Assembly (NCBI GenBank): GCA_947629905.1
Contig: CANRFM010000008.1
Location: forward strand, 5,811 to 69,810
Reading direction: 5' to 3'
DNA length: 64,000 nt
From: an uncultured Clostridia bacterium
GTDB lineage: Bacteria > Bacillota > Clostridia > Oscillospirales > Ruminococcaceae
Below the pieces are notes generated by a model, which was not told the DNA's origin, ran no database searches, and worked only from the letters and a program-made list of their open reading frames with translations. Below are positions 1 to 64,000 of the stretch, piece by piece (positions within the stretch are counted from its first letter, which is position 1; each line of letters starts with the position of its first letter). A program made the position numbers and the translations under genes.

Positions 1-873
1 GTGGCAGACAATACGAATTATAATGTTTATACAGCAACGGATGAAGATTATACGCTTCTGAATGCGATCGGTACAGATGCAGGGGGATATGATTACGTAC
101 TGGACGGGTATGCGGATACGCTGTTCCGTTCTGAGGGTGTACTGGAACAGTTCGTGGATCTGTGGCTGAACGGTCAGCGTCTGGTAAACGGCGTGGACTA
201 TCTGGCAGAAAGCGGAAGCACCAAGATCACGATCTATGCGCAGACTTTTGAGAACAAGGCTGACAAAGAGGGCGAGAATACCATTGCTGCTGAATTCCGT
301 ACCAAGGATACCGGAAGTCTGAATACTTTGGGCAATACCAATGAACTGAAACGTACTGCACAGAATTTCCGCCTGTCTGCGGCGGAGGAAACACAAAAGG
401 ATGAAGTGAAAGTCAGCATTCGTGTAAAGGATGCTTCCGGGAATGCTGTATCCGGGCTGACACTGGAACTGCACTCCGACCCGCAGACAGGTGTAACGGA
501 TGCGACCGGAACAGTGGGATTCCAGCCGATCGCCTTCGGGGAACATACGCTTTATGCGAAAGATGCAAGCGGAAAAACAACAGCACAGTGGACATTCCAG
601 CTGGTATCCGGCAAGGAACAGCGTATCGACGGAAATACTGTAACGGCTGTAAAGGGCGGTTCTGTTTTGCTGGAGATGGTATACACCGGAACAGGTCTTG
701 ACAAGCCAACACTGGTTTCTGAAAACACCTCCGACACACAGTCAGAAACAGATGCCACAGCCATCAACCCGGATACGGGAGATGCTTTTGCACTCTGGCG
801 GCTGATCGCATTTGTTTCCTCGCTCCTGATCGGTTCTACATTGTTCCTGCCCCGGAAGCGGAAAACCAGATAA
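1..873 (+). CDS. Cell-surface protein, C-terminal part (5' end outside window) with LPXTG-like sorting signal
   Basis: Frame is open from nt 1. Contains a beta-sandwich-like segment VKVSIRVKDASGNAVSGLTLELHSDPQTGVTDATGTVGF. The C-terminus is NPDTG, then hydrophobic FALWRLIAFVSSLLIGSTLFL, then basic PRKRKTR, which is the tripartite sortase-signal layout. Confidence 0.6.
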   Translation: MADNTNYNVYTATDEDYTLLNAIGTDAGGYDYVLDGYADTLFRSEGVLEQFVDLWLNGQRLVNGVDYLAESGSTKITIYAQTFENKADKEGENTIAAEFRTKDTGSLNTLGNTNELKRTAQNFRLSAAEETQKDEVKVSIRVKDASGNAVSGLTLELHSDPQTGVTDATGTVGFQPIAFGEHTLYAKDASGKTTAQWTFQLVSGKEQRIDGNTVTAVKGGSVLLEMVYTGTGLDKPTLVSENTSDTQSETDATAINPDTGDAFALWRLIAFVSSLLIGSTLFLPRKRKTR

Positions 874-884
874 ATATAAACGAG

Positions 885-921
885 CCGGATAGTGCTGCCG
901 GATCTCCGGCGCACTATTCCG
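885..921 (+). other. Nested palindrome/hairpin just after the surface-protein stop (possible terminator, no T-tract)
   Basis: The sequence is ccggatagtgc-tgccggatctccggc-gcactattccg. The inner GCCGGA-TC-TCCGGC is a perfect palindrome. Confidence 0.3.
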
Positions 922-930
922 ACAGACAGT

Positions 931-1033
931 GTCACCGGAACGGGCAAAGTCCTATTTTGCATGAAATGGTATCACCATGGAGTATTATGATCCAACTGCC
1001 GCACCGACAGAAGCAGCGGCACAGGAGGAATGA
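931..1033 (+). pseudogene. Relic 3' end of a B-type cassette gene
   Basis: Aligns with 2545-2607 and 4666-4728 (tcaccggaac.ggc.aagtcctattttgca...ggtatcac..tggagtattatgatcc). An in-frame TGA replaces the CAA codon (SPERAKSYFA*NGITMEYYDP...AAQEE*). No 5' part is present. It is followed by the same AGGAGG-N8-ATG junction as the intact copies. Confidence 0.7.
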
Positions 1034-1036
1034 ACA

Positions 1037-1831
1037 ATGGCACATATGATGTGGATGCTGCTGGGTCTTCTGGCGGTAGAAGGTCTGGCACTTGGGGGCG
1101 GGCTGCTGATGAGAAAAGCTTTCCGCCGTCCGGAAACGGGACAAACGGAAAAGAAGTCCCCCAACAAAAACGGACTGCTTGCGGCAGCGGTCGTCATGAT
1201 ATTGGCAGGCACAGCCCTTCTGGGCGGGATCCTGTTTCGGGGCAAGACAGAAATGACCCAACAAACAGCAGAAGCCGAGACAGAGGCTGCGACAGAAGCG
1301 CCTGCCGAAGCCCCGACAGAAGCACCAACAGAAGCGCCTACAGAAGAATTGACAGAAGCGCCGACCGAGCCGGTGACAGAGGAATTTCAGCCTGATATGG
1401 ATGCGGTCTGTCTGAATAAGGTAAGTCTGGGCGGTTTCTATCTCGACTATTACACCGACCAGACGGTGGCTGTTATCGGGATCGTGACGGATGAGATCGA
1501 TGGCGTGGCATCCTACGACAGCCTTTATGGCAGTCATGAGACCGTTACGATCCCGGAGGAGATCGAGGGGTATCGTGTACGGGGACTGGATCAAGAAACA
1601 TTGTGGTATGAATACTACTATTCACTACAGCTCTCATGGGACGGCGTGACTTGCCTTCGTGTTCCGGAAGAAATGGAGCTCCCTTGCGACTACGGTTATA
1701 ACTATGAAACTAATGAAGAGTATGAGATCAGCGCAGAAGAAAGTTTTGCAAAACAAGGTGTTACAGTTGAAAGATACGATCCGTCTGCTGAGGATGCACC
1801 GGCAGAAACAGCAGCATCGCAGGAGGAATAA
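1037..1831 (+). CDS. Membrane-anchored surface protein, cassette type A copy 1
   Basis: Two N-terminal hydrophobic helices (MWMLLGLLAVEGLALGGGLL, LLAAAVVMILAGTALLGGILF), a TEAPTE linker, and a C-terminal domain ending FAKQGVTVERYDP. It is a paralog of 3173-4000. Confidence 0.75.
   Translation: MAHMMWMLLGLLAVEGLALGGGLLMRKAFRRPETGQTEKKSPNKNGLLAAAVVMILAGTALLGGILFRGKTEMTQQTAEAETEAATEAPAEAPTEAPTEAPTEELTEAPTEPVTEEFQPDMDAVCLNKVSLGGFYLDYYTDQTVAVIGIVTDEIDGVASYDSLYGSHETVTIPEEIEGYRVRGLDQETLWYEYYYSLQLSWDGVTCLRVPEEMELPCDYGYNYETNEEYEISAEESFAKQGVTVERYDPSAEDAPAETAASQEE
1268..1381 (+). repeat. 12-nt-period coding repeat (TEAP/TEPP linker)
   Basis: Encodes AEAETEAATEAPAEAPTEAPTEAPTEELTEAPTEPVTEE. Confidence 0.8.
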
Positions 1832-1834
1832 GCC

Positions 1835-3169
1835 ATGGACGGTACAAGTATTTTAATGGCGGCAGGTGTCTTTGTTTCTGCACTGCTGACATTCGGAGGC
1901 GGGATGCTGATCTCCGAAGCAAAACGTTCTGACAAGGTACAGCCGGATGAAAAGAAACAACCGGATGAGCAGAAACAGCCTGCTGAAAAAACAAAGACGG
2001 TCGAAAAGACCGGCATGGGAAAGGGTGTACTCGTGCCGGCAGCAACAGCGATGCTGGCAGCCTCTCTGACGTTCGGGGAATTACTGGTCGGTCAGGCAGA
2101 CCGGACAGAAGATACATCCGATATGCTGCTGGAAATGACAACGGAAGCATCTACGGAAGCTCCCACAGAAGCTCCGACAGAGCCGCCTACGGAAGCCCCG
2201 ACAGAACCGCCCACAGAAGCCCCGACAGAGCCGCCGACCCCTTCTTTGGCGGATGCGCCGACCGTATTGCTCCCGTTTGAAAAGGTGATCGATACATATT
2301 CCGAAAAAGCCGGTAACTACACAGGCGGTTTCTTTTGTCCCGAGTATGCGGACGGAACGATCTGCATCTGCGGATTTTGGGGAGACTATGTGGCACTGCA
2401 CGGCGGCAACGACGTTTTGACGATCCCTTTGCAAAATGAGGACTATATCGTGAGAGCGGTAGATACCGCATGGGCAGACTGGACCGGTATCTCTGTCATC
2501 CGTATCCCGGAAGGGATGCCGGTCACGGAGTGGGACACTATACTGTCACCGGAACAGGCGAAGTCCTATTTTGCACAAAATGGTATCACGCTGGAGTATT
2601 ATGATCCGGCTGCCGAGCCGTATGAGGTGACACACACCAAGCCGGTCGTTCCTGCCTTTAGAGATGCTGGTTCAAACATGACAAGTGAAAATGGCTTATG
2701 GGTAGAACATTGTTTAGGCGGTTCAAACAACACAGGTAGAGTTTTCGGGATCGTGGACTATGAGGATGAAGCAAAATTGCCCGATTATGATGCCATTTTT
2801 GGCGGGCATGAAACTGTCACGATCCCGCTGACAGCCGGGGAATGGAATGAATATTCACAGTCAACAGGTGAAGTGACGGCAACGCATCCGCTTTCGGTCA
2901 AAGAGATCATCTTCGGCGGTCTGTTAAGCGGACAGCTGGAGGAATTTAACTGGGCAGGCGTGAAGCATATTCGCATCCCGGAGGACAGCGATATACATTT
3001 TTATGCCTGTGAAGAGAAAATGAGCGACCGAACGGAATTAACCTTTGAGAAATTAAAAGAACAGCTTGCAGAAAACGGCATTACGCTGGAAACCTATGAT
3101 CCGGCTACAGAGGCTGATCCAACGGCAGAAACTGAAGCACCGACAGAAGCAGCGGCACAGGAGGAATGA
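1835..3169 (+). CDS. Membrane-anchored surface protein, cassette type B copy 1 (B-type domain plus an extra A-like domain)
   Basis: N-terminus MDGTSILMAAGVFVSALLTFGGGML, a charged loop, a second TM and a PTE linker. There are two C-terminal domains, each ending G-I-T-L-E-x-YDP. The SD for the next gene lies in the last codons. Confidence 0.75.
   Translation: MDGTSILMAAGVFVSALLTFGGGMLISEAKRSDKVQPDEKKQPDEQKQPAEKTKTVEKTGMGKGVLVPAATAMLAASLTFGELLVGQADRTEDTSDMLLEMTTEASTEAPTEAPTEPPTEAPTEPPTEAPTEPPTPSLADAPTVLLPFEKVIDTYSEKAGNYTGGFFCPEYADGTICICGFWGDYVALHGGNDVLTIPLQNEDYIVRAVDTAWADWTGISVIRIPEGMPVTEWDTILSPEQAKSYFAQNGITLEYYDPAAEPYEVTHTKPVVPAFRDAGSNMTSENGLWVEHCLGGSNNTGRVFGIVDYEDEAKLPDYDAIFGGHETVTIPLTAGEWNEYSQSTGEVTATHPLSVKEIIFGGLLSGQLEEFNWAGVKHIRIPEDSDIHFYACEEKMSDRTELTFEKLKEQLAENGITLETYDPATEADPTAETEAPTEAAAQEE
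2138..2239 (+). repeat. 12-nt-period coding repeat (TEAP/TEPP linker)
   Basis: Encodes TTEASTEAPTEAPTEPPTEAPTEPPTEAPTEPPT. Confidence 0.8.
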
Positions 3170-3172
3170 ACA

Positions 3173-4000
3173 ATGGCACATATAATGTGGATGCTGCTGG
3201 GTGTTCTGGCAGTAGAAGGTCTGGCATTTGGCGGTGGGCTGCTGATGCGAAAAGCTGTCCGCCGTCCGGAAACAGGGCAAACGGAAAAGAAGTCCCCCAA
3301 CAAAAACGGACAGCTTGCAGCAGCGGCAGTCATGACGCTTGTCGGGGCAGTGCTTGCCTGTCTCATCCTGATGCAGGCATTTGCTAAAACCGAAGAAGCC
3401 CAACAGACATTGGAAGCCACGGAAGCTCCGACAGAAGCTTTGACCGAAGCTCCGACAGAACCGCCTACTGAACCACCGACCGAACCGCCGACAGAGCCGC
3501 CGACGGAATTGGAGACAGAGAGTTTTCAGGCATATAAGGAAAAGAAACAATATCAATATCGGTCAATGGCTATGGACTGTATAAACAAAGTAAGTATGGA
3601 CGGATTTTATCTCGATTGTTTTTCCGATAATAAGGTAGTCATTACTGGGTTAGTGACGGATGAGATAGAGGGAGTGGCATCCTATGACAGCCTTTATGGC
3701 AGTCATGAAACAGTCACAGTTCCGGAGAAAATCAATGGGTATCCTGTGTGGGGGATAGACAGCGGACTGATGTCGGAACCTACTTTTGCTGCACCACAGG
3801 CAGTATGGAAAGGCGTGATCTGCCTCCGTGTTCCGAAGGGAATGGATGTGCTCAGCGGTTCTTACTATGACTACGAAAAGGGAGAAGTGATTACTGTCAC
3901 TGGAGAAGAGTGGTTTGCAAAATATGGCATTACCATTGAAAGATACGATCCGTCTGCTGAAGATGCACCGGCAGAAACAGCAGCACCGCAGGAGGAATAA
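3173..4000 (+). CDS. Membrane-anchored surface protein, cassette type A copy 2
   Basis: N-terminus MAHIMWMLLGVLAVEGLAFGGGLLMRKAVRRPETGQTEKKSPNKNG is near-identical to 1037-1831. It has a PTE linker and a C-terminus FAKYGITIERYDPSAEDAPAETAAPQEE. Confidence 0.75.
   Translation: MAHIMWMLLGVLAVEGLAFGGGLLMRKAVRRPETGQTEKKSPNKNGQLAAAAVMTLVGAVLACLILMQAFAKTEEAQQTLEATEAPTEALTEAPTEPPTEPPTEPPTEPPTELETESFQAYKEKKQYQYRSMAMDCINKVSMDGFYLDCFSDNKVVITGLVTDEIEGVASYDSLYGSHETVTVPEKINGYPVWGIDSGLMSEPTFAAPQAVWKGVICLRVPKGMDVLSGSYYDYEKGEVITVTGEEWFAKYGITIERYDPSAEDAPAETAAPQEE
3413..3520 (+). repeat. 12-nt-period coding repeat (TEAP/TEPP linker)
   Basis: Encodes EATEAPTEALTEAPTEPPTEPPTEPPTEPPTELETE. Confidence 0.8.
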
Positions 4001-4003
4001 GTC

Positions 4004-4783
4004 ATGGACGGTACAAGTATTTTAATGGCAGCAGGCATCGGTGTTGCTGCACTGCTGACTTTCGGGGGCGGAATGATGATTTCCGAAGCAAAACGCTCTG
4101 AAAAGGTACAGCCGGATGAAAAGAAAGAGACGGCTGAAAAGACTGGCATGGGAAAGGGCATACTCCTGCCGGCAGCAGCATTGATGCTGGCAGCCTCTCT
4201 GGCGTTCGGGGAATTGCTGGTCGGTCAGGCAGACCGGACAGAGGATATATCCAACACACTGGAATTGACAACGGAAGCTCCTACGGAAGCCCCCACAGAA
4301 GCACCAACAGAGCCGCCTACAGAACCCCCGACAGAGCCGCCAACAGAAGCACCAACGGAACCGCCGCTCCCCTCTTTGGCGGATGCGCCGACCGTATTGA
4401 TTCCGCTTGAAGCCATGCTCGATACATATAATGAAAAGACCGGAAACTACACGGGTGGTTTCCTTTGCCCCATGTATGCGGATGAAACGATCAGCATTAA
4501 CGGATTCTGGGAAGACTATACGGGACCTGAAGTCCTGACGATCCCTTTGAAAAACGGGGATTATATCGTGAGGTCAGTAGACATCTTTTTTCTGGCAAAA
4601 TGGGATGGCATTTCTGTCATCCGCATCCCGGAGGGGATGCAGTTCACTAATCGGAGAAAGATAGTATCACCGGAACAGGCAAAGTCCTATTTTGCACAAA
4701 AAGGTATCACCATGGAGTATTATGATCCGGCGCAGGAGTCGGCATCCACGGAAAGCAGCGCAGATGCAGATCCGGCAAATTAA
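4004..4783 (+). CDS. Membrane-anchored surface protein, cassette type B copy 2
   Basis: The N-terminus MDGTSILMAAGIGVAALLTFGGGMM is as in 1835-3169. It has a PTE linker and a single domain ending FAQKGITMEYYDP. Confidence 0.75.
   Translation: MDGTSILMAAGIGVAALLTFGGGMMISEAKRSEKVQPDEKKETAEKTGMGKGILLPAAALMLAASLAFGELLVGQADRTEDISNTLELTTEAPTEAPTEAPTEPPTEPPTEPPTEAPTEPPLPSLADAPTVLIPLEAMLDTYNEKTGNYTGGFLCPMYADETISINGFWEDYTGPEVLTIPLKNGDYIVRSVDIFFLAKWDGISVIRIPEGMQFTNRRKIVSPEQAKSYFAQKGITMEYYDPAQESASTESSADADPAN
4268..4366 (+). repeat. 12-nt-period coding repeat (TEAP/TEPP linker)
   Basis: Encodes TTEAPTEAPTEAPTEPPTEPPTEPPTEAPTEPP. Confidence 0.8.
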
Positions 4784-4796
4784 AAAGATCGGAGGT

Positions 4797-6065
4797 ATGA
4801 CAATGATAAAACAGATCTTTTCCGCAGTAACGGCACTGGCAATGACAGGCATACTGATGACCTCTGTAGGTGCAGTTCAGGCAGAAGAACCATCTGCACT
4901 GTCGAAAGAGGAAATAGAAGCTCTTATGCCGCAGATCGAAGCAGCGGACAATCTTCTGATACATGAGGAAAACTGTTACAGCAGCACAATAGCAACATCA
5001 GAACTGGCAGAAAAGACTGGTTCAGAATACGGCTATACGCACATGGAAAACCGTGAAAATACGGAAAATCGTGAACGATTGTATAATGAGCTGATGAGCT
5101 GCATGGAGTCGGTCTGGACGAGCGAAACGGATTCCATGCAAATGGACAATGTGTTGGTAGGAACATTCTACATCATGGAAGTATTGGTGCTGGAGGACTT
5201 TGGGCTGAACTTTGATGAAGCTTCGGAAGTCTATGAGATGTTCCGGCATGACAATCCAATATTTTATTTTGCATCCAATGCAGTCTACGGCTATTCCCTA
5301 TCAGATACACAGACAATTCTGATGGTATGCTGCTTTGAAGAATTTGCTCCGGCAGCTGTCAAGCAGGAATGCAATGCCATGATAGAGCCTTATATCATGG
5401 AATATGCCGGATGTGTAGGCAGCGGTTCTACTTTTACTGATGCAAAGGCAATCCATGATAAGCTGATCCTCTCTATGGATTATGCCTATCAGGAAGACGG
5501 TGTGACCCCTTCTGAGACTGGCTATGCACATAGTATCATGGGTGCGATCGTGGGTGAAGGCACTTGTGATGCCTATGCCAAGACTTACCAGATGCTGTGT
5601 GAATATTACGGAATAGAAAGCATTTTTGTGACAGGCTATGTCCATGACAACCATGCATGGAATCTGCTGCAAATGGATGACGGGAATTACTATTTCGTGG
5701 ACTGTACAGGGGACGATCTCGGCGATGCGGCAAGCGATGCGTTTTTTGCTGTGGGAACGGACACGCTCTACCAGACACACACCATCAACACGCCTGAAAA
5801 CATTGGTGCAGACTATCTGTATGCACTCCCGGACATCAGCAAAACAGACTACAATGCAGCTGAAATACCGGAAGATAAGCCGACAGCAGGCGATGTGGAT
5901 CGTGACGGACAGCTCAGCACAGCCGATCTGGTACTGCTACAGAAATGGCTCTTGGCGGCAGATGTTGAGATCAGCAGTGAAAATGCCGATCTGTGCCCGG
6001 ACGGTGTGATAGACATTTTCGATCTTGGCATGATGAAACATATATTGCTTACCGGAACGGTATAA
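4797..6065 (+). CDS. Secreted transglutaminase-like (Cys-His-Asp) protein with C-terminal type-I dockerin
   Basis: GGAGG lies upstream of the ATG at 4797. Signal peptide is MTMIKQIFSAVTALAMTGILMTSVGAVQA. The core reads GEGTCDAYAKTY ... HAWNLLQMDDGNYYFVDCTGDD. The dockerin duplicated Ca-binding loops are GDVDRDGQLSTADLVLLQKWLL and DLCPDGVIDIFDLGMMK. The longer track ORF from 4692 overlaps the previous gene. Confidence 0.7.
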   Translation: MTMIKQIFSAVTALAMTGILMTSVGAVQAEEPSALSKEEIEALMPQIEAADNLLIHEENCYSSTIATSELAEKTGSEYGYTHMENRENTENRERLYNELMSCMESVWTSETDSMQMDNVLVGTFYIMEVLVLEDFGLNFDEASEVYEMFRHDNPIFYFASNAVYGYSLSDTQTILMVCCFEEFAPAAVKQECNAMIEPYIMEYAGCVGSGSTFTDAKAIHDKLILSMDYAYQEDGVTPSETGYAHSIMGAIVGEGTCDAYAKTYQMLCEYYGIESIFVTGYVHDNHAWNLLQMDDGNYYFVDCTGDDLGDAASDAFFAVGTDTLYQTHTINTPENIGADYLYALPDISKTDYNAAEIPEDKPTAGDVDRDGQLSTADLVLLQKWLLAADVEISSENADLCPDGVIDIFDLGMMKHILLTGTV

Positions 6066-6102
6066 AAAATACGCTGAAAAAAGAAAAGGTGAAGGTGAAA
6101 CT

Positions 6103-7239
6103 ATGAGGGTACTGATACTGGACACGGATACAGAATATTCCGGACGCTTGCGGCATTATTGCAGCAAACGTTACACACAGCTGCAATTTTCCGTATGTGA
6201 TGATCCGGAAGCAGCCAAAAAGCTGATGCAGGAGTCAGCTTATGATGTTGTTCTGTTCGATGCGGAATTTGACGATATTCAGCCGGAAAGTCTTGCTCCC
6301 CTGCTTGGTCGGTCGGCATTTGCCTATATCTCCGGCACAAATGAGATCGTGAATGACTGTGACACGATCATGAAGTATATTCCTGTTACGGAAATGTTCA
6401 CAAAGATCTGTGCACTGTATGAAAAGAAGCGTAACCGCATTGTCAGACAAAACAAGGACAGCACGGAACAGGAAAAAAAGACGGAGATCATCACTTTCCT
6501 GCCCGTACACGGCGGTGCGGGAAGTTCAACAATGGCAGCAGCCTGTGCTATGTCGCTTTCGGAGGAAGCGGACGTGCTGTACATCGATCTTGAACAGTGT
6601 CCGTCAGATGCTGTGTTCTTTGACGGCAGCGGCAAAAAAGGGATCTCCGACGTGATTTCCCTGCTCAAGACCAGATATACAGATCCCAGCGTGGTCAATC
6701 TGCTTCACGAAGTCATCCAGAAAGATACAAAGCAGAAGAATTATAAAGTGGACTACATCCGGGGCTATGCGAATATTATGGACTGTCTGTCTATGACAGT
6801 ATCCTGTCTTGATACGCTCCTGAGAGTGCTGCGGGAAAAGATGAATTACCGTTTCATCATCATTGATGCGGATCTTATCATCAGTCCGATCCTGAATAAG
6901 CTGATCGCTGAAACAGATAAGCTGGTATTTGTCAGCTCGGGGGCGGATGTTGCCAATAACAAACTCCGGCGGATCCAACGGTATCTGGAGATCCTCGCAA
7001 GGGATGATGCCTGCGAGATGCCGGAAAAATACCTGCTGTTCAACCAGTATTACGGCATGAAGGAAGAACTTACGGTGGCAGGGGATATGGAGATCCTTGC
7101 AAAGATCGCCCGGTATCGGACAGGAGATAAGACACGCATCACTTCGCAGAATATCCTCCGTGAAGTATTGTCCGGCAAGCAGGTCTTTGCCGCTTTGAAG
7201 CCAAAAGATCCTGATGAAGAGGAAACATCTGTACAGTAA
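6103..7239 (+). CDS. TadZ/CpaE-like protein: receiver-like N-domain plus ParA/MinD-like domain with degenerate P-loop
   Basis: N-terminus MRVLILDTDTE...DVVLFDAEF is REC-like. The central FLPVHGGAGSSTMAAACAMS sits where KGGxGK[ST]T is expected. It is positioned directly upstream of cpaF. Confidence 0.6.
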   Translation: MRVLILDTDTEYSGRLRHYCSKRYTQLQFSVCDDPEAAKKLMQESAYDVVLFDAEFDDIQPESLAPLLGRSAFAYISGTNEIVNDCDTIMKYIPVTEMFTKICALYEKKRNRIVRQNKDSTEQEKKTEIITFLPVHGGAGSSTMAAACAMSLSEEADVLYIDLEQCPSDAVFFDGSGKKGISDVISLLKTRYTDPSVVNLLHEVIQKDTKQKNYKVDYIRGYANIMDCLSMTVSCLDTLLRVLREKMNYRFIIIDADLIISPILNKLIAETDKLVFVSSGADVANNKLRRIQRYLEILARDDACEMPEKYLLFNQYYGMKEELTVAGDMEILAKIARYRTGDKTRITSQNILREVLSGKQVFAALKPKDPDEEETSVQ

Positions 7240-7256
7240 GGCGGTGATGAAACAAG

Positions 7257-8639
7257 ATGAAAATGAATATTGTGATCGATGAGGTCGTCAAGGAGATCTG
7301 CCATGCGATCGATCACGGCGAATTTATGGAAGAGGAAAAAGCCGACGCACAGGGGTTTGAAAAGATCAAGAACAAGGCGGAAAATGTTCAGGCAATACGG
7401 GAATCGGATGATGAGACGTACCGTTCCTACATATGGAAGATACTGGACAGGATACTGGACGAAAACGGAGATTACAAAGCTTCGGATGGTTCCATGGTCT
7501 ACATCATGCCGGAGGACAAGGCAAGGATCGTAGAGCAGGTATTCGGTATGTACCGTGGACTGGGGCTTCTGGACACGCTGCTGATGGATGAGGAGATCAC
7601 GGAGCTGATGGTCAATGGACCGGACAATATCTTCGTGGAGAAAAAAGGACGTGTCATCCGTCTTGATCAGCGTATCTGCAACGATACCGACTGCTCGGAA
7701 GAAGAACGTTTTGAGCGGGGGCGTGTGCAGCTCCGGAAGATCATTCACCGTATCGTGGACATCTGCGGCAGAGAGGTCAACGAGGCTAACCCGATCGTGG
7801 ATGCCCGTTTGAAAGACGGTTCCCGTGTCAATATCGTGCTGCACCCCATTGCCATGTGCGGCGATACCGTGACGATCCGTAAATTCTCCAAAAAGCCCAT
7901 GAGCATCGAACGGCTGATCGCCTACGGTTCGATCACTGAGGAGATCGCCATGAAGCTGAAAATGCTGGTCGGTGCGAAATACAACATCTTCATCAGCGGC
8001 GGTACGGGCAGCGGTAAGACTACCTTCCTGAATGCTCTGTCCAACTACATTCCTCACGATGAACGTGTTATTACCATTGAGGACTCCGCTGAGCTGCAGA
8101 TCACAGGCGTGGACAACTTGGTCAGCCTTGAGACAAAGCAGGCAAATGCAGAGGGCAAGGGTGCGATCACGATCAAAGACCTGATCAAATCCTCCCTGCG
8201 AATGCGTCCGGAACGGATCGTTGTCGGAGAGGTGCGTGGCGAGGAAGCGCTGGATATGCTGCAGGCGATGAATACCGGACATGACGGCTCGCTGTCTACC
8301 GGTCACGCCAATTCTGCCAAAGATATGCTTACCCGTCTGGAAACCATGGTGCTGCAGGGGGCTTCCGGCCTGCCGCTGGATGCTGTGCGAAGGCAGATCG
8401 GTTCGGCGCTGGACATCATCGTCCACCTGTCAAGAATGCGTGACCACTCCCGGAAAGTGGTAGAGATCACAGAAGTGCTTGGCTATGAAAAGGGAGAGAT
8501 CATTCTCAATCCGCTGTATGTGTTCGAGGAGGATAAGGATTCCACACTGGAACACGTGAAGGGCGGTCTGATGCGTACGAAAAATATCATGCAGAACACC
8601 GGAAAGCTCCGTCAGGCGGGCATTCCGGAGGATCTGTAA
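7257..8639 (+). CDS. cpaF: Tad pilus secretion ATPase CpaF/TadA (type II/IV secretion NTPase)
   Basis: Walker A is [16 protein letters not shown], Walker B region is [11 protein letters not shown], with [15 protein letters not shown] and [13 protein letters not shown]. Confidence 0.9.
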
Positions 8640-8658
8640 CAGATCGGAGGGATGAAAA

Positions 8659-9501
8659 GTGAAGAAAAAAGATAAACAAGATACAAAACCGGCAAAGCCG
8701 AAAAAGGAAAAGAAGGTCAAGGAGAAAAAGCCGCAAGTTGTCGAAAATCATGGCATTACCGGTATCGGTACGGACTATACTGTCTACATTCTCAGCCGCA
8801 GTCAGAAATTGCTTGCTCTGGCAGCCGGGCTGCTGATCGGCTTTGTGGCAAGCTACATCTATCTAAACAATACGATCGTGAGCATACTTGTCGGGCTGGT
8901 TGCTGCCTACAAAGCACCTGCGATCTATACGAACATCTTGTTCCGGAAACGGCAGCAGGATCTGCGTGTCCAGTTCCGGGATATGCTCGAATCGCTGAGT
9001 AACTCCTACACGGTCGGCATGACGGCAAACCGGGCATTTCATGCAGCGTATTCGGATATGACGGTCGAACATGGACCAGATGCGTGGATCACCAAAGAAT
9101 TACAGCTGATCTGCTCGGCACATGACAATCAGGGTCTCGAGATCAAGGACATGATGAACGATTTCGCACAGCGGAGCGGTATCGATGATGTGCGCAGTTT
9201 TGCAGGCGTATTTGACGTTTCATCCAACCTTGGCGGTGATATTGCAAAGGTCGTTCGTGAGACACGGGACATGATCGGTGATAAGATCGAAGTGGAACTG
9301 GAAATACAGACCATTGTGACAGCACAGAAGAATCAGCTGAACATTCTTGCGGTCATGCCGCTTATCATGTCACTGCTGACACGAACTTTTGAAACCGGAG
9401 GCGGCGGCGGTATGATCGTTGTGCTGCTCAAACTGGCAGCACTGGGACTGTTCGTCTTTGCCTATTGGATGGGTACAAAGATCGTAGATATCAAAGTCTG
9501 A
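8659..9501 (+). CDS. tadB: TadB-like inner-membrane platform protein (T2SS-F family)
   Basis: GTG start 6 nt after GGAGGG. TM helices are present, along with the GGDIAKVVRETRDMIGDKIEVELEIQTIVTAQKNQLNILAVMPL pattern typical of TadB/GspF-type proteins. Confidence 0.75.
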   Translation: MKKKDKQDTKPAKPKKEKKVKEKKPQVVENHGITGIGTDYTVYILSRSQKLLALAAGLLIGFVASYIYLNNTIVSILVGLVAAYKAPAIYTNILFRKRQQDLRVQFRDMLESLSNSYTVGMTANRAFHAAYSDMTVEHGPDAWITKELQLICSAHDNQGLEIKDMMNDFAQRSGIDDVRSFAGVFDVSSNLGGDIAKVVRETRDMIGDKIEVELEIQTIVTAQKNQLNILAVMPLIMSLLTRTFETGGGGGMIVVLLKLAALGLFVFAYWMGTKIVDIKV

Positions 9502-9512
9502 GAGGTGAGCGT

Positions 9513-10412
9513 ATGTTTTTTATCATGCTGTTGTGTGCAGTGATCTCAACGATCTGTTTTGTGGTGTGGGTAATGCTGTTTCTGCGTTACCGGCATCAGT
9601 TTGACGGAATGCTGGACGATGTGGACGAAAAGACCTTTACACTGAAAAACCTGTATTTCATCGGTCTTGGCTTCATTGAAAGCTATGAGCATATCAAAAA
9701 CACGAAGATCACCGCCAATGAAAAGGCAATCGAAAGAATGAAGTATCTTTCCGAAGTTTTCGGACGGGAAGAAGCGGAGTTATATTACTATATATCGACA
9801 GGGGCAACGATCTCACTGATCCTCACATTTGTGCCGATTGGTCTAATGCTCACCTGCCTTCTGCAGAGCTTTTCCGGACTGTTGTGCGGTGTGCTTCTTG
9901 CAGCAGTTTTACCATATGGTATCCATTTAAGTATCAATTCGGCTGTGGATGCCAAGAAGGATGCCATTCTCAGTGAATTTCCAAAAATGGTGTCCAGACT
10001 GACACTGCTCATCAATGCAGGGATGCTTGTGCGCCGTGCGTGGGATGAGGTCGCTAACTCCGATCATAAGGAGAAGCTGTATGCCGAGATGCGCATAACT
10101 TCCAAGGACATGCAGGAAGGTATGTCCATTGAAGCAGCCATGAATGCCTTTGCATCCCGCTGCGGCATACGTGAAATGCGAAAGTTTTCTTCTATTTTTG
10201 TTCAAGCTGTCAATCGTGGAGCGGCGGATTCGATCGAGTCCATGAAAATAATGGCAGACGAGGCATGGGAACAGAAAAAGCAGATATCCAAACAAAAGGG
10301 CGAGGCAGCTTCCGGAAAGCTCATGATCCCCAATATGATCATGTTTGCCGGGATCCTGCTTGTTGTGGTCGCCCCAATGATCATTACTATGGTCACAAAT
10401 TTTTCGGCGTGA
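9513..10412 (+). CDS. tadC: TadC-like inner-membrane platform protein (T2SS-F family)
   Basis: ATG at 9513 follows GAGGTGAG. Motifs EFPKMVSRLTLLINAGMLVRRAW and AWEQKKQISKQKGEAASGKLMIPNMIMFAGILLVVVAPMI are present. The track ORF start at 9465 overlaps tadB. Confidence 0.75.
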   Translation: MFFIMLLCAVISTICFVVWVMLFLRYRHQFDGMLDDVDEKTFTLKNLYFIGLGFIESYEHIKNTKITANEKAIERMKYLSEVFGREEAELYYYISTGATISLILTFVPIGLMLTCLLQSFSGLLCGVLLAAVLPYGIHLSINSAVDAKKDAILSEFPKMVSRLTLLINAGMLVRRAWDEVANSDHKEKLYAEMRITSKDMQEGMSIEAAMNAFASRCGIREMRKFSSIFVQAVNRGAADSIESMKIMADEAWEQKKQISKQKGEAASGKLMIPNMIMFAGILLVVVAPMIITMVTNFSA

Positions 10413-10427
10413 AAGGAGGTGAAATAT

Positions 10428-10661
10428 ATGCTCGATAAGGTTTTGAACAAGGTCTGCCGTGCATTTCTCAAAGCCAGAAACAAATTTATGGAGCTGGCAA
10501 ATGAGGAAAGCGGTATGGAAACGGTCGAAGTCGTTATTCTGGTTGCGATCGCTGTAGTAGTAGCTGGTGTCATCCTTGACTTTTTGCAAGGTGACAAAGG
10601 TTTCATCAATACAATCTTTACTAAAATTGAAACTGCGATCGGAACTATGCTTGGTGTATAG
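10428..10661 (+). CDS. flp: Flp-family (type IVc) prepilin
   Basis: AGGAGG-N8-ATG. The protein is 77 aa with a basic leader, then ESG|METVEVVILVAIAVVVAGVIL (Gly cleavage site, Glu at +5, hydrophobic helix). Confidence 0.8.
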   Translation: MLDKVLNKVCRAFLKARNKFMELANEESGMETVEVVILVAIAVVVAGVILDFLQGDKGFINTIFTKIETAIGTMLGV

Positions 10662-10689
10662 CCAACATAACTGAAACAGTAGTTCCAAA

Positions 10690-10727
10690 GCCAGCCATCC
10701 TACCATGCCGGATGGCACGGCTTTGTA
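10690..10727 (+). terminator. Imperfect hairpin plus T-rich tail after flp (candidate attenuator)
   Basis: gcc-a-gccatcc ...ggatggc-ac-ggc followed by tttgtat. A second perfect 8-bp hairpin cggcagaa-tt-ttctgccg lies at 10731-10748. Confidence 0.35.
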
Positions 10728-10789
10728 TACGGCAGAATTTTCTGCCGCATGCAAAACCGTAAAAATTATAAAGAAAGCGGGGAAAGATC

Positions 10790-11506
10790 ATGAAGAGAAT
10801 GCGTAAATTTCTGAGGGATGAAAGCGGTGCGGCGGAAATGATAGAAGCTGCTTTTGTCTATCCAGCCGTGTTTCTGTGCCTGTTTCTGCTGATCTATATT
10901 GGACTTTTTATCTTGCAGTCCATTACAGTGGGGACGTACGCACGAAAACTGGCGCTGCTGGCATCGAGGGAGATCGCCTGTCCGGGCTACATAGATATGT
11001 GTATGTATAAGGACGAGAAAGGCGCAGATGTAAGTGCCTTTTCCGATGCATCTGTGGAACTGGCATCGGGGTCAGGTGTCGGTCCCAGCACAAAACCGTC
11101 AACGGTGGATGCACGGCCCTATCGCTATTTCACGTCCAATCTGCTTGACGATGCGACAAACCAACAGCTGGAAAAGGTGGCACGCCAATTGCTGGCAAAA
11201 GGGTCGATCCTTGCGGGAAAAGGAAATGCGACCATAGAAGTGAAGGCGAAGAATTATTTCATCGTGCAGTATGTGACGGTGAGTGTCAAGCAGCCGCTGA
11301 TGGATTTCCCGCTGCTCAAAGCATTCGGTGTCAATCCGACTGTGCAGGCGAGTGCCACAGCAGCCGTAAATGACACGGATGAGTTTGTACGAAATGTGGA
11401 TTTTGTCGCAGATGCCCTGCAGGTGCTTGCCAAAAAGATCGGCATCAATGTGGATGCTATCAAGGATAAAGTCAACGAAGCCATGACAACGCTCAAATTA
11501 AAATAA
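10790..11506 (+). CDS. TadE-like pseudopilin/minor pilin 1
   Basis: N-terminus RDESGAAEMIEAAFVYPAVFLCLFLLIYIGLFIL is a TadE/TadG-type hydrophobic N-terminus. Confidence 0.65.
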   Translation: MKRMRKFLRDESGAAEMIEAAFVYPAVFLCLFLLIYIGLFILQSITVGTYARKLALLASREIACPGYIDMCMYKDEKGADVSAFSDASVELASGSGVGPSTKPSTVDARPYRYFTSNLLDDATNQQLEKVARQLLAKGSILAGKGNATIEVKAKNYFIVQYVTVSVKQPLMDFPLLKAFGVNPTVQASATAAVNDTDEFVRNVDFVADALQVLAKKIGINVDAIKDKVNEAMTTLKLK

Positions 11507-11517
11507 GGAGGTACGAA

Positions 11518-14500
11518 ATGGAACTGATCAGATCACATAAGGGCGCCATCTCAATTTTCTTGATCATCATGCTGCTGCCAATGGTAACGTATGCAACGAT
11601 CATCATTGACGGGGCGAGGGTCATCACTTCCCGAACGACGATCGCCAATGCAGGCGACCTTGCCATGAATGCGGCACTGTCGGAGTATGAACAGACACTT
11701 GAAGATATGTACGGGCTGTTTGCTACGGCAGCTTCCGAGGAAGATCTGAAAATGCAGCTCAAATCCTACTTTGCACAGACCCTTGAGGGAAGATTCTACA
11801 ACGGTCAAAGAGGGGACTACAGTACCCAGCAGCTGACAGATGATGTTATCGATGCGATCTTCCAATATGAGGAAGACAGCCAAGGCATTGCGAATTTCAT
11901 TCAGATGAAAACGGAAGAATTTGACTTTTCTCCTGTGCAGAATTCCTCGCTGGCAAATCAGGCGATCATGAAACGGCAGATCGTGGAGTACATGAAGTAC
12001 AAAGGACCGGTCTCGCTGGCGAGCAACTTGTTCAGCAAGCTGGATTTTCTGAAAGATTCTGCCAGCCAGACAGAAGTTCTGGAGAAGAAAGTCGAATACA
12101 CAGAGAAGCTCGACACCATTCAGGATGCCTGCGAAGCAGCGCTGCAGGCTCTGAACGATTACAATAGTGCAGCAAAAGACTATAACGATACATATGGCAA
12201 AGGAAAAGGCAAAGTCAAAACGATCATTGACAACATGAAAAAAGATTACCAGTATATGTCCGCCTGCCTGCTCATGGAGAAAAGCTCAGAGCTTGAGACG
12301 TTTTCATGGGATGATCTGGATATAACGGAAGATAAAGATGTGAACGATATCAACAGTACGCTCGATCAGATCGAACAGAATCTGACAGCAGAAGAGCTCA
12401 CACGGCAGGATCTGCATGAAATGTTATCCATACTGAAGGTTACCTATGAAAACAGTATCAAATCAGGTTTGATGCGGGGGCTAATGAAAGTGGACATCCA
12501 AGAAGCTCAGGTAGATCCGACAACACAGGAACGTCCCTACCCGACCATTGATCTCATCATAGAGAGCGAAAAACAATATGATGATACCAATGTGCCCTAT
12601 CAGGATCGTCTTGACAATTATGTAAAAGATCTGAATAGCATCTCGCAAGTCGACCGTGCAAATGGCGAGGTCTATGTGCAAGCATTGGAGGAACATTTCC
12701 AGAAACTGAATGAAGCAAATCAATTTGCAAAGGGGGCAGAAGGTTATCTCATCAAGATCAGGGCGACCTATAGAATACTGGAACGTCTGAACTCGTTATA
12801 TAGCAGTATTTTTTCGAGCTATGCACACAAGTATGAATCAGATTATGAAGCAACGTTTAGAAAGTATAATGAAAATGCCAGTGACAAGGATGTAGAAGAC
12901 GCACTGAATGCGGCAAAGAAAAACTGGACGAATATTCAGGACACGAACAATCCATACAACGAATTTATAAGCGAATATTATGAGTTTGATCGGGGGAATT
13001 ATGAGATCAACACTGTGTTTAGTAAATTAAATAACAGTAGCTACGCCAGAAGTGTCAGTGATTTTCTTAAAAAGGTAAGTGATGACAGTATTTACGAGAA
13101 CAGTGCAGATTTTTATGCCGCAAGAGCTGCAGAGGACATCACCGCCTATTATAACTGCGTTGCGGACGTTGCGGCAAAAGCCTTCGCATCCAATTACTAT
13201 TTGGGTGAAGTCATAAAAAAGCTTAAGGATGCGGAAAATGCAAAAAACGACTGGCAGGATAAAGTCAACGGTCTCCCATCCGGCAGTACCAAGACTGCCA
13301 TGCAGAGTGACCTGAAATCAACCACCGAAGGACTCAAAAAGTCAGATGTTGAAGCGCTTCAGAAAGTGATGAAAGGCATTTATGACCTGTTTTCCAAAAA
13401 GAAAAAAGAGATCTTAGATACTGAAATTCAAAAAGGTGTTCAGTTTTGCGGTCTCTCACCGATCAATGTCAAAAAGAGCGGTCCATTTCTAAAAACTGCT
13501 CCATTTTCAAATATATCTAAATTGACCAATGTGAGCGATGTAAACAATATTGCGGCATCACTGGTGGATACTAAACTGCAGATGTCAGAAGATATTGAAA
13601 ACGAGATCGAGGCGAAAATAATCTATGGCATCCAAAATGACGAAAAGTTTTTCCTCACGCTGAAAAGCATCTGCGAACCTTACAAAACGGAAGAAAAAAA
13701 TACAAAGCAGGATGAAGCTATGGACAAGGTCAAACAGATACGTGATGATGCGCAGAAAGAAGCAAAGAAAAGTGATACCACGACAGAACAGAAAACGCCT
13801 GAAAGTGAGACACCAAAAGGCGATGACAGCGGCGGCGATAACAGCGGTGGCGGCGATAACAGCGGCGGCAGCGGTAACAGCGGCAGCGATGGCGACAATA
13901 CCAAAGAAGATAAAGCAGTAAGTAAAGACATCGGTAAAATTTATGAAACGATCGATAGCGTTGCCCAAGCGGGAAACAGTTCGGACAGTATGGAAATGTC
14001 GGGCATATCGAACATGACGTTCGAAAAGAAAGATGACTACAAAGAGGATTCCGGTAATGCCAAAACTGCTTTGACATCGGCACAAAACCTGCTGTCTTCT
14101 CTGAAAAATATCGCTGTGAAGGCAAGAGACTACGCCTATCTGGAAGAATATTTCACAGAAATGTTCACCTGCCGCACATTTACATCCGATGAGCTGATCA
14201 ATAAAAAGCCTCAGGAATTGATGCTGCTCAACGGTTATTCTCCTACTGTTAAAGGGAACAAACACATCAACACCAAAACCAACTGGTACGGCAAAGAGAT
14301 CGAATACATCATCTGGGGTAATCCGGATCTGAATAAGAATCTGGATTACACGGATGCATGGATCTATCTTGTCCGGTTCGCACTCAATGCGATCTACGCT
14401 TTCACATCGTCGGATATCCAGATGGTAGCCCTTGAAATGGCAACAGCTATCGCAGGGTGGACAGTCGTAGGTGTCCCCATTGTACAGGCGTGCATCACGC

Positions 14501-15741
14501 TTGGGCTTGCCGTGGCAGAAAGTGCTTATGATATTGTTCTCCTGCATGAAGGAAAAGACGTACCGATCTATAAAAATGCGCAGACCTTTGTCTGCTCTCC
14601 AGCCGGACTTGCCAATGCAGTCGGAACGCAGCTAACGGAGTATGTGGCAGAAAAGGTGGAAAATGCCATTGACGAGAAGATCGATCAGCTGGCAAACAAC
14701 ACTTATAATAGTATAAATGATGCCATGAGCGACGTAAATGAGGTACTCGACGATTATGTTAACAACCAAGCAGAGGGGATCCTTGCTTCTGTTACGGATC
14801 AGTTTGCGACCCCGATCGTCAATGCACTTACACCGATACTCAACAGCGTTGATACGACACGGGAAAATGCTGTTGATAAGGTGAATGAGATCGAAAAAAA
14901 GATTGAGGATACAATCGAAACTGTATGGAGTAATATCTATGACAGCATCAACAATTCCCTCCCGGATGGTATCGCAAAAGATCTGGCATTGGAAGCATAT
15001 AATAAAGGCAGTGGAACCATCAAAGACAGCTTGAAAGGTGAGATACAAACATATTTTAATAATGTCACAGGCATAAACGATACACTTCCTGAAAATTCCG
15101 TTTACTTTCTCAGAGATCAGCTGGTAGGTGTTAAGAAGGGCGAGGACGGTAAGACAATCGGAACCGGTATCATTTCCGGCTGGATCTACGGATACCGGGA
15201 TACGATAGAAAGTAAAATAAAGAAACTGACTGAAAAAACAAGCCAAAAGATCAAAGACATGGGCGACGAGGGCATAAAGAACCTCAAGAGCACACTGCAC
15301 GACGAACTTGGCAGCATGACCACTGAGATCAGCGGCTCTGTCTCAGAGATGATCACTGACAATCTGGGCAATACTGTCTCAAATAATATGGTCTCTGACA
15401 GCGCAAACTCCAAAGGTTTTACGCTCAATTACAAGGAATACTGCAAGATCATAGTCTTTGTCAAGCTCATCGAAAACAAAGAGGGCGTAATGCTCAACCG
15501 GGCTGCTGCCCTGATAGAGGCAAATGTACAGGCAGCAGAAGGCAACGATCAGTTCGGTATCACTAAGACCTGCACCCTTGTCAAGATCGATGCAACAGTC
15601 CGGATGAAAACATTTTTCCCGTGGGCGGTAAAGGTAGAAGATTCTACTGACGTGGACGGCTCAACGAGTATCCAGCCAGATCTGACCAAACTGGGTGAGT
15701 ACGATGTGGATATCCACTATCAGGGTATCAATGGTTACTAA
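11518..15741 (+). CDS. Giant (1407 aa) TadG-like N-terminally anchored protein of unknown function
   Basis: N-terminus SHKGAISIFLIIMLLPMVTYATIIIDGARVITSRTTIANAGDLAMNAA. A long K/E/D/N-rich region and an SGGDN low-complexity hinge follow. An internal ~60-aa hydrophobic block sits at 14359-14541. The SD GGAGG lies upstream. Confidence 0.8.
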   Translation: MELIRSHKGAISIFLIIMLLPMVTYATIIIDGARVITSRTTIANAGDLAMNAALSEYEQTLEDMYGLFATAASEEDLKMQLKSYFAQTLEGRFYNGQRGDYSTQQLTDDVIDAIFQYEEDSQGIANFIQMKTEEFDFSPVQNSSLANQAIMKRQIVEYMKYKGPVSLASNLFSKLDFLKDSASQTEVLEKKVEYTEKLDTIQDACEAALQALNDYNSAAKDYNDTYGKGKGKVKTIIDNMKKDYQYMSACLLMEKSSELETFSWDDLDITEDKDVNDINSTLDQIEQNLTAEELTRQDLHEMLSILKVTYENSIKSGLMRGLMKVDIQEAQVDPTTQERPYPTIDLIIESEKQYDDTNVPYQDRLDNYVKDLNSISQVDRANGEVYVQALEEHFQKLNEANQFAKGAEGYLIKIRATYRILERLNSLYSSIFSSYAHKYESDYEATFRKYNENASDKDVEDALNAAKKNWTNIQDTNNPYNEFISEYYEFDRGNYEINTVFSKLNNSSYARSVSDFLKKVSDDSIYENSADFYAARAAEDITAYYNCVADVAAKAFASNYYLGEVIKKLKDAENAKNDWQDKVNGLPSGSTKTAMQSDLKSTTEGLKKSDVEALQKVMKGIYDLFSKKKKEILDTEIQKGVQFCGLSPINVKKSGPFLKTAPFSNISKLTNVSDVNNIAASLVDTKLQMSEDIENEIEAKIIYGIQNDEKFFLTLKSICEPYKTEEKNTKQDEAMDKVKQIRDDAQKEAKKSDTTTEQKTPESETPKGDDSGGDNSGGGDNSGGSGNSGSDGDNTKEDKAVSKDIGKIYETIDSVAQAGNSSDSMEMSGISNMTFEKKDDYKEDSGNAKTALTSAQNLLSSLKNIAVKARDYAYLEEYFTEMFTCRTFTSDELINKKPQELMLLNGYSPTVKGNKHINTKTNWYGKEIEYIIWGNPDLNKNLDYTDAWIYLVRFALNAIYAFTSSDIQMVALEMATAIAGWTVVGVPIVQACITLGLAVAESAYDIVLLHEGKDVPIYKNAQTFVCSPAGLANAVGTQLTEYVAEKVENAIDEKIDQLANNTYNSINDAMSDVNEVLDDYVNNQAEGILASVTDQFATPIVNALTPILNSVDTTRENAVDKVNEIEKKIEDTIETVWSNIYDSINNSLPDGIAKDLALEAYNKGSGTIKDSLKGEIQTYFNNVTGINDTLPENSVYFLRDQLVGVKKGEDGKTIGTGIISGWIYGYRDTIESKIKKLTEKTSQKIKDMGDEGIKNLKSTLHDELGSMTTEISGSVSEMITDNLGNTVSNNMVSDSANSKGFTLNYKEYCKIIVFVKLIENKEGVMLNRAAALIEANVQAAEGNDQFGITKTCTLVKIDATVRMKTFFPWAVKVEDSTDVDGSTSIQPDLTKLGEYDVDIHYQGINGY
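13821..13896 (+). repeat. Imperfect ~15-nt coding tandem repeat (DDSGGDNSGGGDNSGGSGNSGSDGD)
   Basis: agcggcggcgataac appears twice, followed by agcggcggcagcggtaac and agcggcagcgatggcgac. Confidence 0.7.
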
Positions 15742-15752
15742 GGGGGCGCACT

Positions 15753-16670
15753 ATGCTAAAAATTCACAGAAACAGAAAAAAAGACGAGACGGGTGCAACA
15801 TCTATCGAAGCAGTCATTAGCCTGACGTTTTTCATGCTGTCCATATTGGCATTGATGTTCATAGCTGCGATCATACAAGTGCAGGCAAATATGCAGTATG
15901 CGATCGGACAGACTGCCAAAGAGATCTCCGGTTATTACTATCTGCTTGACAAGCTTGGGCTTGCCGCTGTCACATCGGGGCAGCTTCCCGCTGAAACAAA
16001 GGAAAAGCTGAACTCGTTGGATTCTACCCTTGCCAGCTTTTCCTCTCTTGCCGGGGATGTGAAGCACACTGCTGAACAGTTTCAGGACTTGGATGAGCTG
16101 ACACCGGATAAATTAGAGGCTTTCATGAAGAACGCAGAAAGCACGGACTTTAAGGAAAAGGCGGAATCTCTCAGCAGTTCTTTCAAGGAAATGGTACAAA
16201 AAGGAGATCCCGTGGAACAGATGAAAGCCGTACTGCAATTGTTTGGCAAGACACTCGTCAGCAAGGCATTTTCCTATTATGTCACACCCTATGTCTGTCG
16301 GGCTCTCGTGCCAAAATATCTGAGCAACGGCAATGACGTGGAAGCCTACTGCGAGGCAATGGGGCTGAAATGGAACTGCGACAAGGATGACAATGCCACC
16401 GAATACATGGATTTCAAAAATTCCCAGCTTCTTATGGACGGAAGGTCGATCAAGATCACTGTAGAGTATACGATCAACACCAAACCCTTGACATTCGGGC
16501 TTGTAGATACGGTTCTGAAATGCCGTCAGACAGCTGCAACGGCAGCATGGATCCGTCCGGAGGACGGAGAAAACTCCTCCAAGAAAAAAATCAAAGACCT
16601 CCCTGTTCCGCCGGAAGTAACAGAACCCGCCAAGGAAGAGGAAGAAAAGCCACAGGAGGGCACGGAATAA
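15753..16670 (+). CDS. TadE-like pseudopilin/minor pilin 2
   Basis: N-terminus KKDETG|ATSIEAVISLTFFMLSILALMFIAAII has Gly followed by Glu at +5. The C-terminal tail is acidic and P-rich. Confidence 0.65.
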   Translation: MLKIHRNRKKDETGATSIEAVISLTFFMLSILALMFIAAIIQVQANMQYAIGQTAKEISGYYYLLDKLGLAAVTSGQLPAETKEKLNSLDSTLASFSSLAGDVKHTAEQFQDLDELTPDKLEAFMKNAESTDFKEKAESLSSSFKEMVQKGDPVEQMKAVLQLFGKTLVSKAFSYYVTPYVCRALVPKYLSNGNDVEAYCEAMGLKWNCDKDDNATEYMDFKNSQLLMDGRSIKITVEYTINTKPLTFGLVDTVLKCRQTAATAAWIRPEDGENSSKKKIKDLPVPPEVTEPAKEEEEKPQEGTE

Positions 16671-17329
16671 TGATCTGGGTTGAGCTGCTGATCGGAGCGG
16701 TCCTATCCGTCCTGCTTTCCGGGCTGGCGGTATGGTACAGGAAGATCTACCTTGATGAAGGGAAATCTTGTCAGCTGGCAGATGCCTTGCAGCAGCAGAA
16801 GCGTGCAGGGCTGCTGCTGTGTGCCGGGTACATCTGCGCAGCAGCCGGAATGCTGCTGACTAAAAAAGAACTGCCGCCCGTAGAGCTTGTACAGAATATC
16901 CTGCTCTGGGATGGAATGCTGCTGACCGCAAGCATTGATCTGCGTGTCAAGAAGATCCCGAACAAACTTGTCCTGCTGCTGCTCTTACTGCGTATTGTGT
17001 GCATGATAATCAGTATTGTGCTTGCACCTGACAGGGCAGTGGTGATCATAGTAGGTTCCTTGATCGGTATGGCAGTCGGCGGCGGTATCATTTTGGTCAT
17101 GCGGCTGTTTTCGAGAAGTGCAGCCGGTGCAGGCGATCTGAAAATGTTTGCCGTTCTGGGAGCCTATTTCGGCTTGCAGGGACTGATGCAGACGATGATC
17201 TATACGCTTTTTGCCTCGGCACTGGTCGCCATAGTGCTGCTGCTGCTGCGAAAAGCGGGAATGAAATCGACAATGCCAATGGCTCCCTTTATGCTGTGGG
17301 GATTGACAGTATATTACATTCTATTATAA
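16670..17329 (+). CDS. Prepilin peptidase, A24 family (TadV/CpaA-like)
   Basis: The ATG overlaps the upstream TAA. The protein is polytopic, with SIDLRVKKIPN and GAGDLKMFAVLGAYFG aspartate motifs. Confidence 0.75.
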   Translation: MIWVELLIGAVLSVLLSGLAVWYRKIYLDEGKSCQLADALQQQKRAGLLLCAGYICAAAGMLLTKKELPPVELVQNILLWDGMLLTASIDLRVKKIPNKLVLLLLLLRIVCMIISIVLAPDRAVVIIVGSLIGMAVGGGIILVMRLFSRSAAGAGDLKMFAVLGAYFGLQGLMQTMIYTLFASALVAIVLLLLRKAGMKSTMPMAPFMLWGLTVYYILL

Positions 17330-17339
17330 GTCTGGAGTG

Positions 17340-18659
17340 ATGATCATGAATAAAGCAATGCCGCTGATCATTCTGTTGGTAATGGTCGGAATGCTGCTCA
17401 TGGGTTGGAACAATATACTGAATTACAACAAGACGAAGCAGATGGAATTTGATGAACATATCAAAGCAGCACAGGCTTTCATGGAGAAAGAGGTGTATAT
17501 CGATGCGGTGAGCGAATATGAAGCTGCTCTGCGGCTCTCACCGCAGAATTATGAGATCGCTGTACAGATCGTGGATCTGTACAGGAAACTGGAAATGGAA
17601 AGTTCCTATATCAGTGCCTGTGAAAAGGCGATCGATGCTGACAGCAAGCAGCTTGACCCCTATCTGTGGGAAGCCGATCACTACCTTGCCACCAATGCCT
17701 ACAGTGATGCGTATTCGATCCTGATGCGGGCAAAAAACAATTTAGAAGACACGAGCGAGATCGATAAGCGCCTTATTGAGATCCTTGGACATTATAACAC
17801 GGTAACACTGAGCTACGGAGATTTTCAGGGCTGGGTATTCGAGGAAAGCGAAAGTACGGGATATGCTGTTGTTTCAGAAAACGGGAAATACGGGCTGCTC
17901 GATTCTTCAAACAGTCTGTATGAGAAATGTGAATACGATGACATAGGTTTACCGATGTCCGGATTGATACCTATCAAAAAAGACGGGGAATACTATTACA
18001 TCAACACAGACGGTTACCGGAAAGTCGTGCCGGATCGTGCAGCAGACTGGCTTGGCTGTTTCCATGATGGCAATGGTGTTATCCGCATTGGTGATCAATA
18101 TGGCTATCTTAATAAGAGCGGCAGCGATCGTCACGTGGAATACGATTTTGCGGGCGGCTTCTGGAATCAGCGGGCAGCAGTCGAAAAGAATGGCAAATGG
18201 GCTCTGATCGACACCAGCTTCAATCAGATCACGGGGTTTGACTTCGATGAGATCCTGACAGATGCGTATGGTTTCTGCTCCATGTATGGTGTATTTTGGG
18301 CAAAGCGTGACGGGGCATACTATCTGTATGATCTGCAGGGGAACTGCATTTCAGACGGGTATGAAGCGGTAAAGCTCTTTGCTTCAGATGAACCTGCGGC
18401 AGTGATGCGGGACGGCAAGTGGGGATTTGTTTCCAAAGAAGGCGAACTGGTAACAGAACCAACATATGAGGAGGCGGATTCTTTTTCCCTCGGCTATGCA
18501 CCCTTCTGTAAAAATGGAAAATGGGGCTGCATCGATGCGGACGGCAATGTCCTCATAAAGCCGGAATTTGACAGTTTGAAGCCATTTTCACAAAACGGCT
18601 ATGCACTTGCAGAGCTGGATGACTTGCAGGAATTTATCGTCGTAACGATCTATGGATAG
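17340..18659 (+). CDS. Membrane-anchored TPR plus WG-repeat (KWG) protein
   Basis: N-terminal TM is MPLIILLVMVGMLLMGW. TPR-like helices (EYEAALRLSPQNYEIAVQIVDLY) are present. Repeated GKYGLLD / GKWALID / GKWGFVS / GKWGCID modules follow. The start is ambiguous (17337, 17340 or 17346). Confidence 0.7.
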   Translation: MIMNKAMPLIILLVMVGMLLMGWNNILNYNKTKQMEFDEHIKAAQAFMEKEVYIDAVSEYEAALRLSPQNYEIAVQIVDLYRKLEMESSYISACEKAIDADSKQLDPYLWEADHYLATNAYSDAYSILMRAKNNLEDTSEIDKRLIEILGHYNTVTLSYGDFQGWVFEESESTGYAVVSENGKYGLLDSSNSLYEKCEYDDIGLPMSGLIPIKKDGEYYYINTDGYRKVVPDRAADWLGCFHDGNGVIRIGDQYGYLNKSGSDRHVEYDFAGGFWNQRAAVEKNGKWALIDTSFNQITGFDFDEILTDAYGFCSMYGVFWAKRDGAYYLYDLQGNCISDGYEAVKLFASDEPAAVMRDGKWGFVSKEGELVTEPTYEEADSFSLGYAPFCKNGKWGCIDADGNVLIKPEFDSLKPFSQNGYALAELDDLQEFIVVTIYG

Positions 18660-18670
18660 GAGATAAGGAT

Positions 18671-20023
18671 ATGGAATTGACAAGGATCCAAAGAGGCAGT
18701 AATATTTATGCCGTATATGACCTCAGCGGCGTTCAGGCACAGGAGGATCATGTGAGCCTGATGATGATCAACAACAACCAAAACGGTTCGATCGGACTTG
18801 CGCCTGTTTCTTTCGAGGAAATGAACGGTGTACGCACCAAGATGCTGTTTGATGTGACAGGGCGTGTGACACTGCGGGAGTATGTGAGCCGGAACATCAC
18901 ACAGGAAGATTTCAGGCAGATGCTCCTGCACCTTGTAGACACGATCGAAGGCTTTGACGAATACATGATCGATGTTTCGCAGGTGCTGCTTGACATGAAC
19001 GCCGTGTTCATCAACGCCATGGATCACAGCGTTTCTTTCCTGTGCATTGCACTTGAGGGCGTACGCAGAACGGATGCCCTGTTCTCGTTTTTCAAGGAAC
19101 TTGTGGAGAGCAGTTTTGTGACAGCAGGTACGGGTGAAGTCAGCTATTTCAACCGTGTCTATAATCTCGTACATACTGCAAATGGCTTTTCCCTGCAAAA
19201 CATCCGCATGGCTGTATTGGAAAAGCCGCAGCAGAAAACCGCAGATCCTGCAAAGCGTGCTGCCGCTCCTGAAGTACAAAGACCAGAACGTGTGGAAGAA
19301 CCGGAGACGATCACCATTTCCGAACAACAGGAGACCGAAGAAAAGGTCGATGTCGTTCCCATGCCAGAGCCGGAGAAAAAAAAGAAAGGGTTGTTCGGCG
19401 GTTTGTTTTCCTCCGGGCGAAAGAAGGAAGAAGCATCCTCAACTGAAAGCGGCTATCGGGGCGGACTTGCAAGCCTGAAAAAAGGAAAAGAACCGATCAC
19501 GGAACAGCCTGCTGTGCCGGCACCGCCTTCCCCCGTTCCTGCTGTTCAGCCGGCATCCGGCGGAACAAGTCTCATTGGTAGTGGTGCAGCACCGATCCCG
19601 GAACAGCCGCAGGCGAAGAAAGAACCTGTCAGAGAGGGGACAATTCTTTTGGGATTAGAGCCGGAAAATCCGCCGCAGCCACAGTCCCCGGCATCCGGAG
19701 CGACCATCCTGCTCACACAGGAAGAAAAACGTGCCTTTCTGATACGCAACCGGAATCAGGGGCGTGTTCTCATCAGCAAGCCTGTCTTTTCGATTGGCAG
19801 AGATGCACCGGAATTGGACTATGATCTGCATGAAAACACCTATATCGGTCACAGACACGCTAATATCCTGCGCCGTAACGGAGAATTTTACTTAGTGGAT
19901 CTCCATTCTGTCAACCACACCTACCTCAACGGCACACTGCTTCAGGCGGACACGGAAATGCGGCTCGCTGACGGTGATACAGTGCGCTTTGCGGATGAGG
20001 ACTTCACCTTTCGCATTCTCTAA
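18671..20023 (+). CDS. FHA-domain protein 1 (unknown N-domain, P-rich linker, C-terminal FHA)
   Basis: The C-terminus reads FSIGRDAPELDYDLHENTYIGHRHANILRRNGEFYLVDLHSVNHTYLNGTLL...GDTVRFADEDFTF. Confidence 0.8.
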   Translation: MELTRIQRGSNIYAVYDLSGVQAQEDHVSLMMINNNQNGSIGLAPVSFEEMNGVRTKMLFDVTGRVTLREYVSRNITQEDFRQMLLHLVDTIEGFDEYMIDVSQVLLDMNAVFINAMDHSVSFLCIALEGVRRTDALFSFFKELVESSFVTAGTGEVSYFNRVYNLVHTANGFSLQNIRMAVLEKPQQKTADPAKRAAAPEVQRPERVEEPETITISEQQETEEKVDVVPMPEPEKKKKGLFGGLFSSGRKKEEASSTESGYRGGLASLKKGKEPITEQPAVPAPPSPVPAVQPASGGTSLIGSGAAPIPEQPQAKKEPVREGTILLGLEPENPPQPQSPASGATILLTQEEKRAFLIRNRNQGRVLISKPVFSIGRDAPELDYDLHENTYIGHRHANILRRNGEFYLVDLHSVNHTYLNGTLLQADTEMRLADGDTVRFADEDFTFRIL

Positions 20024-20037
20024 AAGGGGGAGTAACA

Positions 20038-20823
20038 TTGGATCTTATTGCCGCAGCCGTAACGGACATCGGTATTGAAAAGGGTGTCAATCAGGATAGC
20101 TATGGTGTCAGACTGCTCCGCACAAAGCTGGGGAATATGGCGTTTGCTGTGCTGTGTGACGGAATGGGCGGTCTTTCCTACGGAGAGGTCGCCAGTGCCA
20201 CGGTAGTCGATGCCTTTCAGCGATGGGTCATAGAACGTCTCCCGCAGCTTTGTAACAGCGGTATTTCCGAGCAGATCCTCCGTCAGGAATGGACAGCACT
20301 GCTGCAAAACTGCAATCGGCGGATAGCGGCATACGGAACGGAGAGGGGTATTTCCCTCGGAACGACAGCAGCTGTTCTGCTGCTGACAGAAAGCAGGTAT
20401 TTCTGTATGCATATCGGTGATTCGAGAGTTTACGAGATCACCGCACAGGTAATGCAGCTTACCAGAGATCACAGCCTTGTGGCAAGAGAAGCGGAACTGG
20501 GATTTCTCACGGAGGAACAGGCAAAAAATGACCCAAGACGAAATATCCTTCTGAAATGTATCGGTGCGGCCCCGGATGCTGTTCCGTCATTTCTGTCCGG
20601 CGCAACAAAGGAAAATGCCGTGTATATGCTTTGCAGTGACGGGTTCTGGCACGGGGTAACGGAAGAGACCTTGCTGTGCTGCCTTGCGCCTTCTTCCCTG
20701 CACGATGCCGGTCAGATGGAACAGCAGATCCGCTTTTTGATCGGAGAGAACAAGCGGCAGCAGGAAAACGATAATATCACGATCATCACACTCAAAACCG
20801 GGACACAGGTGAAAACAGGATGA
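20038..20823 (+). CDS. PP2C-family Ser/Thr phosphatase 1
   Basis: TTG start after AGGGGGA. Motifs are NQDSYGV, LCDGMGG, GDSRVY, TRDHS, LCSDGF and NDNITII. Confidence 0.85.
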   Translation: MDLIAAAVTDIGIEKGVNQDSYGVRLLRTKLGNMAFAVLCDGMGGLSYGEVASATVVDAFQRWVIERLPQLCNSGISEQILRQEWTALLQNCNRRIAAYGTERGISLGTTAAVLLLTESRYFCMHIGDSRVYEITAQVMQLTRDHSLVAREAELGFLTEEQAKNDPRRNILLKCIGAAPDAVPSFLSGATKENAVYMLCSDGFWHGVTEETLLCCLAPSSLHDAGQMEQQIRFLIGENKRQQENDNITIITLKTGTQVKTG

Positions 20824-21710
20824 AACAGGGAATGCTTTTAGAAGGAAAATATCAAATCTTTGAGGAGATCAAGCACAGCAGCACGGGAGAAGTCTGCCTT
20901 GCCCGGGCAGGAAACAAATACTACGCTGTCAAGGCAGTCCACCGCAGCGATGCTGCACTGCCGACTGTACTGTATACGGCACAGCACCCCGGTCTTCCTC
21001 ATCTGGAAGAAGTGCTGGAAAAGGGGGACGAGGTGATCTTCATCATGGACTGGATCAGCGGCAGTACGCTGGATCAGTGCCTGAAAGAAACAGGTGTACA
21101 GCCGGAAACTCTCGTGTTGAACTGGGCAGTACAGCTTTGTGATGTGCTGCTCTATCTGCACAGCCTGCCGGTTGTCCACTGTGATATAAAACCGTCTAAT
21201 ATCCTGCTGAGACCGGATGGCAGGCTGGTGCTGATCGATCTGAGTGCTGCCACAACACCCGGCACGCTCCGGAAGTCAGCCGTCAACGGGACACAGGGTT
21301 TTGCAGCACCGGAACTATACACCGGATTTGCCGATGCAAGGACAGATATCTATGCACTTGGGCAGACCTTGCTGGTGCTTTTGACAGGCGGCATTCCGGA
21401 AAGTACGGCACTGCCAACGGCACTCAGAGCTGTATGCAGAGAGACTTTTGCACAGATCATCCTGAAATGCGTACAGCCCCTGCCAGATGACCGTTATCCG
21501 TCCTGTGCAGAACTGATGCAGGCATTGAAAAGCTGTGAGGCTGATCCTGCGGTATCCTCCCGGCATACAGCTTTCTGTCCGCCAACGGAGGAACGTGTGA
21601 CCGAAAAACTTGTAGATACTGCCAGCGCACTGCTTCCGGTCTTGTATCCAGAAGCGGATTTCGAGGTGGTGGAAACACTTGGTTTTACAAGTGCAGCACC
21701 GCTGCGATGA
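20820..21710 (+). CDS. Hanks-type Ser/Thr kinase 1 (soluble, divergent motifs)
   Basis: Motifs are YAVKAV, VHCDIKPSNILL, LIDLS (in the DFG position) and GTQGFAAPE. No TM segment and no clear Gly-rich loop are visible. There is a 4-nt overlap with the upstream phosphatase gene. Confidence 0.75.
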   Translation: MKQGMLLEGKYQIFEEIKHSSTGEVCLARAGNKYYAVKAVHRSDAALPTVLYTAQHPGLPHLEEVLEKGDEVIFIMDWISGSTLDQCLKETGVQPETLVLNWAVQLCDVLLYLHSLPVVHCDIKPSNILLRPDGRLVLIDLSAATTPGTLRKSAVNGTQGFAAPELYTGFADARTDIYALGQTLLVLLTGGIPESTALPTALRAVCRETFAQIILKCVQPLPDDRYPSCAELMQALKSCEADPAVSSRHTAFCPPTEERVTEKLVDTASALLPVLYPEADFEVVETLGFTSAAPLR

Positions 21711-21785
21711 AAAATGGGCGTGAGAGCATGGATCATAGCGTAATTTCAAAAACAGAGATCCATGAGGATCCATAGGGAGAATAGT

Positions 21786-22571
21786 ATGATCGAAAATCAA
21801 ATATACAGGTCACAGCATGATACCGTCTACGTGTCTGTCTATTCTGCCATTGGCGATAGAGAGAATCAGGAGGATTCTTATTTGATATGCAGCAGTGAGA
21901 ATGCGGTCCTTGCTGCGGTCTGTGACGGAATGGGCGGCAGAAAAGGCGGCGAGATCGCAAGCAAAACTGCCATTTCAGGGCTGAAAGAACATTTTGACGG
22001 CACGTTGTACCGGGACAGCTCTTTTTTTACGGATATTGTAGATGAACTGGATGCAAGAGTATTTTTTTTGACGGATCAGAGTAAAAGAAGACTGCACGCC
22101 GGGACAACACTTGCTTCTGTCACGCTCAATAACGGCAGTCTCGATTGGTTTTCAGTTGGTGACAGCCGTATCTATATCATGAGAAACGGGGAAACTATAC
22201 AAGCTACCAGAGATCATAATTATAAAGAAATGCTGATCGATCTGCTGCAGCGGGGGAACATTACAAGGGAGCAATTTGAAAAGGAAAAGAATAAACACGC
22301 TGCATTGACAAGTTATCTTGGGATCGGCGGTGTCAAATTATATGATATCAGCATCACACCATTGGTTCTGAAAGACGGTGACCTGATCATTGTGTCTACT
22401 GACGGATTTTACAATGCCGTGCCAATGGAACAGATCGCAGCTATGGGCAGGAAAAGCACAGATGAGATCATTCATGCGGTCGCAGAGATCTGGGAAGGCA
22501 GCGAAATGTCTGGCAGAGATAATACGACTTGTATTATCATCAAATACTGTGTGGAGGCAGATGAAAAATGA
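21786..22571 (+). CDS. PP2C-family Ser/Thr phosphatase 2
   Basis: GGGAGA lies upstream of the ATG at 21786 (the track ORF starts at 21762). Motifs are QEDSYLI, VCDGMGG, GDSRIY, TRDHN, VSTDGF and RDNTTCIII. Confidence 0.85.
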   Translation: MIENQIYRSQHDTVYVSVYSAIGDRENQEDSYLICSSENAVLAAVCDGMGGRKGGEIASKTAISGLKEHFDGTLYRDSSFFTDIVDELDARVFFLTDQSKRRLHAGTTLASVTLNNGSLDWFSVGDSRIYIMRNGETIQATRDHNYKEMLIDLLQRGNITREQFEKEKNKHAALTSYLGIGGVKLYDISITPLVLKDGDLIIVSTDGFYNAVPMEQIAAMGRKSTDEIIHAVAEIWEGSEMSGRDNTTCIIIKYCVEADEK

Positions 22572-23392
22572 GATTGACGAAATGTGAGAATAAACATTTT
22601 TACGATGCTGACAAGTATGACGAATGTCCGCATTGTGCAAGAAAAAAAGCAGCCAAATCGGGGACTCCGGCGCAAACAAAAAATACTTCACAAAAAACGG
22701 TCGCATTGATCCAAGACACGACAATGACGGGTACACGGGAAGAGAACAAGCCGTACCCACAGCCCGACCTGCCCGCTCCCGGTGCGGATGAAAAACCGCC
22801 GCATCCCAAAATTACAACACAGCTATTGGAACCGCATGAGCCCTCTCCTTCCGACAATGCAGAGGACACTTCCGCTGAGGCAGACAGGCATGATCCATCG
22901 GCAGAGGAAGAGAATGCTGCTGCCTCACAGGATGCATCTGATCTGGCACAGGCGGTTGCTTCATCCAGTATGTCGGTCCATACGGGAGCGGCCGCCAATG
23001 CAAGCCAAAAGACAGTAGCATTTTATGATGTCGGCGGGGTCGATCCGGTCGTAGGGTGGTTAGTTTGTGTGATCGGGGAATATGTCGGTGAATGCTTTAA
23101 CCTGAAGGCAGGTCAGAATTTTATCGGAAGATCCTTGAGTATGGATGTTGCACTGATCAATGAAAAAAGTGTGTCGAGGGAATTTCATGCCGGGATCATA
23201 TTTGACCCGAATGCAAAGCAGTTTTTTGCAGTACCGGGGCAAAGCAATGGATTGACCTATATCAATGGGCAACTCTTATTTTCTGCTGTCCCGCTGAAAT
23301 CCTATGATAAGATCCAGCTGGGAAAAAGCACATATATTTTCATGGCTTTTGCCGGAAATGATTTTATGTGGGATACTTATTTAGGAAAGTGA
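22568..23392 (+). CDS. FHA-domain protein 2 with N-terminal zinc-ribbon-like motif
   Basis: N-terminus is KCENKHFYDADKYDECPHC, followed by a P/A/E-rich linker. The C-terminal FHA reads FIGRSLSMDVALINEKSVSREFHAGII...SNGLTYINGQLL. Confidence 0.8.
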   Translation: MRLTKCENKHFYDADKYDECPHCARKKAAKSGTPAQTKNTSQKTVALIQDTTMTGTREENKPYPQPDLPAPGADEKPPHPKITTQLLEPHEPSPSDNAEDTSAEADRHDPSAEEENAAASQDASDLAQAVASSSMSVHTGAAANASQKTVAFYDVGGVDPVVGWLVCVIGEYVGECFNLKAGQNFIGRSLSMDVALINEKSVSREFHAGIIFDPNAKQFFAVPGQSNGLTYINGQLLFSAVPLKSYDKIQLGKSTYIFMAFAGNDFMWDTYLGK

Positions 23393-23396
23393 TAGA

Positions 23397-25361
23397 ATGA
23401 TGATAAAGTGTTACAATTGTTTCAAAGACTATGATGATGCAAACGCAGAGTGCCCCTACTGCGGTCATATACCGGGATCTGTAAAAAGAGAAGTCAATCA
23501 TCTCCCGCTGGGAAGTATCCTGATCGACCGGTATCTGATCGGAGAGGTCTGCGGCTTCGGCGGTTTTGGCGTGACTTATAAGGCATGGGATATGCAGCTT
23601 GAGGCGATCGTTGCTGTCAAGGAATATTTTCCGAATGGTGCTGTCAACAGAGTTCCCGGCACGGAAGATGTTGTGCTTTTCAGTGGAAATCGTCTGAAAG
23701 AATTTCATTTTGGATTGGTGCGTTTCATAGAAGAAGCCAAAATAACTGCGAAATATGTGTCACATAAAAACATCGTCAATGTATATAATTATTTTGAAAC
23801 CAATAAAACGGCATATATTGTCATGGAATATCTGGATGGGATAACACTGGAAAATTATTTGCAGCAGTTTGAAGACGACGGAGAAAGGATCGATATCGAT
23901 ACGGCTGTTGATATTACGCTGAATGTCTGCAATGCACTGAAAGCGATCCATGCAGACAATGTGATCCACCGGGATGTGAGTCCGGATAATATCTTCATAT
24001 GTTTCAATGGTACGTATAAGCTGTATGACTTTGGCGCTTCCAGATTTTCTCAGAATGAGGATCAGCATTTGACGATCATCCTGAAACCCGGCTATGCGCC
24101 GCCGGAGCAATATGAAAAGGTAAACACACAGGGACCATGGACGGATATTTATGCCTTGGGGGCAACGCTCTACAAAATGTTGACAGGCGTAAAGCCGGTC
24201 GAATCTATGAACCGGAAGATCGTTGATGAACTTCAGGAACCGAAGGAACTTGTTCCCGATATTCCGCAGTATCTTAACGATGCTGTCATGAAGGCAATGG
24301 CAGTGGAACAGCATTTGAGGTTTCAGAAAGTCGAAGAATTTGAGGCTGTCCTAAAAAAAGAAAGACCTGTAGAAGCGGTCAAGACCACCATAAAAAGAAA
24401 AAAGAGGAGAAGAATATCCGGTATCTGTGCAGCTGCAGCGATCGTCCTGACAGGATCAGGGATCTTAGCCTATAACTTGCTGCAGCAAAAGGAAGAAAAC
24501 ACGCTCCCTGCTGCATCGATCGATGTCTGGTATATCGCTGACAGTGATGAATTAACGGGAGCATTAGAAGACATCAAGGATGAATTTTGCAGCAGCTATG
24601 AAGGCGTTTCGGTCAATTATATTGCCATTGAACCGGACGAGTACGATGAGCGCCTCAGCGAAGCGGCACAGGCAGGCAATATGCCTGCGCTGCTGCAAAG
24701 TGATCTGATCGATACAGCCAAATACAGCTTTCTTTCATTAGAGCCTGTCATGGAGGAGATCGATCTGGATAACTACTATATTCTGGGCGACCAGCAAGCT
24801 CAGATCCTTGCGGATAATAAATTGCCGCTGGGTTTCAATATACCGCTGTTTTATATGAATACGACGCTATCCGGGTATTCTGGGGATCCTGTTTCAGAAT
24901 TAAAAGAGATCGCATCTGATGACAGCATGATCGCTGTTGCCCCTCAAACAGAAACTGTATTCCAGAAACTGTTTGGTGGTTATACGTATCAGTCAGCCAC
25001 TTGCGAGCAGTTTTTGGCAGGAGAAGCAGCTTTTTTGTTTTCAGATACAGCGCAGTTTTATGATGTACAGGAAGCACTTCCTGCCAGATTTAAGATGGTA
25101 AAGCTGGGGATAGATGAAGTGCCCTGTACGCTTTGCAATTGTTGGAGCCTTGGTGATTGCGGAGATGAGAAAAAAGAAAAAGTCGCAAGGCGGTTCCTTG
25201 CCTATATGCTGAGTGATAACTCACAGGACTATCTTTTTATCCGGTATAAGGAGCCGGGACTTCCTGTAAATCGAAATGCTCTGGGTGTATATGAGGATGT
25301 CTATCTGGAATTTGAATCCGTCATTTCACCTTCGGAGCAGTATGTATTTGAGCAGAAATAG
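23397..25361 (+). CDS. Hanks-type kinase 2: zinc ribbon, kinase domain, TM, solute-binding-protein-like ectodomain
   Basis: Motifs are CYNCFKDYDDANAECPYCG, GFGGFGVTYKA, VAVKEY, IHRDVSPDNIF and YDFGASR. The TM is ISGICAAAAIVLTGSGILAY. The ectodomain reads IDVWYIADSDELTGALEDIKDEF...AAQAGNMPALLQSD (SBP family-1-like). Confidence 0.8.
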   Translation: MMIKCYNCFKDYDDANAECPYCGHIPGSVKREVNHLPLGSILIDRYLIGEVCGFGGFGVTYKAWDMQLEAIVAVKEYFPNGAVNRVPGTEDVVLFSGNRLKEFHFGLVRFIEEAKITAKYVSHKNIVNVYNYFETNKTAYIVMEYLDGITLENYLQQFEDDGERIDIDTAVDITLNVCNALKAIHADNVIHRDVSPDNIFICFNGTYKLYDFGASRFSQNEDQHLTIILKPGYAPPEQYEKVNTQGPWTDIYALGATLYKMLTGVKPVESMNRKIVDELQEPKELVPDIPQYLNDAVMKAMAVEQHLRFQKVEEFEAVLKKERPVEAVKTTIKRKKRRRISGICAAAAIVLTGSGILAYNLLQQKEENTLPAASIDVWYIADSDELTGALEDIKDEFCSSYEGVSVNYIAIEPDEYDERLSEAAQAGNMPALLQSDLIDTAKYSFLSLEPVMEEIDLDNYYILGDQQAQILADNKLPLGFNIPLFYMNTTLSGYSGDPVSELKEIASDDSMIAVAPQTETVFQKLFGGYTYQSATCEQFLAGEAAFLFSDTAQFYDVQEALPARFKMVKLGIDEVPCTLCNCWSLGDCGDEKKEKVARRFLAYMLSDNSQDYLFIRYKEPGLPVNRNALGVYEDVYLEFESVISPSEQYVFEQK

Positions 25362-25420
25362 AAACAAGAGACAGCGGTTGTAACAGAAACGCATGATCAT
25401 TGTTTCGGTAAGGAGAAAAA

Positions 25421-28400
25421 ATGAAAAAATTCTGTATGGGCTGTATGGAGCAGTATGATGAAGAATTTGAAGTATGTCCATTTTGCGGGTATGTAGATGG
25501 GACAACGGATGAAGATGCATTACATATCACGCCCGGAGAGATCCTGCATGAACGGTATATCGTTGGAAAAGTGATCGGTTTCGGGGGCTTTGGCGTTACT
25601 TATATCGGATGGGATGCTCTTTTAGAGCATAAGATCGCAGTAAAGGAATATATGCCCAGTGAGTTTTCAACAAGAGCCATGGGCACAAAAGAGGTAACTG
25701 TTTTCGGCGGGAAGAAGACCGAACAATTCAACAGCGGTCTGAAAAAATTCCACGAAGAAGCACACAAGCTTGCAAAATTCAACACGGATGATGGTATCGT
25801 GCGTGTTTATGATACATTTGAGGAGAACAACACCGCATACATCATCATGGAACTGTTAGAAGGGCAGACTTTAGCTTCGTACCTCCAGCAGGAAGGTAAG
25901 ATCCCCTATGAAAAGGCGGTCTCTATCATCCTGCCGATCGCACAGGCATTGAAGGATGTCCATGCTGCCGGTGTGATCCACCGTGATATTGCCCCGGACA
26001 ATATTTTTCTGACAAAGGATGGAAAAGTAAAGCTGATCGATTTTGGTGCGGCACGTTTTGCAACCACATCTCACAGCCGAAGTCTGTCCGTTCTGATCAA
26101 GCAGGGCTACTCACCGGAAGAACAGTACAGAAGCCGGGGAGATCAGGGCGCTTATACAGATGTATATGCTTTAGGTGCTGTGCTCTATCGGATGATCACC
26201 GGTGAAACACCGCCGGATGCTTTGGAACGCCGTGCTTTTTTAGAAAACAAGAAGAAAGATATTCTGCTCCCGATCACGAATTTTGCGAAAGATGTGCCAG
26301 AAAATATACAGGCAGCAATTTACAACGCAACAAATGTGCGCATTGAGGACCGCACACAGTCAGCGGATGAACTGATCGAAGAACTGACAACAGATCAACC
26401 GGTAAAACGGAAGAAAGGGAAGATCAAGGCAATAGATTTTCTGCGGTGGCCTTTATGGGCTAAGATCACTTTCCCCTCTCTTGCGGTACTGGTCATCACA
26501 TTGAGTGTATTATTTGCAACCGGCGTGATCGGATTTAAGAATTTTATCAAAGAAAAGATCTATGTCCCGGAGGGAATGGCAAGAGTTCCCTCGATCGTTA
26601 GTTCCAATATAGAAAGCGCAGATGACAGATTAGAAAAAGCAAATTTGCTGTACAGCATTTCCGGAAAAGAATATTCTTCGCTGATAGATGCCGATCTGAT
26701 ATTGTCTCAGAGCGTCAGCGGCGGCTCAGTAGTCTTACAAAATACGATCATCGACCTTATCATCAGCGGCGGTGCTGAAACGGCAGCCGTTCCGAATATT
26801 ATCGGAATGCCCCAAGACAGCGCAGCAGCGCTATTGGAAGAGTCAGGATTTCTGTACAAGATCGAATATGAATTCAGTGAAGCGATCGCAGAAGGCGGCA
26901 TCATCCGTCAAAGCGTTGCGCCGGATTCGGATTATCCGGTCGGCAATGAGATCACCATAACGGTCTCTAAAGGAAGAGATCCGGATCAGGAATATGAAGA
27001 GATCATGGTAAGTGTACCTGATTTTACAGGTCTGACCTATGATGAGGCATTAAAACTTGCGCAGGAACATCAGCTAATCATTATTGCAAAAGAAAAGGCT
27101 TACAGTGCTGAATTTGCAAAAGATACCGTAATGGGGCAAAGTGTTACGGCAGGCTCTGAGATCCTGAGCGGCAATACTGTGGAGCTTACTGTTTCACTTG
27201 GTATCCATATTATCAAGATCCCGGATGTGGTCTATAAAACAGAACAGGATGCCGTTAAAATACTGGAGGGGAACGAATTAAAGGCAAGCATCACCTATGA
27301 GAACAGTGAAACGATCAAGGCTGGACTTGTCATTTCGCAATCCCCCGGCAATGGCGCTGAAGCTTCCGCCGGAGATACCGTTACACTGGTCGTAAGTAAA
27401 GGCGGTACTGCTTTCAATATGCCCAATGTGGTTGGCATGGATGAAAACAGCGCCCGCACACTTTTAACGGGAAAAGGACTGTCGGTAACGGTCGCTTACG
27501 AATACAGCACCTCCACAGCTGCGGGCAATGTTCTGAAACAGAGCATTTCCGCAAATAGTTCTGTCAATCTCGGAACAGCCGTTCAGATCACCGTAAGCAG
27601 CGGAGAGGAACTCCTACAGGTCGCCAATGTCGTTGGCATGGCACAGAAAGATGCGGCAAACGCATTGAAAAATCAAGGCTTTACAGTTAAGGTCAATGAA
27701 AATTACAGCGAAACTGTAGAAAGCGGCAAGGTCATCAGTCAGTCACCGGAAGCAGGCTCCTCTCAGATCAAGAACACCATTGTTCTGTTGACAGTAAGCA
27801 AGGGCAAAGCTCCCATTGAAGTTCCGGATGTGACCGGTGTATCTCAGTCAAACGCTGAGTCTACAATGAAAGCCCTGAAACTTAACGTGAGCATTACAAA
27901 AGAATACAGCGAAACTGCCAGCTACGGCTCTGTCATTTCTCAAGATCCTCCTGCCGGTTCAAAAGCATACAGCGGCGATACGGTCAAACTTGTGATCTGT
28001 AAAGGAAGAGAGCCGGTCACGATCCCGAATGTAGTCGGGATGGACAGTGACACAGCCGCATCAAAGCTTGCAGACCTTGGATTTGTTGTGACCACGACAA
28101 AGCAATACAGTGACAGTGTAGCATCCGGGAAAGTCATTTCTCAATCGCCGGAAAGCGGCACGGGCTACAAGAACGATACGATCAGAATCGTAGTAAGTAA
28201 AGGAAAGTCCCCGGTCGCTCCTTCTGCCATCACTTTAGATCAGTCGAGTGTGACGCTGTATGTCGGCAGGATCAATTCCGCAGCGCAGCTCAGCGCAACA
28301 ATAACGCCGTCTAATGCAAGTGATAAAACGGTATCCTGGACTTCAAGCGACGAAAAGATCGCTGCTGTGACCTCAAATGGTTTTGTTTCCGCTGTAAGCG

Positions 28401-29731
28401 CAGGCACTGCTACGATCACTGCTGTGACCAATACAGGCGGGAAAAAGGCAGTATGTACAGTAAAAGTAATACAGCCCACGCTTACTCTTGATGTTTCGGG
28501 TGCAAATGTAACTGCCGGGATCAGTTACACGATCCAATGTACCTATAGTCCCACAAGCCAAAATATTACATGGAGCTCAAGTGATCCCAATGTGGCGAAA
28601 GTGGATAATGGAAAAGTTACCGCTGTTTCCCCCGGTGAAGCTGTGATCACTGCGGTCTCTGATTACGGCGTTTCCGCTTCATCCCAGATAACGGTAGAGG
28701 AAAGCGAGATATTCTCTTTTGACAAAACAAGTTTTTCGATCGTCGAAGGGGAAAAGGTCAACATCGGTTTGCACGTTGATGCACATGGTGTACTCAATGG
28801 CAGCAAGGGAGAGACAACTATCACCCCAACGGTCACAATGGCTTCTTCCTCCATTGCTGCATTCCAGCTATCCGGGAATAACGGTTACATCCAAGGCATA
28901 ATACCGGGTGAAGAAACACTCAGTTTCTCCTGCTGCGGAAAAACGATCCCGATCCGTTTAACTGTCCGGGCAAAATCGGTCTCAGAGATCTCTGTACTTT
29001 CCGGTCCGACCAAGGTCGATTATGAAAAAGGCGATACTTTAGATACTACAGGTCTTGTTTTGGATGTAAAATACGATAACGGAACATCCGAAACAGTAAA
29101 TTCCAATATTTCCTGTGATCCAGCCATACTGGATCAAGTCGGAACACAGGTAATAACCGTAGAGTATGGCGGCAAACAGACCACATTCACTGTAAATGTC
29201 AAGGAGAGCAGCTATGCAGCAGGAAATTGCGGTGATACCTGCTATTGGAAATTAAACAAAGCAAGCGGCGAACTGACCATCAGCGGAACAGGGCAAATGC
29301 AAACAAGCGCTTATGGTTATCCATGGGATGACTATAAAAACCTGATCACATCTGTAATTATAGAGGAGGGAGTAACTGCACTGGGCGATTATGCCTTTGT
29401 AGACTGTACCAAAATAACAAATGTCGCCTTTCCTGATTCTTTGAAGGGGATCCCAGAAGGTGCATTCCAAAATTGCATGGGATTAACTGCCATTACATTA
29501 GGTCCCAATATTGAATATATCCGAAGTGAAGCATTTATTTTCTGTCCCTACCTTGTCAACATCACAATACAAAATCCAACGTGTGATATAAGCGATACAT
29601 TCATTGCTAATTCGTATAAATATTACGGGACGGATGTTTATGTCATGGATCCGGTCATTTATGGATATTCCAATTCGACCGCCCAGCAGTTTGCGGATGC
29701 TTGCGGTTACACATTCAGTGCTTTAGACTAA
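25421..29731 (+). CDS. Hanks-type kinase 3: zinc ribbon, kinase domain, TM, about 8 PASTA repeats, Ig-like (Big_2-type) domains, LRR-like C-terminus
   Basis: Motifs are CMGCMEQYDEEFEVCPFCG, GFGGFGVTYIG, IAVKEY, IHRDIAPDNIF and IDFGAAR. The TM is AKITFPSLAVLVITLSVLFATGVIGF. There are eight ~65-aa units of the type VPNVVGM..D.A...L...GF......YS..V..G.VISQSP..G. Ig-like units such as ITPSNASDKTVSWTSSDEKIAAV follow. The C-terminus is BspA-type LRR-like (VTALGDYAFVDCTKITNVAFPDSLKGIPEGAFQNC). Confidence 0.85.
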   Translation: MKKFCMGCMEQYDEEFEVCPFCGYVDGTTDEDALHITPGEILHERYIVGKVIGFGGFGVTYIGWDALLEHKIAVKEYMPSEFSTRAMGTKEVTVFGGKKTEQFNSGLKKFHEEAHKLAKFNTDDGIVRVYDTFEENNTAYIIMELLEGQTLASYLQQEGKIPYEKAVSIILPIAQALKDVHAAGVIHRDIAPDNIFLTKDGKVKLIDFGAARFATTSHSRSLSVLIKQGYSPEEQYRSRGDQGAYTDVYALGAVLYRMITGETPPDALERRAFLENKKKDILLPITNFAKDVPENIQAAIYNATNVRIEDRTQSADELIEELTTDQPVKRKKGKIKAIDFLRWPLWAKITFPSLAVLVITLSVLFATGVIGFKNFIKEKIYVPEGMARVPSIVSSNIESADDRLEKANLLYSISGKEYSSLIDADLILSQSVSGGSVVLQNTIIDLIISGGAETAAVPNIIGMPQDSAAALLEESGFLYKIEYEFSEAIAEGGIIRQSVAPDSDYPVGNEITITVSKGRDPDQEYEEIMVSVPDFTGLTYDEALKLAQEHQLIIIAKEKAYSAEFAKDTVMGQSVTAGSEILSGNTVELTVSLGIHIIKIPDVVYKTEQDAVKILEGNELKASITYENSETIKAGLVISQSPGNGAEASAGDTVTLVVSKGGTAFNMPNVVGMDENSARTLLTGKGLSVTVAYEYSTSTAAGNVLKQSISANSSVNLGTAVQITVSSGEELLQVANVVGMAQKDAANALKNQGFTVKVNENYSETVESGKVISQSPEAGSSQIKNTIVLLTVSKGKAPIEVPDVTGVSQSNAESTMKALKLNVSITKEYSETASYGSVISQDPPAGSKAYSGDTVKLVICKGREPVTIPNVVGMDSDTAASKLADLGFVVTTTKQYSDSVASGKVISQSPESGTGYKNDTIRIVVSKGKSPVAPSAITLDQSSVTLYVGRINSAAQLSATITPSNASDKTVSWTSSDEKIAAVTSNGFVSAVSAGTATITAVTNTGGKKAVCTVKVIQPTLTLDVSGANVTAGISYTIQCTYSPTSQNITWSSSDPNVAKVDNGKVTAVSPGEAVITAVSDYGVSASSQITVEESEIFSFDKTSFSIVEGEKVNIGLHVDAHGVLNGSKGETTITPTVTMASSSIAAFQLSGNNGYIQGIIPGEETLSFSCCGKTIPIRLTVRAKSVSEISVLSGPTKVDYEKGDTLDTTGLVLDVKYDNGTSETVNSNISCDPAILDQVGTQVITVEYGGKQTTFTVNVKESSYAAGNCGDTCYWKLNKASGELTISGTGQMQTSAYGYPWDDYKNLITSVIIEEGVTALGDYAFVDCTKITNVAFPDSLKGIPEGAFQNCMGLTAITLGPNIEYIRSEAFIFCPYLVNITIQNPTCDISDTFIANSYKYYGTDVYVMDPVIYGYSNSTAQQFADACGYTFSALD

Positions 29732-29821
29732 AAGCGATCCCGATGCAGTTCCCGGCAGTTTTGAGCCTTGTGGAGACAAAAGACAGTTTGTCCTGTCAGA
29801 TATTATGAGAAGATCGGCACA

Positions 29822-29862
29822 GAGAGTTACCTCTGTGCCGATCCTTTTCTTTATCTATCAGC
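29822..29862 (+). terminator. Rho-independent terminator closing the long + strand gene run
   Basis: A 13-bp perfect stem gatcggcacagag / ctctgtgccgatc is followed by cttttcttt. Confidence 0.75.
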
Positions 29863-29986
29863 ATTTAACAGGGGCGGATAACGGCAAGCATTGACAAAGC
29901 AGATTTGCAGGTGAGATTTTTTGATCATGTACAGAAACGTACATTTTTCCCCCTATTCCGGCTTACTTACGAAAGGGGGTCAGGCA

Positions 29987-30301
29987 ATGGAACAAAAAAC
30001 GAAACTGGTTCTGGACGGGCTGGAGAAGCTTGCTTTCGGGCGTGTCAACGATGCAGTGCGGCTTGCCTTTGCGGATGAGATGCCGTCGCAGGCGGTGCTG
30101 TCCCGGATGAATCTGTTTAACGTTTCCTCGATCAAGCGGGTCAAGGGCGGCGGTGTGGAAATTCAGTTCTTCGACAGGCAGAAGGCACTGGAAAAGCTGT
30201 ACGACTTTGCCCATGCGGGGGAAAACGGCGCTGCGGCGGAAAGTCTCCTCGAAGCGCTGACGGGGGAGGATGCGGATGCGGTTCAGCAGGTTCTCCCCTA
30301 A
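29987..30301 (+). CDS. Phage terminase small subunit-like
   Basis: AAGGGGG lies upstream of the ATG at 29987. The protein is ~105 aa, and its end motif VEIQFFDRQKALEKLYDF resembles the conserved C-terminal block of small terminases. It is positioned upstream of terL. Confidence 0.55.
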   Translation: MEQKTKLVLDGLEKLAFGRVNDAVRLAFADEMPSQAVLSRMNLFNVSSIKRVKGGGVEIQFFDRQKALEKLYDFAHAGENGAAAESLLEALTGEDADAVQQVLP

Positions 30302-31526
30302 ACAAAAGCTCTGCCTGAAATGGTGGGCGATGCCGGAACTGCGGCAGTATGATGCGCTGATCTGTGACGGGGCAGTCCGCAGCGGCAAGACGCTTGCGAT
30401 GTCGCTGGGGTTTCTGTTCTGGGCGCAGGCTTGTGCGGACGGAGGGACGTTTGCGCTATGCGGTAAGACCATAACTTCCCTGCGGCGGAATGTCGTCCGT
30501 CCGCTTCAGGCGGTGCTGGAGGACTGCGGCTTTGATGTGCGGGAGAGGGTGAGCAAGAATTACCTCGATGTGACGGCGTTCGGGCACTGCAACCGGTTTT
30601 ACCTGTTCGGGGGGAAGGATGAAAGCTCGGCGGCGCTCATTCAGGGGATGACGCTGGGGGGCGTGTTCTTTGATGAAGTCGCTCTGATGCCACGTTCCTT
30701 TGTGGAACAGGCGATCGCACGGTGTTCGGTACGGCAGGCGAAGCTCTGGTTCAACTGCAATCCGGAGCACCCCTATCACTGGTTCTACCGGGAATGGATC
30801 TGCAAAGCGAAAGAAAAGCGTGCCCTGCACCTGCACTTCACCATGGAGGACAATCCCTCTCTGCTGGAGAGTGTAAAAGCACGCTACCGGAGAATGTACG
30901 GGGGGATGTTCTATGACCGCTTTGTCCTCGGCAAATGGACTGCACCGACAGGGCTGGTCTATCCGATGTTCGATGCAAGGCGGCACGTGACAAATGAGCT
31001 GCCGGAACGGTGTGACAGGTATGTGATCTCCTGCGACTACGGAACGATCAATCCTACTTCCATGGGACTGTGGGGCGAATCGGGCGGAGTCTGGTACAGG
31101 CTGCGGGAATACTACTATGCCGCAAGGAAAGAGGGCATTTCCCGTACCGATGAGCAGCACTATGCGGGGCTGGTACAACTCGCAGGGGAATTTCCGGTGG
31201 AGTGCGTCATTGTGGATCCGTCGGCGGCAAGCTTCATTGCGTGCATTGCGGCGCACAGGCAGTTCCGGGTCATTCCGGCTGACAATGCTGTGCTGACGGG
31301 GATCCGGCAGGTGAGTGAAGCCCTGCAGCAGGACAGGCTGCGGTTCTCGGCGGGGTGCAGCGACATCCTGCGGGAGTTCGGGCAGTATTGCTGGAAAGAG
31401 GACAGCGCCGGGGATGTTCCGAAAAAAGAAAACGACCATGCGATGGATGATATGCGCTATTTTGTCAGCACCATGCTGCATGGCACACAGAAAGAGGATT
31501 TTGTGGCGATCACAGTCGGGAGGTGA
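30270..31526 (+). CDS. Phage terminase large subunit (PBSX-type)
   Basis: Walker A is DGAVRSGKTLAMS and Walker B is GVFFDEVALM. The C-terminal nuclease block is DHAMDDMRYF. The gene overlaps terS by 32 nt. Confidence 0.85.
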   Translation: MRMRFSRFSPKQKLCLKWWAMPELRQYDALICDGAVRSGKTLAMSLGFLFWAQACADGGTFALCGKTITSLRRNVVRPLQAVLEDCGFDVRERVSKNYLDVTAFGHCNRFYLFGGKDESSAALIQGMTLGGVFFDEVALMPRSFVEQAIARCSVRQAKLWFNCNPEHPYHWFYREWICKAKEKRALHLHFTMEDNPSLLESVKARYRRMYGGMFYDRFVLGKWTAPTGLVYPMFDARRHVTNELPERCDRYVISCDYGTINPTSMGLWGESGGVWYRLREYYYAARKEGISRTDEQHYAGLVQLAGEFPVECVIVDPSAASFIACIAAHRQFRVIPADNAVLTGIRQVSEALQQDRLRFSAGCSDILREFGQYCWKEDSAGDVPKKENDHAMDDMRYFVSTMLHGTQKEDFVAITVGR

Positions 31527-31529
31527 CAT

Positions 31530-32678
31530 ATGCGATTCGGAAAGAAAAAAGAAAAGCTGCCGCTGCCGCAGGTGCAGACGGCAGCAAGAGAGCAGCTCTG
31601 TGAAACACCGGTACAGCTTTACAGCTATGCCTTGTTTGACAAGGTGCGGCGGACTGTGCCGATCGTGGATGCGGCGCTCTCGAAACTGGTGCGGCTGATC
31701 GGGTCATTTACCGTCAAATGCGGTGATGCTGCTCAACAGGCAGGGTTAGACCACTTTCTGCAGGAAGTACCGGTGGGGCTGACGGGGCAGTCGATCTACA
31801 GCTTTATTGACTGCTATTTAGACAGTCTTTTGGTCTGCGGCAATGCGGTCGGGGAAATTGTTCCCGGCAAGGGAAACCGCTGTATTGCCGGGCTGTGGAA
31901 CGGCAATGCTGCGGACATTATCGTCCGCCCCGGTGCTGCACCGCTCGAACGGCAGTACCTGCTGCGCACGCCGGACGGGGAACAGCTGCTCCCGCACCCG
32001 GAACGGATCCTGTTTTCTGCTTTGAAACCGCCGCCGGGCGGCATTTACGGGGTATCTGTCTTACAGGGGCTGCCGGTGTTTGCAGATATTCTGCTGCGCA
32101 TTTATGAATGCGTGGGGCAGAACTTCGACAGGGCTGGCAATATCCGCTATGCGGTGACGTATAAGCCGTCCGGTGATCCGACGGAGGCTGCCTATGCGGC
32201 TGACCGGGCGAAAACCATTGCACGGGAATGGTCGGAGGGGATGCAGGCTGCCCGGCGGGGGGAGATACGGGATTTTGTTTCAGTCGGGGATGTGGACATT
32301 AAGGTGATCGGCGCTGAGGGGTCGATGCCGGACACGGAAATACCTGTCCGGCAGCTCCTCGAACAGATGCTGTCAAAGCTCTCTGTACCGCCGTTTCTGC
32401 TCGGGCTGAGCTGGTCCTCGACGGAACGGATGTCGGCGCAGCAGGCGGATATTCTCACTTCGGAGCTGGAATATTACCGGAGACTGCTTGAGCCGGTCAT
32501 CTGCCGCATTGCACAGGCGTATTTGCAGCTTTCAGGCACTTACACGACAGTCGAAGTCGTGTGGGACAATATCAATTTACAGGATGAAGTGGAGCTTGCA
32601 AGGGCAAGACTCTACAACGCACAGGCAGCAGAGGCGGAACAGGCACTCTCTGCCGTACAGCAGAAGGAGGAATTGTAA
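31530..32678 (+). CDS. Phage portal protein
   Basis: The protein is 382 aa and lies immediately after terL. GGGAGG is the SD. The call rests on size and position, and the sequence feel is consistent with HK97-type portals. Confidence 0.65.
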   Translation: MRFGKKKEKLPLPQVQTAAREQLCETPVQLYSYALFDKVRRTVPIVDAALSKLVRLIGSFTVKCGDAAQQAGLDHFLQEVPVGLTGQSIYSFIDCYLDSLLVCGNAVGEIVPGKGNRCIAGLWNGNAADIIVRPGAAPLERQYLLRTPDGEQLLPHPERILFSALKPPPGGIYGVSVLQGLPVFADILLRIYECVGQNFDRAGNIRYAVTYKPSGDPTEAAYAADRAKTIAREWSEGMQAARRGEIRDFVSVGDVDIKVIGAEGSMPDTEIPVRQLLEQMLSKLSVPPFLLGLSWSSTERMSAQQADILTSELEYYRRLLEPVICRIAQAYLQLSGTYTTVEVVWDNINLQDEVELARARLYNAQAAEAEQALSAVQQKEEL

Positions 32679-33643
32679 TGTACAACGAAACAAAACTCGA
32701 AAAGGGACTGTATCACCTTGCGAACAAGAGCTTTTTGCAGGCGCTCGAAGAGGCAGACCCGGATGTGCAGTATGCGGGTACACCGCTCGGAAAGCTCGAT
32801 GCCTATGAACGGCAGCTCAAGCGGTTTGACATTCGTGTCAGCGGTCCGCTGTGTGACAGGGTGGAGAAATTCTTTACCACAACGGAAAGCGCCGTGCTGT
32901 TTCCGGAATTCGTGCGCAGGGCTGTGATGCAGGGCATGGAGGATTCTGTGCTCGGAGACATTACGGCTGTAGTCTCCCGCAGTGAGTCGAACCGCTATCA
33001 GGGTATTGATCTGACGGATACGGCTGCCTATACGACGACAAATGCCGGGGTGGAAATGCCGGCTTCTTCCATCGGGGAATGCACGGATGCGATCACCCTC
33101 ACGAAATATGGCAGACTTGTCAAGGCGACCTATGAGGCTGTCCGTCAGCAGAGACTGGATGTGTTCGCTCTCATGCTGCGCAGGGTCGGAAAGTGTTTGG
33201 CGGATGCGATGCTTTCTGCGGCTTTGAACGTCCTGAAAACCGGGGCAACTTCCGTAACGACTGCCGCTTCAACGCTGACTTATGGGGATGTTGCGGGGCT
33301 GTACGGGAGTTTCAAGAGCTTTTCTTTGCAGGCGGTGCTGGCTTCTCCGGCGGTCATTGCGCAGATCTTGGCTATGACGCAGATGGAGCATACGAGTGCA
33401 GCGGATGCCAAAGACCTGCGCCTGCCGTTCGGGGCAAGGCTGATCTGCTGTCCGCAGCTGGACGACAAGACGGTGCTTGGGCTGGATACGGATTTTGCGC
33501 TGGAGCAGATCCAGAGCAGTGATGTGGTTCTGGAGACGGACAAGCTCATTGACAGACAGCTTGACTGCATTGGCATTTCTGTGAATATCGGCTTCCGCAG
33601 ACTGATGAAGGATGCGGTGCAGGTCGTGACCATTCAGGCGTAA
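32678..33643 (+). CDS. Major capsid protein-like (HK97 fold type, no obvious delta domain)
   Basis: There is a TAATG overlap with the portal gene. The block ITLTKYGRLVKATYEAVRQQRLDVFALMLRRVGKCLADAMLSAAL resembles the conserved MCP core pattern. Confidence 0.55.
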   Translation: MYNETKLEKGLYHLANKSFLQALEEADPDVQYAGTPLGKLDAYERQLKRFDIRVSGPLCDRVEKFFTTTESAVLFPEFVRRAVMQGMEDSVLGDITAVVSRSESNRYQGIDLTDTAAYTTTNAGVEMPASSIGECTDAITLTKYGRLVKATYEAVRQQRLDVFALMLRRVGKCLADAMLSAALNVLKTGATSVTTAASTLTYGDVAGLYGSFKSFSLQAVLASPAVIAQILAMTQMEHTSAADAKDLRLPFGARLICCPQLDDKTVLGLDTDFALEQIQSSDVVLETDKLIDRQLDCIGISVNIGFRRLMKDAVQVVTIQA

Positions 33644-33687
33644 GCGGGGCGGGGGCTTTTGCTCCCGTCTCCGGAAAGGAGGCAGCT

Positions 33688-34491
33688 ATGACGGACATGG
33701 AAAAGCTGAACCGCTTTACACGGCGGGCGCTCACGGAGGAGGAGGTCTATCTCTTTGATGTGATCCTCTGTGACAATGATGTGGACAGGGATATGGAACG
33801 GTTTTCTGATGCGGCTTTAGAGCAGATGCAGAAGCTCTTTGTCGGGAAAACGGGGATCTTCGATCACAATATGCGCTCCGTGGGACAGACGGCTCGCATT
33901 TATGATGCGGCTGTTGTGAAAGAACCGGACAAGCGCACGAAAGACGGCAGGACTTACTGTTCGCTCCGGGCGAAAGCCTATATGGTGCGCACGGACTCGA
34001 ATGCTGACCTGATCCGGGAAATCGAGGGCGGTATCAAGAAAGAGGTCAGCGTTTCCTGCTCGGCAGCAAAGCGTATTTGCTCCGTCTGCGGGGCTGACAG
34101 GGCGCAGGCTGTCTGTGCGCACGTGCCGGGCAGGACGTATGGCGACAAGTTCTGTCATACGATCTTAGATGATGTGCAGGATGCGTATGAATGGAGCTTT
34201 GTGGCAGTGCCGGCGCAGGTCGGGGCAGGTGTTACCAAACATTTCAGCGGAAAGGAGAATGACGGCATGGAACAGGTACAGGAGACTTTGCAGGAAGTAG
34301 AAAAAATGCTCCGGGCGGAGGTACTCAACCTTTGCGGCGGAACGGGGACGGTTTCAAAGGCGATGCAGCTTGCAGCAGAAAAAATGGACGTGCGGGAGCT
34401 GATGCAGTTCCGGCAGGCGCTGCTTGCTTCGGAAACGGCAGAGAATGTGCAGCTTGCGGGGGCGCAGCTCGATGCTTTTGTGCAGAGATAA
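33688..34491 (+). CDS. Prohead protease-like / scaffold-like protein
   Basis: LFDVILCDNDVDRDMERFSDAAL...GIFDHN...EVSVSC...EWSFVAVPAQ resembles the S78 prohead protease layout. It has a Cys cluster CSVCGADRAQAVCAH and a helical acidic C-terminus. Confidence 0.45.
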   Translation: MTDMEKLNRFTRRALTEEEVYLFDVILCDNDVDRDMERFSDAALEQMQKLFVGKTGIFDHNMRSVGQTARIYDAAVVKEPDKRTKDGRTYCSLRAKAYMVRTDSNADLIREIEGGIKKEVSVSCSAAKRICSVCGADRAQAVCAHVPGRTYGDKFCHTILDDVQDAYEWSFVAVPAQVGAGVTKHFSGKENDGMEQVQETLQEVEKMLRAEVLNLCGGTGTVSKAMQLAAEKMDVRELMQFRQALLASETAENVQLAGAQLDAFVQR

Positions 34492-34503
34492 GGGGGACTG
34501 GGT

Positions 34504-34857
34504 TTGAATATTCAGATGATCAGTTCGCTGTTTGTGCTTTTTTCCGGTGAGACGGACAGCAGACGGTATTTGCCGCTGATCACGGCTGCGGTATATGAAG
34601 TGATGCAGCAGCTGCGCCCGGAAGTGGACGGTTCGGAGGCAAGGCTCTGCTATCTGGCGGCGGCGGTGGCTAATCTTCGCTATGTGCAGATGTTCGGGGC
34701 AAGGGAATCGGCGCTGGCGACCTATGCGGGGAATGTCACGAGAAATTCGGACTTTTCCCCTGCCCGCTTTGCGAAACAGCTTGTGCTTTCCTACAGGCGG
34801 CTCTGTGCGGACTTGCTGAAAGAAGAGGATTTTGTATTTACTGGCGTCAGGGGGTGA
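34504..34857 (+). CDS. Small phage-module protein (possible head-tail adaptor)
   Basis: TTG start 7 nt after AAGGGGGA. The protein is 117 aa. The call rests on position after the head genes only. Confidence 0.4.
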   Translation: MNIQMISSLFVLFSGETDSRRYLPLITAAVYEVMQQLRPEVDGSEARLCYLAAAVANLRYVQMFGARESALATYAGNVTRNSDFSPARFAKQLVLSYRRLCADLLKEEDFVFTGVRG

Positions 34858-35269
34858 GGGCTTGCTGGCATTGACGGAACAAGTGGTCGGACACCTGAAA
34901 GCGGCTGGGCTGCGGGAGGTCTATCCTGCCTTTGATGCTGTGCCGTTTTCACGCAAATCGCAGACACTTTTTACGGTCATTACACCGGAAGCCATACAGC
35001 TCGATCTCCCTTTCCCTGACAACAGGGGGGATGTCCGTCCGTTTACGGCACGGTTCCGTGCTTCGGTGCTGATCCCGATGGGCTCACCGGTGCAGTGGGC
35101 GGAGGATTTCTTTTACGAAAAACTGCTGCCGTATCTGGAGCAGATGGGCAGCGTACTGTGTGAGATCCATGCACCGCAGACAGATATTGCACTGGGGCGT
35201 GTGGTGTTTGCGGCATCGTTCCGGCTGCGGGGAATGTATATCGATGACGGAGAGGGGGGCGCACTATGA
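34832..35269 (+). CDS. Small phage-module protein (possible head completion/neck)
   Basis: The ORF is tightly packed with its neighbours. The start is uncertain; an alternative TTG at 34862 follows GGGGTGAGG. Confidence 0.4.
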   Translation: MYLLASGGEGLLALTEQVVGHLKAAGLREVYPAFDAVPFSRKSQTLFTVITPEAIQLDLPFPDNRGDVRPFTARFRASVLIPMGSPVQWAEDFFYEKLLPYLEQMGSVLCEIHAPQTDIALGRVVFAASFRLRGMYIDDGEGGAL

Positions 35270-35658
35270 GCTTGCAATTACGGCAGATGCAGGATATTCC
35301 GTTACTGGTCAATGATATTCTGCTGCGCCTGACGGACTATGCTATTACGGGCGGCTGTCTGGTGCGGGAAGAGGGTACGGCAGAGGGAACGGCAGTGATC
35401 ACTGCCTGCTACCCCAAAGGCACAAGGCTGACACTGAAGGGCAGACTGACGGACATGAACACGGACACGGCAAAAACGGCAGCGGCACTCGATGACATTC
35501 TGCATAGCGGTTCGGCTTGTAAGGTGACGATCGGGGCGCTGCACTGCAGTGAACTGCGGCTGGTGGGGTATGCACTTTCCGGGGGAGAAGATTTCCCGGT
35601 GCTGAAGCTGGTGTTCTACACGCAGGCGGCGCTTACGGAGATGACAGAATGGAACTGA
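35266..35658 (+). CDS. Small phage-module protein, unknown
   Basis: The protein is 130 aa, with an ATGA overlap with the upstream ORF. Confidence 0.4.
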   Translation: MSLQLRQMQDIPLLVNDILLRLTDYAITGGCLVREEGTAEGTAVITACYPKGTRLTLKGRLTDMNTDTAKTAAALDDILHSGSACKVTIGALHCSELRLVGYALSGGEDFPVLKLVFYTQAALTEMTEWN

Positions 35659-36575
35659 CACTGCGGCTGTATGCGGGGGACAGCTATACGGATGAGCACA
35701 CGTGTATCGGGCTTTCCCTCGAACGGGAAGCGTATACGCCATATACGCAGCTTTCGGCTTTGTTTCTTTCTACAGCGCCGGACGGGTATGGGGCAGTCAG
35801 CCGGATAGAACTGCTTTGGGGGGATGTGCTCCTGTGCTGCGGGACAACAGACCTTGTGGACTGTTATTGGAAAGACGGCGCACGTCTGGTGCGGGTGCGC
35901 TCCCGGAGTTTTACGGCGGCACTGCTGCAAAATGAATTTCCGCAGGGGATGTATACGAATATCACCTTTGCGCAGCTGATGACGGATTTCTGTCAGATGC
36001 CGCACGTCACCTACGAAAACGAAACACGCACCAATTATATTGCCGTCAAAGAGGGGACGACTGCATGGGACTGCGTGGTGGCATTCGGCTATAAGCTGAC
36101 AAATCACTACCCCTATATCGTGGACAACTGTGTGATGCTCAGTCCGCCGGCTGCGCCGGTGCTGCATACGGTCGATGCTGCACAGGTGACGGCTTACGGG
36201 GAGACGGCTGACTCGACAAGGATCATCAGCCATTATCACATGGAAGAAATAGACGGCACGCCGAATGCCTATGAATCGGTAAATGCTGCGGCGGCGGCTT
36301 CGGAGATCGTGCGGCACAAGCAGATCACCTTTGACAGGCAGTTTGCCTATTTCCCGATGCAGGCACTATCGTTCCGGAATGCCTATTCCTGCCGGCAGAG
36401 CAGGTCGAAATACCTTGTCTACAACGGCTTTGGCAATGAGCAGATCGGGGACAAGGTCAGCTTCGGGGCATTTATGGACAATATGACGATCAGCCGGGTA
36501 CTGCTCACGGTCGGGCAGCAAGGTGTCCGTACCAAGCTGTGGGCGTATCAGGATGAATTTTATAATACGAAATAG
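35649..36575 (+). CDS. Phage-module protein, unknown (308 aa)
   Basis: This is the last ORF of the module and overlaps the upstream ORF by 10 nt. No motif was recognised. Confidence 0.45.
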   Translation: MELTLRLYAGDSYTDEHTCIGLSLEREAYTPYTQLSALFLSTAPDGYGAVSRIELLWGDVLLCCGTTDLVDCYWKDGARLVRVRSRSFTAALLQNEFPQGMYTNITFAQLMTDFCQMPHVTYENETRTNYIAVKEGTTAWDCVVAFGYKLTNHYPYIVDNCVMLSPPAAPVLHTVDAAQVTAYGETADSTRIISHYHMEEIDGTPNAYESVNAAAAASEIVRHKQITFDRQFAYFPMQALSFRNAYSCRQSRSKYLVYNGFGNEQIGDKVSFGAFMDNMTISRVLLTVGQQGVRTKLWAYQDEFYNTK

Positions 36576-36626
36576 GGAGATCCGCTCCCTTTCCACTTTC
36601 TCCGGTTTTGCCGGTTTATATAGAGA

Positions 36627-36666
36627 GACCCCGGTGCTTTTTACGGCACCGGGGTCGTTGTTTTTT
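36627..36666 (+). terminator. Rho-independent terminator after the phage-like module
   Basis: An 11-bp perfect stem gaccccggtgc / gcaccggggtc is followed by gttgtttttt. Confidence 0.75.
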
Positions 36667-36674
36667 CTGGCAGG

Positions 36675-36989
36675 CTATTTCTCCTGCTTGGTTTCTGCTT
36701 CATCATAACAGGGAAAGTGGGGTACTTCTTCTCCCGTTGTATCGTAGAAATACTGTTTCAGCTCGTCAAGACGCTTGTCCAGTCTTTTGAAATCCCGTGG
36801 CTTCTCGCATTTGAGCGCATCGTGCCGCCAAATATGTTGGGCTTCTCTCATATTTTTCACAAACGGATGTTCCTCGTCATCCATATTCATGTTGTGATTG
36901 AACATATAGCGGAAGTATATTGCCGCTACATCATTGGCATAGTCCATAAGGCATTCCGTTTCAAGTGTCCGGTCAAACTTCTTTTGCAT
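36675..36989 (-). CDS. Hypothetical protein (104 aa)
   Basis: ATG at 36989 follows GGAGAA. The sequence MQKKFDRTLETECLMDYANDV... has no recognised family. It is the last gene of the minus-strand string. Confidence 0.5.
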   Translation of the reverse strand: MQKKFDRTLETECLMDYANDVAAIYFRYMFNHNMNMDDEEHPFVKNMREAQHIWRHDALKCEKPRDFKRLDKRLDELKQYFYDTTGEEVPHFPCYDEAETKQEK

Positions 36990-37017
36990 GACTGTTCTCC
37001 TTTCATGAAATGGCTGT

Positions 37018-37593
37018 TTACTTGAGGTCAATATATTTCCAGTAGCCTTTCAGATACACTGCACCCGAAATCACCGTCAGCAGCACGGAGAGCCACACCA
37101 GTACGGTCATGACAAGATTTACAATACCTGCGGCACTTCCGGAAAAGGTCGGGACAAATTCGCAGACCGAAAACCAGAGGAGAATGCCCACGATCGTCAC
37201 CATGGTGAATGCGGTTTTCAGCTTGCCCCAGATACCGGCTGCGACTACAACACCTTTTTCTGCTGTCACAAGGCGCAGTCCGCTTACCATGAATTCCCGT
37301 GCGGCAATAATCGTCACCACAATGCCATTGACCGGGCAGTCATACACGTCCGACAGCACTGCCAATGCCGCAAGCACGAGAATTTTATCCGCAAGCGGGT
37401 CTGCGAATTTACCGAATGTTGTAATTAAATTGTCCCGCCGGGCAATTTTCCCGTCCAGTGCATCCGTAATAGATGCTGCCGCAAATATCAGCAGGGCGCA
37501 GCTCACGTGAAACGGGAAATTCACATACATACACACCAGAAACACCGGGACAAGGCAGATGCGCAGCAAGGTCAGCTTGTTCGGGAGATTCAT
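37018..37593 (-). CDS. pgsA: CDP-diacylglycerol--glycerol-3-phosphate 3-phosphatidyltransferase
   Basis: The CDP-alcohol phosphatidyltransferase motif DALDGKIARRDNLITTFGKFADPLADK is present, and the protein is polytopic. Confidence 0.85.
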   Translation of the reverse strand: MNLPNKLTLLRICLVPVFLVCMYVNFPFHVSCALLIFAAASITDALDGKIARRDNLITTFGKFADPLADKILVLAALAVLSDVYDCPVNGIVVTIIAAREFMVSGLRLVTAEKGVVVAAGIWGKLKTAFTMVTIVGILLWFSVCEFVPTFSGSAAGIVNLVMTVLVWLSVLLTVISGAVYLKGYWKYIDLK

Positions 37594-38915
37594 GCGATCA
37601 CCTCGCCCAGCAGGTCATAATCCAGTGTATCAGTGATGCGGATCTTTACATAATCGCCGATCTGCAATTGTTCCTCGGATGTAAAGAATACCTTGCCGTC
37701 AATGTCCGGCGCATCGGCTTCGGTCCTGCCGAAATAGCATTCTGCCCAGCGGTCAAAGCCCTCGACGACTGCTGTTTTTACCGTGTCAAGCTGTGCGGCA
37801 TTGTAGTCCGCACTGATCTGTGCCTGATGTTCCATGAGGATGTCCGCACGGTGCAGGCGTTCTTCCTCTTCGACCTGATCGGGCATTTCGGCTGCCTTGG
37901 TGCCCTCTTCCTGAGAATAGGCAAAGCACCCCATGCGTTCAAAGTGCATTGCCTTGACAAATTCTGCAAGCTCCGTGAACTGTGCTTCTGTCTCCCCCGG
38001 AAAGCCTGTCATCAGCGTTGTCCGGAGTACGATGCCGGGGATACGCTCCCGGAGTCTGGCGATCAGCGCCTGTAATTCCGCTTTAGTAGAAGGACGGTTC
38101 ATGCGGTGCAGGATCTCGTCATTGCAGTGCTGAATGGGCATATCGATATATTTCACGATCTTGTCCTGATTCGCTATCGTGTCAATGAGTTCGTCCGTGA
38201 TGCGCTCCGGGTAGCAGTACAGCACCCGTATCCAGCGGAGCTTTTCAATTTCACACAGCTTGTTCAGCAATTCCGGCAGGCAGGGCTTGCCGTAGAGGTC
38301 TTCCCCGTAGCGGGTCGTATCCTGTGCGATCACGCACAGCTCCGTTACGCCGTTTTCTGCAAGCTGACGGGCTTCGGTGAGTACATCTTCCATCGGTACG
38401 CTCCGGTAGCCGCCCCGTATCATCGGAATGGCGCAGTAGGTGCAGCAATTGGAGCAGCCCTCGGCGATTTTCAGGTAGGAGAAAAAGGGCAGCGTGGTGA
38501 TGATGCGGTCTCCGGTCAGTTCGGCATCCCGCTTTTGGGAAAACTGTACCACCCGCTCCCCGTGCAGCACCCTGTCTAAAATGTCCACAATGTCCTTGTT
38601 GTCGCCGATTCCGATGACGGCATCGGCTTCCGGAAATTCTTTGGCAGCTTCTTCCCGGTAACGTTCTGTCAGGCAGCCTGTGAGGATGAGCTTTTTCACC
38701 GTACCCTCTTTTTTCAGGGCGGCAATTTCAAGAATGGTCTCGATCGCCTCTTCCTTTGCCGCCTGAATGAAGCCGCAGGTGTTCACCACTGCCACATCGG
38801 ACTCCCCAAATTCTGTCACCAGTTCATAGCCGTGTACACGGAGCTTTTTCAGCATCCGTTCGGAGTCCACCAAATTCTTGCTGCATCCGAGCGATACCAT
38901 ACTAACTTTGATCAC
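37590..38915 (-). CDS. rimO: Ribosomal protein S12 methylthiotransferase
   Basis: N-terminus is VSLGCSKNLVDSE. The radical-SAM motif is CSNCCTYCAIP. The C-terminus is TRAM-like. Confidence 0.8.
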   Translation of the reverse strand: MIKVSMVSLGCSKNLVDSERMLKKLRVHGYELVTEFGESDVAVVNTCGFIQAAKEEAIETILEIAALKKEGTVKKLILTGCLTERYREEAAKEFPEADAVIGIGDNKDIVDILDRVLHGERVVQFSQKRDAELTGDRIITTLPFFSYLKIAEGCSNCCTYCAIPMIRGGYRSVPMEDVLTEARQLAENGVTELCVIAQDTTRYGEDLYGKPCLPELLNKLCEIEKLRWIRVLYCYPERITDELIDTIANQDKIVKYIDMPIQHCNDEILHRMNRPSTKAELQALIARLRERIPGIVLRTTLMTGFPGETEAQFTELAEFVKAMHFERMGCFAYSQEEGTKAAEMPDQVEEEERLHRADILMEHQAQISADYNAAQLDTVKTAVVEGFDRWAECYFGRTEADAPDIDGKVFFTSEEQLQIGDYVKIRITDTLDYDLLGEVIA

Positions 38916-39553
38916 GCCTCGTCCTCCTCGTCCGTTTCGTTCGCAAAATAATCTGCAATGGCAGCTTTTACGCTTCGATAATCATACCCAAGCCTTGCCA
39001 TACCGGCAATGACCTTTTCCCGTGTCCGGTAGTCTTTCGGGTCGGTCAGCACTTTGCCGTACTTCTTTTTCAGCACCTCCGGCAGGTTCTCCTCTGCCGT
39101 GTCGGCATACTGCTCTAAAATTTCTTCCGTCAGCGTTTTGTCAAGCCCCCGGTGCAGCATTTCCTGCTCTGCCCGGAACAGCCCGTAGTGCTTGCGCTCC
39201 ACCAGATATTCTGCCAATTTTTCCGCATAGCGGGCATCGTTCAGCAAGCCTTTCTGCACAAGGGCTGCTATCACATACTGGCAGAGGGGCTTGTCCTGAT
39301 AGGTCTGCATCAGTTTCCGGTACAGCATCAGGCTCGAATAGTCCCTGTCATCGAGCAGATACAGCGCCCGCTGCATTGCCCTGTGGCGGCGGGACTTCTC
39401 GTGCAGCTCCGACAGCAGGTCTTCTTCCGCTTCTCCGCCGGCGGTGATGCCGTTCTTTTCGAGCAGTCTCCCGTCAATTTCATAGACGGCGGTTTCCGTC
39501 ACCACTTCATAATAGCTCCGCTTCCGCCTTAGCTCCTGTATCTGCATCGTCAC
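38912..39553 (-). CDS. recX: RecX regulatory protein
   Basis: It lies directly downstream of recA with a 4-nt overlap. The helical-repeat pattern [22 protein letters not shown] is present. Confidence 0.75.
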
Positions 39554-40764
39554 TCGTCTGTCGGGTCAAATTCCTCGAAATCATCATCGGCACTGATGTC
39601 CTCGGCAATGTCCGGCACGTCCGCTTCGTCTGTCTTCGGGGGTTCTTCGCCGGTTTCAATCGCTTCCTGAACGGCTTCGGCATCCTCGTTTTCCTCATCG
39701 GAGGGGGACATATCGATCTGGTCGATGTGTTCCATGATCTTTGCCTCGATCTCCTTGCGGAATTCCTCGTCCTCGAGTAGGCGTTTCTTCACATTATCCC
39801 GTCCCTGTCCGAGTTTGTTGCCGTTATAGCTGAACCACGAGCCGCTCTTCTTGATGATGTCCAGCTCTACAGCAAGGTCGGCGATCTCCCCATTCCGGGA
39901 AATGCCCTTGCCGTAGATATTGTCAAATTCACACTCACGGAACGGCGGAGCGACTTTGTTCTTGACGACTTTCACTTTCATGCGGTTGCCGTAGGGGACA
40001 CCGCCCTCTTTGAGTACCTCGCCCTTGCGCACGTCCATGCGGATGGTGGCATAGAATTTCAGGGCACGGCCGCCGGGGGTCGTTTCGGGGTTGCCATACA
40101 TGACACCGATCTTTTCACGGATCTGGTTGATGAAAATGGCAACGCAGCCCGTCTTGGAAATGACAGCGGTCAGCTTGCGCATTGCCTGCGACATCAGGCG
40201 AGCAAGCTGTCCGACATGGCTGTCGCCCATTTCGCCGTCGATTTCGGCTTTGGTCGTCATGGCAGCAACGGAGTCCACGACCAGTACATCCACACCGCCC
40301 GAACGGACAAGCTGTTCGGAGATCTCCAGTGCCTGTTCGCCGCTGTCCGGCTGGGAGACGAGCAGTTCATTGATATTTACGCCCAAAGCCATGGCATATT
40401 TCGGGTCAAGGGCGTGTTCCACATCGATGAACGCTGCCGTGCCGCCCATTTTCTGGGCTTCGGCTACGATGTGGAGTGCAACGGTCGTCTTACCGGAGCT
40501 TTCCGGTCCGTACAGTTCGACGATACGTCCTCTCGGCACACCGCCGACACCTAATGCAAGATCCAGTGTCAGCGATCCGGTCGGGATGACTTCGACATCG
40601 ATTTTCTTCTTGTCCCCAAGGCGCATGACAGCACCCTCGCCAAAGGCTTTGGTGATCATTTTCATAGCACGGTCAAGGGCTGCCTGTTTCTCCTCTTTCG
40701 TGGTCGGTGCCTGATACATCGCAGGCTTTTTTTCCTTGGTTTTGGTCGTTTTGGCTTTTGCCAT
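39550..40764 (-). CDS. recA: Recombinase RecA (N-terminal basic extension, long acidic C-tail)
   Basis: ATG at 40764 follows AGGAGG. Motifs are [26 protein letters not shown] and VVVDSVAAM. The track ORF from 40824 lacks an SD. Confidence 0.95.
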
Positions 40765-41599
40765 CGTTAATTCCTCCTTCATATGTGCCGCAAGTACCCA
40801 ATACAATGCGGTCATTGCCGGCAAGATCCGGCAGTATTTCTATCTGCTGAAAACCCTGCTCCCTGAACAGATCCGCTACCGCTTTTCCCTGTGTTTCGCC
40901 TATCTCAAAGGCAAGCATCCCGCCGGGGCGGAGCTTCTGTTTCCAGAGCGGCAGCATCTTCCGGTAAAAAAGCAGCCCGTCCGTACCGCCACGCAGGGCA
41001 GTTTCCGGCTCACGGCGTACTTCCCTTTGCAGGGTGCACATTTCGGCATCGGTAATATAGGGCGGATTGCTGACGATCACGTCCGCTTCCGGGAGTGTTC
41101 TGCACAATGCAGCATCCAGTACATCCCCCTTGTGCAGCTTTACGGGCAAACCGTGCAGGGCACAATTGCGCCGGGCGTAGGACAATGCCGTTTCATACAG
41201 ATCCACGGCGTGTACTTCTGCCGCCGGGAACAGCTTTTGCAGTGCAAGCGCAATGCAGCCGCTGCCCGTACACAAATCAAGGATACAGTGCGGCGGCTTG
41301 CCGGCAAAGCGTTCCTGCACGGCATCGATCAGCGTTTCCGTATCCGGACGGGGGATCAGCACCCCCTCGCCCACGAACAGGCGCATACCGTAAAATTCCC
41401 ACTCCCCCAACAGATATTGCAGCGGTTCGCCTTCTATGCGGCGCTGTGAAAGCCTGTGAATTTCCGCTGCCTGTGCCGGGGTAGGCTGTGTGAAACCGTT
41501 TCCGGTGATGTGTCCGGTTAGGCACTGCGCTTCAAAGCGGGCATCGGGGATGCCGTTTGCCGCAAGCTGTGCGGTCAGTTCCGACAGGAAACTCACCAC
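40673..41599 (-). CDS. prmC: Release-factor glutamine methyltransferase with ~45-aa C-terminal read-on into recA
   Basis: Motifs are [13 protein letters not shown] and IVSNPPYI. The stop lies at 40673, 92 nt inside recA. Confidence 0.8.
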
Positions 41600-42540
41600 T
41601 TATCATCCTCCAGATTTTCGGGGATGCAGGGCTTGAGGGCTGCGATCGCTACCTCGATCTGTGAGGCATCCGGTTCCCGGGTGGTGATGCGCTGGAGCTG
41701 CAAGCCGGGGTAGGAGATGCACTTCGCCAGCCAGCCGTTACTTCTGCCGGCAAACTGGATGCACTCAAACGAACACCCGACCGTTACCGGCAGCAAAAGA
41801 ATGCTGCACAAAAAGCGCTGCCACGTCACCGTGAACGGCACAAAGCACATCACCAGAATGCTGATGAACAGCGTCAGGAAAATGAAACTCGTTCCGCAGC
41901 GGGGGTGCAGGCGGGTCTGTTTTTTCACGTTCTCCACCGTCAGCGGCAGACCTGCCTCAAAGCAGGCAATGGTCTTATGTTCTGCCCCATGATATTCATA
42001 GGTACGGCGGATGTCTTTCATCAGCCCCGTCAGCGCCATATAGCCGATAAAGATCACGATCTTGACAACGCCCTCTGCGAACGACCGCACAAAGCAGTTG
42101 ACCGTGAACGGCTTGACCAGTCCGACAAGCCATTTCGGGAGGAACAGAAACAGTGCCAGCGCCATAGCAAGCCCTATGAACATACTCACCGTCATGATAC
42201 CCTCCACGGTCTTTTCCGTGAAATGTTCGTCCAGCCATTTTTCAAATTTGGACTCGTTTTCTTCTTCCGCTTCTTCCTCCGTGATCTGCTTTTCGGCAGA
42301 TTTCATCATATATGTATAGCCGTCTGTCAGTGACATGATAAAGCTGTACACGCCCCGGATGAGCGGTGTACGGCGGTACCATGCCTTTTTCTTCGGCAGT
42401 TCCCATGTCTCGACATCCACCGTACCGTCCGGCAGGCGGCAAGCCATTGCCCCCGTGTAGACTCCTTTCATCATGATCCCCTCGATCAGTGCCTGTCCGC
42501 CGATCTTGCTCTTGTGACAGCACTTCTGCTTGTCGCTCAT
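41593..42540 (-). CDS. DUF1385-family membrane protein
   Basis: N-terminus is IGGQALIEGIMMKG. It sits in the position upstream of prmC that I recall as usual for this family. Confidence 0.7.
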   Translation of the reverse strand: MSDKQKCCHKSKIGGQALIEGIMMKGVYTGAMACRLPDGTVDVETWELPKKKAWYRRTPLIRGVYSFIMSLTDGYTYMMKSAEKQITEEEAEEENESKFEKWLDEHFTEKTVEGIMTVSMFIGLAMALALFLFLPKWLVGLVKPFTVNCFVRSFAEGVVKIVIFIGYMALTGLMKDIRRTYEYHGAEHKTIACFEAGLPLTVENVKKQTRLHPRCGTSFIFLTLFISILVMCFVPFTVTWQRFLCSILLLPVTVGCSFECIQFAGRSNGWLAKCISYPGLQLQRITTREPDASQIEVAIAALKPCIPENLEDDKW

Positions 42541-43988
42541 TGTGTGCCTCCTTTGGGTTCGGGCTTCTGTCCCGGCGGCAGCGTGATCGTCACCGTCGTG
42601 CCAAGTCCTTCCTCGCTTAACAGATCCAGCCGTCCGCCGTGGGCGGTGATGATCTCATCTGCCACGGCAAGCCCGATACCAGAACCACGCCGGGTATGGT
42701 TCGGTTTGTAAAATTTTTCCTTAACTCTCGGCAGGTCGGATGCCTTGATGCCGCAGCCGGTATCGCTCACGCTCACCACGATATTGCCGCCGTGTTCTGC
42801 CGCTTCAATATGCACGTGTCCGCCGGGTTCCGAATACTTGATGGCATTGTCAATGATGTTGATGAATACCTGCCGGATGCGGTTCTTGTCGCCGTAGAGG
42901 AACGGCAGCATTTCCGGCTCATCGTAGGTAATGCGTATCTGCTCCCGTTCTGCCTTGTCCTGATAGATCAACACGGCATCGCCCAGTTCTGCAAGCACGT
43001 CCATCATGTCTTTCTGCAAGCTGAAATGCCCGCTCTGCATTCTCGAAAAGTCAAGCAGCTCCTCCACCATGCGGGACAGACGTTCTGTCTCGTTGACGAT
43101 GACGTTCATGCCCTTGTGAATGGTCTCCGGGTCGTTTTCCATGCAGATCGTCTCTGCCCAGCCCTTGATGGCTGTCAGCGGTGTGCGCAGTTCATGGGAC
43201 ACGGAGGAAATAAATTCATTCTTCATCTCCTCCGCATTGGAGAGTTCGTCTGCCATGTGGTTGATGGCGGTACACAGATCGCCGATCTCGTCATTGCCGT
43301 TGTAGCGGATGCGGAAGGAAAAATCGCCCTTGGCGAATTTCCCGGCGGTCGTACTCAGCTGCGTGATCGGGCGGATGATGCTGCCCACAAAATAGATGCC
43401 CGTGACGACCAAAAGCAGCAGAATGGCAGCGCATACGACCGTTGCCCCGATCGTGAGCGTCGTGATACTGGCATCGACCTCCGAAAGGGAAGTCACGACC
43501 CGCACGGCACTGTATTCCGTACTGAATGTGGAAATATCCATGCAGACTGCCATGATCTTTTCGCTGTTCTCCGCCTTGCCGACCCAGTAGCCGCTGCCGC
43601 CGTTTTGCAGATCGTCATAATCCGGCAGCGCCGTGTCCGATGACGGCGAAAAGCCCGATGAGGTCAGCACGACACGTCCCTTGCCGTTGACTGCCATGAG
43701 TTCCATTTTGTCCTTTGCCGAAAAGCTCTCAAAGGTGGAGCGCATTTCTGAAGAAAGATTCGTCTCCGTGTCCTGTGCGTAGCGGGCAAGGATATTGACT
43801 ACGCTCGTCAGCTCGTTCATCAGCTTCTGCCGTGCGCCGGCGTAGTAGAAACTCTGGATGGCATACACAAAGGCAAGCTCTATGGCAATGATGATCATGA
43901 CCAGAACGGCTAAGTTATTGGCGATCCACCGGCGGAACAGGGTACGCTTCTTTTCGGGGGCGTGGGTGAGGTCCTTAAACTTTATCAT
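42537..43988 (-). CDS. Sensor histidine kinase (2 TM, HAMP, HisKA, HATPase)
   Basis: Motifs are SHELRTPLTAI, NAIKYS, DTGCGI and GSGIGLAV. Confidence 0.85.
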   Translation of the reverse strand: MIKFKDLTHAPEKKRTLFRRWIANNLAVLVMIIIAIELAFVYAIQSFYYAGARQKLMNELTSVVNILARYAQDTETNLSSEMRSTFESFSAKDKMELMAVNGKGRVVLTSSGFSPSSDTALPDYDDLQNGGSGYWVGKAENSEKIMAVCMDISTFSTEYSAVRVVTSLSEVDASITTLTIGATVVCAAILLLLVVTGIYFVGSIIRPITQLSTTAGKFAKGDFSFRIRYNGNDEIGDLCTAINHMADELSNAEEMKNEFISSVSHELRTPLTAIKGWAETICMENDPETIHKGMNVIVNETERLSRMVEELLDFSRMQSGHFSLQKDMMDVLAELGDAVLIYQDKAEREQIRITYDEPEMLPFLYGDKNRIRQVFINIIDNAIKYSEPGGHVHIEAAEHGGNIVVSVSDTGCGIKASDLPRVKEKFYKPNHTRRGSGIGLAVADEIITAHGGRLDLLSEEGLGTTVTITLPPGQKPEPKGGTQ

Positions 43989-44676
43989 TCCACTTATAGC
44001 CGTAGCCCCAGATCGTCACGATATACTGCGGATTGGACGGCTCGTCCTCGATCTTCAGGCGGATGCGGCGGATGTTCACGTCCACGATCTTATAGTCCCC
44101 GTAGTAGTTCTCGCCCCAGATATGCCCCAAAATGCTCGCACGGTCAAGGGCTGTGTTCTTGTTGTTCATGAAGTATTCGAGGATCTGATATTCCACCTGT
44201 GTCAAATCAATGGGCACACCGTTTTTGGCGACGGTGCGGCTTTTCAGGTTGAGGGTGAACGGTCCGGATTCAATGACCGGGCTGGAGTCGTCATGGATGA
44301 AACTCATGCACACCCGGCGGTAGATCGCATCTACCCGTGCGGTCAGCTCCGACAGAGAAAAGGGCTTGGTGATATAATCATCCGCCCCGATCATCAGACC
44401 GCTGACTTTATCCATTTCCTGTGTGCGGGCAGTGAGCATGATAATGCCCAGTGTGGAGCTTTTCTCCCGCAGGCGTTTGCACACGGTAAAGCCGTCAATG
44501 CCGGGCATCATGATGTCGAGCAGCACAATGTCGAAATTTCCGTTCTCGTCATCAAATTTCTGCAATGCCGCTTCGCCGTTGTTCACGTCCACCACATCAT
44601 AGCCGGCACGTTTCAGGTTGATGACAACGCAGTCACGGATGACATCTTCATCTTCGCAGACAAGGATACGCTTCAT
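43975..44676 (-). CDS. OmpR-family response regulator
   Basis: Motifs are ILVCEDE, DIVLLDIMMPGIDG and KPF. The C-terminal winged helix reads IWGYGYKW. Confidence 0.85.
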   Translation of the reverse strand: MKRILVCEDEDVIRDCVVINLKRAGYDVVDVNNGEAALQKFDDENGNFDIVLLDIMMPGIDGFTVCKRLREKSSTLGIIMLTARTQEMDKVSGLMIGADDYITKPFSLSELTARVDAIYRRVCMSFIHDDSSPVIESGPFTLNLKSRTVAKNGVPIDLTQVEYQILEYFMNNKNTALDRASILGHIWGENYYGDYKIVDVNIRRIRLKIEDEPSNPQYIVTIWGYGYKWNDKV

Positions 44677-44692
44677 AGCTTACCTCCTTATA

Positions 44693-46027
44693 TCAGTTAA
44701 AAAAACGCAGACAGGGCAGGAGTTTTCCGATCGTCAGGGAAAGGGGCTGTCCGGCTTCTGCTTTGACCAGATAGCTTGCCGTTCCCTTGGTATACATCAG
44801 GCTGTAGCCGGCGGCAAGCCGTTCGTTCCGGTCTGCCTCGTCATAGGCGATATAAATACGCAGCAGCACGGGCATGGTGTCTTCCCATGCGCCGTCATAG
44901 GCAACAATGCGCAGTTCGCTGTCGATGGGGTCACGTTCCACAGAGGCGTGTCCTACCCATGCTTCCGGCAGCAGAAAGGCATAGCCGTTTCCGGTGCTGT
45001 AGTAGCTGCTATATTCCGTGAACAGCCTGTCATTCTCCATCATCAGCCACCGTGTCTGGCGTATCTGTTCCGATTCGGGGGCATCCTCATAGCCGAGGAA
45101 AACCGACTGCACCGGAATTTCCGGCACGTCATCCCCGTCAATATCCCGGCACACAAGCCCTGCCCGGCGCACGGTATCTTCCGCTTTGCGCCCGCAGCGC
45201 TGTAACAAATTCACAAGCGTGCCCTCCTCAAGGCTTAAGATCTCCGTTTGCAGGTTTGCCGTTCCGGTCGCTGCATCCACATAAAGAGCCACGCCGCCGT
45301 CCGGCAGTGTGCCGTACAGGAGCTGCGTGTAGTCCGTGTAATTGTCCCGGAAACTGTATTTATGCTCGAAATACCGTCCGTCCTCCGCCAGTGAATAAAC
45401 AGCCGCATAGGCAGCTTCCATGCCTGCCGCTGCGCCGAGCAGCACCAGATCGGGATTGCGTGCGCCGCTTCCGGCATAGGCAACATCAAACAGCGCATAG
45501 CTGTGGTACAGTGTCTGTTCGAGGTAGCTGTCCGTGTAGGAATAGACGGAGATATATTTTTCCGACTGGTTCGCTGTCAGGTAGCCGACAATGATATTCA
45601 TCCGGTCATTGTCGCCCAGCGGGGAGATGACGACTTTTTCGATCTCCGTCCCCTCAGCACTCCGGTCGCAGACCGATGCCCACACGCCGTCAATGCAGTC
45701 CAGTACATTGATGCGCAGACCCGTATCGGGGGCGGTGAGGTTGTTCTTTTCGTAGAATACGATCGCTTCTTCCGCCGTGTCGCCGTCAATATCGGCAATG
45801 ATGAATGCCGAAAGATAGCTGCCCCGTGTGGGGTATTTCAGCCGGATGTCTGAACCGGCTGCATCCTGCAATGCCTGATAGATCTGCTCCTGCTGTCCGC
45901 TTAACTTCGGGGGGGTCAGCATGGTGTCTACATTGACACCCAATGAACAGCCCGACAGCAGCACGGTCAGCAGCACCATGCAGATCAGCAGGGCAAAGCG
46001 CTTACTTGCGGTCGGAAAGCGGTACAT
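44693..46027 (-). CDS. Lipoprotein, unknown function
   Basis: The signal peptide with lipobox is LLTVLLSGC|S. Confidence 0.6.
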   Translation of the reverse strand: MYRFPTASKRFALLICMVLLTVLLSGCSLGVNVDTMLTPPKLSGQQEQIYQALQDAAGSDIRLKYPTRGSYLSAFIIADIDGDTAEEAIVFYEKNNLTAPDTGLRINVLDCIDGVWASVCDRSAEGTEIEKVVISPLGDNDRMNIIVGYLTANQSEKYISVYSYTDSYLEQTLYHSYALFDVAYAGSGARNPDLVLLGAAAGMEAAYAAVYSLAEDGRYFEHKYSFRDNYTDYTQLLYGTLPDGGVALYVDAATGTANLQTEILSLEEGTLVNLLQRCGRKAEDTVRRAGLVCRDIDGDDVPEIPVQSVFLGYEDAPESEQIRQTRWLMMENDRLFTEYSSYYSTGNGYAFLLPEAWVGHASVERDPIDSELRIVAYDGAWEDTMPVLLRIYIAYDEADRNERLAAGYSLMYTKGTASYLVKAEAGQPLSLTIGKLLPCLRFFN

Positions 46028-47363
46028 AGGGCTTCTTTCTCGAAACTGCCTTATAGGCAGGGCGGATGATCCTGCCGCCGGTAGTCAGTTCCTCCATGCG
46101 GTGTGCTGCCCAGCCTGCCATTCTTGCCACGGCAAACAGCGGTGTATACAGCTCCTGCGGGATTTTCAGCATCCGGTAGACCAGACCGGAATACATATCC
46201 ACATTGGCGCAAAAGGTCTTTTCCTTGCCCATTTCCTCCCGCATGATGACGGGGGTCAGGCGTTCGATGGTATCCAACAGGTGAAATTCCGCTTCGATCT
46301 CTTTGCCCTTGGCAAGGCGGAAAGCCTGTTTTTTCAGGATCACTGCCCGGGGGTCGGACAGGGTATAGACAGCATGACCCATGCCGTAGATCAGTCCGCT
46401 GCCGTCTCCGGCTTCCTTGCGGAGTATTTTGCGGATGTGGTCGGCAACTTCGCCCTCGTTGTCCCAGTGGGTGACATTTGCCTTGAAATCCTCCAGCATA
46501 GCTGAAACCTTGATATTCGCACCGCCGTGCCGTGCACCTTTCAGGGAGCAGACAGCGCCCGAATAGGCAGAGTACGCATCCGTTCCGGAAGAAGTCAGCA
46601 CCCGGCAGGTAAAGGTCGAATTGTTACCGCCGCCGTGCTCGGCGTGGAGCATCAGCATACAGTCAAGCAGCTGTGCTTCCTCCGGGGTGTACTGCCGGTC
46701 GGGGCGGAGCATGGACAGAATCGTCTCAGCCGTCTTTTCACCGGGGCGCAGGGGGTGCATGAACAGGGTCTGGTTGTCGAAATGCTTGCGCTTGACCTGA
46801 TAGGCATTCACCATGATGATCGGCAGCTTGGCAAGCAGGCGGATGGCTGTGCGCATCTCGTATTCGAGCCCGGTCTCCTCGCAGTCCTCGTCATAGTAGG
46901 AATACAGGGACAGAATGGAGCGGGCAAGCTTGTTCATGATGTTCCGGGAGGGGGCTTTCATCATCATATCGACCACAAAGCCCGACGGCAGTTCCCGCTG
47001 CATGGACAGATAATGGTTGAACGCTTCCAGTTCTTCCGCAGTCGGCAGCTTGCCGAACAGCAGCAAAAAGGCAGTCTCCTCGTAGCCGAAGCGCTTTTCT
47101 TTCATGGCATTGGCAACCAAGTCATAGATATTATACCCCCGGTAGATCAGTTCGCCGGGGATCGGTTCGACTTCGCCCTCGTTCACAACATAGCCGTGTA
47201 CGTTGCAGATATTGGTGATCCCTGCCAGTACGCCGGTGCCGTCACTCCGGCGCAGCCCCCGCTTGACGTGGAACTTCTGGTACAGTTCCGGTTCAATGCG
47301 GGAATGATTTTGCAGATCGGCGCATAACTTTTGCATATCGGCATTGGTAAATACATGACTCAT
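46002..47363 (-). CDS. Citrate synthase (Si-type family)
   Basis: ATG at 47363 follows AGGAGG. Motifs are LHAEHGGGNNSTF, GARHGGAN and GMGHAVY. Confidence 0.85.
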   Translation of the reverse strand: MSHVFTNADMQKLCADLQNHSRIEPELYQKFHVKRGLRRSDGTGVLAGITNICNVHGYVVNEGEVEPIPGELIYRGYNIYDLVANAMKEKRFGYEETAFLLLFGKLPTAEELEAFNHYLSMQRELPSGFVVDMMMKAPSRNIMNKLARSILSLYSYYDEDCEETGLEYEMRTAIRLLAKLPIIMVNAYQVKRKHFDNQTLFMHPLRPGEKTAETILSMLRPDRQYTPEEAQLLDCMLMLHAEHGGGNNSTFTCRVLTSSGTDAYSAYSGAVCSLKGARHGGANIKVSAMLEDFKANVTHWDNEGEVADHIRKILRKEAGDGSGLIYGMGHAVYTLSDPRAVILKKQAFRLAKGKEIEAEFHLLDTIERLTPVIMREEMGKEKTFCANVDMYSGLVYRMLKIPQELYTPLFAVARMAGWAAHRMEELTTGGRIIRPAYKAVSRKKPYVPLSDRK

Positions 47364-47456
47364 AGGGCGTGCCTCCTGTTCTGAAATGAAAATCCTCTGT
47401 ATACTACCTATTATAACACCAATTCCTTGTAAAGTCAAGTGGCAGACAGACATGGA

Positions 47457-47484
47457 GCATATTTTTGCACGAAATACATACAAA
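47457..47484 (+). promoter_or_regulatory. Sigma-E-type sporulation promoter candidate for spoIID
   Basis: GCATATT (47457-47463), a 13-nt spacer, then CATACAAA (47477-47484). The Bacillus sigma-E consensus as I recall it is ZHATAXX-N14-CATACAHT. The site lies 46 nt upstream of the ATG. Confidence 0.5.
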
Positions 47485-47529
47485 AACAAAGTCTGCGCCC
47501 GTTTTGCTTAAAGAAAGGATGGGAAGCGT

Positions 47530-48561
47530 ATGAAAAATTATTTTCTGCAATGTCTCGTTTTCTGTGCGGGGCTGACGGTGATCCCCATGATACCGGCATT
47601 CCTGCTCACACCGGCTTCGGCTGCGCCGGAACAGGCGGGGGAGCTGGTCTTCACGGAGTTTACAGAACCTGTCACGGCAGAGAGCGAATCTTCCACACAA
47701 GCCAGTGAACCTGTGGAAAACCTGCCTGAATGCTACCGGGTTCGCTGCACGGCGACGGGGGAGATCCTGAACGTGCCGGTGCGGGACTACCTCATCGGGG
47801 CTGTGGGGGCGGAGATGCCTGTCTCCTTTGCGCCGGAAGCCCTCAAGGCGCAGGTCGTGGCAGCGCACACCTATGCGGAACGGCAGCGGCTTCTGTCGGC
47901 TGCAAGGGGGGACGAGGCGGATTTTTCGGACGACCCGGCGCAGTTTCAGGCATTTCTCACGGATGAACAGATGCGGGAACGGTGGGGTGACAGCTACGCT
48001 GCCAATTATGCCGTGCTCTCCGCTGCCGTGGATGCGGTCGGGGGAGAACTGCTCACCTACGAAAATGAACCGATCATCGCCGCTTTTCATGCCATGTCGG
48101 GCGGCAAGACGGAATCCGCTGCCAATGTCTGGGGGAATGATGTCGCCTACCTGCAATCGGTGGACAGTGCTGCCGACACGGAAGCGCCCGGCTTTACAGA
48201 AAGCGTAGACTTCACGCCGGAAGAGGTCATGGAGAAGCTCACGGCTGCCCATGTGGGGCTGACGATCGGCGGAGATGCTGCGGAATGGTTCGGGACACCG
48301 ATCGTTTCGGAAGCCGGGACTGTGCTTGAAATTTCGGCAGGGGACGGCATTTTTACCGGGCAGGAGCTGCGGAGCATTTTCGGGCTGCGGTCGGCGGATT
48401 TTACGGTCAGCTATGCAGAGGGGAAATTCACCTTTACGACACACGGCTACGGGCATTCTGTCGGCATGAGCCAGTACGGCGCAAATGCGATGGCACTTGC
48501 CGGAAGCGGCTACCGGGACATTTTAGCGTACTACTATCCGGGTACGCAGCTCACGCAGTAG
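47530..48561 (+). CDS. spoIID: Stage II sporulation protein D (lytic transglycosylase)
   Basis: Motifs are VVAAHTYA, FHAMSGGKTESAANVWG and GYGHSVGMSQYGANAMA. Confidence 0.85.
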   Translation: MKNYFLQCLVFCAGLTVIPMIPAFLLTPASAAPEQAGELVFTEFTEPVTAESESSTQASEPVENLPECYRVRCTATGEILNVPVRDYLIGAVGAEMPVSFAPEALKAQVVAAHTYAERQRLLSAARGDEADFSDDPAQFQAFLTDEQMRERWGDSYAANYAVLSAAVDAVGGELLTYENEPIIAAFHAMSGGKTESAANVWGNDVAYLQSVDSAADTEAPGFTESVDFTPEEVMEKLTAAHVGLTIGGDAAEWFGTPIVSEAGTVLEISAGDGIFTGQELRSIFGLRSADFTVSYAEGKFTFTTHGYGHSVGMSQYGANAMALAGSGYRDILAYYYPGTQLTQ

Positions 48562-50698
48562 GCACATCCGGGAATGCTAAATCAATATGCCCGCCGTTGA
48601 CATCGGCACGGGCGCAGAGGACTGTCACCGGGTCGCCGAGGTGAATGCTGAACTCCGGGCTGCGGATATACCAGCCGGGTTCGGTCTCGTATTCCCCCTC
48701 CGGGAAGTCGTGAATGTGCAGAAAGCCCTCTGCCATATTCTCCAGCGTGACATACACGCCATAGTCCGTCACACCGCTGACAATGCCCTGAAAGACCTCC
48801 CCCACGTGCGCCTGCATATATTCGGCAGCGTAGCACCTGTCGGCTTCCCGCTCAAGCTGCACGGCACGCAGTTCTGTTTCTGAGGAATGGAGTGCTGCCT
48901 GTTCCGTGAAACGCCGGAAACGCCTTTGCACTGCTTCCCGGCTGCTGCCGGCAAGATAGGCGGACAAGATCCGGTGGACTGCTAAATCGGGATAGCGCCG
49001 TATCGGGGACGTGAAATGCACATAATCCGCTAATGCAAGCCCGAAATGACCGAGCGGTTCTTCGCTGTACCTTGCCTTTGCCATAGCACGCAGCACCAGT
49101 GCATTGACGACTGGAAAATACGGCTTATCCCGGTTTTCCTCAAGCAGACGGCAGAGGTCGGACGGCTGCGCCTTGTGGAATTGCGGGCGCTCTGCACCGA
49201 GCTTTTCGAGAATGTCTTTCAGGTTGTCAAGGCGGTCGGGGGAGGGTTCTTCGTGTACACGGCAGACCAGAGGCAGTTCCTGCTCCCGTGCAAAACGGGC
49301 AACGGCTTCATTGGCGCAGAGCATACAGGCTTCAATGATGCGTTCGCTGCGCCCTCTCCGGATGGGGGAAAGCCCTGCACATCTGCCGTTTTCGTCAAGC
49401 AGCAGGGTAGCTTCGGTGCTTTCCAGTTCGGGTGCGCCCCGTTCCCGGCGGAGCGCTTCAAGCCTGTCCGTCAGGGCATCGAGCAAATGCAAAGACGGTG
49501 TGACCGCTGCATAGGCTTCCTGTAATGTGGGAGAAGCCGTGCCGTCCAAAATGGCATTGCATTCGCTGTAGACACCCCGCTTCACGGAGCGGATAATAGA
49601 CTTGGTGAGCCGGGTCTGTAAAATTTCACCCGCCGGGGAAAGCTTCATGAATGCCGAAACAGCAAGCCTGTCCGCTCCGCCGTTGAGGGAGCAGATGCCG
49701 TTGGACAGGGCTTGCGGCAGCATGGGAATGACTTTGTCGGCGTAGTAAATGCTTGTCCCCCGGCGGAAGGCTTCCTTGTCCAGTACCGAACCTGCCTGTA
49801 CATAGTGGGACACGTCCGCAATGTGCACACCGAGCGTATAGCTCCCGTCCGGGTGCTGTTCTATCGAGACGGCATCGTCTAAATCTTTCGCCGCTACGCC
49901 GTCTATCGTGAAAATACAGCGCTCCCGGAGGTCAAGCCGTCCGGTAAGGTCAGTCTCCGGGATGCCTGTTTCCGCTCTCTGCTGCGCTTCTCTTAAGACT
50001 TCGGGCGGAAATTCTGTGGGAATATCCTGTGCGGCGAGATAGGCTGCCATACAGGCGGCTGCCGATTCTGCTGTGCCGAAATTGTGCAGCACTTTCACCC
50101 GATGTCGGCTGTGGCGGTCGCCCCGCTTGGTCAGTAGGCAGAGCACTTTATCGCCGGGCGAACAGGGTACACTTTCCCGGCTGTCAATGCGGATCTGCAC
50201 GGTCATATTGTCTGGCATAAGGCAAATCCCGTCCTCCCCGTCAAGCACCATGCCCGAAAGGCGGCAGGCGGGGTTTTCTTCCGTGATGCGGAGTACTTCG
50301 GCTTCGGGGGAGTCACTCTGGGAGGGCATGATGCGGGCAAGCACCTTGTCGCCCGGCATTGCACCGCAGAAAGCCCTGCCGGGGACGAAATAGTCCGTTC
50401 CCCCCTCGTCCCGGATAAAGCCGAACCCTGCGTGCAGCCGCACGACCTCTGCCCGGAAGCTGTTTTCTGTCAGAATATAATCATGCCGCCGCAGGAGCAG
50501 TTCCCCGTCCCGGATGAGCTGTTGCAGGGCAGCTTCGTAGTCCGCTTTACAGCGGCGGGAATGGCATTTCCTGCCGAGTTCTGCCTGTGACAGCGTACCT
50601 GCTTCATGCAGAATTGCCCGTATCTTCCGGACAAGTGCTGCCTGTCCGGCAGGGCTTGCCGCCTTGCGGGCAGCGTGTTTCCGGTTATGTCTTGCCAT
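48551..50698 (-). CDS. rnr: Ribonuclease R
   Basis: ATG at 50698. A cold-shock-like GFGFIRDEGG, an RNB core (DLDDAVS, RLAVSAFM...) and a C-terminal S1 domain (VFQGIVSGVTDYGVYVTL) are present. Confidence 0.85.
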   Translation of the reverse strand: MARHNRKHAARKAASPAGQAALVRKIRAILHEAGTLSQAELGRKCHSRRCKADYEAALQQLIRDGELLLRRHDYILTENSFRAEVVRLHAGFGFIRDEGGTDYFVPGRAFCGAMPGDKVLARIMPSQSDSPEAEVLRITEENPACRLSGMVLDGEDGICLMPDNMTVQIRIDSRESVPCSPGDKVLCLLTKRGDRHSRHRVKVLHNFGTAESAAACMAAYLAAQDIPTEFPPEVLREAQQRAETGIPETDLTGRLDLRERCIFTIDGVAAKDLDDAVSIEQHPDGSYTLGVHIADVSHYVQAGSVLDKEAFRRGTSIYYADKVIPMLPQALSNGICSLNGGADRLAVSAFMKLSPAGEILQTRLTKSIIRSVKRGVYSECNAILDGTASPTLQEAYAAVTPSLHLLDALTDRLEALRRERGAPELESTEATLLLDENGRCAGLSPIRRGRSERIIEACMLCANEAVARFAREQELPLVCRVHEEPSPDRLDNLKDILEKLGAERPQFHKAQPSDLCRLLEENRDKPYFPVVNALVLRAMAKARYSEEPLGHFGLALADYVHFTSPIRRYPDLAVHRILSAYLAGSSREAVQRRFRRFTEQAALHSSETELRAVQLEREADRCYAAEYMQAHVGEVFQGIVSGVTDYGVYVTLENMAEGFLHIHDFPEGEYETEPGWYIRSPEFSIHLGDPVTVLCARADVNGGHIDLAFPDVPTA

Positions 50699-50880
50699 AA
50701 GAACCTCCCTTTTATGCAAAGAAAAACGATCAGGTGCGATCGATGATGTCAGGAATAGAAAAGTAACACCCATGAAGCCGGGTGATCAAACCCGCTTCCA
50801 AATGCCTGACGGCACTGGCGGTGCTTCTATAGGTGTTACTACAAGAAGTATACCACATCTTTATGGACTTGTCAAGAGCT

Positions 50881-50912
50881 AAAAAAATCCCCTGAGCCAT
50901 TTCACTCAGGGG
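50881..50912 (-). terminator. Rho-independent terminator after secG
   Basis: On the minus strand, cccctgag-tgaaatgg-ctcagggg is followed by attttttt. Confidence 0.7.
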
Positions 50913-50929
50913 TGCGCCTTTCCTGTCAT

Positions 50930-51211
50930 TTACTCTCCGGTACTCTGGAAGAATGTCATAATATACGGTATCACAACATTCATGCAGAAAATAATGACAA
51001 AGCAGAGAATGCCCAAGATCTTTGTCAGCTTGGCAAGTGCGGCTTCTCTGGTATTGCCCTCGTTCTGTCCGTAGAAAGATTCGTTCATGCCGCCGCCCAG
51101 TGCGGATGTCATGCTGTCCTGACTTCTGTCGTCCTGCATCAGGCACAGGATGATGATGAGCAGCGCCAGTACCAGTACGATCGCACCGCAGATGATCTCA
51201 TAGACTTCCAT
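50930..51211 (-). CDS. secG: Preprotein translocase subunit SecG
   Basis: ATG at 51211 follows AGGAGT. The protein is 93 aa with two TMs flanking LMQDDRSQDSMTSALGGG. It lies upstream of rnr, as in many Firmicutes. Confidence 0.65.
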   Translation of the reverse strand: MEVYEIICGAIVLVLALLIIILCLMQDDRSQDSMTSALGGGMNESFYGQNEGNTREAALAKLTKILGILCFVIIFCMNVVIPYIMTFFQSTGE

Positions 51212-51357
51212 AGTTACACTCCTTGCTATGATAGATTCATACCTACTTATTATAGCACAGTGCGGTTTTTTTGTCAAGGGGTTTGTCAAATTTTTATGGA
51301 AGTTGCGGGACTTTGTACAGCAAAATGAAAAAATTCGTAGATTTTCACAAAAAGCCC

Positions 51358-51386
51358 TTGCAATTTCAGAAAAACTGTGCTATACT
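51358..51386 (+). promoter_or_regulatory. Sigma-A promoter candidate
   Basis: TTGCAA, a 17-nt spacer, then TATACT with an extended TGc. Confidence 0.55.
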
Positions 51387-51452
51387 ATATATGATCGGGT
51401 TTCCGTCACCTGCGGCACCCCCGCAGAACATCATTACAGGGAGGAATTTATC

Positions 51453-52061
51453 ATGTCTTTTTTTGACCAGTTAAAGGCGAATCTTACCAATGCCGGCAGA
51501 ACCGCACAGCAGGCTGCCAAGAACATGAGCGACAGCAGTGCGCTCAAGCGGGAGATGAACACGGAGAAGAGCAACATCCAGCAGAAGTATCTTGAGATCG
51601 GGCAGACTTACTATGAACAGCACCAGAATGACCCGGCTGATCCTTTTGCAGAGCAGATAGCATCCATTACAGCTTCCGCCAAGCATATCGAAGAGCTCGA
51701 AGCTGAAATTCAGGCTGTTCAGAGCCGTAAGGCTGACCTCGTTCCCGTACCGCAGGCAACTGCCCCCGCTGCTGCACCGCAGCCTACCGCTATGGTTTGT
51801 ATGCAGTGCGGTGCGACCTATGACACGACACAGGTATTCTGTGCAAGCTGCGGACAGAAGCTGACACCGCAGTACCCGACACCGGCTGCCGCTGCCGCTG
51901 CACCCGCACAGACCGCCGCAGATGTACAGCAGCAACCTGTTGCACCGGAAGCTGCACCTGTACCGGAAACACCTGCTCCTGCACCGGAAACAGCTGCTCC
52001 TGCACCGGAAACAACCGATGCACCTGCACCGGATGCACCGAATACCGACAGCGAAGCTTAA
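51453..52061 (+). CDS. Zinc-ribbon protein (coiled-coil N-terminus, CxxC-N10-CxxC, P/A-rich tail)
   Basis: GGAGGA lies upstream of the ATG at 51453. The ribbon is CMQCGATYDTTQVFCASCGQ. Confidence 0.65.
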   Translation: MSFFDQLKANLTNAGRTAQQAAKNMSDSSALKREMNTEKSNIQQKYLEIGQTYYEQHQNDPADPFAEQIASITASAKHIEELEAEIQAVQSRKADLVPVPQATAPAAAPQPTAMVCMQCGATYDTTQVFCASCGQKLTPQYPTPAAAAAAPAQTAADVQQQPVAPEAAPVPETPAPAPETAAPAPETTDAPAPDAPNTDSEA

Positions 52062-52154
52062 ATCACAGCCGTCCTGCACAGGCAGGGCAATACAGAACAC
52101 TACGGGTCGAATCTACAGGAAAGGGTTTGCCGGGATGACCGGCGGTGAAATCGG

Positions 52155-54128
52155 ATGCCAGATAGACACATACATATTGCTGTCATTGTATCAACGATCG
52201 ACGAGGAATACCAGAGCGGCATCCTCAGAGGCATTCGGCAGTTTGCCTTTGCCAACAATATCACCCTCGATCACTTTGTCGCTTTCGGCAATATCGGGAG
52301 CGACATCCGGCACGATACGGGGGAGTATAATATTTTCTCCCTTGCCGATTTTTCCCGGTTTGACGGCGTGATACTCGTCATCAATACCATTCAGTTTGCC
52401 GATTGTCTGGAGCGTGTACTCGAACGGGTGCGGGCTTCCGGCATTCCGGCAGTCTGCATTGACAAGAATGTTGCCGGGTTCTATTATATTGGTATCGACA
52501 ACGAAATGGCAATGCACGCTATGGTGGAGCATTTCATCGTCAAGCACGGCTTTGAGCGCATCAATTTCATTTCCGGACCGGCGGATAATATTGACAGCGT
52601 ACAGCGCCTGAAAGCCTACAAGGAAGTACTGACGCAGCACGGCATTCTCGTGGAGGAGGAGCGCATCTATCACGGGCGGTTCGTTTCACGGGACGGTGTG
52701 GATGCCGTGCAGAAATTCATGAACTCTGACCTCGAAATGCCGCAGGCAATCGTCTGCGCCAATGACACGATGGCAATTGCTGCCGTCAGTGCTTTGATGC
52801 ACCATGGGGTGCGTGTGCCGGAGGATGTGGCAGTTTCCGGGTTTGACTACATCTACAATGCCCGGAACTATGCGCCCTCGCTGACATCCGTGGAACGTCC
52901 GCTCGAACGGGTCGGACAGCTTGCGTGTCAGAAGATTTTGAATCACCTTGACGGCAAACCGCAGGAGCGGGAATCTATGCTTGACATTTTCTGCCGGTTC
53001 TCTCAGAGCTGTGGCTGCTGTGAAGCACCCATCATGGATGCGGATGAATTCAAGCGGCGGAACTTCACGGTACTGGAATCGTTCTCGGATGATGTTTCAC
53101 TGGCAAGCCGTCTCTCGTCCTCTTTGGCGGAGTGCGATAATTTAGAGGAATTTGTGGAGAATCTGCGGTATTTCATTCCGGATTTTCACTGCAAGGAGTT
53201 CTACCTCTGCCTGTGCGACAGTTGGCGGCACGGCGTGACGGACGAGCAGGAAGAACGCTATCCTGTCCCGGTGCTTTCGGCGAATGATTACATCGTAAAC
53301 GGCTACGGGGAGCGCATTGTTGTGCCGCTTGCCTACCGGAACGGGCGGTTTTACGATATGCCGGACTTTGCGGCAGAGGAGATGCTGCCGGGAATGTTTG
53401 ACGAAAAAAGCGAAACGGGGAATTATTACTTCGTCCCGCTGCATTTCCGGGAACGGTGCATGGGGTACTGTGTCATCAAGGACAGCAATTTCCCTACCAG
53501 CAGCAAGCTGTTTCACAACATTGTCATGGACATTGCCAATTCCCTCGAAAGTGTGCGCAAAATTGTGCGGCTGGACAAGGTGACCCAGAACCTCAACCGG
53601 CTGTACACGATAGACCCGCTTGCCGGCATCAACAACCGGAACGGCTTCCGCATCGACACCAGTCAGCTCTACAGCTACTGCATGGAAGCACAGAAGCCGG
53701 TGATGCTGATGTTCCTCGACATGGACGGGCTGAAACGTATCAACGACACGTTCGGTCACAAGGCGGGCGATGCTGCCATTATGGGCATGGCGGAAGCCAT
53801 CAAGCGTGCCTGCACGGGCGGTGAGGTCTGCTGCCGGTTCGGCGGGGATGAGTTCATCATCTTTGCGGCGGACTACACGGAAGAACAGGCGCAGTCGCTC
53901 TCCGAGCGCATCCTCGAATGTCTGGAGAGCCTGAATGCCGAAAGGCAGCTGCCCTACAAACTGGCTGCCTCGTTAGGGTTTCATATCACTGTACCCGAAC
54001 CGGGAACGAATCTGTTCCAGCTTGTGACGGTCGCTGACAACATCATGTATGCTGCCAAAAAGAAGAAGAAGACCTCCCGCTACCTGAAACACGGGAAGAA
54101 CGGGGAAACGGATACGGATACGGAATGA
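52155..54128 (+). CDS. Diguanylate cyclase with N-terminal LacI-type (periplasmic-binding-protein fold) ligand domain, no HTH
   Basis: The N-terminus reads IAVIVSTIDEEYQSGILRGI...CANDTMAIAAVSAL...VSGFD (sugar-binding fold). The C-terminus reads NRNGF...DMDGLKRINDTFGHKAGD...FGGDEFIIF. Confidence 0.8.
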   Translation: MPDRHIHIAVIVSTIDEEYQSGILRGIRQFAFANNITLDHFVAFGNIGSDIRHDTGEYNIFSLADFSRFDGVILVINTIQFADCLERVLERVRASGIPAVCIDKNVAGFYYIGIDNEMAMHAMVEHFIVKHGFERINFISGPADNIDSVQRLKAYKEVLTQHGILVEEERIYHGRFVSRDGVDAVQKFMNSDLEMPQAIVCANDTMAIAAVSALMHHGVRVPEDVAVSGFDYIYNARNYAPSLTSVERPLERVGQLACQKILNHLDGKPQERESMLDIFCRFSQSCGCCEAPIMDADEFKRRNFTVLESFSDDVSLASRLSSSLAECDNLEEFVENLRYFIPDFHCKEFYLCLCDSWRHGVTDEQEERYPVPVLSANDYIVNGYGERIVVPLAYRNGRFYDMPDFAAEEMLPGMFDEKSETGNYYFVPLHFRERCMGYCVIKDSNFPTSSKLFHNIVMDIANSLESVRKIVRLDKVTQNLNRLYTIDPLAGINNRNGFRIDTSQLYSYCMEAQKPVMLMFLDMDGLKRINDTFGHKAGDAAIMGMAEAIKRACTGGEVCCRFGGDEFIIFAADYTEEQAQSLSERILECLESLNAERQLPYKLAASLGFHITVPEPGTNLFQLVTVADNIMYAAKKKKKTSRYLKHGKNGETDTDTE

Positions 54129-54140
54129 ATCAAGCAAAGG

Positions 54141-54222
54141 TCGGCGCAGAGCCTGCGCTCCCGTTTTGCCTCCCAATGCGCCTGACGGCGCAAAGGTCGG
54201 CTTGCATGACTGATAGTGCAGT
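54141..54222. repeat. Structured ~82-nt repeat, copy 1
   Basis: Hairpin A gcgcag-agc-ctgcgc (54144-54158), then gcctcccaatgc, hairpin B gcgcc-tgac-ggcgc (54178-54191), then aaaggtcggcttg...tagtgcagt. Confidence 0.75.
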
Positions 54223-54237
54223 ATCAAAATAGTGACA

Positions 54238-54268
54238 GGACGCCCTGAATCGGGGCGTCCTTTATTTC
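54238..54268 (+). terminator. Rho-independent terminator candidate downstream of the cyclase gene
   Basis: ggacgccc-tgaatcg-gggcgtcc is followed by tttatttcc. Confidence 0.6.
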
Positions 54269-54290
54269 CGTCGCATTTCACGACGGAAAT
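54264..54290. other. 10-bp perfect hairpin whose 5' arm is the preceding terminator's T-tract
   Basis: The sequence is atttccgtcg-catttca-cgacggaaat. Confidence 0.6.
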
Positions 54291-54361
54291 GCAATTCAGG
54301 TAGATGAGGTCGGTAAAATCGACCCCACAGGGGCGCAGGGGTATGAACCAGATTCACACCC

Positions 54362-54444
54362 TTCCGGCAGGCTGCCGGCTCCGTGGTGCCTCCCAATGCC
54401 GCCTGACGGCGGCAAAGGTCGGCTTGTTCGGTTGGTAGTGCAGT
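54362..54444. repeat. Structured ~82-nt repeat, copy 2
   Basis: Hairpin A ccggcag-g-ctgccgg (54364-54378), then gcctcccaatgc, hairpin B gccgcc-tgac-ggcggc (54398-54413), then aaaggtcggcttg...tagtgcagt. Confidence 0.75.
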
Positions 54445-54462
54445 TTAGGGGGCATACACTGT

Positions 54463-54790
54463 GGCGTATGGTATACGCCATTGCTATACGCCCGTTTTGG
54501 CTATTTATAGCCAATCATACGCCCATACGCCTAAAAAGCAAGTTGTCCTTATATTGATACCACACGTGCAGTGCACAGCCTTTGCACGCCACCTGCACAC
54601 GCCTGTTTTGGCTATGTATAGGGCTTTGCACGTCTGCACGCCTTTTTTCTTTGTTGCTATTATATATATATTATACTACCGTACCATGTACACCCTGCTG
54701 TACACCCTGATGAACGTCTGTTTTTTGCTGTATATAGCCATTGGTACGCCGGTACGCCTTTTGGGCTTGTTGTCCTTATATATACTGTAC
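54463..54790. repeat. Three tandem ~100-115-bp units with a common scaffold but unit-specific 8-mer words
   Basis: Each unit has 2 upstream words, gtttt + GGCTAT-N-TATAGCC-like palindrome, 2 abutting words, a T-run, then (c)ttgttg(t/c)c(c)ttatata. The abutting words are catacgcc x2 (54516-54531), tgcacgtc/tgcacgcc (54627-54642) and ggtacgcc x2 (54743-54758). Confidence 0.75.
54562..54790. repeat. Left arm of long inverted repeat (units 2-3)
   Basis: The reverse complement of 55111-55366 aligns here. By hand alignment, identity is roughly nine positions in ten over 54595-54790 and weaker over 54562-54594. Confidence 0.8.
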
Positions 54791-55057
54791 TATATTTTTT
54801 CAACCATACTGTTTCTATTAAAATCAAATAAAATATATCTGTATTTCTATGATAACATGAAACTTATCCATAGAATGGACATATTTTTATCCAGTTACAA
54901 TAGAAAAAAGTATAAAACTGCCAAAATGACAGTTTTGCAATACCCGAAAGGGTGTAACTCTAATGGACACCCTTTGACGGAATACAAAGCTCCACAACAA
55001 AATAATATCGAGTTTTAACAAAACGTTAAAAGTCATATTAAAAAAATATATCAGTCG

Positions 55058-55080
55058 GTATACCCTGAATCGGGGTATAC
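55058..55080. other. Hairpin with the same loop as the 54238 terminator but a swapped stem
   Basis: gtataccc-tgaatcg-gggtatac versus ggacgccc-tgaatcg-gggcgtcc. Confidence 0.6.
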
Positions 55081-55110
55081 TTAGGCTAATGTCATGAAAT
55101 GCGGCGGCAG

Positions 55111-55366
55111 GTATAGTATATATAAGGACAACAAGCCCGAAAGGCGTACCGGCGTACCAATGGCTATAATACGTACTTTCTGCCCGTTCAACAAGGTGTA
55201 CAGCAGGGTGTACATGGTACGGTAGTATAATATATATATATATATATATATATAATAGCAACAAAGAAAAAAGGCGTGCAGGCGTGCGAATGGCTATACA
55301 CAGCCAAAACAGGCGTGTGCCGATGCCGTGCGCAGGTAAAAATGACGTGCATCTGCACGTGTAACA
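55111..55366. repeat. Right arm of long inverted repeat (inverted units 3'-2')
   Basis: See the left arm. This arm is longer because of the (TA)12 run. Confidence 0.8.
55231..55254. repeat. (TA)12 microsatellite
   Basis: tatata... runs from 55231 to 55254. The homologous site in the left arm (54661-54670) is (TA)5. Confidence 0.9.
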
Positions 55367-55398
55367 CACACTGCATTGCTGCTTTTTTCAAAAAACAC

Positions 55399-55427
55399 TT
55401 GACAAACGCTCCGAAATGTGATATACT
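55399..55427 (+). promoter_or_regulatory. Sigma-A promoter candidate for cysK
   Basis: TTGACA (55399-55404), a 17-nt spacer, then TATACT (55422-55427) with an extended TGa. Confidence 0.65.
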
Positions 55428-55480
55428 ATAAGCATACCAAACATATAGGTAAACAAGTCGTTTACGGAAAGGAGTTTCAC

Positions 55481-56407
55481 ATGAAAGTTTTTCATTCTTT
55501 TACGGAACTGGTAGGAGGTACGCCGCTGCTGGAGCTGACGCACCTCGAAAAGGCAAACGGTCTGGAGGCGACTGTCCTCGGCAAGCTTGAATACTTCAAC
55601 CCCGCCGGGTCGGTCAAGGACAGAGTAGCCGTTGCCATGATCGAGGATGCAGAGGCAAGGGGCGTGCTCAAAAAGGGCAGCGTCATCATCGAACCGACCA
55701 GCGGTAACACCGGGATCGGGCTTGCGGCTGTGGCTGCGGCTCGGGGCTATCGGCTGATCATCACCATGCCGGAAACGATGAGCATCGAGCGCCGCAACCT
55801 GATGAGAGCCTACGGGGCAGAACTCGTGCTGACAGAGGGCGCAAAGGGCATGAAAGGCGCAATCGCCAAGGCGGAGGAGCTTGCCAAGGAGATCCCGGAC
55901 AGCTTCATCCCGTCCCAGTTCTCCAACCCTGCCAACCCTGCCATCCACCAGAAAACGACCGGCGTGGAGATCTGGAACGATACGGACGGCAAGGTCGCTA
56001 TTCTCGTTGCCGGGGTCGGCACGGGCGGCACGATCAGCGGCGCAGGGGCTTACCTGAAATTCCAGAACCCTGATATTAAAATTGTTGCCGTTGAACCGGC
56101 AAGCTCTCCTGTACTCTCCAAGGGGACTTCCGGACCGCATAAAATTCAGGGCATCGGTGCGGGTTTCGTGCCGGACACGCTGAATACGGACATTTATGAC
56201 GAAATCATCCCGGTCGTGAATGAGGATGCCTTTGCTGCCGGGCGTGCCGTTGCCAGAAGTGAGGGCGTACTGGTCGGCATTTCCTCCGGTGCGGCTGTAT
56301 GGGCTGCCATAGAGCTTGCCAAACGCCCCGAAAACAAGGGAAAAATCATCGTCGCTGTCCTGCCGGACACGGGTGAACGCTATCTTTCCACACCGATGTT
56401 CGACTGA
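55481..56407 (+). CDS. cysK: Cysteine synthase A (O-acetylserine sulfhydrylase)
   Basis: GGAG lies upstream of the ATG at 55481. Motifs are [24 protein letters not shown] and [10 protein letters not shown]. Confidence 0.9.
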
Positions 56408-56415
56408 AAACACAA

Positions 56416-56448
56416 ACCGGGATGCCTTTCGGTATCCCGGTCTGTTTA
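56416..56448. terminator. Bidirectional terminator between cysK and feoA
   Basis: accgggatgcc-tttc-ggtatcccggt has T-rich flanks on both strands. Confidence 0.65.
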
Positions 56449-56450
56449 TC

Positions 56451-56684
56451 TCAATGCTGCTCCCGCTGTATGACAATACCCCGTGCATCGGCATTGCGTA
56501 AAGCGACCACAGCGCCCCGTATCCGGTAGGCGGCAAGGTCTGTACCTTTCTGGATACAAGTCACTGCCGTACCCGGGATCAGTCCGATGTCCTGCAAGCG
56601 GCTCCGGATCACGCCTTTCAGGCGGAAACCCAGTATACGCCCGGTCGCCCCCTCCGGGAGCATATCCAATGAAAATCGTTCCAT
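56451..56684 (-). CDS. feoA: FeoA-domain protein (orphan)
   Basis: ATG at 56684 lies 6 nt after GGGAGG. The protein is 77 aa and SH3-like, with pattern ...GATGRILGF...RLQDIGLIPGTAVTCIQKG..AAYRIRGAVVALR. Confidence 0.65.
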   Translation of the reverse strand: MERFSLDMLPEGATGRILGFRLKGVIRSRLQDIGLIPGTAVTCIQKGTDLAAYRIRGAVVALRNADARGIVIQREQH

Positions 56685-56788
56685 GTGCATCCTCCCTGCT
56701 GCTATTCTATGCAGCGGGGGGATGTTCGGTGTCAGGACTTCATTTCGGCATTGACACTATGGACTGGGAAAGGCAGGTCTTTCCGCAG

Positions 56789-57463
56789 TCAGCCGCCCCT
56801 TTCACAGCGTAATTTTGCAGCAAGCTCCGGCAACGAATCGCCTGTCCACGCTGCAAGGCGGCAGATCTCTGCCCATTCTGCCGGAGGACAGCTCTTGTCC
56901 CGCACCCCAGCAACCGGAAATCCGCCCTTTACTGCCGTCTGTACGCAGTGCAGGGCATCCTCTACGATCAAAGTCTCTGCCGGTGCTGTGCCGAGCAGGG
57001 CGGCGGCTGCCTGATACATGGCAGGGGTAGTCTTGCCGCCCGGTACATCCTCCGCTGTGAGGAGGAATTGCAGCCGTTCGAGGATGCCGAGCCGCTTCAG
57101 GGCAGCCTCTGCGGAACTCCGGTACGTCGCCGTAGCTATGCCGTAGGGAATGCCGTGCCTGTCCAAAAAGTCCAAAAACGCTGCCGCACCCGGTTTCAGG
57201 GGGATGCGTGTCCGGTAATATTCCGCTGCCATTTCCTCGATGCGCCGTATCACGTCACCCGGTGTGCAGCCGATGCCAAATTCCCGGACGAAGTACTCTG
57301 CCCACTCTTCCATGCTCATCTTGTTCACCTGCTCCGAAAGCCCCTCCGGCAGGGTGAGGTGATGTTCCTCGAAAAAGCGGATGTCAATTTCATGCCAGAT
57401 CGGCATAGAATCGAGCAGAGTACCGTCCATGTCCAGAATGACACCCCGGATACCGTGCAGCAT
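56789..57463 (-). CDS. HAD-superfamily hydrolase (beta-phosphoglucomutase-like subfamily)
   Basis: Motif I is VILDMDGTLLDS. The cap region and IVEDA motif IV are present. Confidence 0.75.
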   Translation of the reverse strand: MLHGIRGVILDMDGTLLDSMPIWHEIDIRFFEEHHLTLPEGLSEQVNKMSMEEWAEYFVREFGIGCTPGDVIRRIEEMAAEYYRTRIPLKPGAAAFLDFLDRHGIPYGIATATYRSSAEAALKRLGILERLQFLLTAEDVPGGKTTPAMYQAAAALLGTAPAETLIVEDALHCVQTAVKGGFPVAGVRDKSCPPAEWAEICRLAAWTGDSLPELAAKLRCERGG

Positions 57464-58665
57464 CAGTTCCTGCCCTCCATGACGATACGAGCCCGGAAAT
57501 CCTCCTCCGCCGAGGAAATTGCCCCCTGCGCCAGCCCATAAACGTGCGAAGCCCTTTCTTCGAGGCGGACAAAGGCTGCCGCCGTGCTGCCCTCATCCCG
57601 CAGACGGGACAGCGAGGTGTTGACCGGCAGCTTACAGCGCTCCCGTATCATACCGAGCAGCTCCCGCCCTCTGTCGTTAAAGGCAAGCACCCGGACGTAG
57701 GGCGGTTTTTCCTGCATCAGCTCCCGTGGAATGCCGAGCAGCGCACTCATGACAATGCGCCGGATGCGGGACATGGTGTAGCACCGGGTCTTGACGGCGG
57801 CAAGAAATTCCTCAAGGCTGTTGGCATTGCGGGCAGCGTAGAAACGGCTTGCCAACGATTCATTCATGTCCGGCAGCGTGAGCAGCTCCTCCGTGGTGAT
57901 CGTCCGCAAACGGTAGAGGGCGACACGTTCCAATTGCTGCATAGAGGCGATGCGCCCCTCTGCAATGCGGTCAGTCAGGAGCTTTGCCGCAAAGGACGGT
58001 ACAAATTCCGGGTAGTTCAGCTCCCCCTCCAACACGGACTTGCGCAGGAAACTCGCACTGGCAAACTGCCCGGCAGTCTGCGCACTGTCATGCCCCACAT
58101 ACCGCCTCGGCACGGTAAATGCCTTAAACTGCACATTCTGCCGCTGCATGGCTTTGCAGTATTCAATAGCAAGAATATTATTCGGGTCGTACATCTTTGC
58201 GGCAACCTGATTGCCGTAGCGCTGCCGGACGATCTCAAACACGGCAGCCGGGTAGGCTTCGCCCTGCTTCATGCGCTCCCGGATGCGGTCGCCGTAAATT
58301 GTAGTCGTGGAGACAATTGCTTCGGTCAGCAAGGAAATCGTCTCAATATCGCCGCTCGAGCTGCCGAACGACAGTTCATCCACCACGCCTAAATTGTGCA
58401 GCAGCCAGACCGCACCGGATGCATAGAGCTCCGCCGGGGCGCAGGACTGCGGGGTAGGCAGTTCGACCACAAGGTCTGCCCCTGCCCGCACGGCAAGACG
58501 GGAACGGTCGAATTTACTCAGCAGGGCGACATCCCCCCGCTGGACAAAATTACCGCTTAACACGCACACGATATGGGTCGCACCGTTTCTCCGGGTTTCC
58601 CGGATATGATAGACGTGACCATTGTGCAGGGGGTTGTATTCGCAGATGATACCGCTGACTTTCAT
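57463..58665 (-). CDS. tmcAL: tRNA(Met) cytidine acetate ligase (UPF0348/YlbM family nucleotidyltransferase)
   Basis: N-terminus is GIICEYNPLHNGHVYHI. The protein is ~400 aa. Confidence 0.7.
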   Translation of the reverse strand: MKVSGIICEYNPLHNGHVYHIRETRRNGATHIVCVLSGNFVQRGDVALLSKFDRSRLAVRAGADLVVELPTPQSCAPAELYASGAVWLLHNLGVVDELSFGSSSGDIETISLLTEAIVSTTTIYGDRIRERMKQGEAYPAAVFEIVRQRYGNQVAAKMYDPNNILAIEYCKAMQRQNVQFKAFTVPRRYVGHDSAQTAGQFASASFLRKSVLEGELNYPEFVPSFAAKLLTDRIAEGRIASMQQLERVALYRLRTITTEELLTLPDMNESLASRFYAARNANSLEEFLAAVKTRCYTMSRIRRIVMSALLGIPRELMQEKPPYVRVLAFNDRGRELLGMIRERCKLPVNTSLSRLRDEGSTAAAFVRLEERASHVYGLAQGAISSAEEDFRARIVMEGRN

Positions 58666-58744
58666 GACTTTCTCTCCTTTTCTATTTCTGCACCGGAAAT
58701 ACAGGGCGCAGATGAAAAAAATTGTAACTTTTTTCTAAAAACAC

Positions 58745-58772
58745 TTGATTTTTCTGAAAAAAAGTGTATAAT
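58745..58772 (+). promoter_or_regulatory. Sigma-A promoter candidate for ackA
   Basis: TTGATT (58745-58750), a 16-nt spacer, then TATAAT (58767-58772), preceded by gtg. Confidence 0.55.
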
Positions 58773-58825
58773 GGTAAATGGGTAAACTGTTACCGAATCT
58801 TAAAAACCGAAAGGAACGATAGAGT

Positions 58826-60025
58826 ATGCTGATTTTAGTTGTAAACGCCGGGAGTTCCTCTCTCAAGTACCAGCTTCTGAACATGGACGATGAGAGCGTA
58901 CTTGCCAAGGGCAACTGCGACCGTATCGGAATTGACGGTCATATCGCCCACAAAACGGCGGACGGCAGGGAATTTGCTGCCGACTGTGCTTTCCCGACAC
59001 ACACCGAAGCTTTCATGAAGCTTGTGGAGGTGCTCACCACCGGAGATGCCGCTGTCATCAAGGACATGAGCGAGATCGCCGCTGTCGGGCACCGCATCGT
59101 ACAAGGTGCGGAACTGTTCTCCGAAACGACGCTCGTCACGGACGAGATCATTGACAAGATCGATGAACTCCGGGAACTTGCACCGGTGCATAACCATGCA
59201 CACGCCCTTGCGCTGCGTGCCTGCAAATCTGTTCTCCCCGCAGGTGTACCGCAGGCGGCTGTATTTGACACGGCATTCCACCAGACCATGCCGGAAAAGG
59301 CATATATGTACGGTCTGCCCTACGAGGACTATGAACAGTATCATGTCCGCAAGTACGGTTTCCACGGCACTTCTCACCGTTTTGTCTCCGCTGCCCTTGC
59401 CAAGGCAATGGGGAAAGACCCGAAAGAGCTCAAGATCGTTTCCTGTCATCTCGGCAACGGCTCATCCATTACCGCAGTGGACGGCGGCAAGTCCGTTGAC
59501 ACGACCATGGGCTTCACACCGCTCGACGGTCTGCTGATGGGAACAAGAACGGGTGCGCTCGACCCGTCTGCCGTAACTTACATTATGGAAAAGCACGGCT
59601 TCACGCCGGAGGAAATGTCCGACTACATGAACAAGAAGTCCGGTTTCCTCGGGGTTTCCGGTGTCGGCTCGGATAACCGGGATGTTTCCGCCGCTGCGAG
59701 TGAGGGCAATGCACGGGCGCAGCTCACAAAGGATATGCTTGTCTACCAGATCAAGAAGTACATCGGCGCTTTTGCCGCTGCCATGAATGGGCTCGATGCA
59801 GTCCTCTTTACAGGCGGTATCGGTGAAAATGCACCGGATGTCCGTGAGGCTGTCTGCTCCGATATGGACGTGCTCGGCATCCAGATAGACACGGTAGCCA
59901 ATGCCGGGGTACGGGGCAAGCTGGCGAAGATCTCGCAGTCGGATTCCAAGGTCGATGTCTGGGTCGTACCCACCAACGAGGAACTGCTGATCGCAAGAGA
60001 CACGCTGGCACTCATCACAAAGTAA
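58826..60025 (+). CDS. ackA: Acetate kinase
   Basis: Motifs are LVVNAGSSSLKYQL, HRIVQG, GFHGTSH and FTGGIGEN. Confidence 0.95.
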   Translation: MLILVVNAGSSSLKYQLLNMDDESVLAKGNCDRIGIDGHIAHKTADGREFAADCAFPTHTEAFMKLVEVLTTGDAAVIKDMSEIAAVGHRIVQGAELFSETTLVTDEIIDKIDELRELAPVHNHAHALALRACKSVLPAGVPQAAVFDTAFHQTMPEKAYMYGLPYEDYEQYHVRKYGFHGTSHRFVSAALAKAMGKDPKELKIVSCHLGNGSSITAVDGGKSVDTTMGFTPLDGLLMGTRTGALDPSAVTYIMEKHGFTPEEMSDYMNKKSGFLGVSGVGSDNRDVSAAASEGNARAQLTKDMLVYQIKKYIGAFAAAMNGLDAVLFTGGIGENAPDVREAVCSDMDVLGIQIDTVANAGVRGKLAKISQSDSKVDVWVVPTNEELLIARDTLALITK

Positions 60026-60032
60026 GAGCTTC

Positions 60033-60062
60033 GGAGGGGGCTTATCAGTCCCCTCTTTTCTA
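60033..60062 (+). terminator. Rho-independent terminator after ackA
   Basis: gagggggct-tatc-agtcccctc is followed by ttttctatt. Confidence 0.65.
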
Positions 60063-60114
60063 TTATAACAGACTTTGGGCAGAATTGCAAGTATATTTAT
60101 TGAGGATGATAGGT

Positions 60115-60504
60115 ATGGAGCATTTGATGGAATATGCCCGCCGGGCAAGGGAACAGGCTTACTGCCCGTATTCGCATTTTGCGGTAGGGGCTGCGCTGCT
60201 GACGGCGGACGGAACGATTTACACGGGCTGCAATATTGAGAACGCCTCGTATTCCTTGGGGGTATGTGCGGAGCGGACTGCCGTGTTTAAGGCAGTTTCA
60301 GAGGGGAAGCGGAACTTCTTGGCAATTGCCGTCTGCGGTGCGCCCGAGGGGGAAAGCCCGGACAAGCCCTGCATCCCCTGCGGTGCCTGCCTACAGGTGC
60401 TATCGCAATTCTGCGGGGAGGATTTCCCGGTCATCCTCTCGGACGGGGTGCATCCCCTGAAAGCATTCCTCCCGGTACGCTTTACCATGCAAGAACAGGA
60501 GTAA
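60115..60504 (+). CDS. cdd: Cytidine deaminase
   Basis: Motifs are CPYSHFAVGAALL, NIENASY, CAERTAVF and PCGACLQVL. Confidence 0.85.
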   Translation: MEHLMEYARRAREQAYCPYSHFAVGAALLTADGTIYTGCNIENASYSLGVCAERTAVFKAVSEGKRNFLAIAVCGAPEGESPDKPCIPCGACLQVLSQFCGEDFPVILSDGVHPLKAFLPVRFTMQEQE

Positions 60505-60508
60505 CCAT

Positions 60509-61780
60509 ATGAAATTGAAATACCAACGATATGTCCGCATCGGGCTGACAGGATTTGGCATCGTGGCGGCGGGGCTGCTGTTCTTCTTCCTGCTGTTCCG
60601 CTTTGCAGAGGTGAAAGCAGCGCTAAGCTCTGTCATGGGCATTGTCACGCCGTTTATTTACGGGGCAGTGATCGCCTATATCCTTGCGCCGCTGTGCAAC
60701 CGCATTGAAACCACGCTGATGAAACTGCTCCGCCTGCAAGAGCGAAAGGGTTGGATCGCTACCATTGCCATTGTCGTTTCACTGGTGCTGTTAATTGCCA
60801 TAATCTGGGTGCTGGTACTGTTAGTCATTCCGCAGGTGTGGGACAGTGTGCTCGGCATTGCGGCAGCCGTACCGGGGCAGCTTGCCTCTGCCAATAGTTG
60901 GCTGCACCGGCTTTTGCAGCAGTTCCCGGAATTGCAGACCTACTGGGATCAGGCATATCTGTATGTGACGACAGGCACGGACAGCCTGTTGAGCAAGCCG
61001 GACGGCTTAGAGGACTGGCTGAAAAACGATGTGCTCCCGAATGTCGGCACGGTAATGAGCGGCGTGGGAACGGGTGTCGCTGCCTTTTTGAATACGGTCA
61101 AGAACCTGTTCCTCGGACTGTTGATCTCCATTTATTTCCTTGCAAGCCGGAAACAGTTTGCAGCGCAGGGGAAAATGCTCCTGAGCGGCATCTTCCGTCC
61201 GCACTGGGCAGACCTCGTGGAGGAAGAGTTCCGGTATGCGGACAGGATGTTCAACGGTTTCCTCATGGGCAAGCTGTTGGATTCGGCAATTATCGGGGCG
61301 CTCTGTTTTATCGGGACGACGATTTTAGGCTTTGAATCGGCTGCTCTGATCAGCGTTGTGATCGGCGTAACGAATATCATTCCGTTTTTCGGTCCGCTCA
61401 TCGGGGCAATTCCGTGTTTGCTGCTGCTCTTGCTCGAAGACCCGATGCACGCTCTGTACTTCCTGATCTTCATCATCCTGTTGCAACAGTTAGACGGCAA
61501 TCTGATCGGTCCGAAGATCTTGGGCAATTCCACGGGGCTGTCCAGTTTCTGGGTGCTGTTCTCGATTCTGCTGTTTGGCGGATTATGGGGCTTTGTGGGA
61601 ATGCTTGTCGGTGTGCCGCTGTTTGCGGTCATCTATGACATTATCCGGAAGCTGACCTTTTACGGTCTGCACCAGCACGAACGGGCTGAAATGATCGACA
61701 CCTACAATGCAGCCTTTCACCCCGAACCGCTGCCCAAAAAGCCCCGGCAGAAGAAAGAAAAGGTAAAAAAAGCCAAATGA
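60509..61780 (+). CDS. AI-2E family transporter (UPF0118/PerM-like)
   Basis: The protein is polytopic. The conserved block reads NIIPFFGPLIGAIP...LQQLDGNLIGPKILG. Confidence 0.75.
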   Translation: MKLKYQRYVRIGLTGFGIVAAGLLFFFLLFRFAEVKAALSSVMGIVTPFIYGAVIAYILAPLCNRIETTLMKLLRLQERKGWIATIAIVVSLVLLIAIIWVLVLLVIPQVWDSVLGIAAAVPGQLASANSWLHRLLQQFPELQTYWDQAYLYVTTGTDSLLSKPDGLEDWLKNDVLPNVGTVMSGVGTGVAAFLNTVKNLFLGLLISIYFLASRKQFAAQGKMLLSGIFRPHWADLVEEEFRYADRMFNGFLMGKLLDSAIIGALCFIGTTILGFESAALISVVIGVTNIIPFFGPLIGAIPCLLLLLLEDPMHALYFLIFIILLQQLDGNLIGPKILGNSTGLSSFWVLFSILLFGGLWGFVGMLVGVPLFAVIYDIIRKLTFYGLHQHERAEMIDTYNAAFHPEPLPKKPRQKKEKVKKAK

Positions 61781-61786
61781 ATCAAG

Positions 61787-61818
61787 CCCCTGCCAGACAG
61801 ACGGCAGGGGTATTTTGC
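61787..61818 (+). terminator. Rho-independent terminator
   Basis: cccctgcc-agacagac-ggcagggg is followed by tattttgctg. Confidence 0.65.
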
Positions 61819-61854
61819 TGTCTGCCTTCTGAAATGGGCATAATTTTACACAGA

Positions 61855-61908
61855 TTTAACATAAGCTTGCTTACATCTTTACATTGTTCTGTTATGATAA
61901 ATATGTGA
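61855..61908 (+). promoter_or_regulatory. 11-bp-phased TTNACA repeats (PhoP-box-like) plus a -10 candidate upstream of the Na/Pi transporter
   Basis: TTTACA at 61855, TTAACA at 61866 and TTTACA at 61888 (offsets of 11 and 22 bp). TATGAT lies at 61903-61908. Confidence 0.3.
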
Positions 61909-61977
61909 GAGATTATCAGATTATTTTAAGATTGTTTCTGTAAAATCAGAACAGAACACCGGAAAGGCGGAATTTGT

Positions 61978-63768
61978 ATGGATGTAAAGGATGTCGTGCT
62001 TGCCTGTATCATGGTCATTGGCGGGCTGGCTTTTTTTCTGTATGGCATGAATGTCATGTCCTCCGGACTGGAGAAAATGGCAGGCGGCAAGCTCGAACAG
62101 GCGCTGAAAAAGCTCACCGCTTCGCCTTTGATCGCCCTGCTGCTTGGCACGGGCATCACCATTGTCCTGCAATCCTCTTCCTCGCTGACGGTCATGCTTG
62201 TGGGACTGGTCAACTGCGGGGTCATGGAAGTCAGTCAGACCGTCTATGTCATCATCGGGGCGAATATCGGCAAGACATTCACCACATGGCTGCTCTGCCT
62301 GATGGGTGTCAATACAGAGGGTCCGCTCTGGCTCTCCCTCCTCAACCCGGAATATTTCTCCCTGATCTTTGCGCTTATCGGAGCAGTGCTCATGATGGGC
62401 AAGAGCAGCGGCAGAAAAAAAGATACCGGCAGCATTCTGGTCGGCTTTGCCATTCTCATGTATGGCATGGTGCTGATGAAAGATGCTGTCGGACCGCTGA
62501 AAGATTCCCCGGAATTTCAGCAGCTCCTCACACGCTTTGACAACCCGATCCTCGGCGTTCTGGTGGGTACTGTCGTAACGGGCGTTATCCAGAGTTCTGC
62601 CGCTTCTGTCGGCATTCTCCAGACCCTTGCGGAAAGCACCGGAACGATCACGTTCGGCATGGCGATCCCGATCATCATGGGGCAGAACATCGGCACTTGC
62701 GTGACGGCACTCATCTCCTCGATCGGTGTCAGCAAGAACGCCCGGAAAGTCAGCGTCATCCATATTGTGTTCAATGTGATCGGTACGGTCGCACTGCTGA
62801 CTTTGTATGAAGTACTGGATATGGTGATTGGGTTTGCGTTCTCGGATTGGGTCATTGATGCGGTCGGCATTGCCATTGTACACACGATTTTCAATATCCT
62901 GACCATGCTGCTGCTCATGCCGTTTGCCAACCAGCTCGAACGGCTTGCCAACTTCATTCTCCGGGACAAAGCCGGGGAAACTGCGGAAAAGCCCAAAAAG
63001 CAGCACACCCTCCTCGACAAGCGGCTGCTCTCCACGCCGTCCGCTGCCCTTGCGGAATGCGATGATGCTTCCCGGAGAATGGCGCTCCTTGCCAAGGATA
63101 CCGTGCTGATGAGCATTTCCCTCCTCAAGGAATATGACGAAAAGGTCGAAAAGAAGGTCTACAAGAACGAGGACAAGCTTGACAGCTACGAGGACAGGAT
63201 CGGTTCTACACTGGTACAGCTCAGTGCGCAGGCGCTTTCAGAGCATGACAGCCAGATGTGTTCCCGGGTGCTGCGGGCGATCGGGGACTTTGAACGGCTC
63301 GGTGACCATGCCATCAATATTGCCCAGAGTGCCAAGGAGATCCACGAGACCGGACAGCATTTCTCCGAGGATGCCCAGAAAGAAATGGAGATCCTCACCA
63401 ATGCGATCCACGAAATTTTGGAAAACACCTATGCGGTCTATATTTCCCTCGATCAGAAAGATGCTGCCAACATCGAACCGCTCGAACAGGTCATTGACTA
63501 CCTGACGAGAGACATCAAGGCGAACCACGTCAAGCGGCTGCAAAAGGGCGTTTGCACGATCGAGACCGGCTTTGTACTGGCGGATATTCTGAACAATTAC
63601 GAACGTGTCTCCGACCACTGTTCCAATATTGCCGTTTCCGTCATTGAGACTTCGCACAATATGTTTGAAACGCACAGCTACCTCAGCAAGGTGAAATTCG
63701 GGAACAAGAACTTCAACGACAATTTTGAACGCTTCTCCGAAAAATACAAGCTCCCCGGCATGGCATAA
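61978..63768 (+). CDS. Na/Pi cotransporter family protein with C-terminal PhoU-like domains
   Basis: The N-terminal half is polytopic, with a duplicated QSSSA(S/L) motif (LQSSSSLTVMLVG, IQSSAASVGILQ). The C-terminus has ERLGDHAINIA and ERVSDHCSNIA PhoU repeats. Confidence 0.8.
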   Translation: MDVKDVVLACIMVIGGLAFFLYGMNVMSSGLEKMAGGKLEQALKKLTASPLIALLLGTGITIVLQSSSSLTVMLVGLVNCGVMEVSQTVYVIIGANIGKTFTTWLLCLMGVNTEGPLWLSLLNPEYFSLIFALIGAVLMMGKSSGRKKDTGSILVGFAILMYGMVLMKDAVGPLKDSPEFQQLLTRFDNPILGVLVGTVVTGVIQSSAASVGILQTLAESTGTITFGMAIPIIMGQNIGTCVTALISSIGVSKNARKVSVIHIVFNVIGTVALLTLYEVLDMVIGFAFSDWVIDAVGIAIVHTIFNILTMLLLMPFANQLERLANFILRDKAGETAEKPKKQHTLLDKRLLSTPSAALAECDDASRRMALLAKDTVLMSISLLKEYDEKVEKKVYKNEDKLDSYEDRIGSTLVQLSAQALSEHDSQMCSRVLRAIGDFERLGDHAINIAQSAKEIHETGQHFSEDAQKEMEILTNAIHEILENTYAVYISLDQKDAANIEPLEQVIDYLTRDIKANHVKRLQKGVCTIETGFVLADILNNYERVSDHCSNIAVSVIETSHNMFETHSYLSKVKFGNKNFNDNFERFSEKYKLPGMA

Positions 63769-63811
63769 CAAAAACAGGAACAGTCCTCCACGGGCTGTTC
63801 CTGTTATTTTT
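63769..63811. terminator. Bidirectional terminator between convergent genes
   Basis: An 11-bp stem aacaggaacag / ctgttcctgtt is flanked by aaaa and attttt. Confidence 0.7.
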
Positions 63812-64000
63812 TAGATAAAATCAGAGATCTGCACCGTATCGTCATTGAGTTTGGCAGCAATGTATTGCAGGATGATGGATACATCATCTACGGTTAATCT
63901 TCCGTCACCGTTCACATCGGCAGCCTTGAACTGTGCTTCGCTAAATTGGATTTCCCCGAAAATCTGCCCGGAAATATCCTGCAATATTGCAGAAGTATCG
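63811..64000 (-). CDS. C-terminal end of a dockerin-bearing protein (5' part outside window)
   Basis: The reverse-strand translation is ...SAILQDISGQIFGEIQFSEAQFKAADVNGDGRLTVDDVSIILQYIAAKLNDDTVQISDFI*. This is a dockerin Ca-binding repeat. It is absent from the ORF track because it is truncated by the window edge. Confidence 0.65.
   Translation of the reverse strand, partial: DTSAILQDISGQIFGEIQFSEAQFKAADVNGDGRLTVDDVSIILQYIAAKLNDDTVQISDFI

Follow-up and report, generated by a model that had tools for sequence, protein, structure and literature searches.

The window analysed here, a stretch of DNA of 64 kb, holds a repeat array in a 1.35-kb non-coding gap between a GGDEF gene and a cysK-type gene. 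The array is composed of five units, U1 to U3 on the + strand and U3′ and U2′ on the − strand, which together give the layout U1→ U2→ U3→ (340-bp AT-rich centre) ←U3′ ←U2′. The features of the locus are as follows.

52155-54128, + strand: periplasmic-binding/GGDEF gene, upstream neighbour of the array
54120-55381: lineage-specific block of 1262 bp, replacing 88 bp of terminator-like sequence (hairpins) of close relatives
54133-54222, + strand: X1, a REP-like module with dispersed copies, accessory repeat of the block
54364-54444, + strand: X2, a second REP-like module, directly upstream of U1
54463-54553, + strand: U1, AT class
54563-54664, + strand: U2, GC class
54679-54780, + strand: U3, GT class
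54781-55120: AT-rich centre (24-31% GC), on which the opposed unit sets converge
54903-54998, − strand: conserved core within the centre, made of two hairpins and then a U-run, with a terminator-like stem from 54936 to 54914 (terminator scan)
55121-55222, − strand (read 55222 to 55121): U3′, GT class, inverted copy of U3 (96-97% identical)
55251-55360, − strand (read 55360 to 55251): U2′, GC class, inverted copy of U2 (88% identical)
55399-55427: the cysK-type gene's own promoter, TTGACA-17-TATACT
55481-56407, + strand: cysK-type gene, downstream neighbour of the array

All units are built alike. U1 opens with the inverted word ggcgtat (54463-54469), followed by the word tatacgcc at 54472 and 54485, by gtttt plus GGCTATTTATAGCC (54494-54512), by two abutting copies of catacgcc (54516-54531, starting at 54516 and 54524), by the A-tract taaaaag and by the tail GTTGTCCTTATA (54542-54553). 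U2 has the palindrome cacgtgca-g-tgcac, the words tgcacgcc (54583) and tgcacacgcc (54594), then gttttGGCTATGTATAGGG, the abutting words tgcacgtc (54627) and tgcacgcc (54635) at 54627-54642, a T-run and the tail GTTGCTATTATA (54653-54664). U3 has ccgtacc, two copies of tgtacaccc (54687 and 54699) and tgaacgtc, then ttttttGCTGTATATAGCC, two abutting copies of ggtacgcc (54743 and 54751, covering 54743-54758), a T-run and the tail GTTGTCCTTATA (54769-54780). On the other strand, U2′ starts with the palindrome ACGTGCAGATGCACGT and has a tail that continues into (TA)15 (55226-55254), and the middle part of U3′ (acgggcagaaagtacgtattatagcc) matches the unit type of locus L004.

Each unit reads as an opening inverted word or palindrome (ggcgtat; acgtgca-g-tgcac; ccgtacc) with 4-5 words that obey the pattern R-Y-ACGCC, in which the ACGCC core is constant and the two preceding bases vary (AT, GC, GT). 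Spaced words lie ~12-13 bp apart in the window units, the last spaced word lies 31-32 bp from the first abutting word, and the two abutting words keep a distance of exactly 8 bp throughout the units found. The frame ACGYC-N3-ACGCC-N10-GTTG-N3-TTATA (35 nt) occurs 5 times in the window compared to 0.01 expected by chance. Likewise, 15 RYACGCC words (plus degenerate ones) fall within 54463-55318, against ~0.5 per kb elsewhere.

An earlier note on this DNA had described three tandem units with an identical scaffold and a different 8-mer word in each. A sequence check of units 1-3 found all of its word positions correct. Its three units are those of the + strand, to which the two on the − strand have to be added, and the words do differ between units, but only at two positions next to the shared core. 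The scaffold is not identical: identity between units is only 60-75%. The palindrome and T-run that it saw in every unit are less regular as well, the palindrome being imperfect in U2 and U3 and the T-run of the other units being replaced by TAAAAAG in U1.

The array lies in a strain-variable gap. In two close relatives (L043 and L044) the gap between the GGDEF and cysK genes is only 181 bp long and represents an empty site. Their flanks are 90% identical to the window at the nucleotide level up to 54119 and from 55382, cysK is 95% identical, and the gene order RNase R-secG-Zn-ribbon-GGDEF-cysK is kept in both. Loci with GGDEF orthologues at 73% identity show no gap of a comparable kind, and their neighbours differ.

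Within the block, X1 is built from caaaggtcggc, a hairpin, tgcctccca, the hairpin cgcctgacggcg and caaaggtcggcttg..tagtgcag. Further copies of X1 are found in three intergenic sites within the 8-kb stretch of locus L002, and also at L004 and L036. X2 and U1 together are ~78% identical to a composite at L002, the odd TAAAAAG included.

Via a spurious ORF that spans the units, we recovered three short metagenome contigs of the same lineage (L039, L040 and L041). L039 equals the window sequence. L041 has two units, the centre and two opposed units, which are of the AT and AC classes. Between the window and L041, the scaffold and tail of U2 are identical (0 differences in 51 nt, counted on the alignment) and the palindrome and both abutting words are altered jointly, from TGCACG to TACACG. 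Unit content thus differs between strains. In L040, the segment corresponding to 54459-55350 is inverted with respect to the left flank; block orientation probably differs between strains too, the basis being this single contig with 3x coverage, for which misassembly is possible.

We also considered whether the array marks a replication terminus. The GC-skew change at ~36 kb tracks gene orientation and lies 18 kb away from the array, and a search for a dif/Xer site gave no match.

The core of the AT-rich centre is conserved between the window and L041. Its hairpins fold with z scores of -3.2 (window) and -3.85 (L041), and a G to A change between the two preserves pairing, as G·U, on the − strand only. 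The hairpin core is a candidate small RNA or a candidate set of origin hairpins; Rfam gave no match to these hairpins. Small ORFs in the centre were discarded, as they have no RBS and are not conserved in L041.

To place the array in a wider context, we scanned the 35-nt window frame against 185,579 species genomes (596 Gb). The scan returned 15 stretches, nine of which are true unit loci; the other six are chance matches inside genes. The nine true loci come from MAGs of Clostridia, Ruminococcus and Oscillospiraceae, with one on a scaffold binned as Alistipes. The scan gave one matching stretch per genome, and the 64-kb window has one locus.

The units are variously arranged. Back-to-back pairs of ~200-208 bp with inverted TATAATAGCAAC...GTTGCTATTATA ends are found at L001, L003 and L013, in addition to face-to-face pairs (L015), tandem arrays (L005) and single units. 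All four R-Y combinations occur across the family. Most of the copies with RYACGCC-type words sit in housekeeping intergenic DNA (pyrG/glnA, bipA/sipL, uppP/glmS, tagF-like genes), and no neighbouring protein is common to the surroundings of the loci.

Within a unit the words tend to agree, as the earlier note had proposed for the three units it saw. Across the family, the upstream words match the abutting ones in 53% of cases, compared to 21% when permuted (a value this high was reached in 0 of 10000 permutations), and 19 of 21 units have concordant abutting words. This strong rule has exceptions, in that word classes are mixed at L003 and L006. At L001, the words of the two units are conserved and the spacers have diverged.

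Searches outside the genome collection yielded little. A blastn search of the region against plasmids and phages found no match, the strict pattern had 0 matches in viral contigs, and a relaxed pattern gave almost only chance matches in metagenomes, the exceptions (L028 and L030) being of the L013 type. Reading the units as integrase arm sites was rejected: int has the L013/L030 pair on its inner side, and an integrase is missing from most loci. Literature searches on the unit sequence strings and on P4 crr returned nothing usable.

One of the dispersed loci links the units to a replication gene. At L003, a 472-aa gene ends where the back-to-back pair begins, and the tail of the pair overlaps the stop codon. 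The gene encodes a P4-family primase C-terminal/DUF5906 helicase (TIGR01613), referred to here as Rep, and follows a gene for a CHC2 primase; a small gene (identified by eye) and a gene for a large serine recombinase come after it. Among all PDB sequences the sole match of this Rep is 7OLA/7OM0, the SaPI5 initiator PriRep5 (E 4e-7, helicase domain). The rep-adjacent array, with the words GATACGCC/GGTACGCC, and all five window units fit the same 35-nt pattern.

The same arrangement is present on the Ruminococcus albus 7 megaplasmid pRUMAL02 (L048), the Rep of which is 78% identical to that of L003. Here the order is relaxase, CHC2 primase, P4-family primase, gap, small genes and serine recombinases, as in L003. 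The array that follows rep is colinear with the units, being made of two spaced words, an A/T tract, a palindrome, two abutting words, an A/T tract and a tail, and its words are AGACACC/GGTGTCTT. The two Reps diverge most in their last ~40 residues, at the C-terminus.

Arrays are found directly 3′ of rep in L003, L048, L049, L050, L054 and L132, the last four of which have more distant Rep homologues. For example, two gut contigs deposited as 'Bacteriophage sp.' carry a CCGTACAC array right after the rep stop codon (L049) and AGTGCCTA words around a 90-bp AT-rich stretch after the rep stop (L050). Two further examples are from IMG/VR. After the rep stop, L054 reads 'tatttaaacaac tcgcaaaaac GGCGTGTA GGCGTGTA ... 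TACACGCC TACACGCC aaaaatt', that is, the minimal core of the scaffold only (reverse complement of the tail, 10-nt A-tract and two abutting word pairs), with a word of the AC class. In L132, six AACACGCAT words, a 100-bp AT-rich stretch and three inverted words follow rep, the same converging topology as around the centre in the window. Words linked to rep are element-specific (AGACACC, ACACGCC, GTACGCA, AACACGCAT, AGTGCCTA), and with more distant Rep homologues, down to ~40% identity, the position of the array is kept and the words differ.

This association can be quantified. In 42 distinct IMG/VR loci, the 200 nt that follow rep contain RYACGC words at 7.5 per kb, compared to 1.4 per kb elsewhere, and a 7-mer present at least 4 times after rep was found in 10 of 29 loci and in none of the coding controls. 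Across these diverse elements the constant partner of the arrays is rep, and the downstream genes vary: beyond the arrays lie genes with a ParM-like N-terminus (L054) or a Mob/Pre-like N-terminus (L062), both identified by eye, or recombinase genes (L003, L048). The array may have a second role beyond rep, for instance for the genes that it precedes in L054, L062 and L003.

The window differs in this respect. No homologue of rep, pri or a recombinase was found in its 64 kb by tblastn, nor a rep homologue in the 8-kb stretches around six other copies. Since there is no rep near these arrays, an origin function in cis is excluded for the window array and for the six other copies.

The closest described systems are the origins of SaPIs, which have 6-12 penta- or hexanucleotide iterons immediately downstream of rep, split near the middle by an AT-rich region, the two sides of which carry two or more iterons each, in opposite directions; their initiators (Rep1, PriRep5) are self-loading helicases with the specificity in the C-terminal winged helix of Rep (PMC9371898). 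The family described here resembles SaPI/PICI origins in its short iterons, in two opposed sets around an AT-rich stretch (in the window too), in the array directly after the rep stop in L003, L048, L054 and L132, in an iteron sequence that is specific to the element, and in the L003 Rep being a remote sequence homologue of PriRep5 (7OLA). The window itself has 15 RYACGCC words, where six to twelve or more iterons are required, and its three + and two − units flank 54781-55120. It also shares with the L003/pRUMAL02 type of origin the colinear frame, including the AT-centred palindrome, the 10-nt A/T tract and the GTTG-N3-TTATA tail, and the word type of the rep-linked members (RYACGC, five-fold enriched after rep).

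There are differences as well. The words are 7-8 bp long with a shared ACGCC core and not penta- or hexanucleotides, and they are set in a conserved frame of ~100 bp that extends from the palindromic site through the TATA-rich tail. The window array has five modules of three word classes and a 340-bp centre, and it is not adjacent to a cognate rep, its neighbours being GGDEF and cysK. Because this adjacency is lacking, we do not file the window feature as an origin of the SaPI/P4 type, and the best name for it is a convergent orphan array of several word classes, set in housekeeping DNA. The rep-linked arrays, on the other hand, we count among the SaPI/P4 kind of origins, as new members.

Other known arrays are more distant. 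The P4 alpha primase-helicase binds octamer iterons (TGTTCACC), several copies of which are present in both orientations. A second iteron cluster, crr, is found away from the gene, on the same replicon and a few kb from ori, and acts in cis from a distance. The initiators found here are also P4-family primase-helicases (TIGR01613), but no element surrounds the window array, which lies in housekeeping DNA of the chromosome, and its words and frame are unrelated in sequence to those of P4. The extra arrays of iteron plasmids, such as P1 incA, titrate or handcuff Rep and are not themselves origins. They are the nearest precedent for an array without rep, although their iterons are 17-22 bp long, about two helical turns apart, of a single specificity and on the same plasmid as rep. 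Classical iteron-plasmid origins, with 17-22-bp iterons at ~22 bp, an adjacent RepA/pi/RepE gene and DnaA boxes, do not match the window, where words of 7-8 bp are spaced at 8 and 12-13 bp with no rep.

These comparisons bear on two claims of the earlier note. Its proposal of iteron or operator modules for related binders is supported by the scaffold found 3′ of rep in L003 and L048 and by the minimal core in L054; the word type changes with the Rep variant, in line with the way in which SaPI initiators use short iterons downstream of rep (PMC9371898). Its statement that no described element has this layout was too strong, SaPI/PICI-type origins being described relatives. P4-type origins are described relatives of the layout too.

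Taken together, we propose, with a probability of roughly 60%, that the units are iteron-type origin or Rep-binding modules and that the window copy is orphaned, without its rep. The link to SaPIs is suggested by a remote match in the helicase domain and by analogy. The parent elements of the modules would be small integrative or satellite-like elements of gut Ruminococcus/Oscillospiraceae with a TIGR01613/DUF5906 initiator. The C-terminal DNA-binding part of the initiator would read the 7-8-bp words, composed of the ACGCC core and the two specificity bases R-Y, and each module would offer it a palindromic site together with one spaced and one abutting pair of words. Easily melted DNA would be provided by the adjacent A/T tracts and by the TATA-rich tail or centre, where two opposed initiator assemblies, loaded on either side, would open the duplex.

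The varied words on a constant frame would then correspond to varied initiator specificities, or to subfamilies descended from them, and the R-Y bases, together with larger changes such as AGACACC, would decide which initiator is accepted. Classes are mixed in the rep-linked arrays of L003 (GAT with GGT) and L048 (AGACACC with ATACACC), and one Rep may also tolerate R-Y variation. The specificity classes would in that case reflect descent only.

The earlier note had also considered structured RNA modules, and this idea is not supported. Rfam at a permissive threshold gave no match to the units, a tRNA scan gave nothing, and RNAalifold predicted 0 consensus pairs in an alignment of 21 units. 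Single-unit folds, computed for both strands, have z scores of -0.3 to -2.2, with U1 and U3 no better than shuffles. The A/T tracts switch polarity, being T-runs in some units and A-runs in many others (AAAC preceding the palindrome; TAAAAAG or TTAAAT following the abutting pair), which fits an A/T tract in DNA and not the U-tract of a terminator. Words are present in both orientations, and units face either way relative to the neighbouring genes. Because there is no consensus RNA structure and the tracts flip polarity, we conclude that the feature acts at the DNA level. It is very unlikely that the units are tandem small-RNA genes or terminators, with the inverted word paired to the same-sense words and the T-run as the end of the transcript. 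T-runs do come after the words, a terminator scan calls GGCGTATGGTATACGCCATTGCTATACGCC+CGTTTT in U1, the 5′ inverted word of U2 pairs with the last words (z -2.2), and the centre has a well-folded hairpin pair and a U-run. The change from acgtgca to acgtgta also matches that from TGCACG to TACACG between the window and L041, but palindromic half-sites for a dimeric protein account for the same covariation. Conserved pairing with covariation, together with a U-tract on the transcribed strand, would mark a structured RNA or intrinsic terminator, and this combination is not found in the units.

Two DNA-level alternatives have to be weighed against a Rep-binding array, and both seem unlikely to us. 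The words could be bound by another protein, such as a ribbon-helix-helix (RHH) protein of the centromere- or operator-binding type or a transcription factor of the host, and the tails could be regulated promoters. ParG and omega are RHH partition proteins with unspaced short-repeat centromeres, and unspaced 8-bp direct repeats are typical of such binders. The centromere bound by pCXC100 ParB has nine unspaced 9-bp repeats (PMC3074162). Abutting 7-9-bp repeats, direct and inverted and with a plasmid-specific sequence, are the common ground; RHH centromeres, however, lie upstream of parA/parB operons, whereas only two words abut here and the constant neighbour is rep, not a par or regulator gene. 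As for the tails, a -10-like TATAnT hexamer is seen by eye in nearly every one. Some point at genes: that of L003 at the small gene (by eye) before the serine recombinase, with an ATG ~33 nt downstream, those of the L013/L030 pair, which is flanked by int and a helicase gene, toward gene starts, and those of L007 and L054 at an AbrB-like and a ParM-like gene, respectively (both by eye). About as many face the 3′ ends of convergent genes (L001 on both sides, L002, the rep side of L003, L005). A sigma-70 reading was rejected, as no tail was called by the promoter scan and the -35 is poor by eye and not usable. By eye, no tail convincingly fits the sigma-54, ECF or sporulation-sigma consensus sequences. 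The other alternative is a selfish dispersed intergenic repeat (a mosaic of the MITE, REP or BIME kind), spread by transposition or recombination and without a host function, the rep-adjacent copies being further insertions. BIME/REP elements are mosaics of short dispersed modules, intergenic, downstream of genes and strain-variable, and the X modules beside the units behave in this way. The copies do lie in unrelated intergenic sites with no neighbouring protein in common, the pairs have a constant length of ~200-208 bp and inverted ends, the units co-occur with the dispersed X modules, the site is empty in close relatives, and unit content and, probably, orientation vary by strain. Yet the units are not simple palindromes and their copy number is low (one locus in the 64-kb window, one stretch per genome in the scan). 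There is no clear target duplication, the inverted symmetry of L013 extending past the 'ends', and no transposase nearby. The words of L001 are conserved though its spacers diverge, and the units are tied to rep genes elsewhere: random insertion does not explain the constant site after the rep stop codon, nor the colinearity in L003 and pRUMAL02.

We return to the reading of the units as origin or Rep-binding modules. With this reading, the locus is a fast-changing stack of origin-type modules without their initiator, and the orphan copy could act in trans only. It may be an origin fired by Rep from a resident or incoming element, a site that titrates Rep, or a leftover, either decaying or with its uniformity maintained through selection or through gene conversion. 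Intact abutting pairs and a conserved scaffold argue against simple decay, but the units could also be kept uniform if the inverted arms undergo gene conversion with each other. A different, host-encoded protein may bind the rep-less copies.

A more far-reaching version, which we regard as quite unlikely, is that the rep-less chromosomal array is a working device, a multi-specificity stack that captures initiators from satellite or integrative elements, whether these are resident or incoming. Titration of Rep would then block replication of the element, incompatibility serving as host defence. Alternatively, origin firing in trans would amplify the adjacent part of the chromosome, which would then be fed into phage particles. 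The fast turnover between strains (units swapped, words changed jointly, block flipped) would be what an arms race with these elements has left behind.

The layout is accounted for by known biology; a rep-less, strain-variable stack of several specificities is unexpected. If the units are indeed iteron-type modules, an origin and an initiator-recognition code (R-Y-ACGCC and its relatives on a fixed frame) would be defined for a widespread and unstudied family of primase-helicase elements, the relatives of which are found among human-gut contigs deposited as 'Bacteriophage sp.' and among IMG/VR viral contigs. Origin modules would also live apart from their initiator gene in chromosomal intergenic DNA, intact and strain-variable. 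Such orphan arrays could affect the range of mobile elements able to replicate in a host, or permit local over-replication. Dispersed short-repeat modules like these are not necessarily regulatory operators or RNAs, and the word class would be a simple sequence handle for matching elements to their hosts in metagenomes.

Within the unit block, we noted a conserved stretch in the core of the AT-rich centre that separates the oppositely oriented units:

54903-54998, - strand: conserved core of the centre

Compared with L041, a short metagenome contig of the same lineage, this core is nearly identical while its flanks are divergent. On the - strand we found two hairpins followed by a U-run, with fold z values of -3.2 in the window and -3.85 in L041, and one substitution in the core leads to a G.U pair on this strand only. 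A promoter-like TTAACG-16-TATTAT lies upstream (55029->55002). Searching the core against Rfam returned no match. The core may be a small RNA of about 90 nt or, alternatively, the hairpins of an origin.

The block also varies between strains, including at a microsatellite:

55226-55254: (TA)15, within the tail of U2', a - strand unit

This TA tract is far shorter in both L041 and L040, a second strain contig (1020 nt). Relative to window positions 54270-55350, L040 carries the entire unit block reversed with respect to the left flank, a reversal shown by this single low-coverage contig. The junction of this apparent inversion, at 54375 (between cacaccctt and ggggaagggtgcagtgtg), falls outside any repeat, and the contig does not cover the far junction.

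Two close relatives have the same gene order and no block, and their GGDEF-cysK gap is 181 bp:

L043, 3760-4010: empty site
L044, 3211-3461: empty site

Three parts make up this gap: a caaaggtcg hairpin with its T-run, another hairpin with the sequence gcagcgtgacgctgc, and a module that reads tgcctccca-ccggcaggctgccg-T-run.

We also observed a second dispersed module, REP-like, composed of tgcctccca, a short GC hairpin and caaaggtcggcttg..tagtgcag:

window, 54133-54222 and 54364-54444: REP-like copies
L002, 1850-1893, 4068-4194 and 7293-7355: REP-like copies
L004, ~262-315: REP-like copy
L036, 6966-7042: REP-like copy

Identity across species is 88-97%. The copies in L002, a locus that also has the unit frame, occupy three separate intergenic sites inside 8 kb, and the native GGDEF terminator region of the empty-site relatives includes a partial module.

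Elsewhere in the window, two further regions were delimited:

1-30000, + strand: long gene cluster
1269-1365, 2141-2238 and 4269-4366: examples of in-frame tandem repeats
30270-36575: remnant of a phage head module, comprising large terminase, portal and capsid

The cluster includes genes for a TadZ-like receiver-domain protein, a type II/IV secretion ATPase and a transglutaminase-like protein with a dockerin, the latter consistent with a Ruminococcus-like origin; two genes exceed 1400 aa, and several carry 12-48-nt repeats in tandem and in frame, one example of a consensus being GACAGAAGCGCC. The phage remnant begins at a GC jump from ~43% to 58%, and no integrase or replication genes were found among the ORFs scanned.

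Three metagenome or MAG contigs (L013, L028 and L030) share a back-to-back unit pair that has a tyrosine integrase gene on one side and, on the other, an SNF2-helicase/HNH gene in divergent orientation; in L028, RHS/PT-HINT toxin and DUF4241 genes adjoin the integrase gene. Finally, an unannotated AGACACC/GGTGTCTT word array lies directly 3′ of a P4-family primase gene in R. albus 7 pRUMAL02 (NC_014825.1, 268542-268777), within an integrative element on this cultured strain's megaplasmid. This array would be an experimentally accessible model for the candidate origin family.

Follow-up and report, generated by a model that had tools for sequence, protein, structure and literature searches.

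A non-coding inverted-repeat cassette found at one locus upstream of cysK in an uncultured Oscillospiraceae lineage

An inverted repeat between a cyclase gene and cysK

We analysed a 64-kb stretch of DNA from an uncultured Clostridia bacterium (hereafter the window), in which a diguanylate cyclase gene and cysK flank a long intergenic region. The genes of this locus and the cysK promoter are:

52155-54128, plus strand: left neighbour, diguanylate cyclase gene with a periplasmic-binding domain (Pfam GGDEF 4e-35, Peripla_BP_3 3.5e-27)
55399-55427, plus strand: cysK promoter, TTGACA-17-TATACT with an upstream TG (11/12 match), outside the cassette
55481-56407, plus strand: cysK, O-acetylserine sulfhydrylase of the PALP fold (Pfam PALP 1.8e-78)

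Orthologues of the cyclase occur in Oscillospiraceae MAGs at 96% and at ~70-76%, and cysK has relatives at 95-100%; synteny in the 70-76% relatives is uninformative because the genes downstream differ. Exact look-up of the window's cyclase, CysK and P0122 in the contig index returned no record. Elsewhere in the window, recA lies at 39550-40824, and GC skew and gene orientation switch near 36 kb, ~19 kb from the cassette.

A sequence-only reading of this region had flagged an inverted repeat with roughly nine matching positions in ten, and the repeat is real. Global alignment of 54595-54790 with the reverse complement of 55111-55320 gave 177 matches, 17 mismatches and 18 gap columns, corresponding to 91.2% identity ungapped (177/194) and 83.5% over all columns, with a score of 252 compared to -123 ± 15 (maximum -70) for 300 shuffles. 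A repeat search resolved it into three collinear inverted blocks:

54579-54671 / 55244-55336: block 1, 93 nt, 88%
54661-54716 / 55185-55240: block 2, 56 nt, 96%
54733-54790 / 55111-55168: block 3, 58 nt, 97%

The arms differ where that reading had placed the differences, in a TA run (a 14-nt length difference) and in a diverged patch of ~15 nt adjoining the unit palindrome (54716-54732 / 55169-55184), and the weaker similarity it described out to 54562 and 55362-55366 amounts to 79.8% over 253 columns (89.9% ungapped). Its estimates were likewise close for the AT-rich core at 54791-55110 (guessed at ~30% GC, measured at 31.2% over 320 bp, against 51.5% for the window) and for the gap between the right arm and the cysK promoter (~35 bp against a measured 33 nt). 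The ORFs drawn through the repeat (54461-55018 on the plus strand, 54887-55369 on the minus strand) have no Pfam matches and low-complexity translations, and a domain search bore out the absence of a transposase or recombinase, finding neither in any sizeable ORF across the 64-kb window. The proposed limits of the element, 54562-55366, proved too narrow: the DNA that is additional relative to the empty allele of close strains spans ~54130-55381 (~1.25 kb, non-coding) and also takes in U1, a third unit, as well as hairpin modules present in duplicate. The inverted repeat forms the centre of this extra DNA between the cyclase stop codon and the cysK promoter, and the repeat block extends over ~54455-55377.

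Architecture of the cassette

Both arms consist of arrayed ~112-bp units in the order U1-U2-U3 / core / U3'-U2', with unit tails always directed toward the core. All five units are related and share one scaffold, have 41-47% GC, and combine a conserved 8-2-8 dyad (TTGGCTATnnATAGCCAA) with a private word of 7-8 nt that recurs in 4-5 copies and in both orientations. The parts of the repeat block are:

54455-54561, plus strand: unit U1, word ATACGCC, outside the inverted repeat first described, without a right-hand partner in this strain
54562-54675, plus strand: unit U2, word TGCACGCC, outer left arm
54676-54790, plus strand: unit U3, words GTACACC / GGTACGCC, inner left arm
54791-55110, no strand: AT-rich core
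55058-55107, no strand: second T1+H hairpin module at the right core end, GTATACCC-TGAATC-GGGGTATAC, then GTCATGAAATGCGGCGG; a gap in the L016 core
55111-55225, minus strand: unit U3', inner right arm
55226-55366, minus strand: unit U2', outer right arm, including a (TA)15 tract at 55226-55254
55367-55384, no strand: right junction; homology to L015 runs to ~55377 (CACACTGCA), and relatives' cysK-upstream homology resumes at 55382-55385

U1 is 75% identical to U3 over 60 nt, and U3 and U3' are 96-97% identical outside the one ~15-nt patch. Exact tandem duplications of 8-mers and 12-mers within units, together with a (TA)n tract that has a different length in every copy and strain, point to ongoing slippage. 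Read inward, U2, U3 and U2' are each predicted to form a long hairpin with a U-run behind it. The private words match within units in both orientations, a regularity that suggests selection, for example for a hairpin or a binding protein; neutral recombination alone does not account for it, and because the words differ from unit to unit a single binding protein is unlikely.

To the left of the repeat block, the extra DNA contains a direct repeat and two hairpins:

54161-54222, plus strand: RA1, first copy of a 62-64-nt direct repeat, CCGTkkTGCCTCCCAATGC-hairpin-GCAAAGGTCGGCTTG...TAGTGCAGT
54237-54268, plus strand: T1, intrinsic-terminator-like hairpin, AGGACGCCC-TGAATC-GGGGCGTCCT then TTTATTT (terminator scan, 11 pairs, 8/11 GC)
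54268-54286, no strand: H, hairpin CCGTCG-CATTTCA-CGACGG, whose core is the relative's cyclase terminator (GTCGTGAAATGCGAC), inverted
54381-54444, plus strand: RA2, second copy of the direct repeat, adjoining the repeat block on its left; L015 and L016 lack it

The two RA copies are 84% identical, and RA1 is assembled from pieces of a close relative's short spacer, as GCAAAGGTCG and CCGTGGTGCCTCCCA are both present in the 181-bp spacer of L009. H matches the L009 minus strand at 15/15 positions. Within the second module, the T1 copy (55058-55080) keeps the loop and has a different lower stem, and the H copy (55091-55107) is inverted.

Several functional readings of the units and core were tried and rejected. 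Hand inspection gave no hexamer pair with consistent spacing across units, which disposes of one promoter per unit, and no conserved unit RNA fold was found, the z-scores ranging from +1.6 to -3.3 with folds differing between units. A type I toxin-antitoxin (Ibs/Sib, Ldr or Fst) was rejected for want of a conserved small ORF with a ribosome-binding site: ORFs in units and core have no Shine-Dalgarno sequence and are not conserved, and in L016 the minus-strand ORF of the core ends after 6 codons. A small core protein (MTVLQYPKGCNSNGHPLTEYK...) was likewise rejected, as the synonymous share of its substitutions relative to L016, 3/5, falls short of significance (estimated p of about 0.14), and the candidate has no ribosome-binding site and no conserved C-terminus. 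Rfam 15 contained no relevant covariance-model match for known structured RNAs (LhrC, riboswitches, T-box); at E<1 over 53000-57000 the sole match was a spurious snoRNA inside cysK. REP, BIME and REPIN sequences are GC-rich palindromes of 20-40 nt, present in many copies and associated with a RAYT transposase; the units are far longer, less GC-rich and confined to a single locus, and the window encodes no IS200/IS605-like protein.

Empty, symmetric and inverted alleles in related strains

We then compared the cyclase-cysK region among relatives, all of the compared sequences being metagenome assemblies. In a close relative (L009/L010) the spacer is 181 bp, compared to 1352 bp here; homology stops at 54119 and resumes at 55382, from 55382 onward L009-L014 are 93-95% identical to the window, and strains with the empty site keep the cysK promoter. 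The junctions between empty and filled alleles are ragged rather than precise, with pieces of the short spacer scattered, duplicated and inverted within the window's spacer. The existence of a close relative without the cassette implies that it is dispensable. In the 96-97% relative, contigs end on both sides of the spacer.

Two filled alleles differ from that of the window. L016 (1.9x coverage) has the same left flank and a symmetric arrangement, U1-U2*-core-U2*'-U1', with arms 84% alike, U1 on both sides, and a diverged core that is ~72% identical overall to that of the window. L015, a 1 kb contig at 3x coverage anchored to neither the cyclase nor cysK, shares the left flank at 92.5% identity and carries the block on the opposite strand, collinear with window positions 55350->54459 at 97% over 892 columns. 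Its core is 100% identical as reverse complement, as is the entire inner 664 bp, a significant departure from the flank (Fisher p = 5e-5), and ~45 nt at its junction are unique, with no counterpart in the window. Relative to the flank that both share, this DNA stands reversed in L015, which indicates an orientation polymorphism between strains; the difference concerns the whole ~0.9-kb block, arms and asymmetric U1 included, and not the 320-bp core alone. The words TGCAGT/TGCAAT recur at rearrangement junctions (window 54217-22, 54291-96, 54439-44 and, inverted, 55371-76; L015 113-118).

Distribution

A collection of 15 billion proteins yielded the cassette on only four contigs, of which the three that can be placed share one flank. 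Further copies, whose existence the sequence-only reading had proposed to check, were absent from the 64-kb window, and all placeable occurrences elsewhere are at the same locus; a systematic scan for terminal inverted repeats with target-site duplications likewise found no duplication at the outer ends, its matches being confined to palindromic words of the repeat interior, (TA)n, TGTACA and GTAC. Blastn of the whole spacer against phage and plasmid records gave no match. The dyad scaffold of the unit had one chance match only (an Angelobacter MAG) among 185,579 species genomes, unit scaffolds had none in viral contigs (IMG/VR), a strict unit tail had none in JGI metagenomes, and the core hairpin had none in JGI metagenomes or viral contigs. 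The minus-strand ORF had zero matches among 1.84 billion representatives, and literature on invertons and small repeats provided general background with no counterpart to the cassette. The cassette was thus found only in one gut/rumen-type Oscillospiraceae lineage.

A candidate small RNA in the core

Sequence features of the core suggest that it may encode a small RNA (sRNA) on the minus strand:

54904-54995, minus strand: candidate sRNA of ~92 nt, with a hairpin at 54944-54980, a terminator hairpin at 54914-54936 and a U6 tract from the A-run at 54904-54909
55002-55029, minus strand: promoter-like site of the candidate sRNA, TTAACG-16-TATTAT (promoter scan 9/12)

The best-conserved parts of the core between the window and L016 are 54868-54990 and 55003-55043; in L016 the -35 element and surrounding bases of the promoter-like site are kept and the -10 element becomes TACTGT. 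The predicted fold has -27.1 kcal/mol (z = -3.0), with the plus strand nearly equal (z = -2.8), and 5/5 substitutions relative to L016 fall in loops, in unpaired positions or as GC->GU changes on the minus strand, with no double compensatory change. Both core strands carry promoter-like sites, 9 in number where 3.0 ± 1.6 are expected for the region.

Discussion

We interpret the locus as a lineage-specific, non-coding foldback repeat cassette that remains bound to one site between the cyclase terminator and the intact cysK promoter, recombines with itself and is exchanged between strains, a reading that we hold with about even confidence. The cassette, rare and fast-evolving, is neither a classical transposon nor a gene switch, and is at most a putative MITE or inverton. 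Under the proposed model, slippage and tandem duplication would generate the units and the TA tract, a ~112-bp unit multiplying in tandem and being copied in mirror image across the AT-rich core. Gene conversion between arms would hold them 84-97% alike, reciprocal homologous (RecA-type) recombination of inverted units would flip the intervening DNA, and whole alleles (empty, two-unit, three-unit and flipped) would pass from strain to strain when the conserved flanking genes recombine homologously, with no transposase or dedicated invertase required. As recombination between the U2-U3 arms cannot relocate the asymmetric U1, the model calls for an ancestor that, like L016, had U1 on either side, followed by differential loss, or for other outer breakpoints. 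The likeliest payload, if there is any, would be the ~92-nt minus-strand sRNA in the conserved part of the core, and the inward-read units resemble terminators composed of a hairpin and U-run. Several observations weigh against the model: identity of 100% over 664 bp despite 7.5% flank divergence is likewise compatible with a selfish or mobile element or with a chimeric metagenome contig, the TGCAGT/TGCAAT words at the junctions could mark the core of a site-specific recombination system, the matching of words within units goes beyond what neutral recombination alone explains, and the units do not fold with consistently greater stability than shuffled sequences.

Four other accounts of the locus, and a possible artefact, compete with this interpretation. 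That the core is a functional regulatory sRNA, the unit arrays being terminators or insulators against read-through and the structural variation incidental, is unlikely as the main account, and the argument for it is the coincidence of the candidate with the best-conserved core stretch, its promoter-like site, two hairpins and hairpin-U6 terminator, the structure-neutral nature of all five substitutions on the minus strand, and the inward-directed hairpins and U-runs of U2, U3 and U2'. The comparison comprises just two independent sequences with no compensatory double change, however, the plus strand folds almost equally well, no Rfam family matches at E<1, AT-rich DNA commonly contains sites resembling promoters and terminators, a close relative does without the cassette and the unit folds are inconsistent. 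We consider decidedly unlikely a non-autonomous mobile element, a bacterial foldback or large MITE mobilised in trans and inserted between the cyclase and cysK, which was one of the possibilities raised from the sequence alone. Its form survived scrutiny, in that long arms of tandem sub-repeats and of unequal length enclose an AT-rich loop with no coding capacity, the site is filled or empty in close strains, the inner 664 bp are identical next to a flank at just 92.5%, and terminal inverted repeats, a mark of MITEs, are present (54562-54790 and 55111-55366, 90-91% ungapped). Its mobility did not: no target-site duplication lies at any plausible outer boundary, the boundaries with the empty allele are ragged and interleaved with pieces of the ancestral spacer, no second copy occurs in 64 kb and all placeable occurrences are at one locus, the window contains no transposase, and the 185,579 species genomes, JGI metagenomes, IMG/VR, phages and plasmids offered nothing beyond the one chance match. 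Typical MITE terminal repeats are, moreover, far shorter than the cassette arms. Tn7/Mu-like multi-site transposon ends, considered because the left end of the block reads TGTGGCG, were rejected in the absence of a matching right end, a target-site duplication or a transposase.

An inverton flipped by a distal recombinase, its orientation deciding which way transcription from a promoter or sRNA in the core runs with respect to cysK or the cyclase gene, is distinctly improbable. The invertible-segment idea of the sequence-only reading gained from the opposite relative orientation of the L015 block, from the excess of core promoter-like sites on both strands, from the coincidence of inverted TGCAGT words with the junctions, and from the precedent of distal recombinases in Clostridia, such as RecV of Clostridioides difficile. 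Against it, the whole ~0.9-kb block is reversed, between diverged strains and on one low-coverage contig, and the block does not include the strong cysK promoter, which the empty allele also retains. Invertons typically have exact repeats of 10-40 bp, whereas the repeats here exceed 200 bp and are imperfect (~200-250 bp, 91%, with indels), the outer junctions share, inverted, only the 6-nt TGCAGT word, no sizeable ORF of the 64-kb window has a recombinase domain, though a distal enzyme may exist, and unit number varies, which a conservative invertase does not produce. A replication-related site (a plasmid-type iteron origin or a fork-arrest site) or a cruciform-forming regulatory structure, also suggested at the outset, is very improbable and did not withstand comparison: repeated words do flank an AT-rich region, DnaA-box-like words (TTATCCATA, TTATCCAGT) occur in the core and the skew and orientation switch is ~19 kb away, but those words are not kept in L016, on which ground an oriC- or iteron-type origin was rejected, the private words differ from one unit to the next, the window has no rep gene, the site is empty in the close relative, and a 320-bp spacer disfavours cruciform extrusion. 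We judge it equally improbable that the window's palindrome or the flipped L015 block stems from reads mis-joined at repeats. The assemblies are all metagenomic, L015 and L016 have low coverage (3x and 1.9x) and contigs of relatives break at this site; against this, L016 is an independent assembly with the same unit-core-inverted-unit layout in diverged sequence, the L015 junction contains its own unique ~45 nt, and the window's arms differ at 17 positions and by indels, which is not what a perfect artefactual palindrome would show.

A bolder version of these ideas, which we regard as rather improbable, is that the cassette constitutes a new type of flip-flop module, self-contained and independent of a recombinase, with an sRNA gene between mirror-image hairpin arrays, or the first foldback-type mobile element of bacteria. 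As a flip-flop module, recombination between the arrays could reversibly invert the RNA gene and alter the number of units next to the cysK promoter, resulting in heritable, switchable states; as a mobile element, the cassette could spread between strains in a site-specific manner. In either case, the matching of words within units would reflect a hairpin, or a protein reading a hairpin, that the mechanism needs.

The cassette resembles several known systems in part. Like eukaryotic FB elements such as those of Drosophila, it has long inverted arms of tandem sub-repeats, variable arm length and unit number, presence/absence polymorphism and, at the centre, a short loop that is AT-rich and non-coding. 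FB elements occur in many dispersed copies, each between target-site duplications, in contrast to the single locus and ragged, duplication-free boundaries seen here, and we know of no bacterial FB family. Small repeats such as Correia (Neisseria), RUP/BOX (pneumococcus), ERIC and REP/BIME/REPIN are also intergenic, non-coding and hairpin-prone, with modular units of ~100 nt, occupy the interval from a terminator to a promoter and can contain sequences resembling either signal, and in BOX and BIME the number and orientation of modules vary as they do here. Each of these families numbers tens to hundreds of copies in a genome, with termini defined by TA or other duplications or by RAYT-recognised hairpins, whereas the cassette is a ~0.9-kb block at one locus, without target-site duplications and similar to nothing in collections. 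With invertons (fimS, hin, the Bacteroides capsule promoters, C. difficile RecV) it shares an inverted-repeat-bounded segment beside a gene, both orientations apparent, and internal promoter-like sites, but those systems use short exact repeats (about 10-40 bp) flipped by tyrosine or serine recombinases. RecA-mediated flip-flop, as in inversions between rrn operons or IS copies and in the inverted-repeat isomers of plastids, offers a parallel in arms of >200 bp that are similar enough for homologous recombination and kept alike as if by gene conversion, with no need for a dedicated enzyme; there the repeats are functional genes or IS copies, and here they are private non-coding units around an inverted segment of <1 kb.

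Oren et al. (PNAS 2014) reportedly described horizontal switching, in which strains exchange intergenic regulatory regions through homologous recombination. The cassette resembles such switching in that close strains carry unrelated alternative alleles of one intergenic region between orthologous flanking genes, and differs in that the alternatives there are promoter regions, while here the promoter is conserved and a variable repeat cassette is added upstream. Sibling sRNA arrays (LhrC1-4; SIB/QUAD of E. coli) are also tandem intergenic units of ~110-140 nt, and Listeria lhrC1-4 adjoins cysK as well, a shared neighbour we regard as coincidental; unlike those arrays, the cassette matches nothing in Rfam, LhrC included, its units have neither a promoter or terminator that recurs consistently nor a conserved fold, and it lacks a small hydrophobic ORF with a ribosome-binding site.

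The significance of the cassette is limited by its dispensability, by its occurrence in one uncultured lineage and by the hypothetical nature of any effect on either neighbouring gene; its possible biological value lies in the conserved core, maybe an sRNA beside a gene for cysteine synthesis. Loci of this kind break short-read assemblies, and repeat-based scanners may mistake them for MITEs or invertons. If our interpretation is correct, the locus would clearly illustrate how ~1.2 kb of private, non-coding DNA that recombines with itself can be added to a bacterial intergenic region, which afterwards diversifies with neither a transposase nor an invertase, so that strains of one species carry an empty, a two-unit, a three-unit or a flipped allele.

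Architecture of the inverted repeat

The DNA around the repeat is ordinary chromosomal sequence from an uncultured Oscillospiraceae bacterium. The repeat lies in a 1352-bp spacer between a periplasmic-binding-domain/GGDEF cyclase gene (52155-54128), preceded by genes for RNase R, SecG and a zinc-ribbon protein, and cysK (55481-56407), followed by genes for a HAD hydrolase, TmcAL and acetate kinase. In a repeat search, 54579-54790 was linked with 55111-55336 by three inverted, collinear blocks of 93, 56 and 58 nt (88%, 96% and 97% identity, respectively). The sequence-only reading had judged the arms alike at about nine positions in ten, and global alignment of its exact arms (54595-54790 against the reverse complement of 55111-55320) bears this out, with 177 matches, 17 mismatches and 18 gap columns (91.2% identity over ungapped columns, 83.5% over all columns; score 252 versus -123 +/- 15 in 300 shuffles). 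The differences sit where they had been placed, in a 14-nt length difference in the TA run and a ~15-nt diverged patch beside a short palindrome; weaker similarity does reach 54562 and 55362-55366, and the enclosed 320 bp (54791-55110) are indeed AT-rich, with 31.2% GC versus 51.5% for the window. The proposed cysK promoter (55399-55427) is near-consensus, TTGACA-17-TATACT with TG upstream, and the ORFs drawn through the repeat, already doubted, translate as low-complexity strings with no Pfam match. The observation stands, and there is more to the structure than had been described: the arms are arrays of a ~112-bp unit, not simple repeats, and every unit tail is directed at the core.

Units of the repeat block (coordinates, strand, feature)
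54455-54561, plus, U1
54562-54675, plus, U2
54676-54790, plus, U3
54791-55110, no strand, core
55111-55225, minus, U3'
55226-55366, minus, U2'

Because U1 lacks a right-hand partner, the array is asymmetric (three units on the left, two on the right). A single scaffold recurs in every unit, opening with an inverted word, two direct words, CTGTTT and an 8-2-8 dyad (TTGGCTATnnATAGCCAA), continuing with two tandem words, often exact 8-mer duplications, and a T-run, and ending in CTTTGTTG(CTA or TCC)TTATATA and a TA tract whose length varies. The word is identical at all positions and in both orientations inside one unit and differs between units (U1, ATACGCC; U2, GCACGCC; U3, GTACGCC/GTACACC). 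Exact complementarity between the 5' inverted word and the 3' words spans 7-9 nt within a class and averages 4.1 nt between classes (n = 76), and a fourth word class in a relative carries a paired change (CGTGTAG/CTACACG); two units break the rule. Selection for a hairpin or a binding protein may lie behind such matching, or slippage and template switching may have homogenised the words locally. No common RNA fold was found across units, and stability relative to shuffles was inconsistent (z from +1.6 to -3.3). The TA tract at U2-type tails (55226-55254 and equivalents) differs in length in every copy and strain: U2' has 15 repeats, U2 has about 5, and the tract is interrupted in two other strains (contigs L015 and L016). 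It behaves as a microsatellite.

Empty and filled alleles

Whether the cyclase-cysK region is empty or filled in related strains had been raised as a check. It is empty in a close relative (contigs L009/L010; CysK 95% identical, coding DNA 90-92% identical), where the genes are adjacent across a 181-bp spacer with two hairpins, one of them a canonical terminator, and the same cysK promoter. Homology ends at 54119 and restarts at 55382, so the extra DNA measures about 1.25 kb and reaches beyond the flagged repeat. Its junctions are unclean relative to the empty allele: the relative's terminator core, GTCGTGAAATGCGAC, is inverted in the window at 54270-54284, with a further copy at 55091-55107, and a 62-nt direct repeat (54161-54222 and 54381-54444) carries the relative-spacer words CCGTGGTGCCTCCCA and GCAAAGGTCG in each copy. 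Several spacer hairpins recur with the same loop (TGAATC, TGAC or TGAAATG/CATTTCA) and different yet complementary stems.

Recurring spacer hairpins (window coordinates unless marked L009)
54237-54261 and 55058-55080
54179-54194, 54399-54416 and L009 4857-4871
54268-54286, 55091-55107 and L009 4829-4851

One pair carries an insertion on both stem sides (GCGCC/GGCGC versus GCCGCC/GGCGGC). These look like duplicated terminator hairpins kept foldable.

Assemblies of a 96-97% relative are broken on both sides: one contig (L001) stops at the equivalent of 54197, and another (L014) begins 192 nt upstream of cysK. Positions 1-115 of L014 hold a palindrome, CCCTTCCCCCTTGGGGGAAGGG, then a degenerate unit tail, ACGCCTGAAAAGCATGTCTCTTATTTAAT, aimed straight at the cysK -35; the cysK-side architecture thus differs again in this relative. 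Three Logan contigs from three samples (L011-L013) share an identical first base, equal to L009 4857, 144 nt upstream of cysK and just past the cyclase terminator of the empty allele, which suggests an assembly-graph branch with filled and empty alleles co-existing in those samples.

Querying a protein collection with the spurious 185-aa ORF through U1-U3 yielded three short ENA contigs. Contig L016 carries the window's left flank followed by a symmetric U1-U2*-core-U2*'-U1' (U2* being a U2-type unit), with arms 84% alike and a core about 72% identical overall to the window's that retains one well-conserved stretch. In contig L015, positions 2-107 match window 54270-54375 at 92.5%; after 45 nt of unique sequence, the block runs collinearly with the window's opposite strand from 55350 to 54459, at 97% over 892 columns, and U2, U3, core and U3' (664 bp) are 100% identical (block versus flank, Fisher p = 5e-5). 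Relative to the flank, the block thus points in opposite directions in the two strains, and it matches far more closely than the DNA around it. L015, a 1-kb contig at 3x coverage, has no anchor to cyclase or cysK, so the difference concerns block against flank only and is not placed on the chromosome; L015 may also be a chimera joined through shared unit sequence.

Rearrangement junctions between alleles fall repeatedly at TGCAGT/TGCAAT words (window 54217-54222, 54291-54296, 54439-54444 and, inverted, 55371-55376; L015 113-118; L016 70-75). Examples are the L015 junction, the boundaries of the window's block and the loss of 54223-54289 in L016. The words could represent microhomology, or they could form the core of a recombination site that has escaped recognition.

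Relation to named element families

The three earlier interpretations were partly right in spirit, and none passes as a named mechanism. A foldback or MITE-like element fits in its inverted arms and presence/absence polymorphism, but no target-site duplication was found, no further copy turned up in the window or the collections searched, and the junctions against the empty site are imprecise. An invertible segment gains from the apparent orientation polymorphism between strains, but short exact repeats are missing and, as noted earlier, no recombinase or transposase stands beside the repeat: a domain search of ORFs across the 64-kb window found no integrase, invertase or transposase. The cysK promoter lies outside the block and is conserved in the empty allele, making promoter control of this neighbour unlikely. 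The replication-related option fell away, as the words are unit-specific, DnaA-like words are not conserved in L016 and no rep gene was found. Type I toxin-antitoxin or tandem sRNA arrays were likewise rejected, with no conserved small ORF, per-unit promoter or Rfam match.

The unit family is confined to this locus within the 64 kb. Unit and core patterns gave one chance match only among 185,579 species genomes and none in JGI metagenomes or IMG/VR; phage and plasmid records gave no match. Only four contigs in a 15-billion-protein collection carried the cassette ORF, one of them the 86,793-bp NCBI contig that contains the window.

A candidate small RNA in the core

The core is best conserved between the window and L016 at 54868-54990 and 55003-55043.

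Elements of the candidate RNA (coordinates, strand, feature)
55029-55002, minus, promoter-like site TTAACG-16-TATTAT
54944-54980, minus, hairpin of 9-12 bp
54936-54904, minus, hairpin and U6 terminator

All five substitutions fall in loops, at unpaired positions or as GC->GU on the minus strand, which suggests a candidate ~92-nt minus-strand sRNA, far short of proof: no compensatory pair of changes appears between these two independent sequences, and the fold of the plus strand is nearly as good.

Wider surroundings

The cyclase ORF carries a 6-nt tandem repeat (GGATAC x3.5; 54104-54124) at its extreme 3' end, where it encodes a TDTDTE tail; L009 differs here, so the cyclase C-terminus is variable. 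Window 1-29731 is a 30-kb plus-strand gene block of lower GC (0.43-0.51) and strongly positive GC skew, with Tad/type IV pilus-like genes (T2SSE, T2SSF, prepilin peptidase), a 1407-aa DUF5702 protein, and a later run of FHA, PP2C phosphatase and Ser/Thr kinase genes ending in a 1436-aa kinase with eight PASTA, Big_2 and LRR_5 domains; many of its ORFs have no Pfam match. GC rises sharply at about 30 kb (about 0.46 to 0.57), and genes for terminase large subunit, portal and capsid protein follow in succession (30270-33643, plus). They form a putative small head module of phage type, which may be a prophage remnant, GTA-like or satellite-like; the window yielded no integrase. At about 36000-37000, GC skew turns from positive to slightly negative and gene orientation from all-plus to all-minus, a pattern expected at a replication terminus or island edge. 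recA and recX lie at 38.9-40.8 kb.

Proposed origin

Most likely, the feature is a foldback repeat cassette tied to its locus, whose own repeats drive its growth and rearrangement. Units and TA tracts would arise by slippage and tandem duplication, conversion between the arms would hold them 84-97% alike, and reciprocal homologous recombination between inverted units would flip the interior. Since U1 can stand on both sides, as in L016, a substrate to flip U2 through U2' would exist, and the window and L015 forms would follow from later loss of one U1. Recombination through the flanking genes seems to carry alleles from strain to strain, and this would account for an interior that is 100% identical beside a flank at 92.5%. 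We infer both this mechanism and the allele exchange. Dispensable, bound to a single locus and limited to one uncultured lineage, the cassette is of moderate interest; it is new in sequence and unusual in design.
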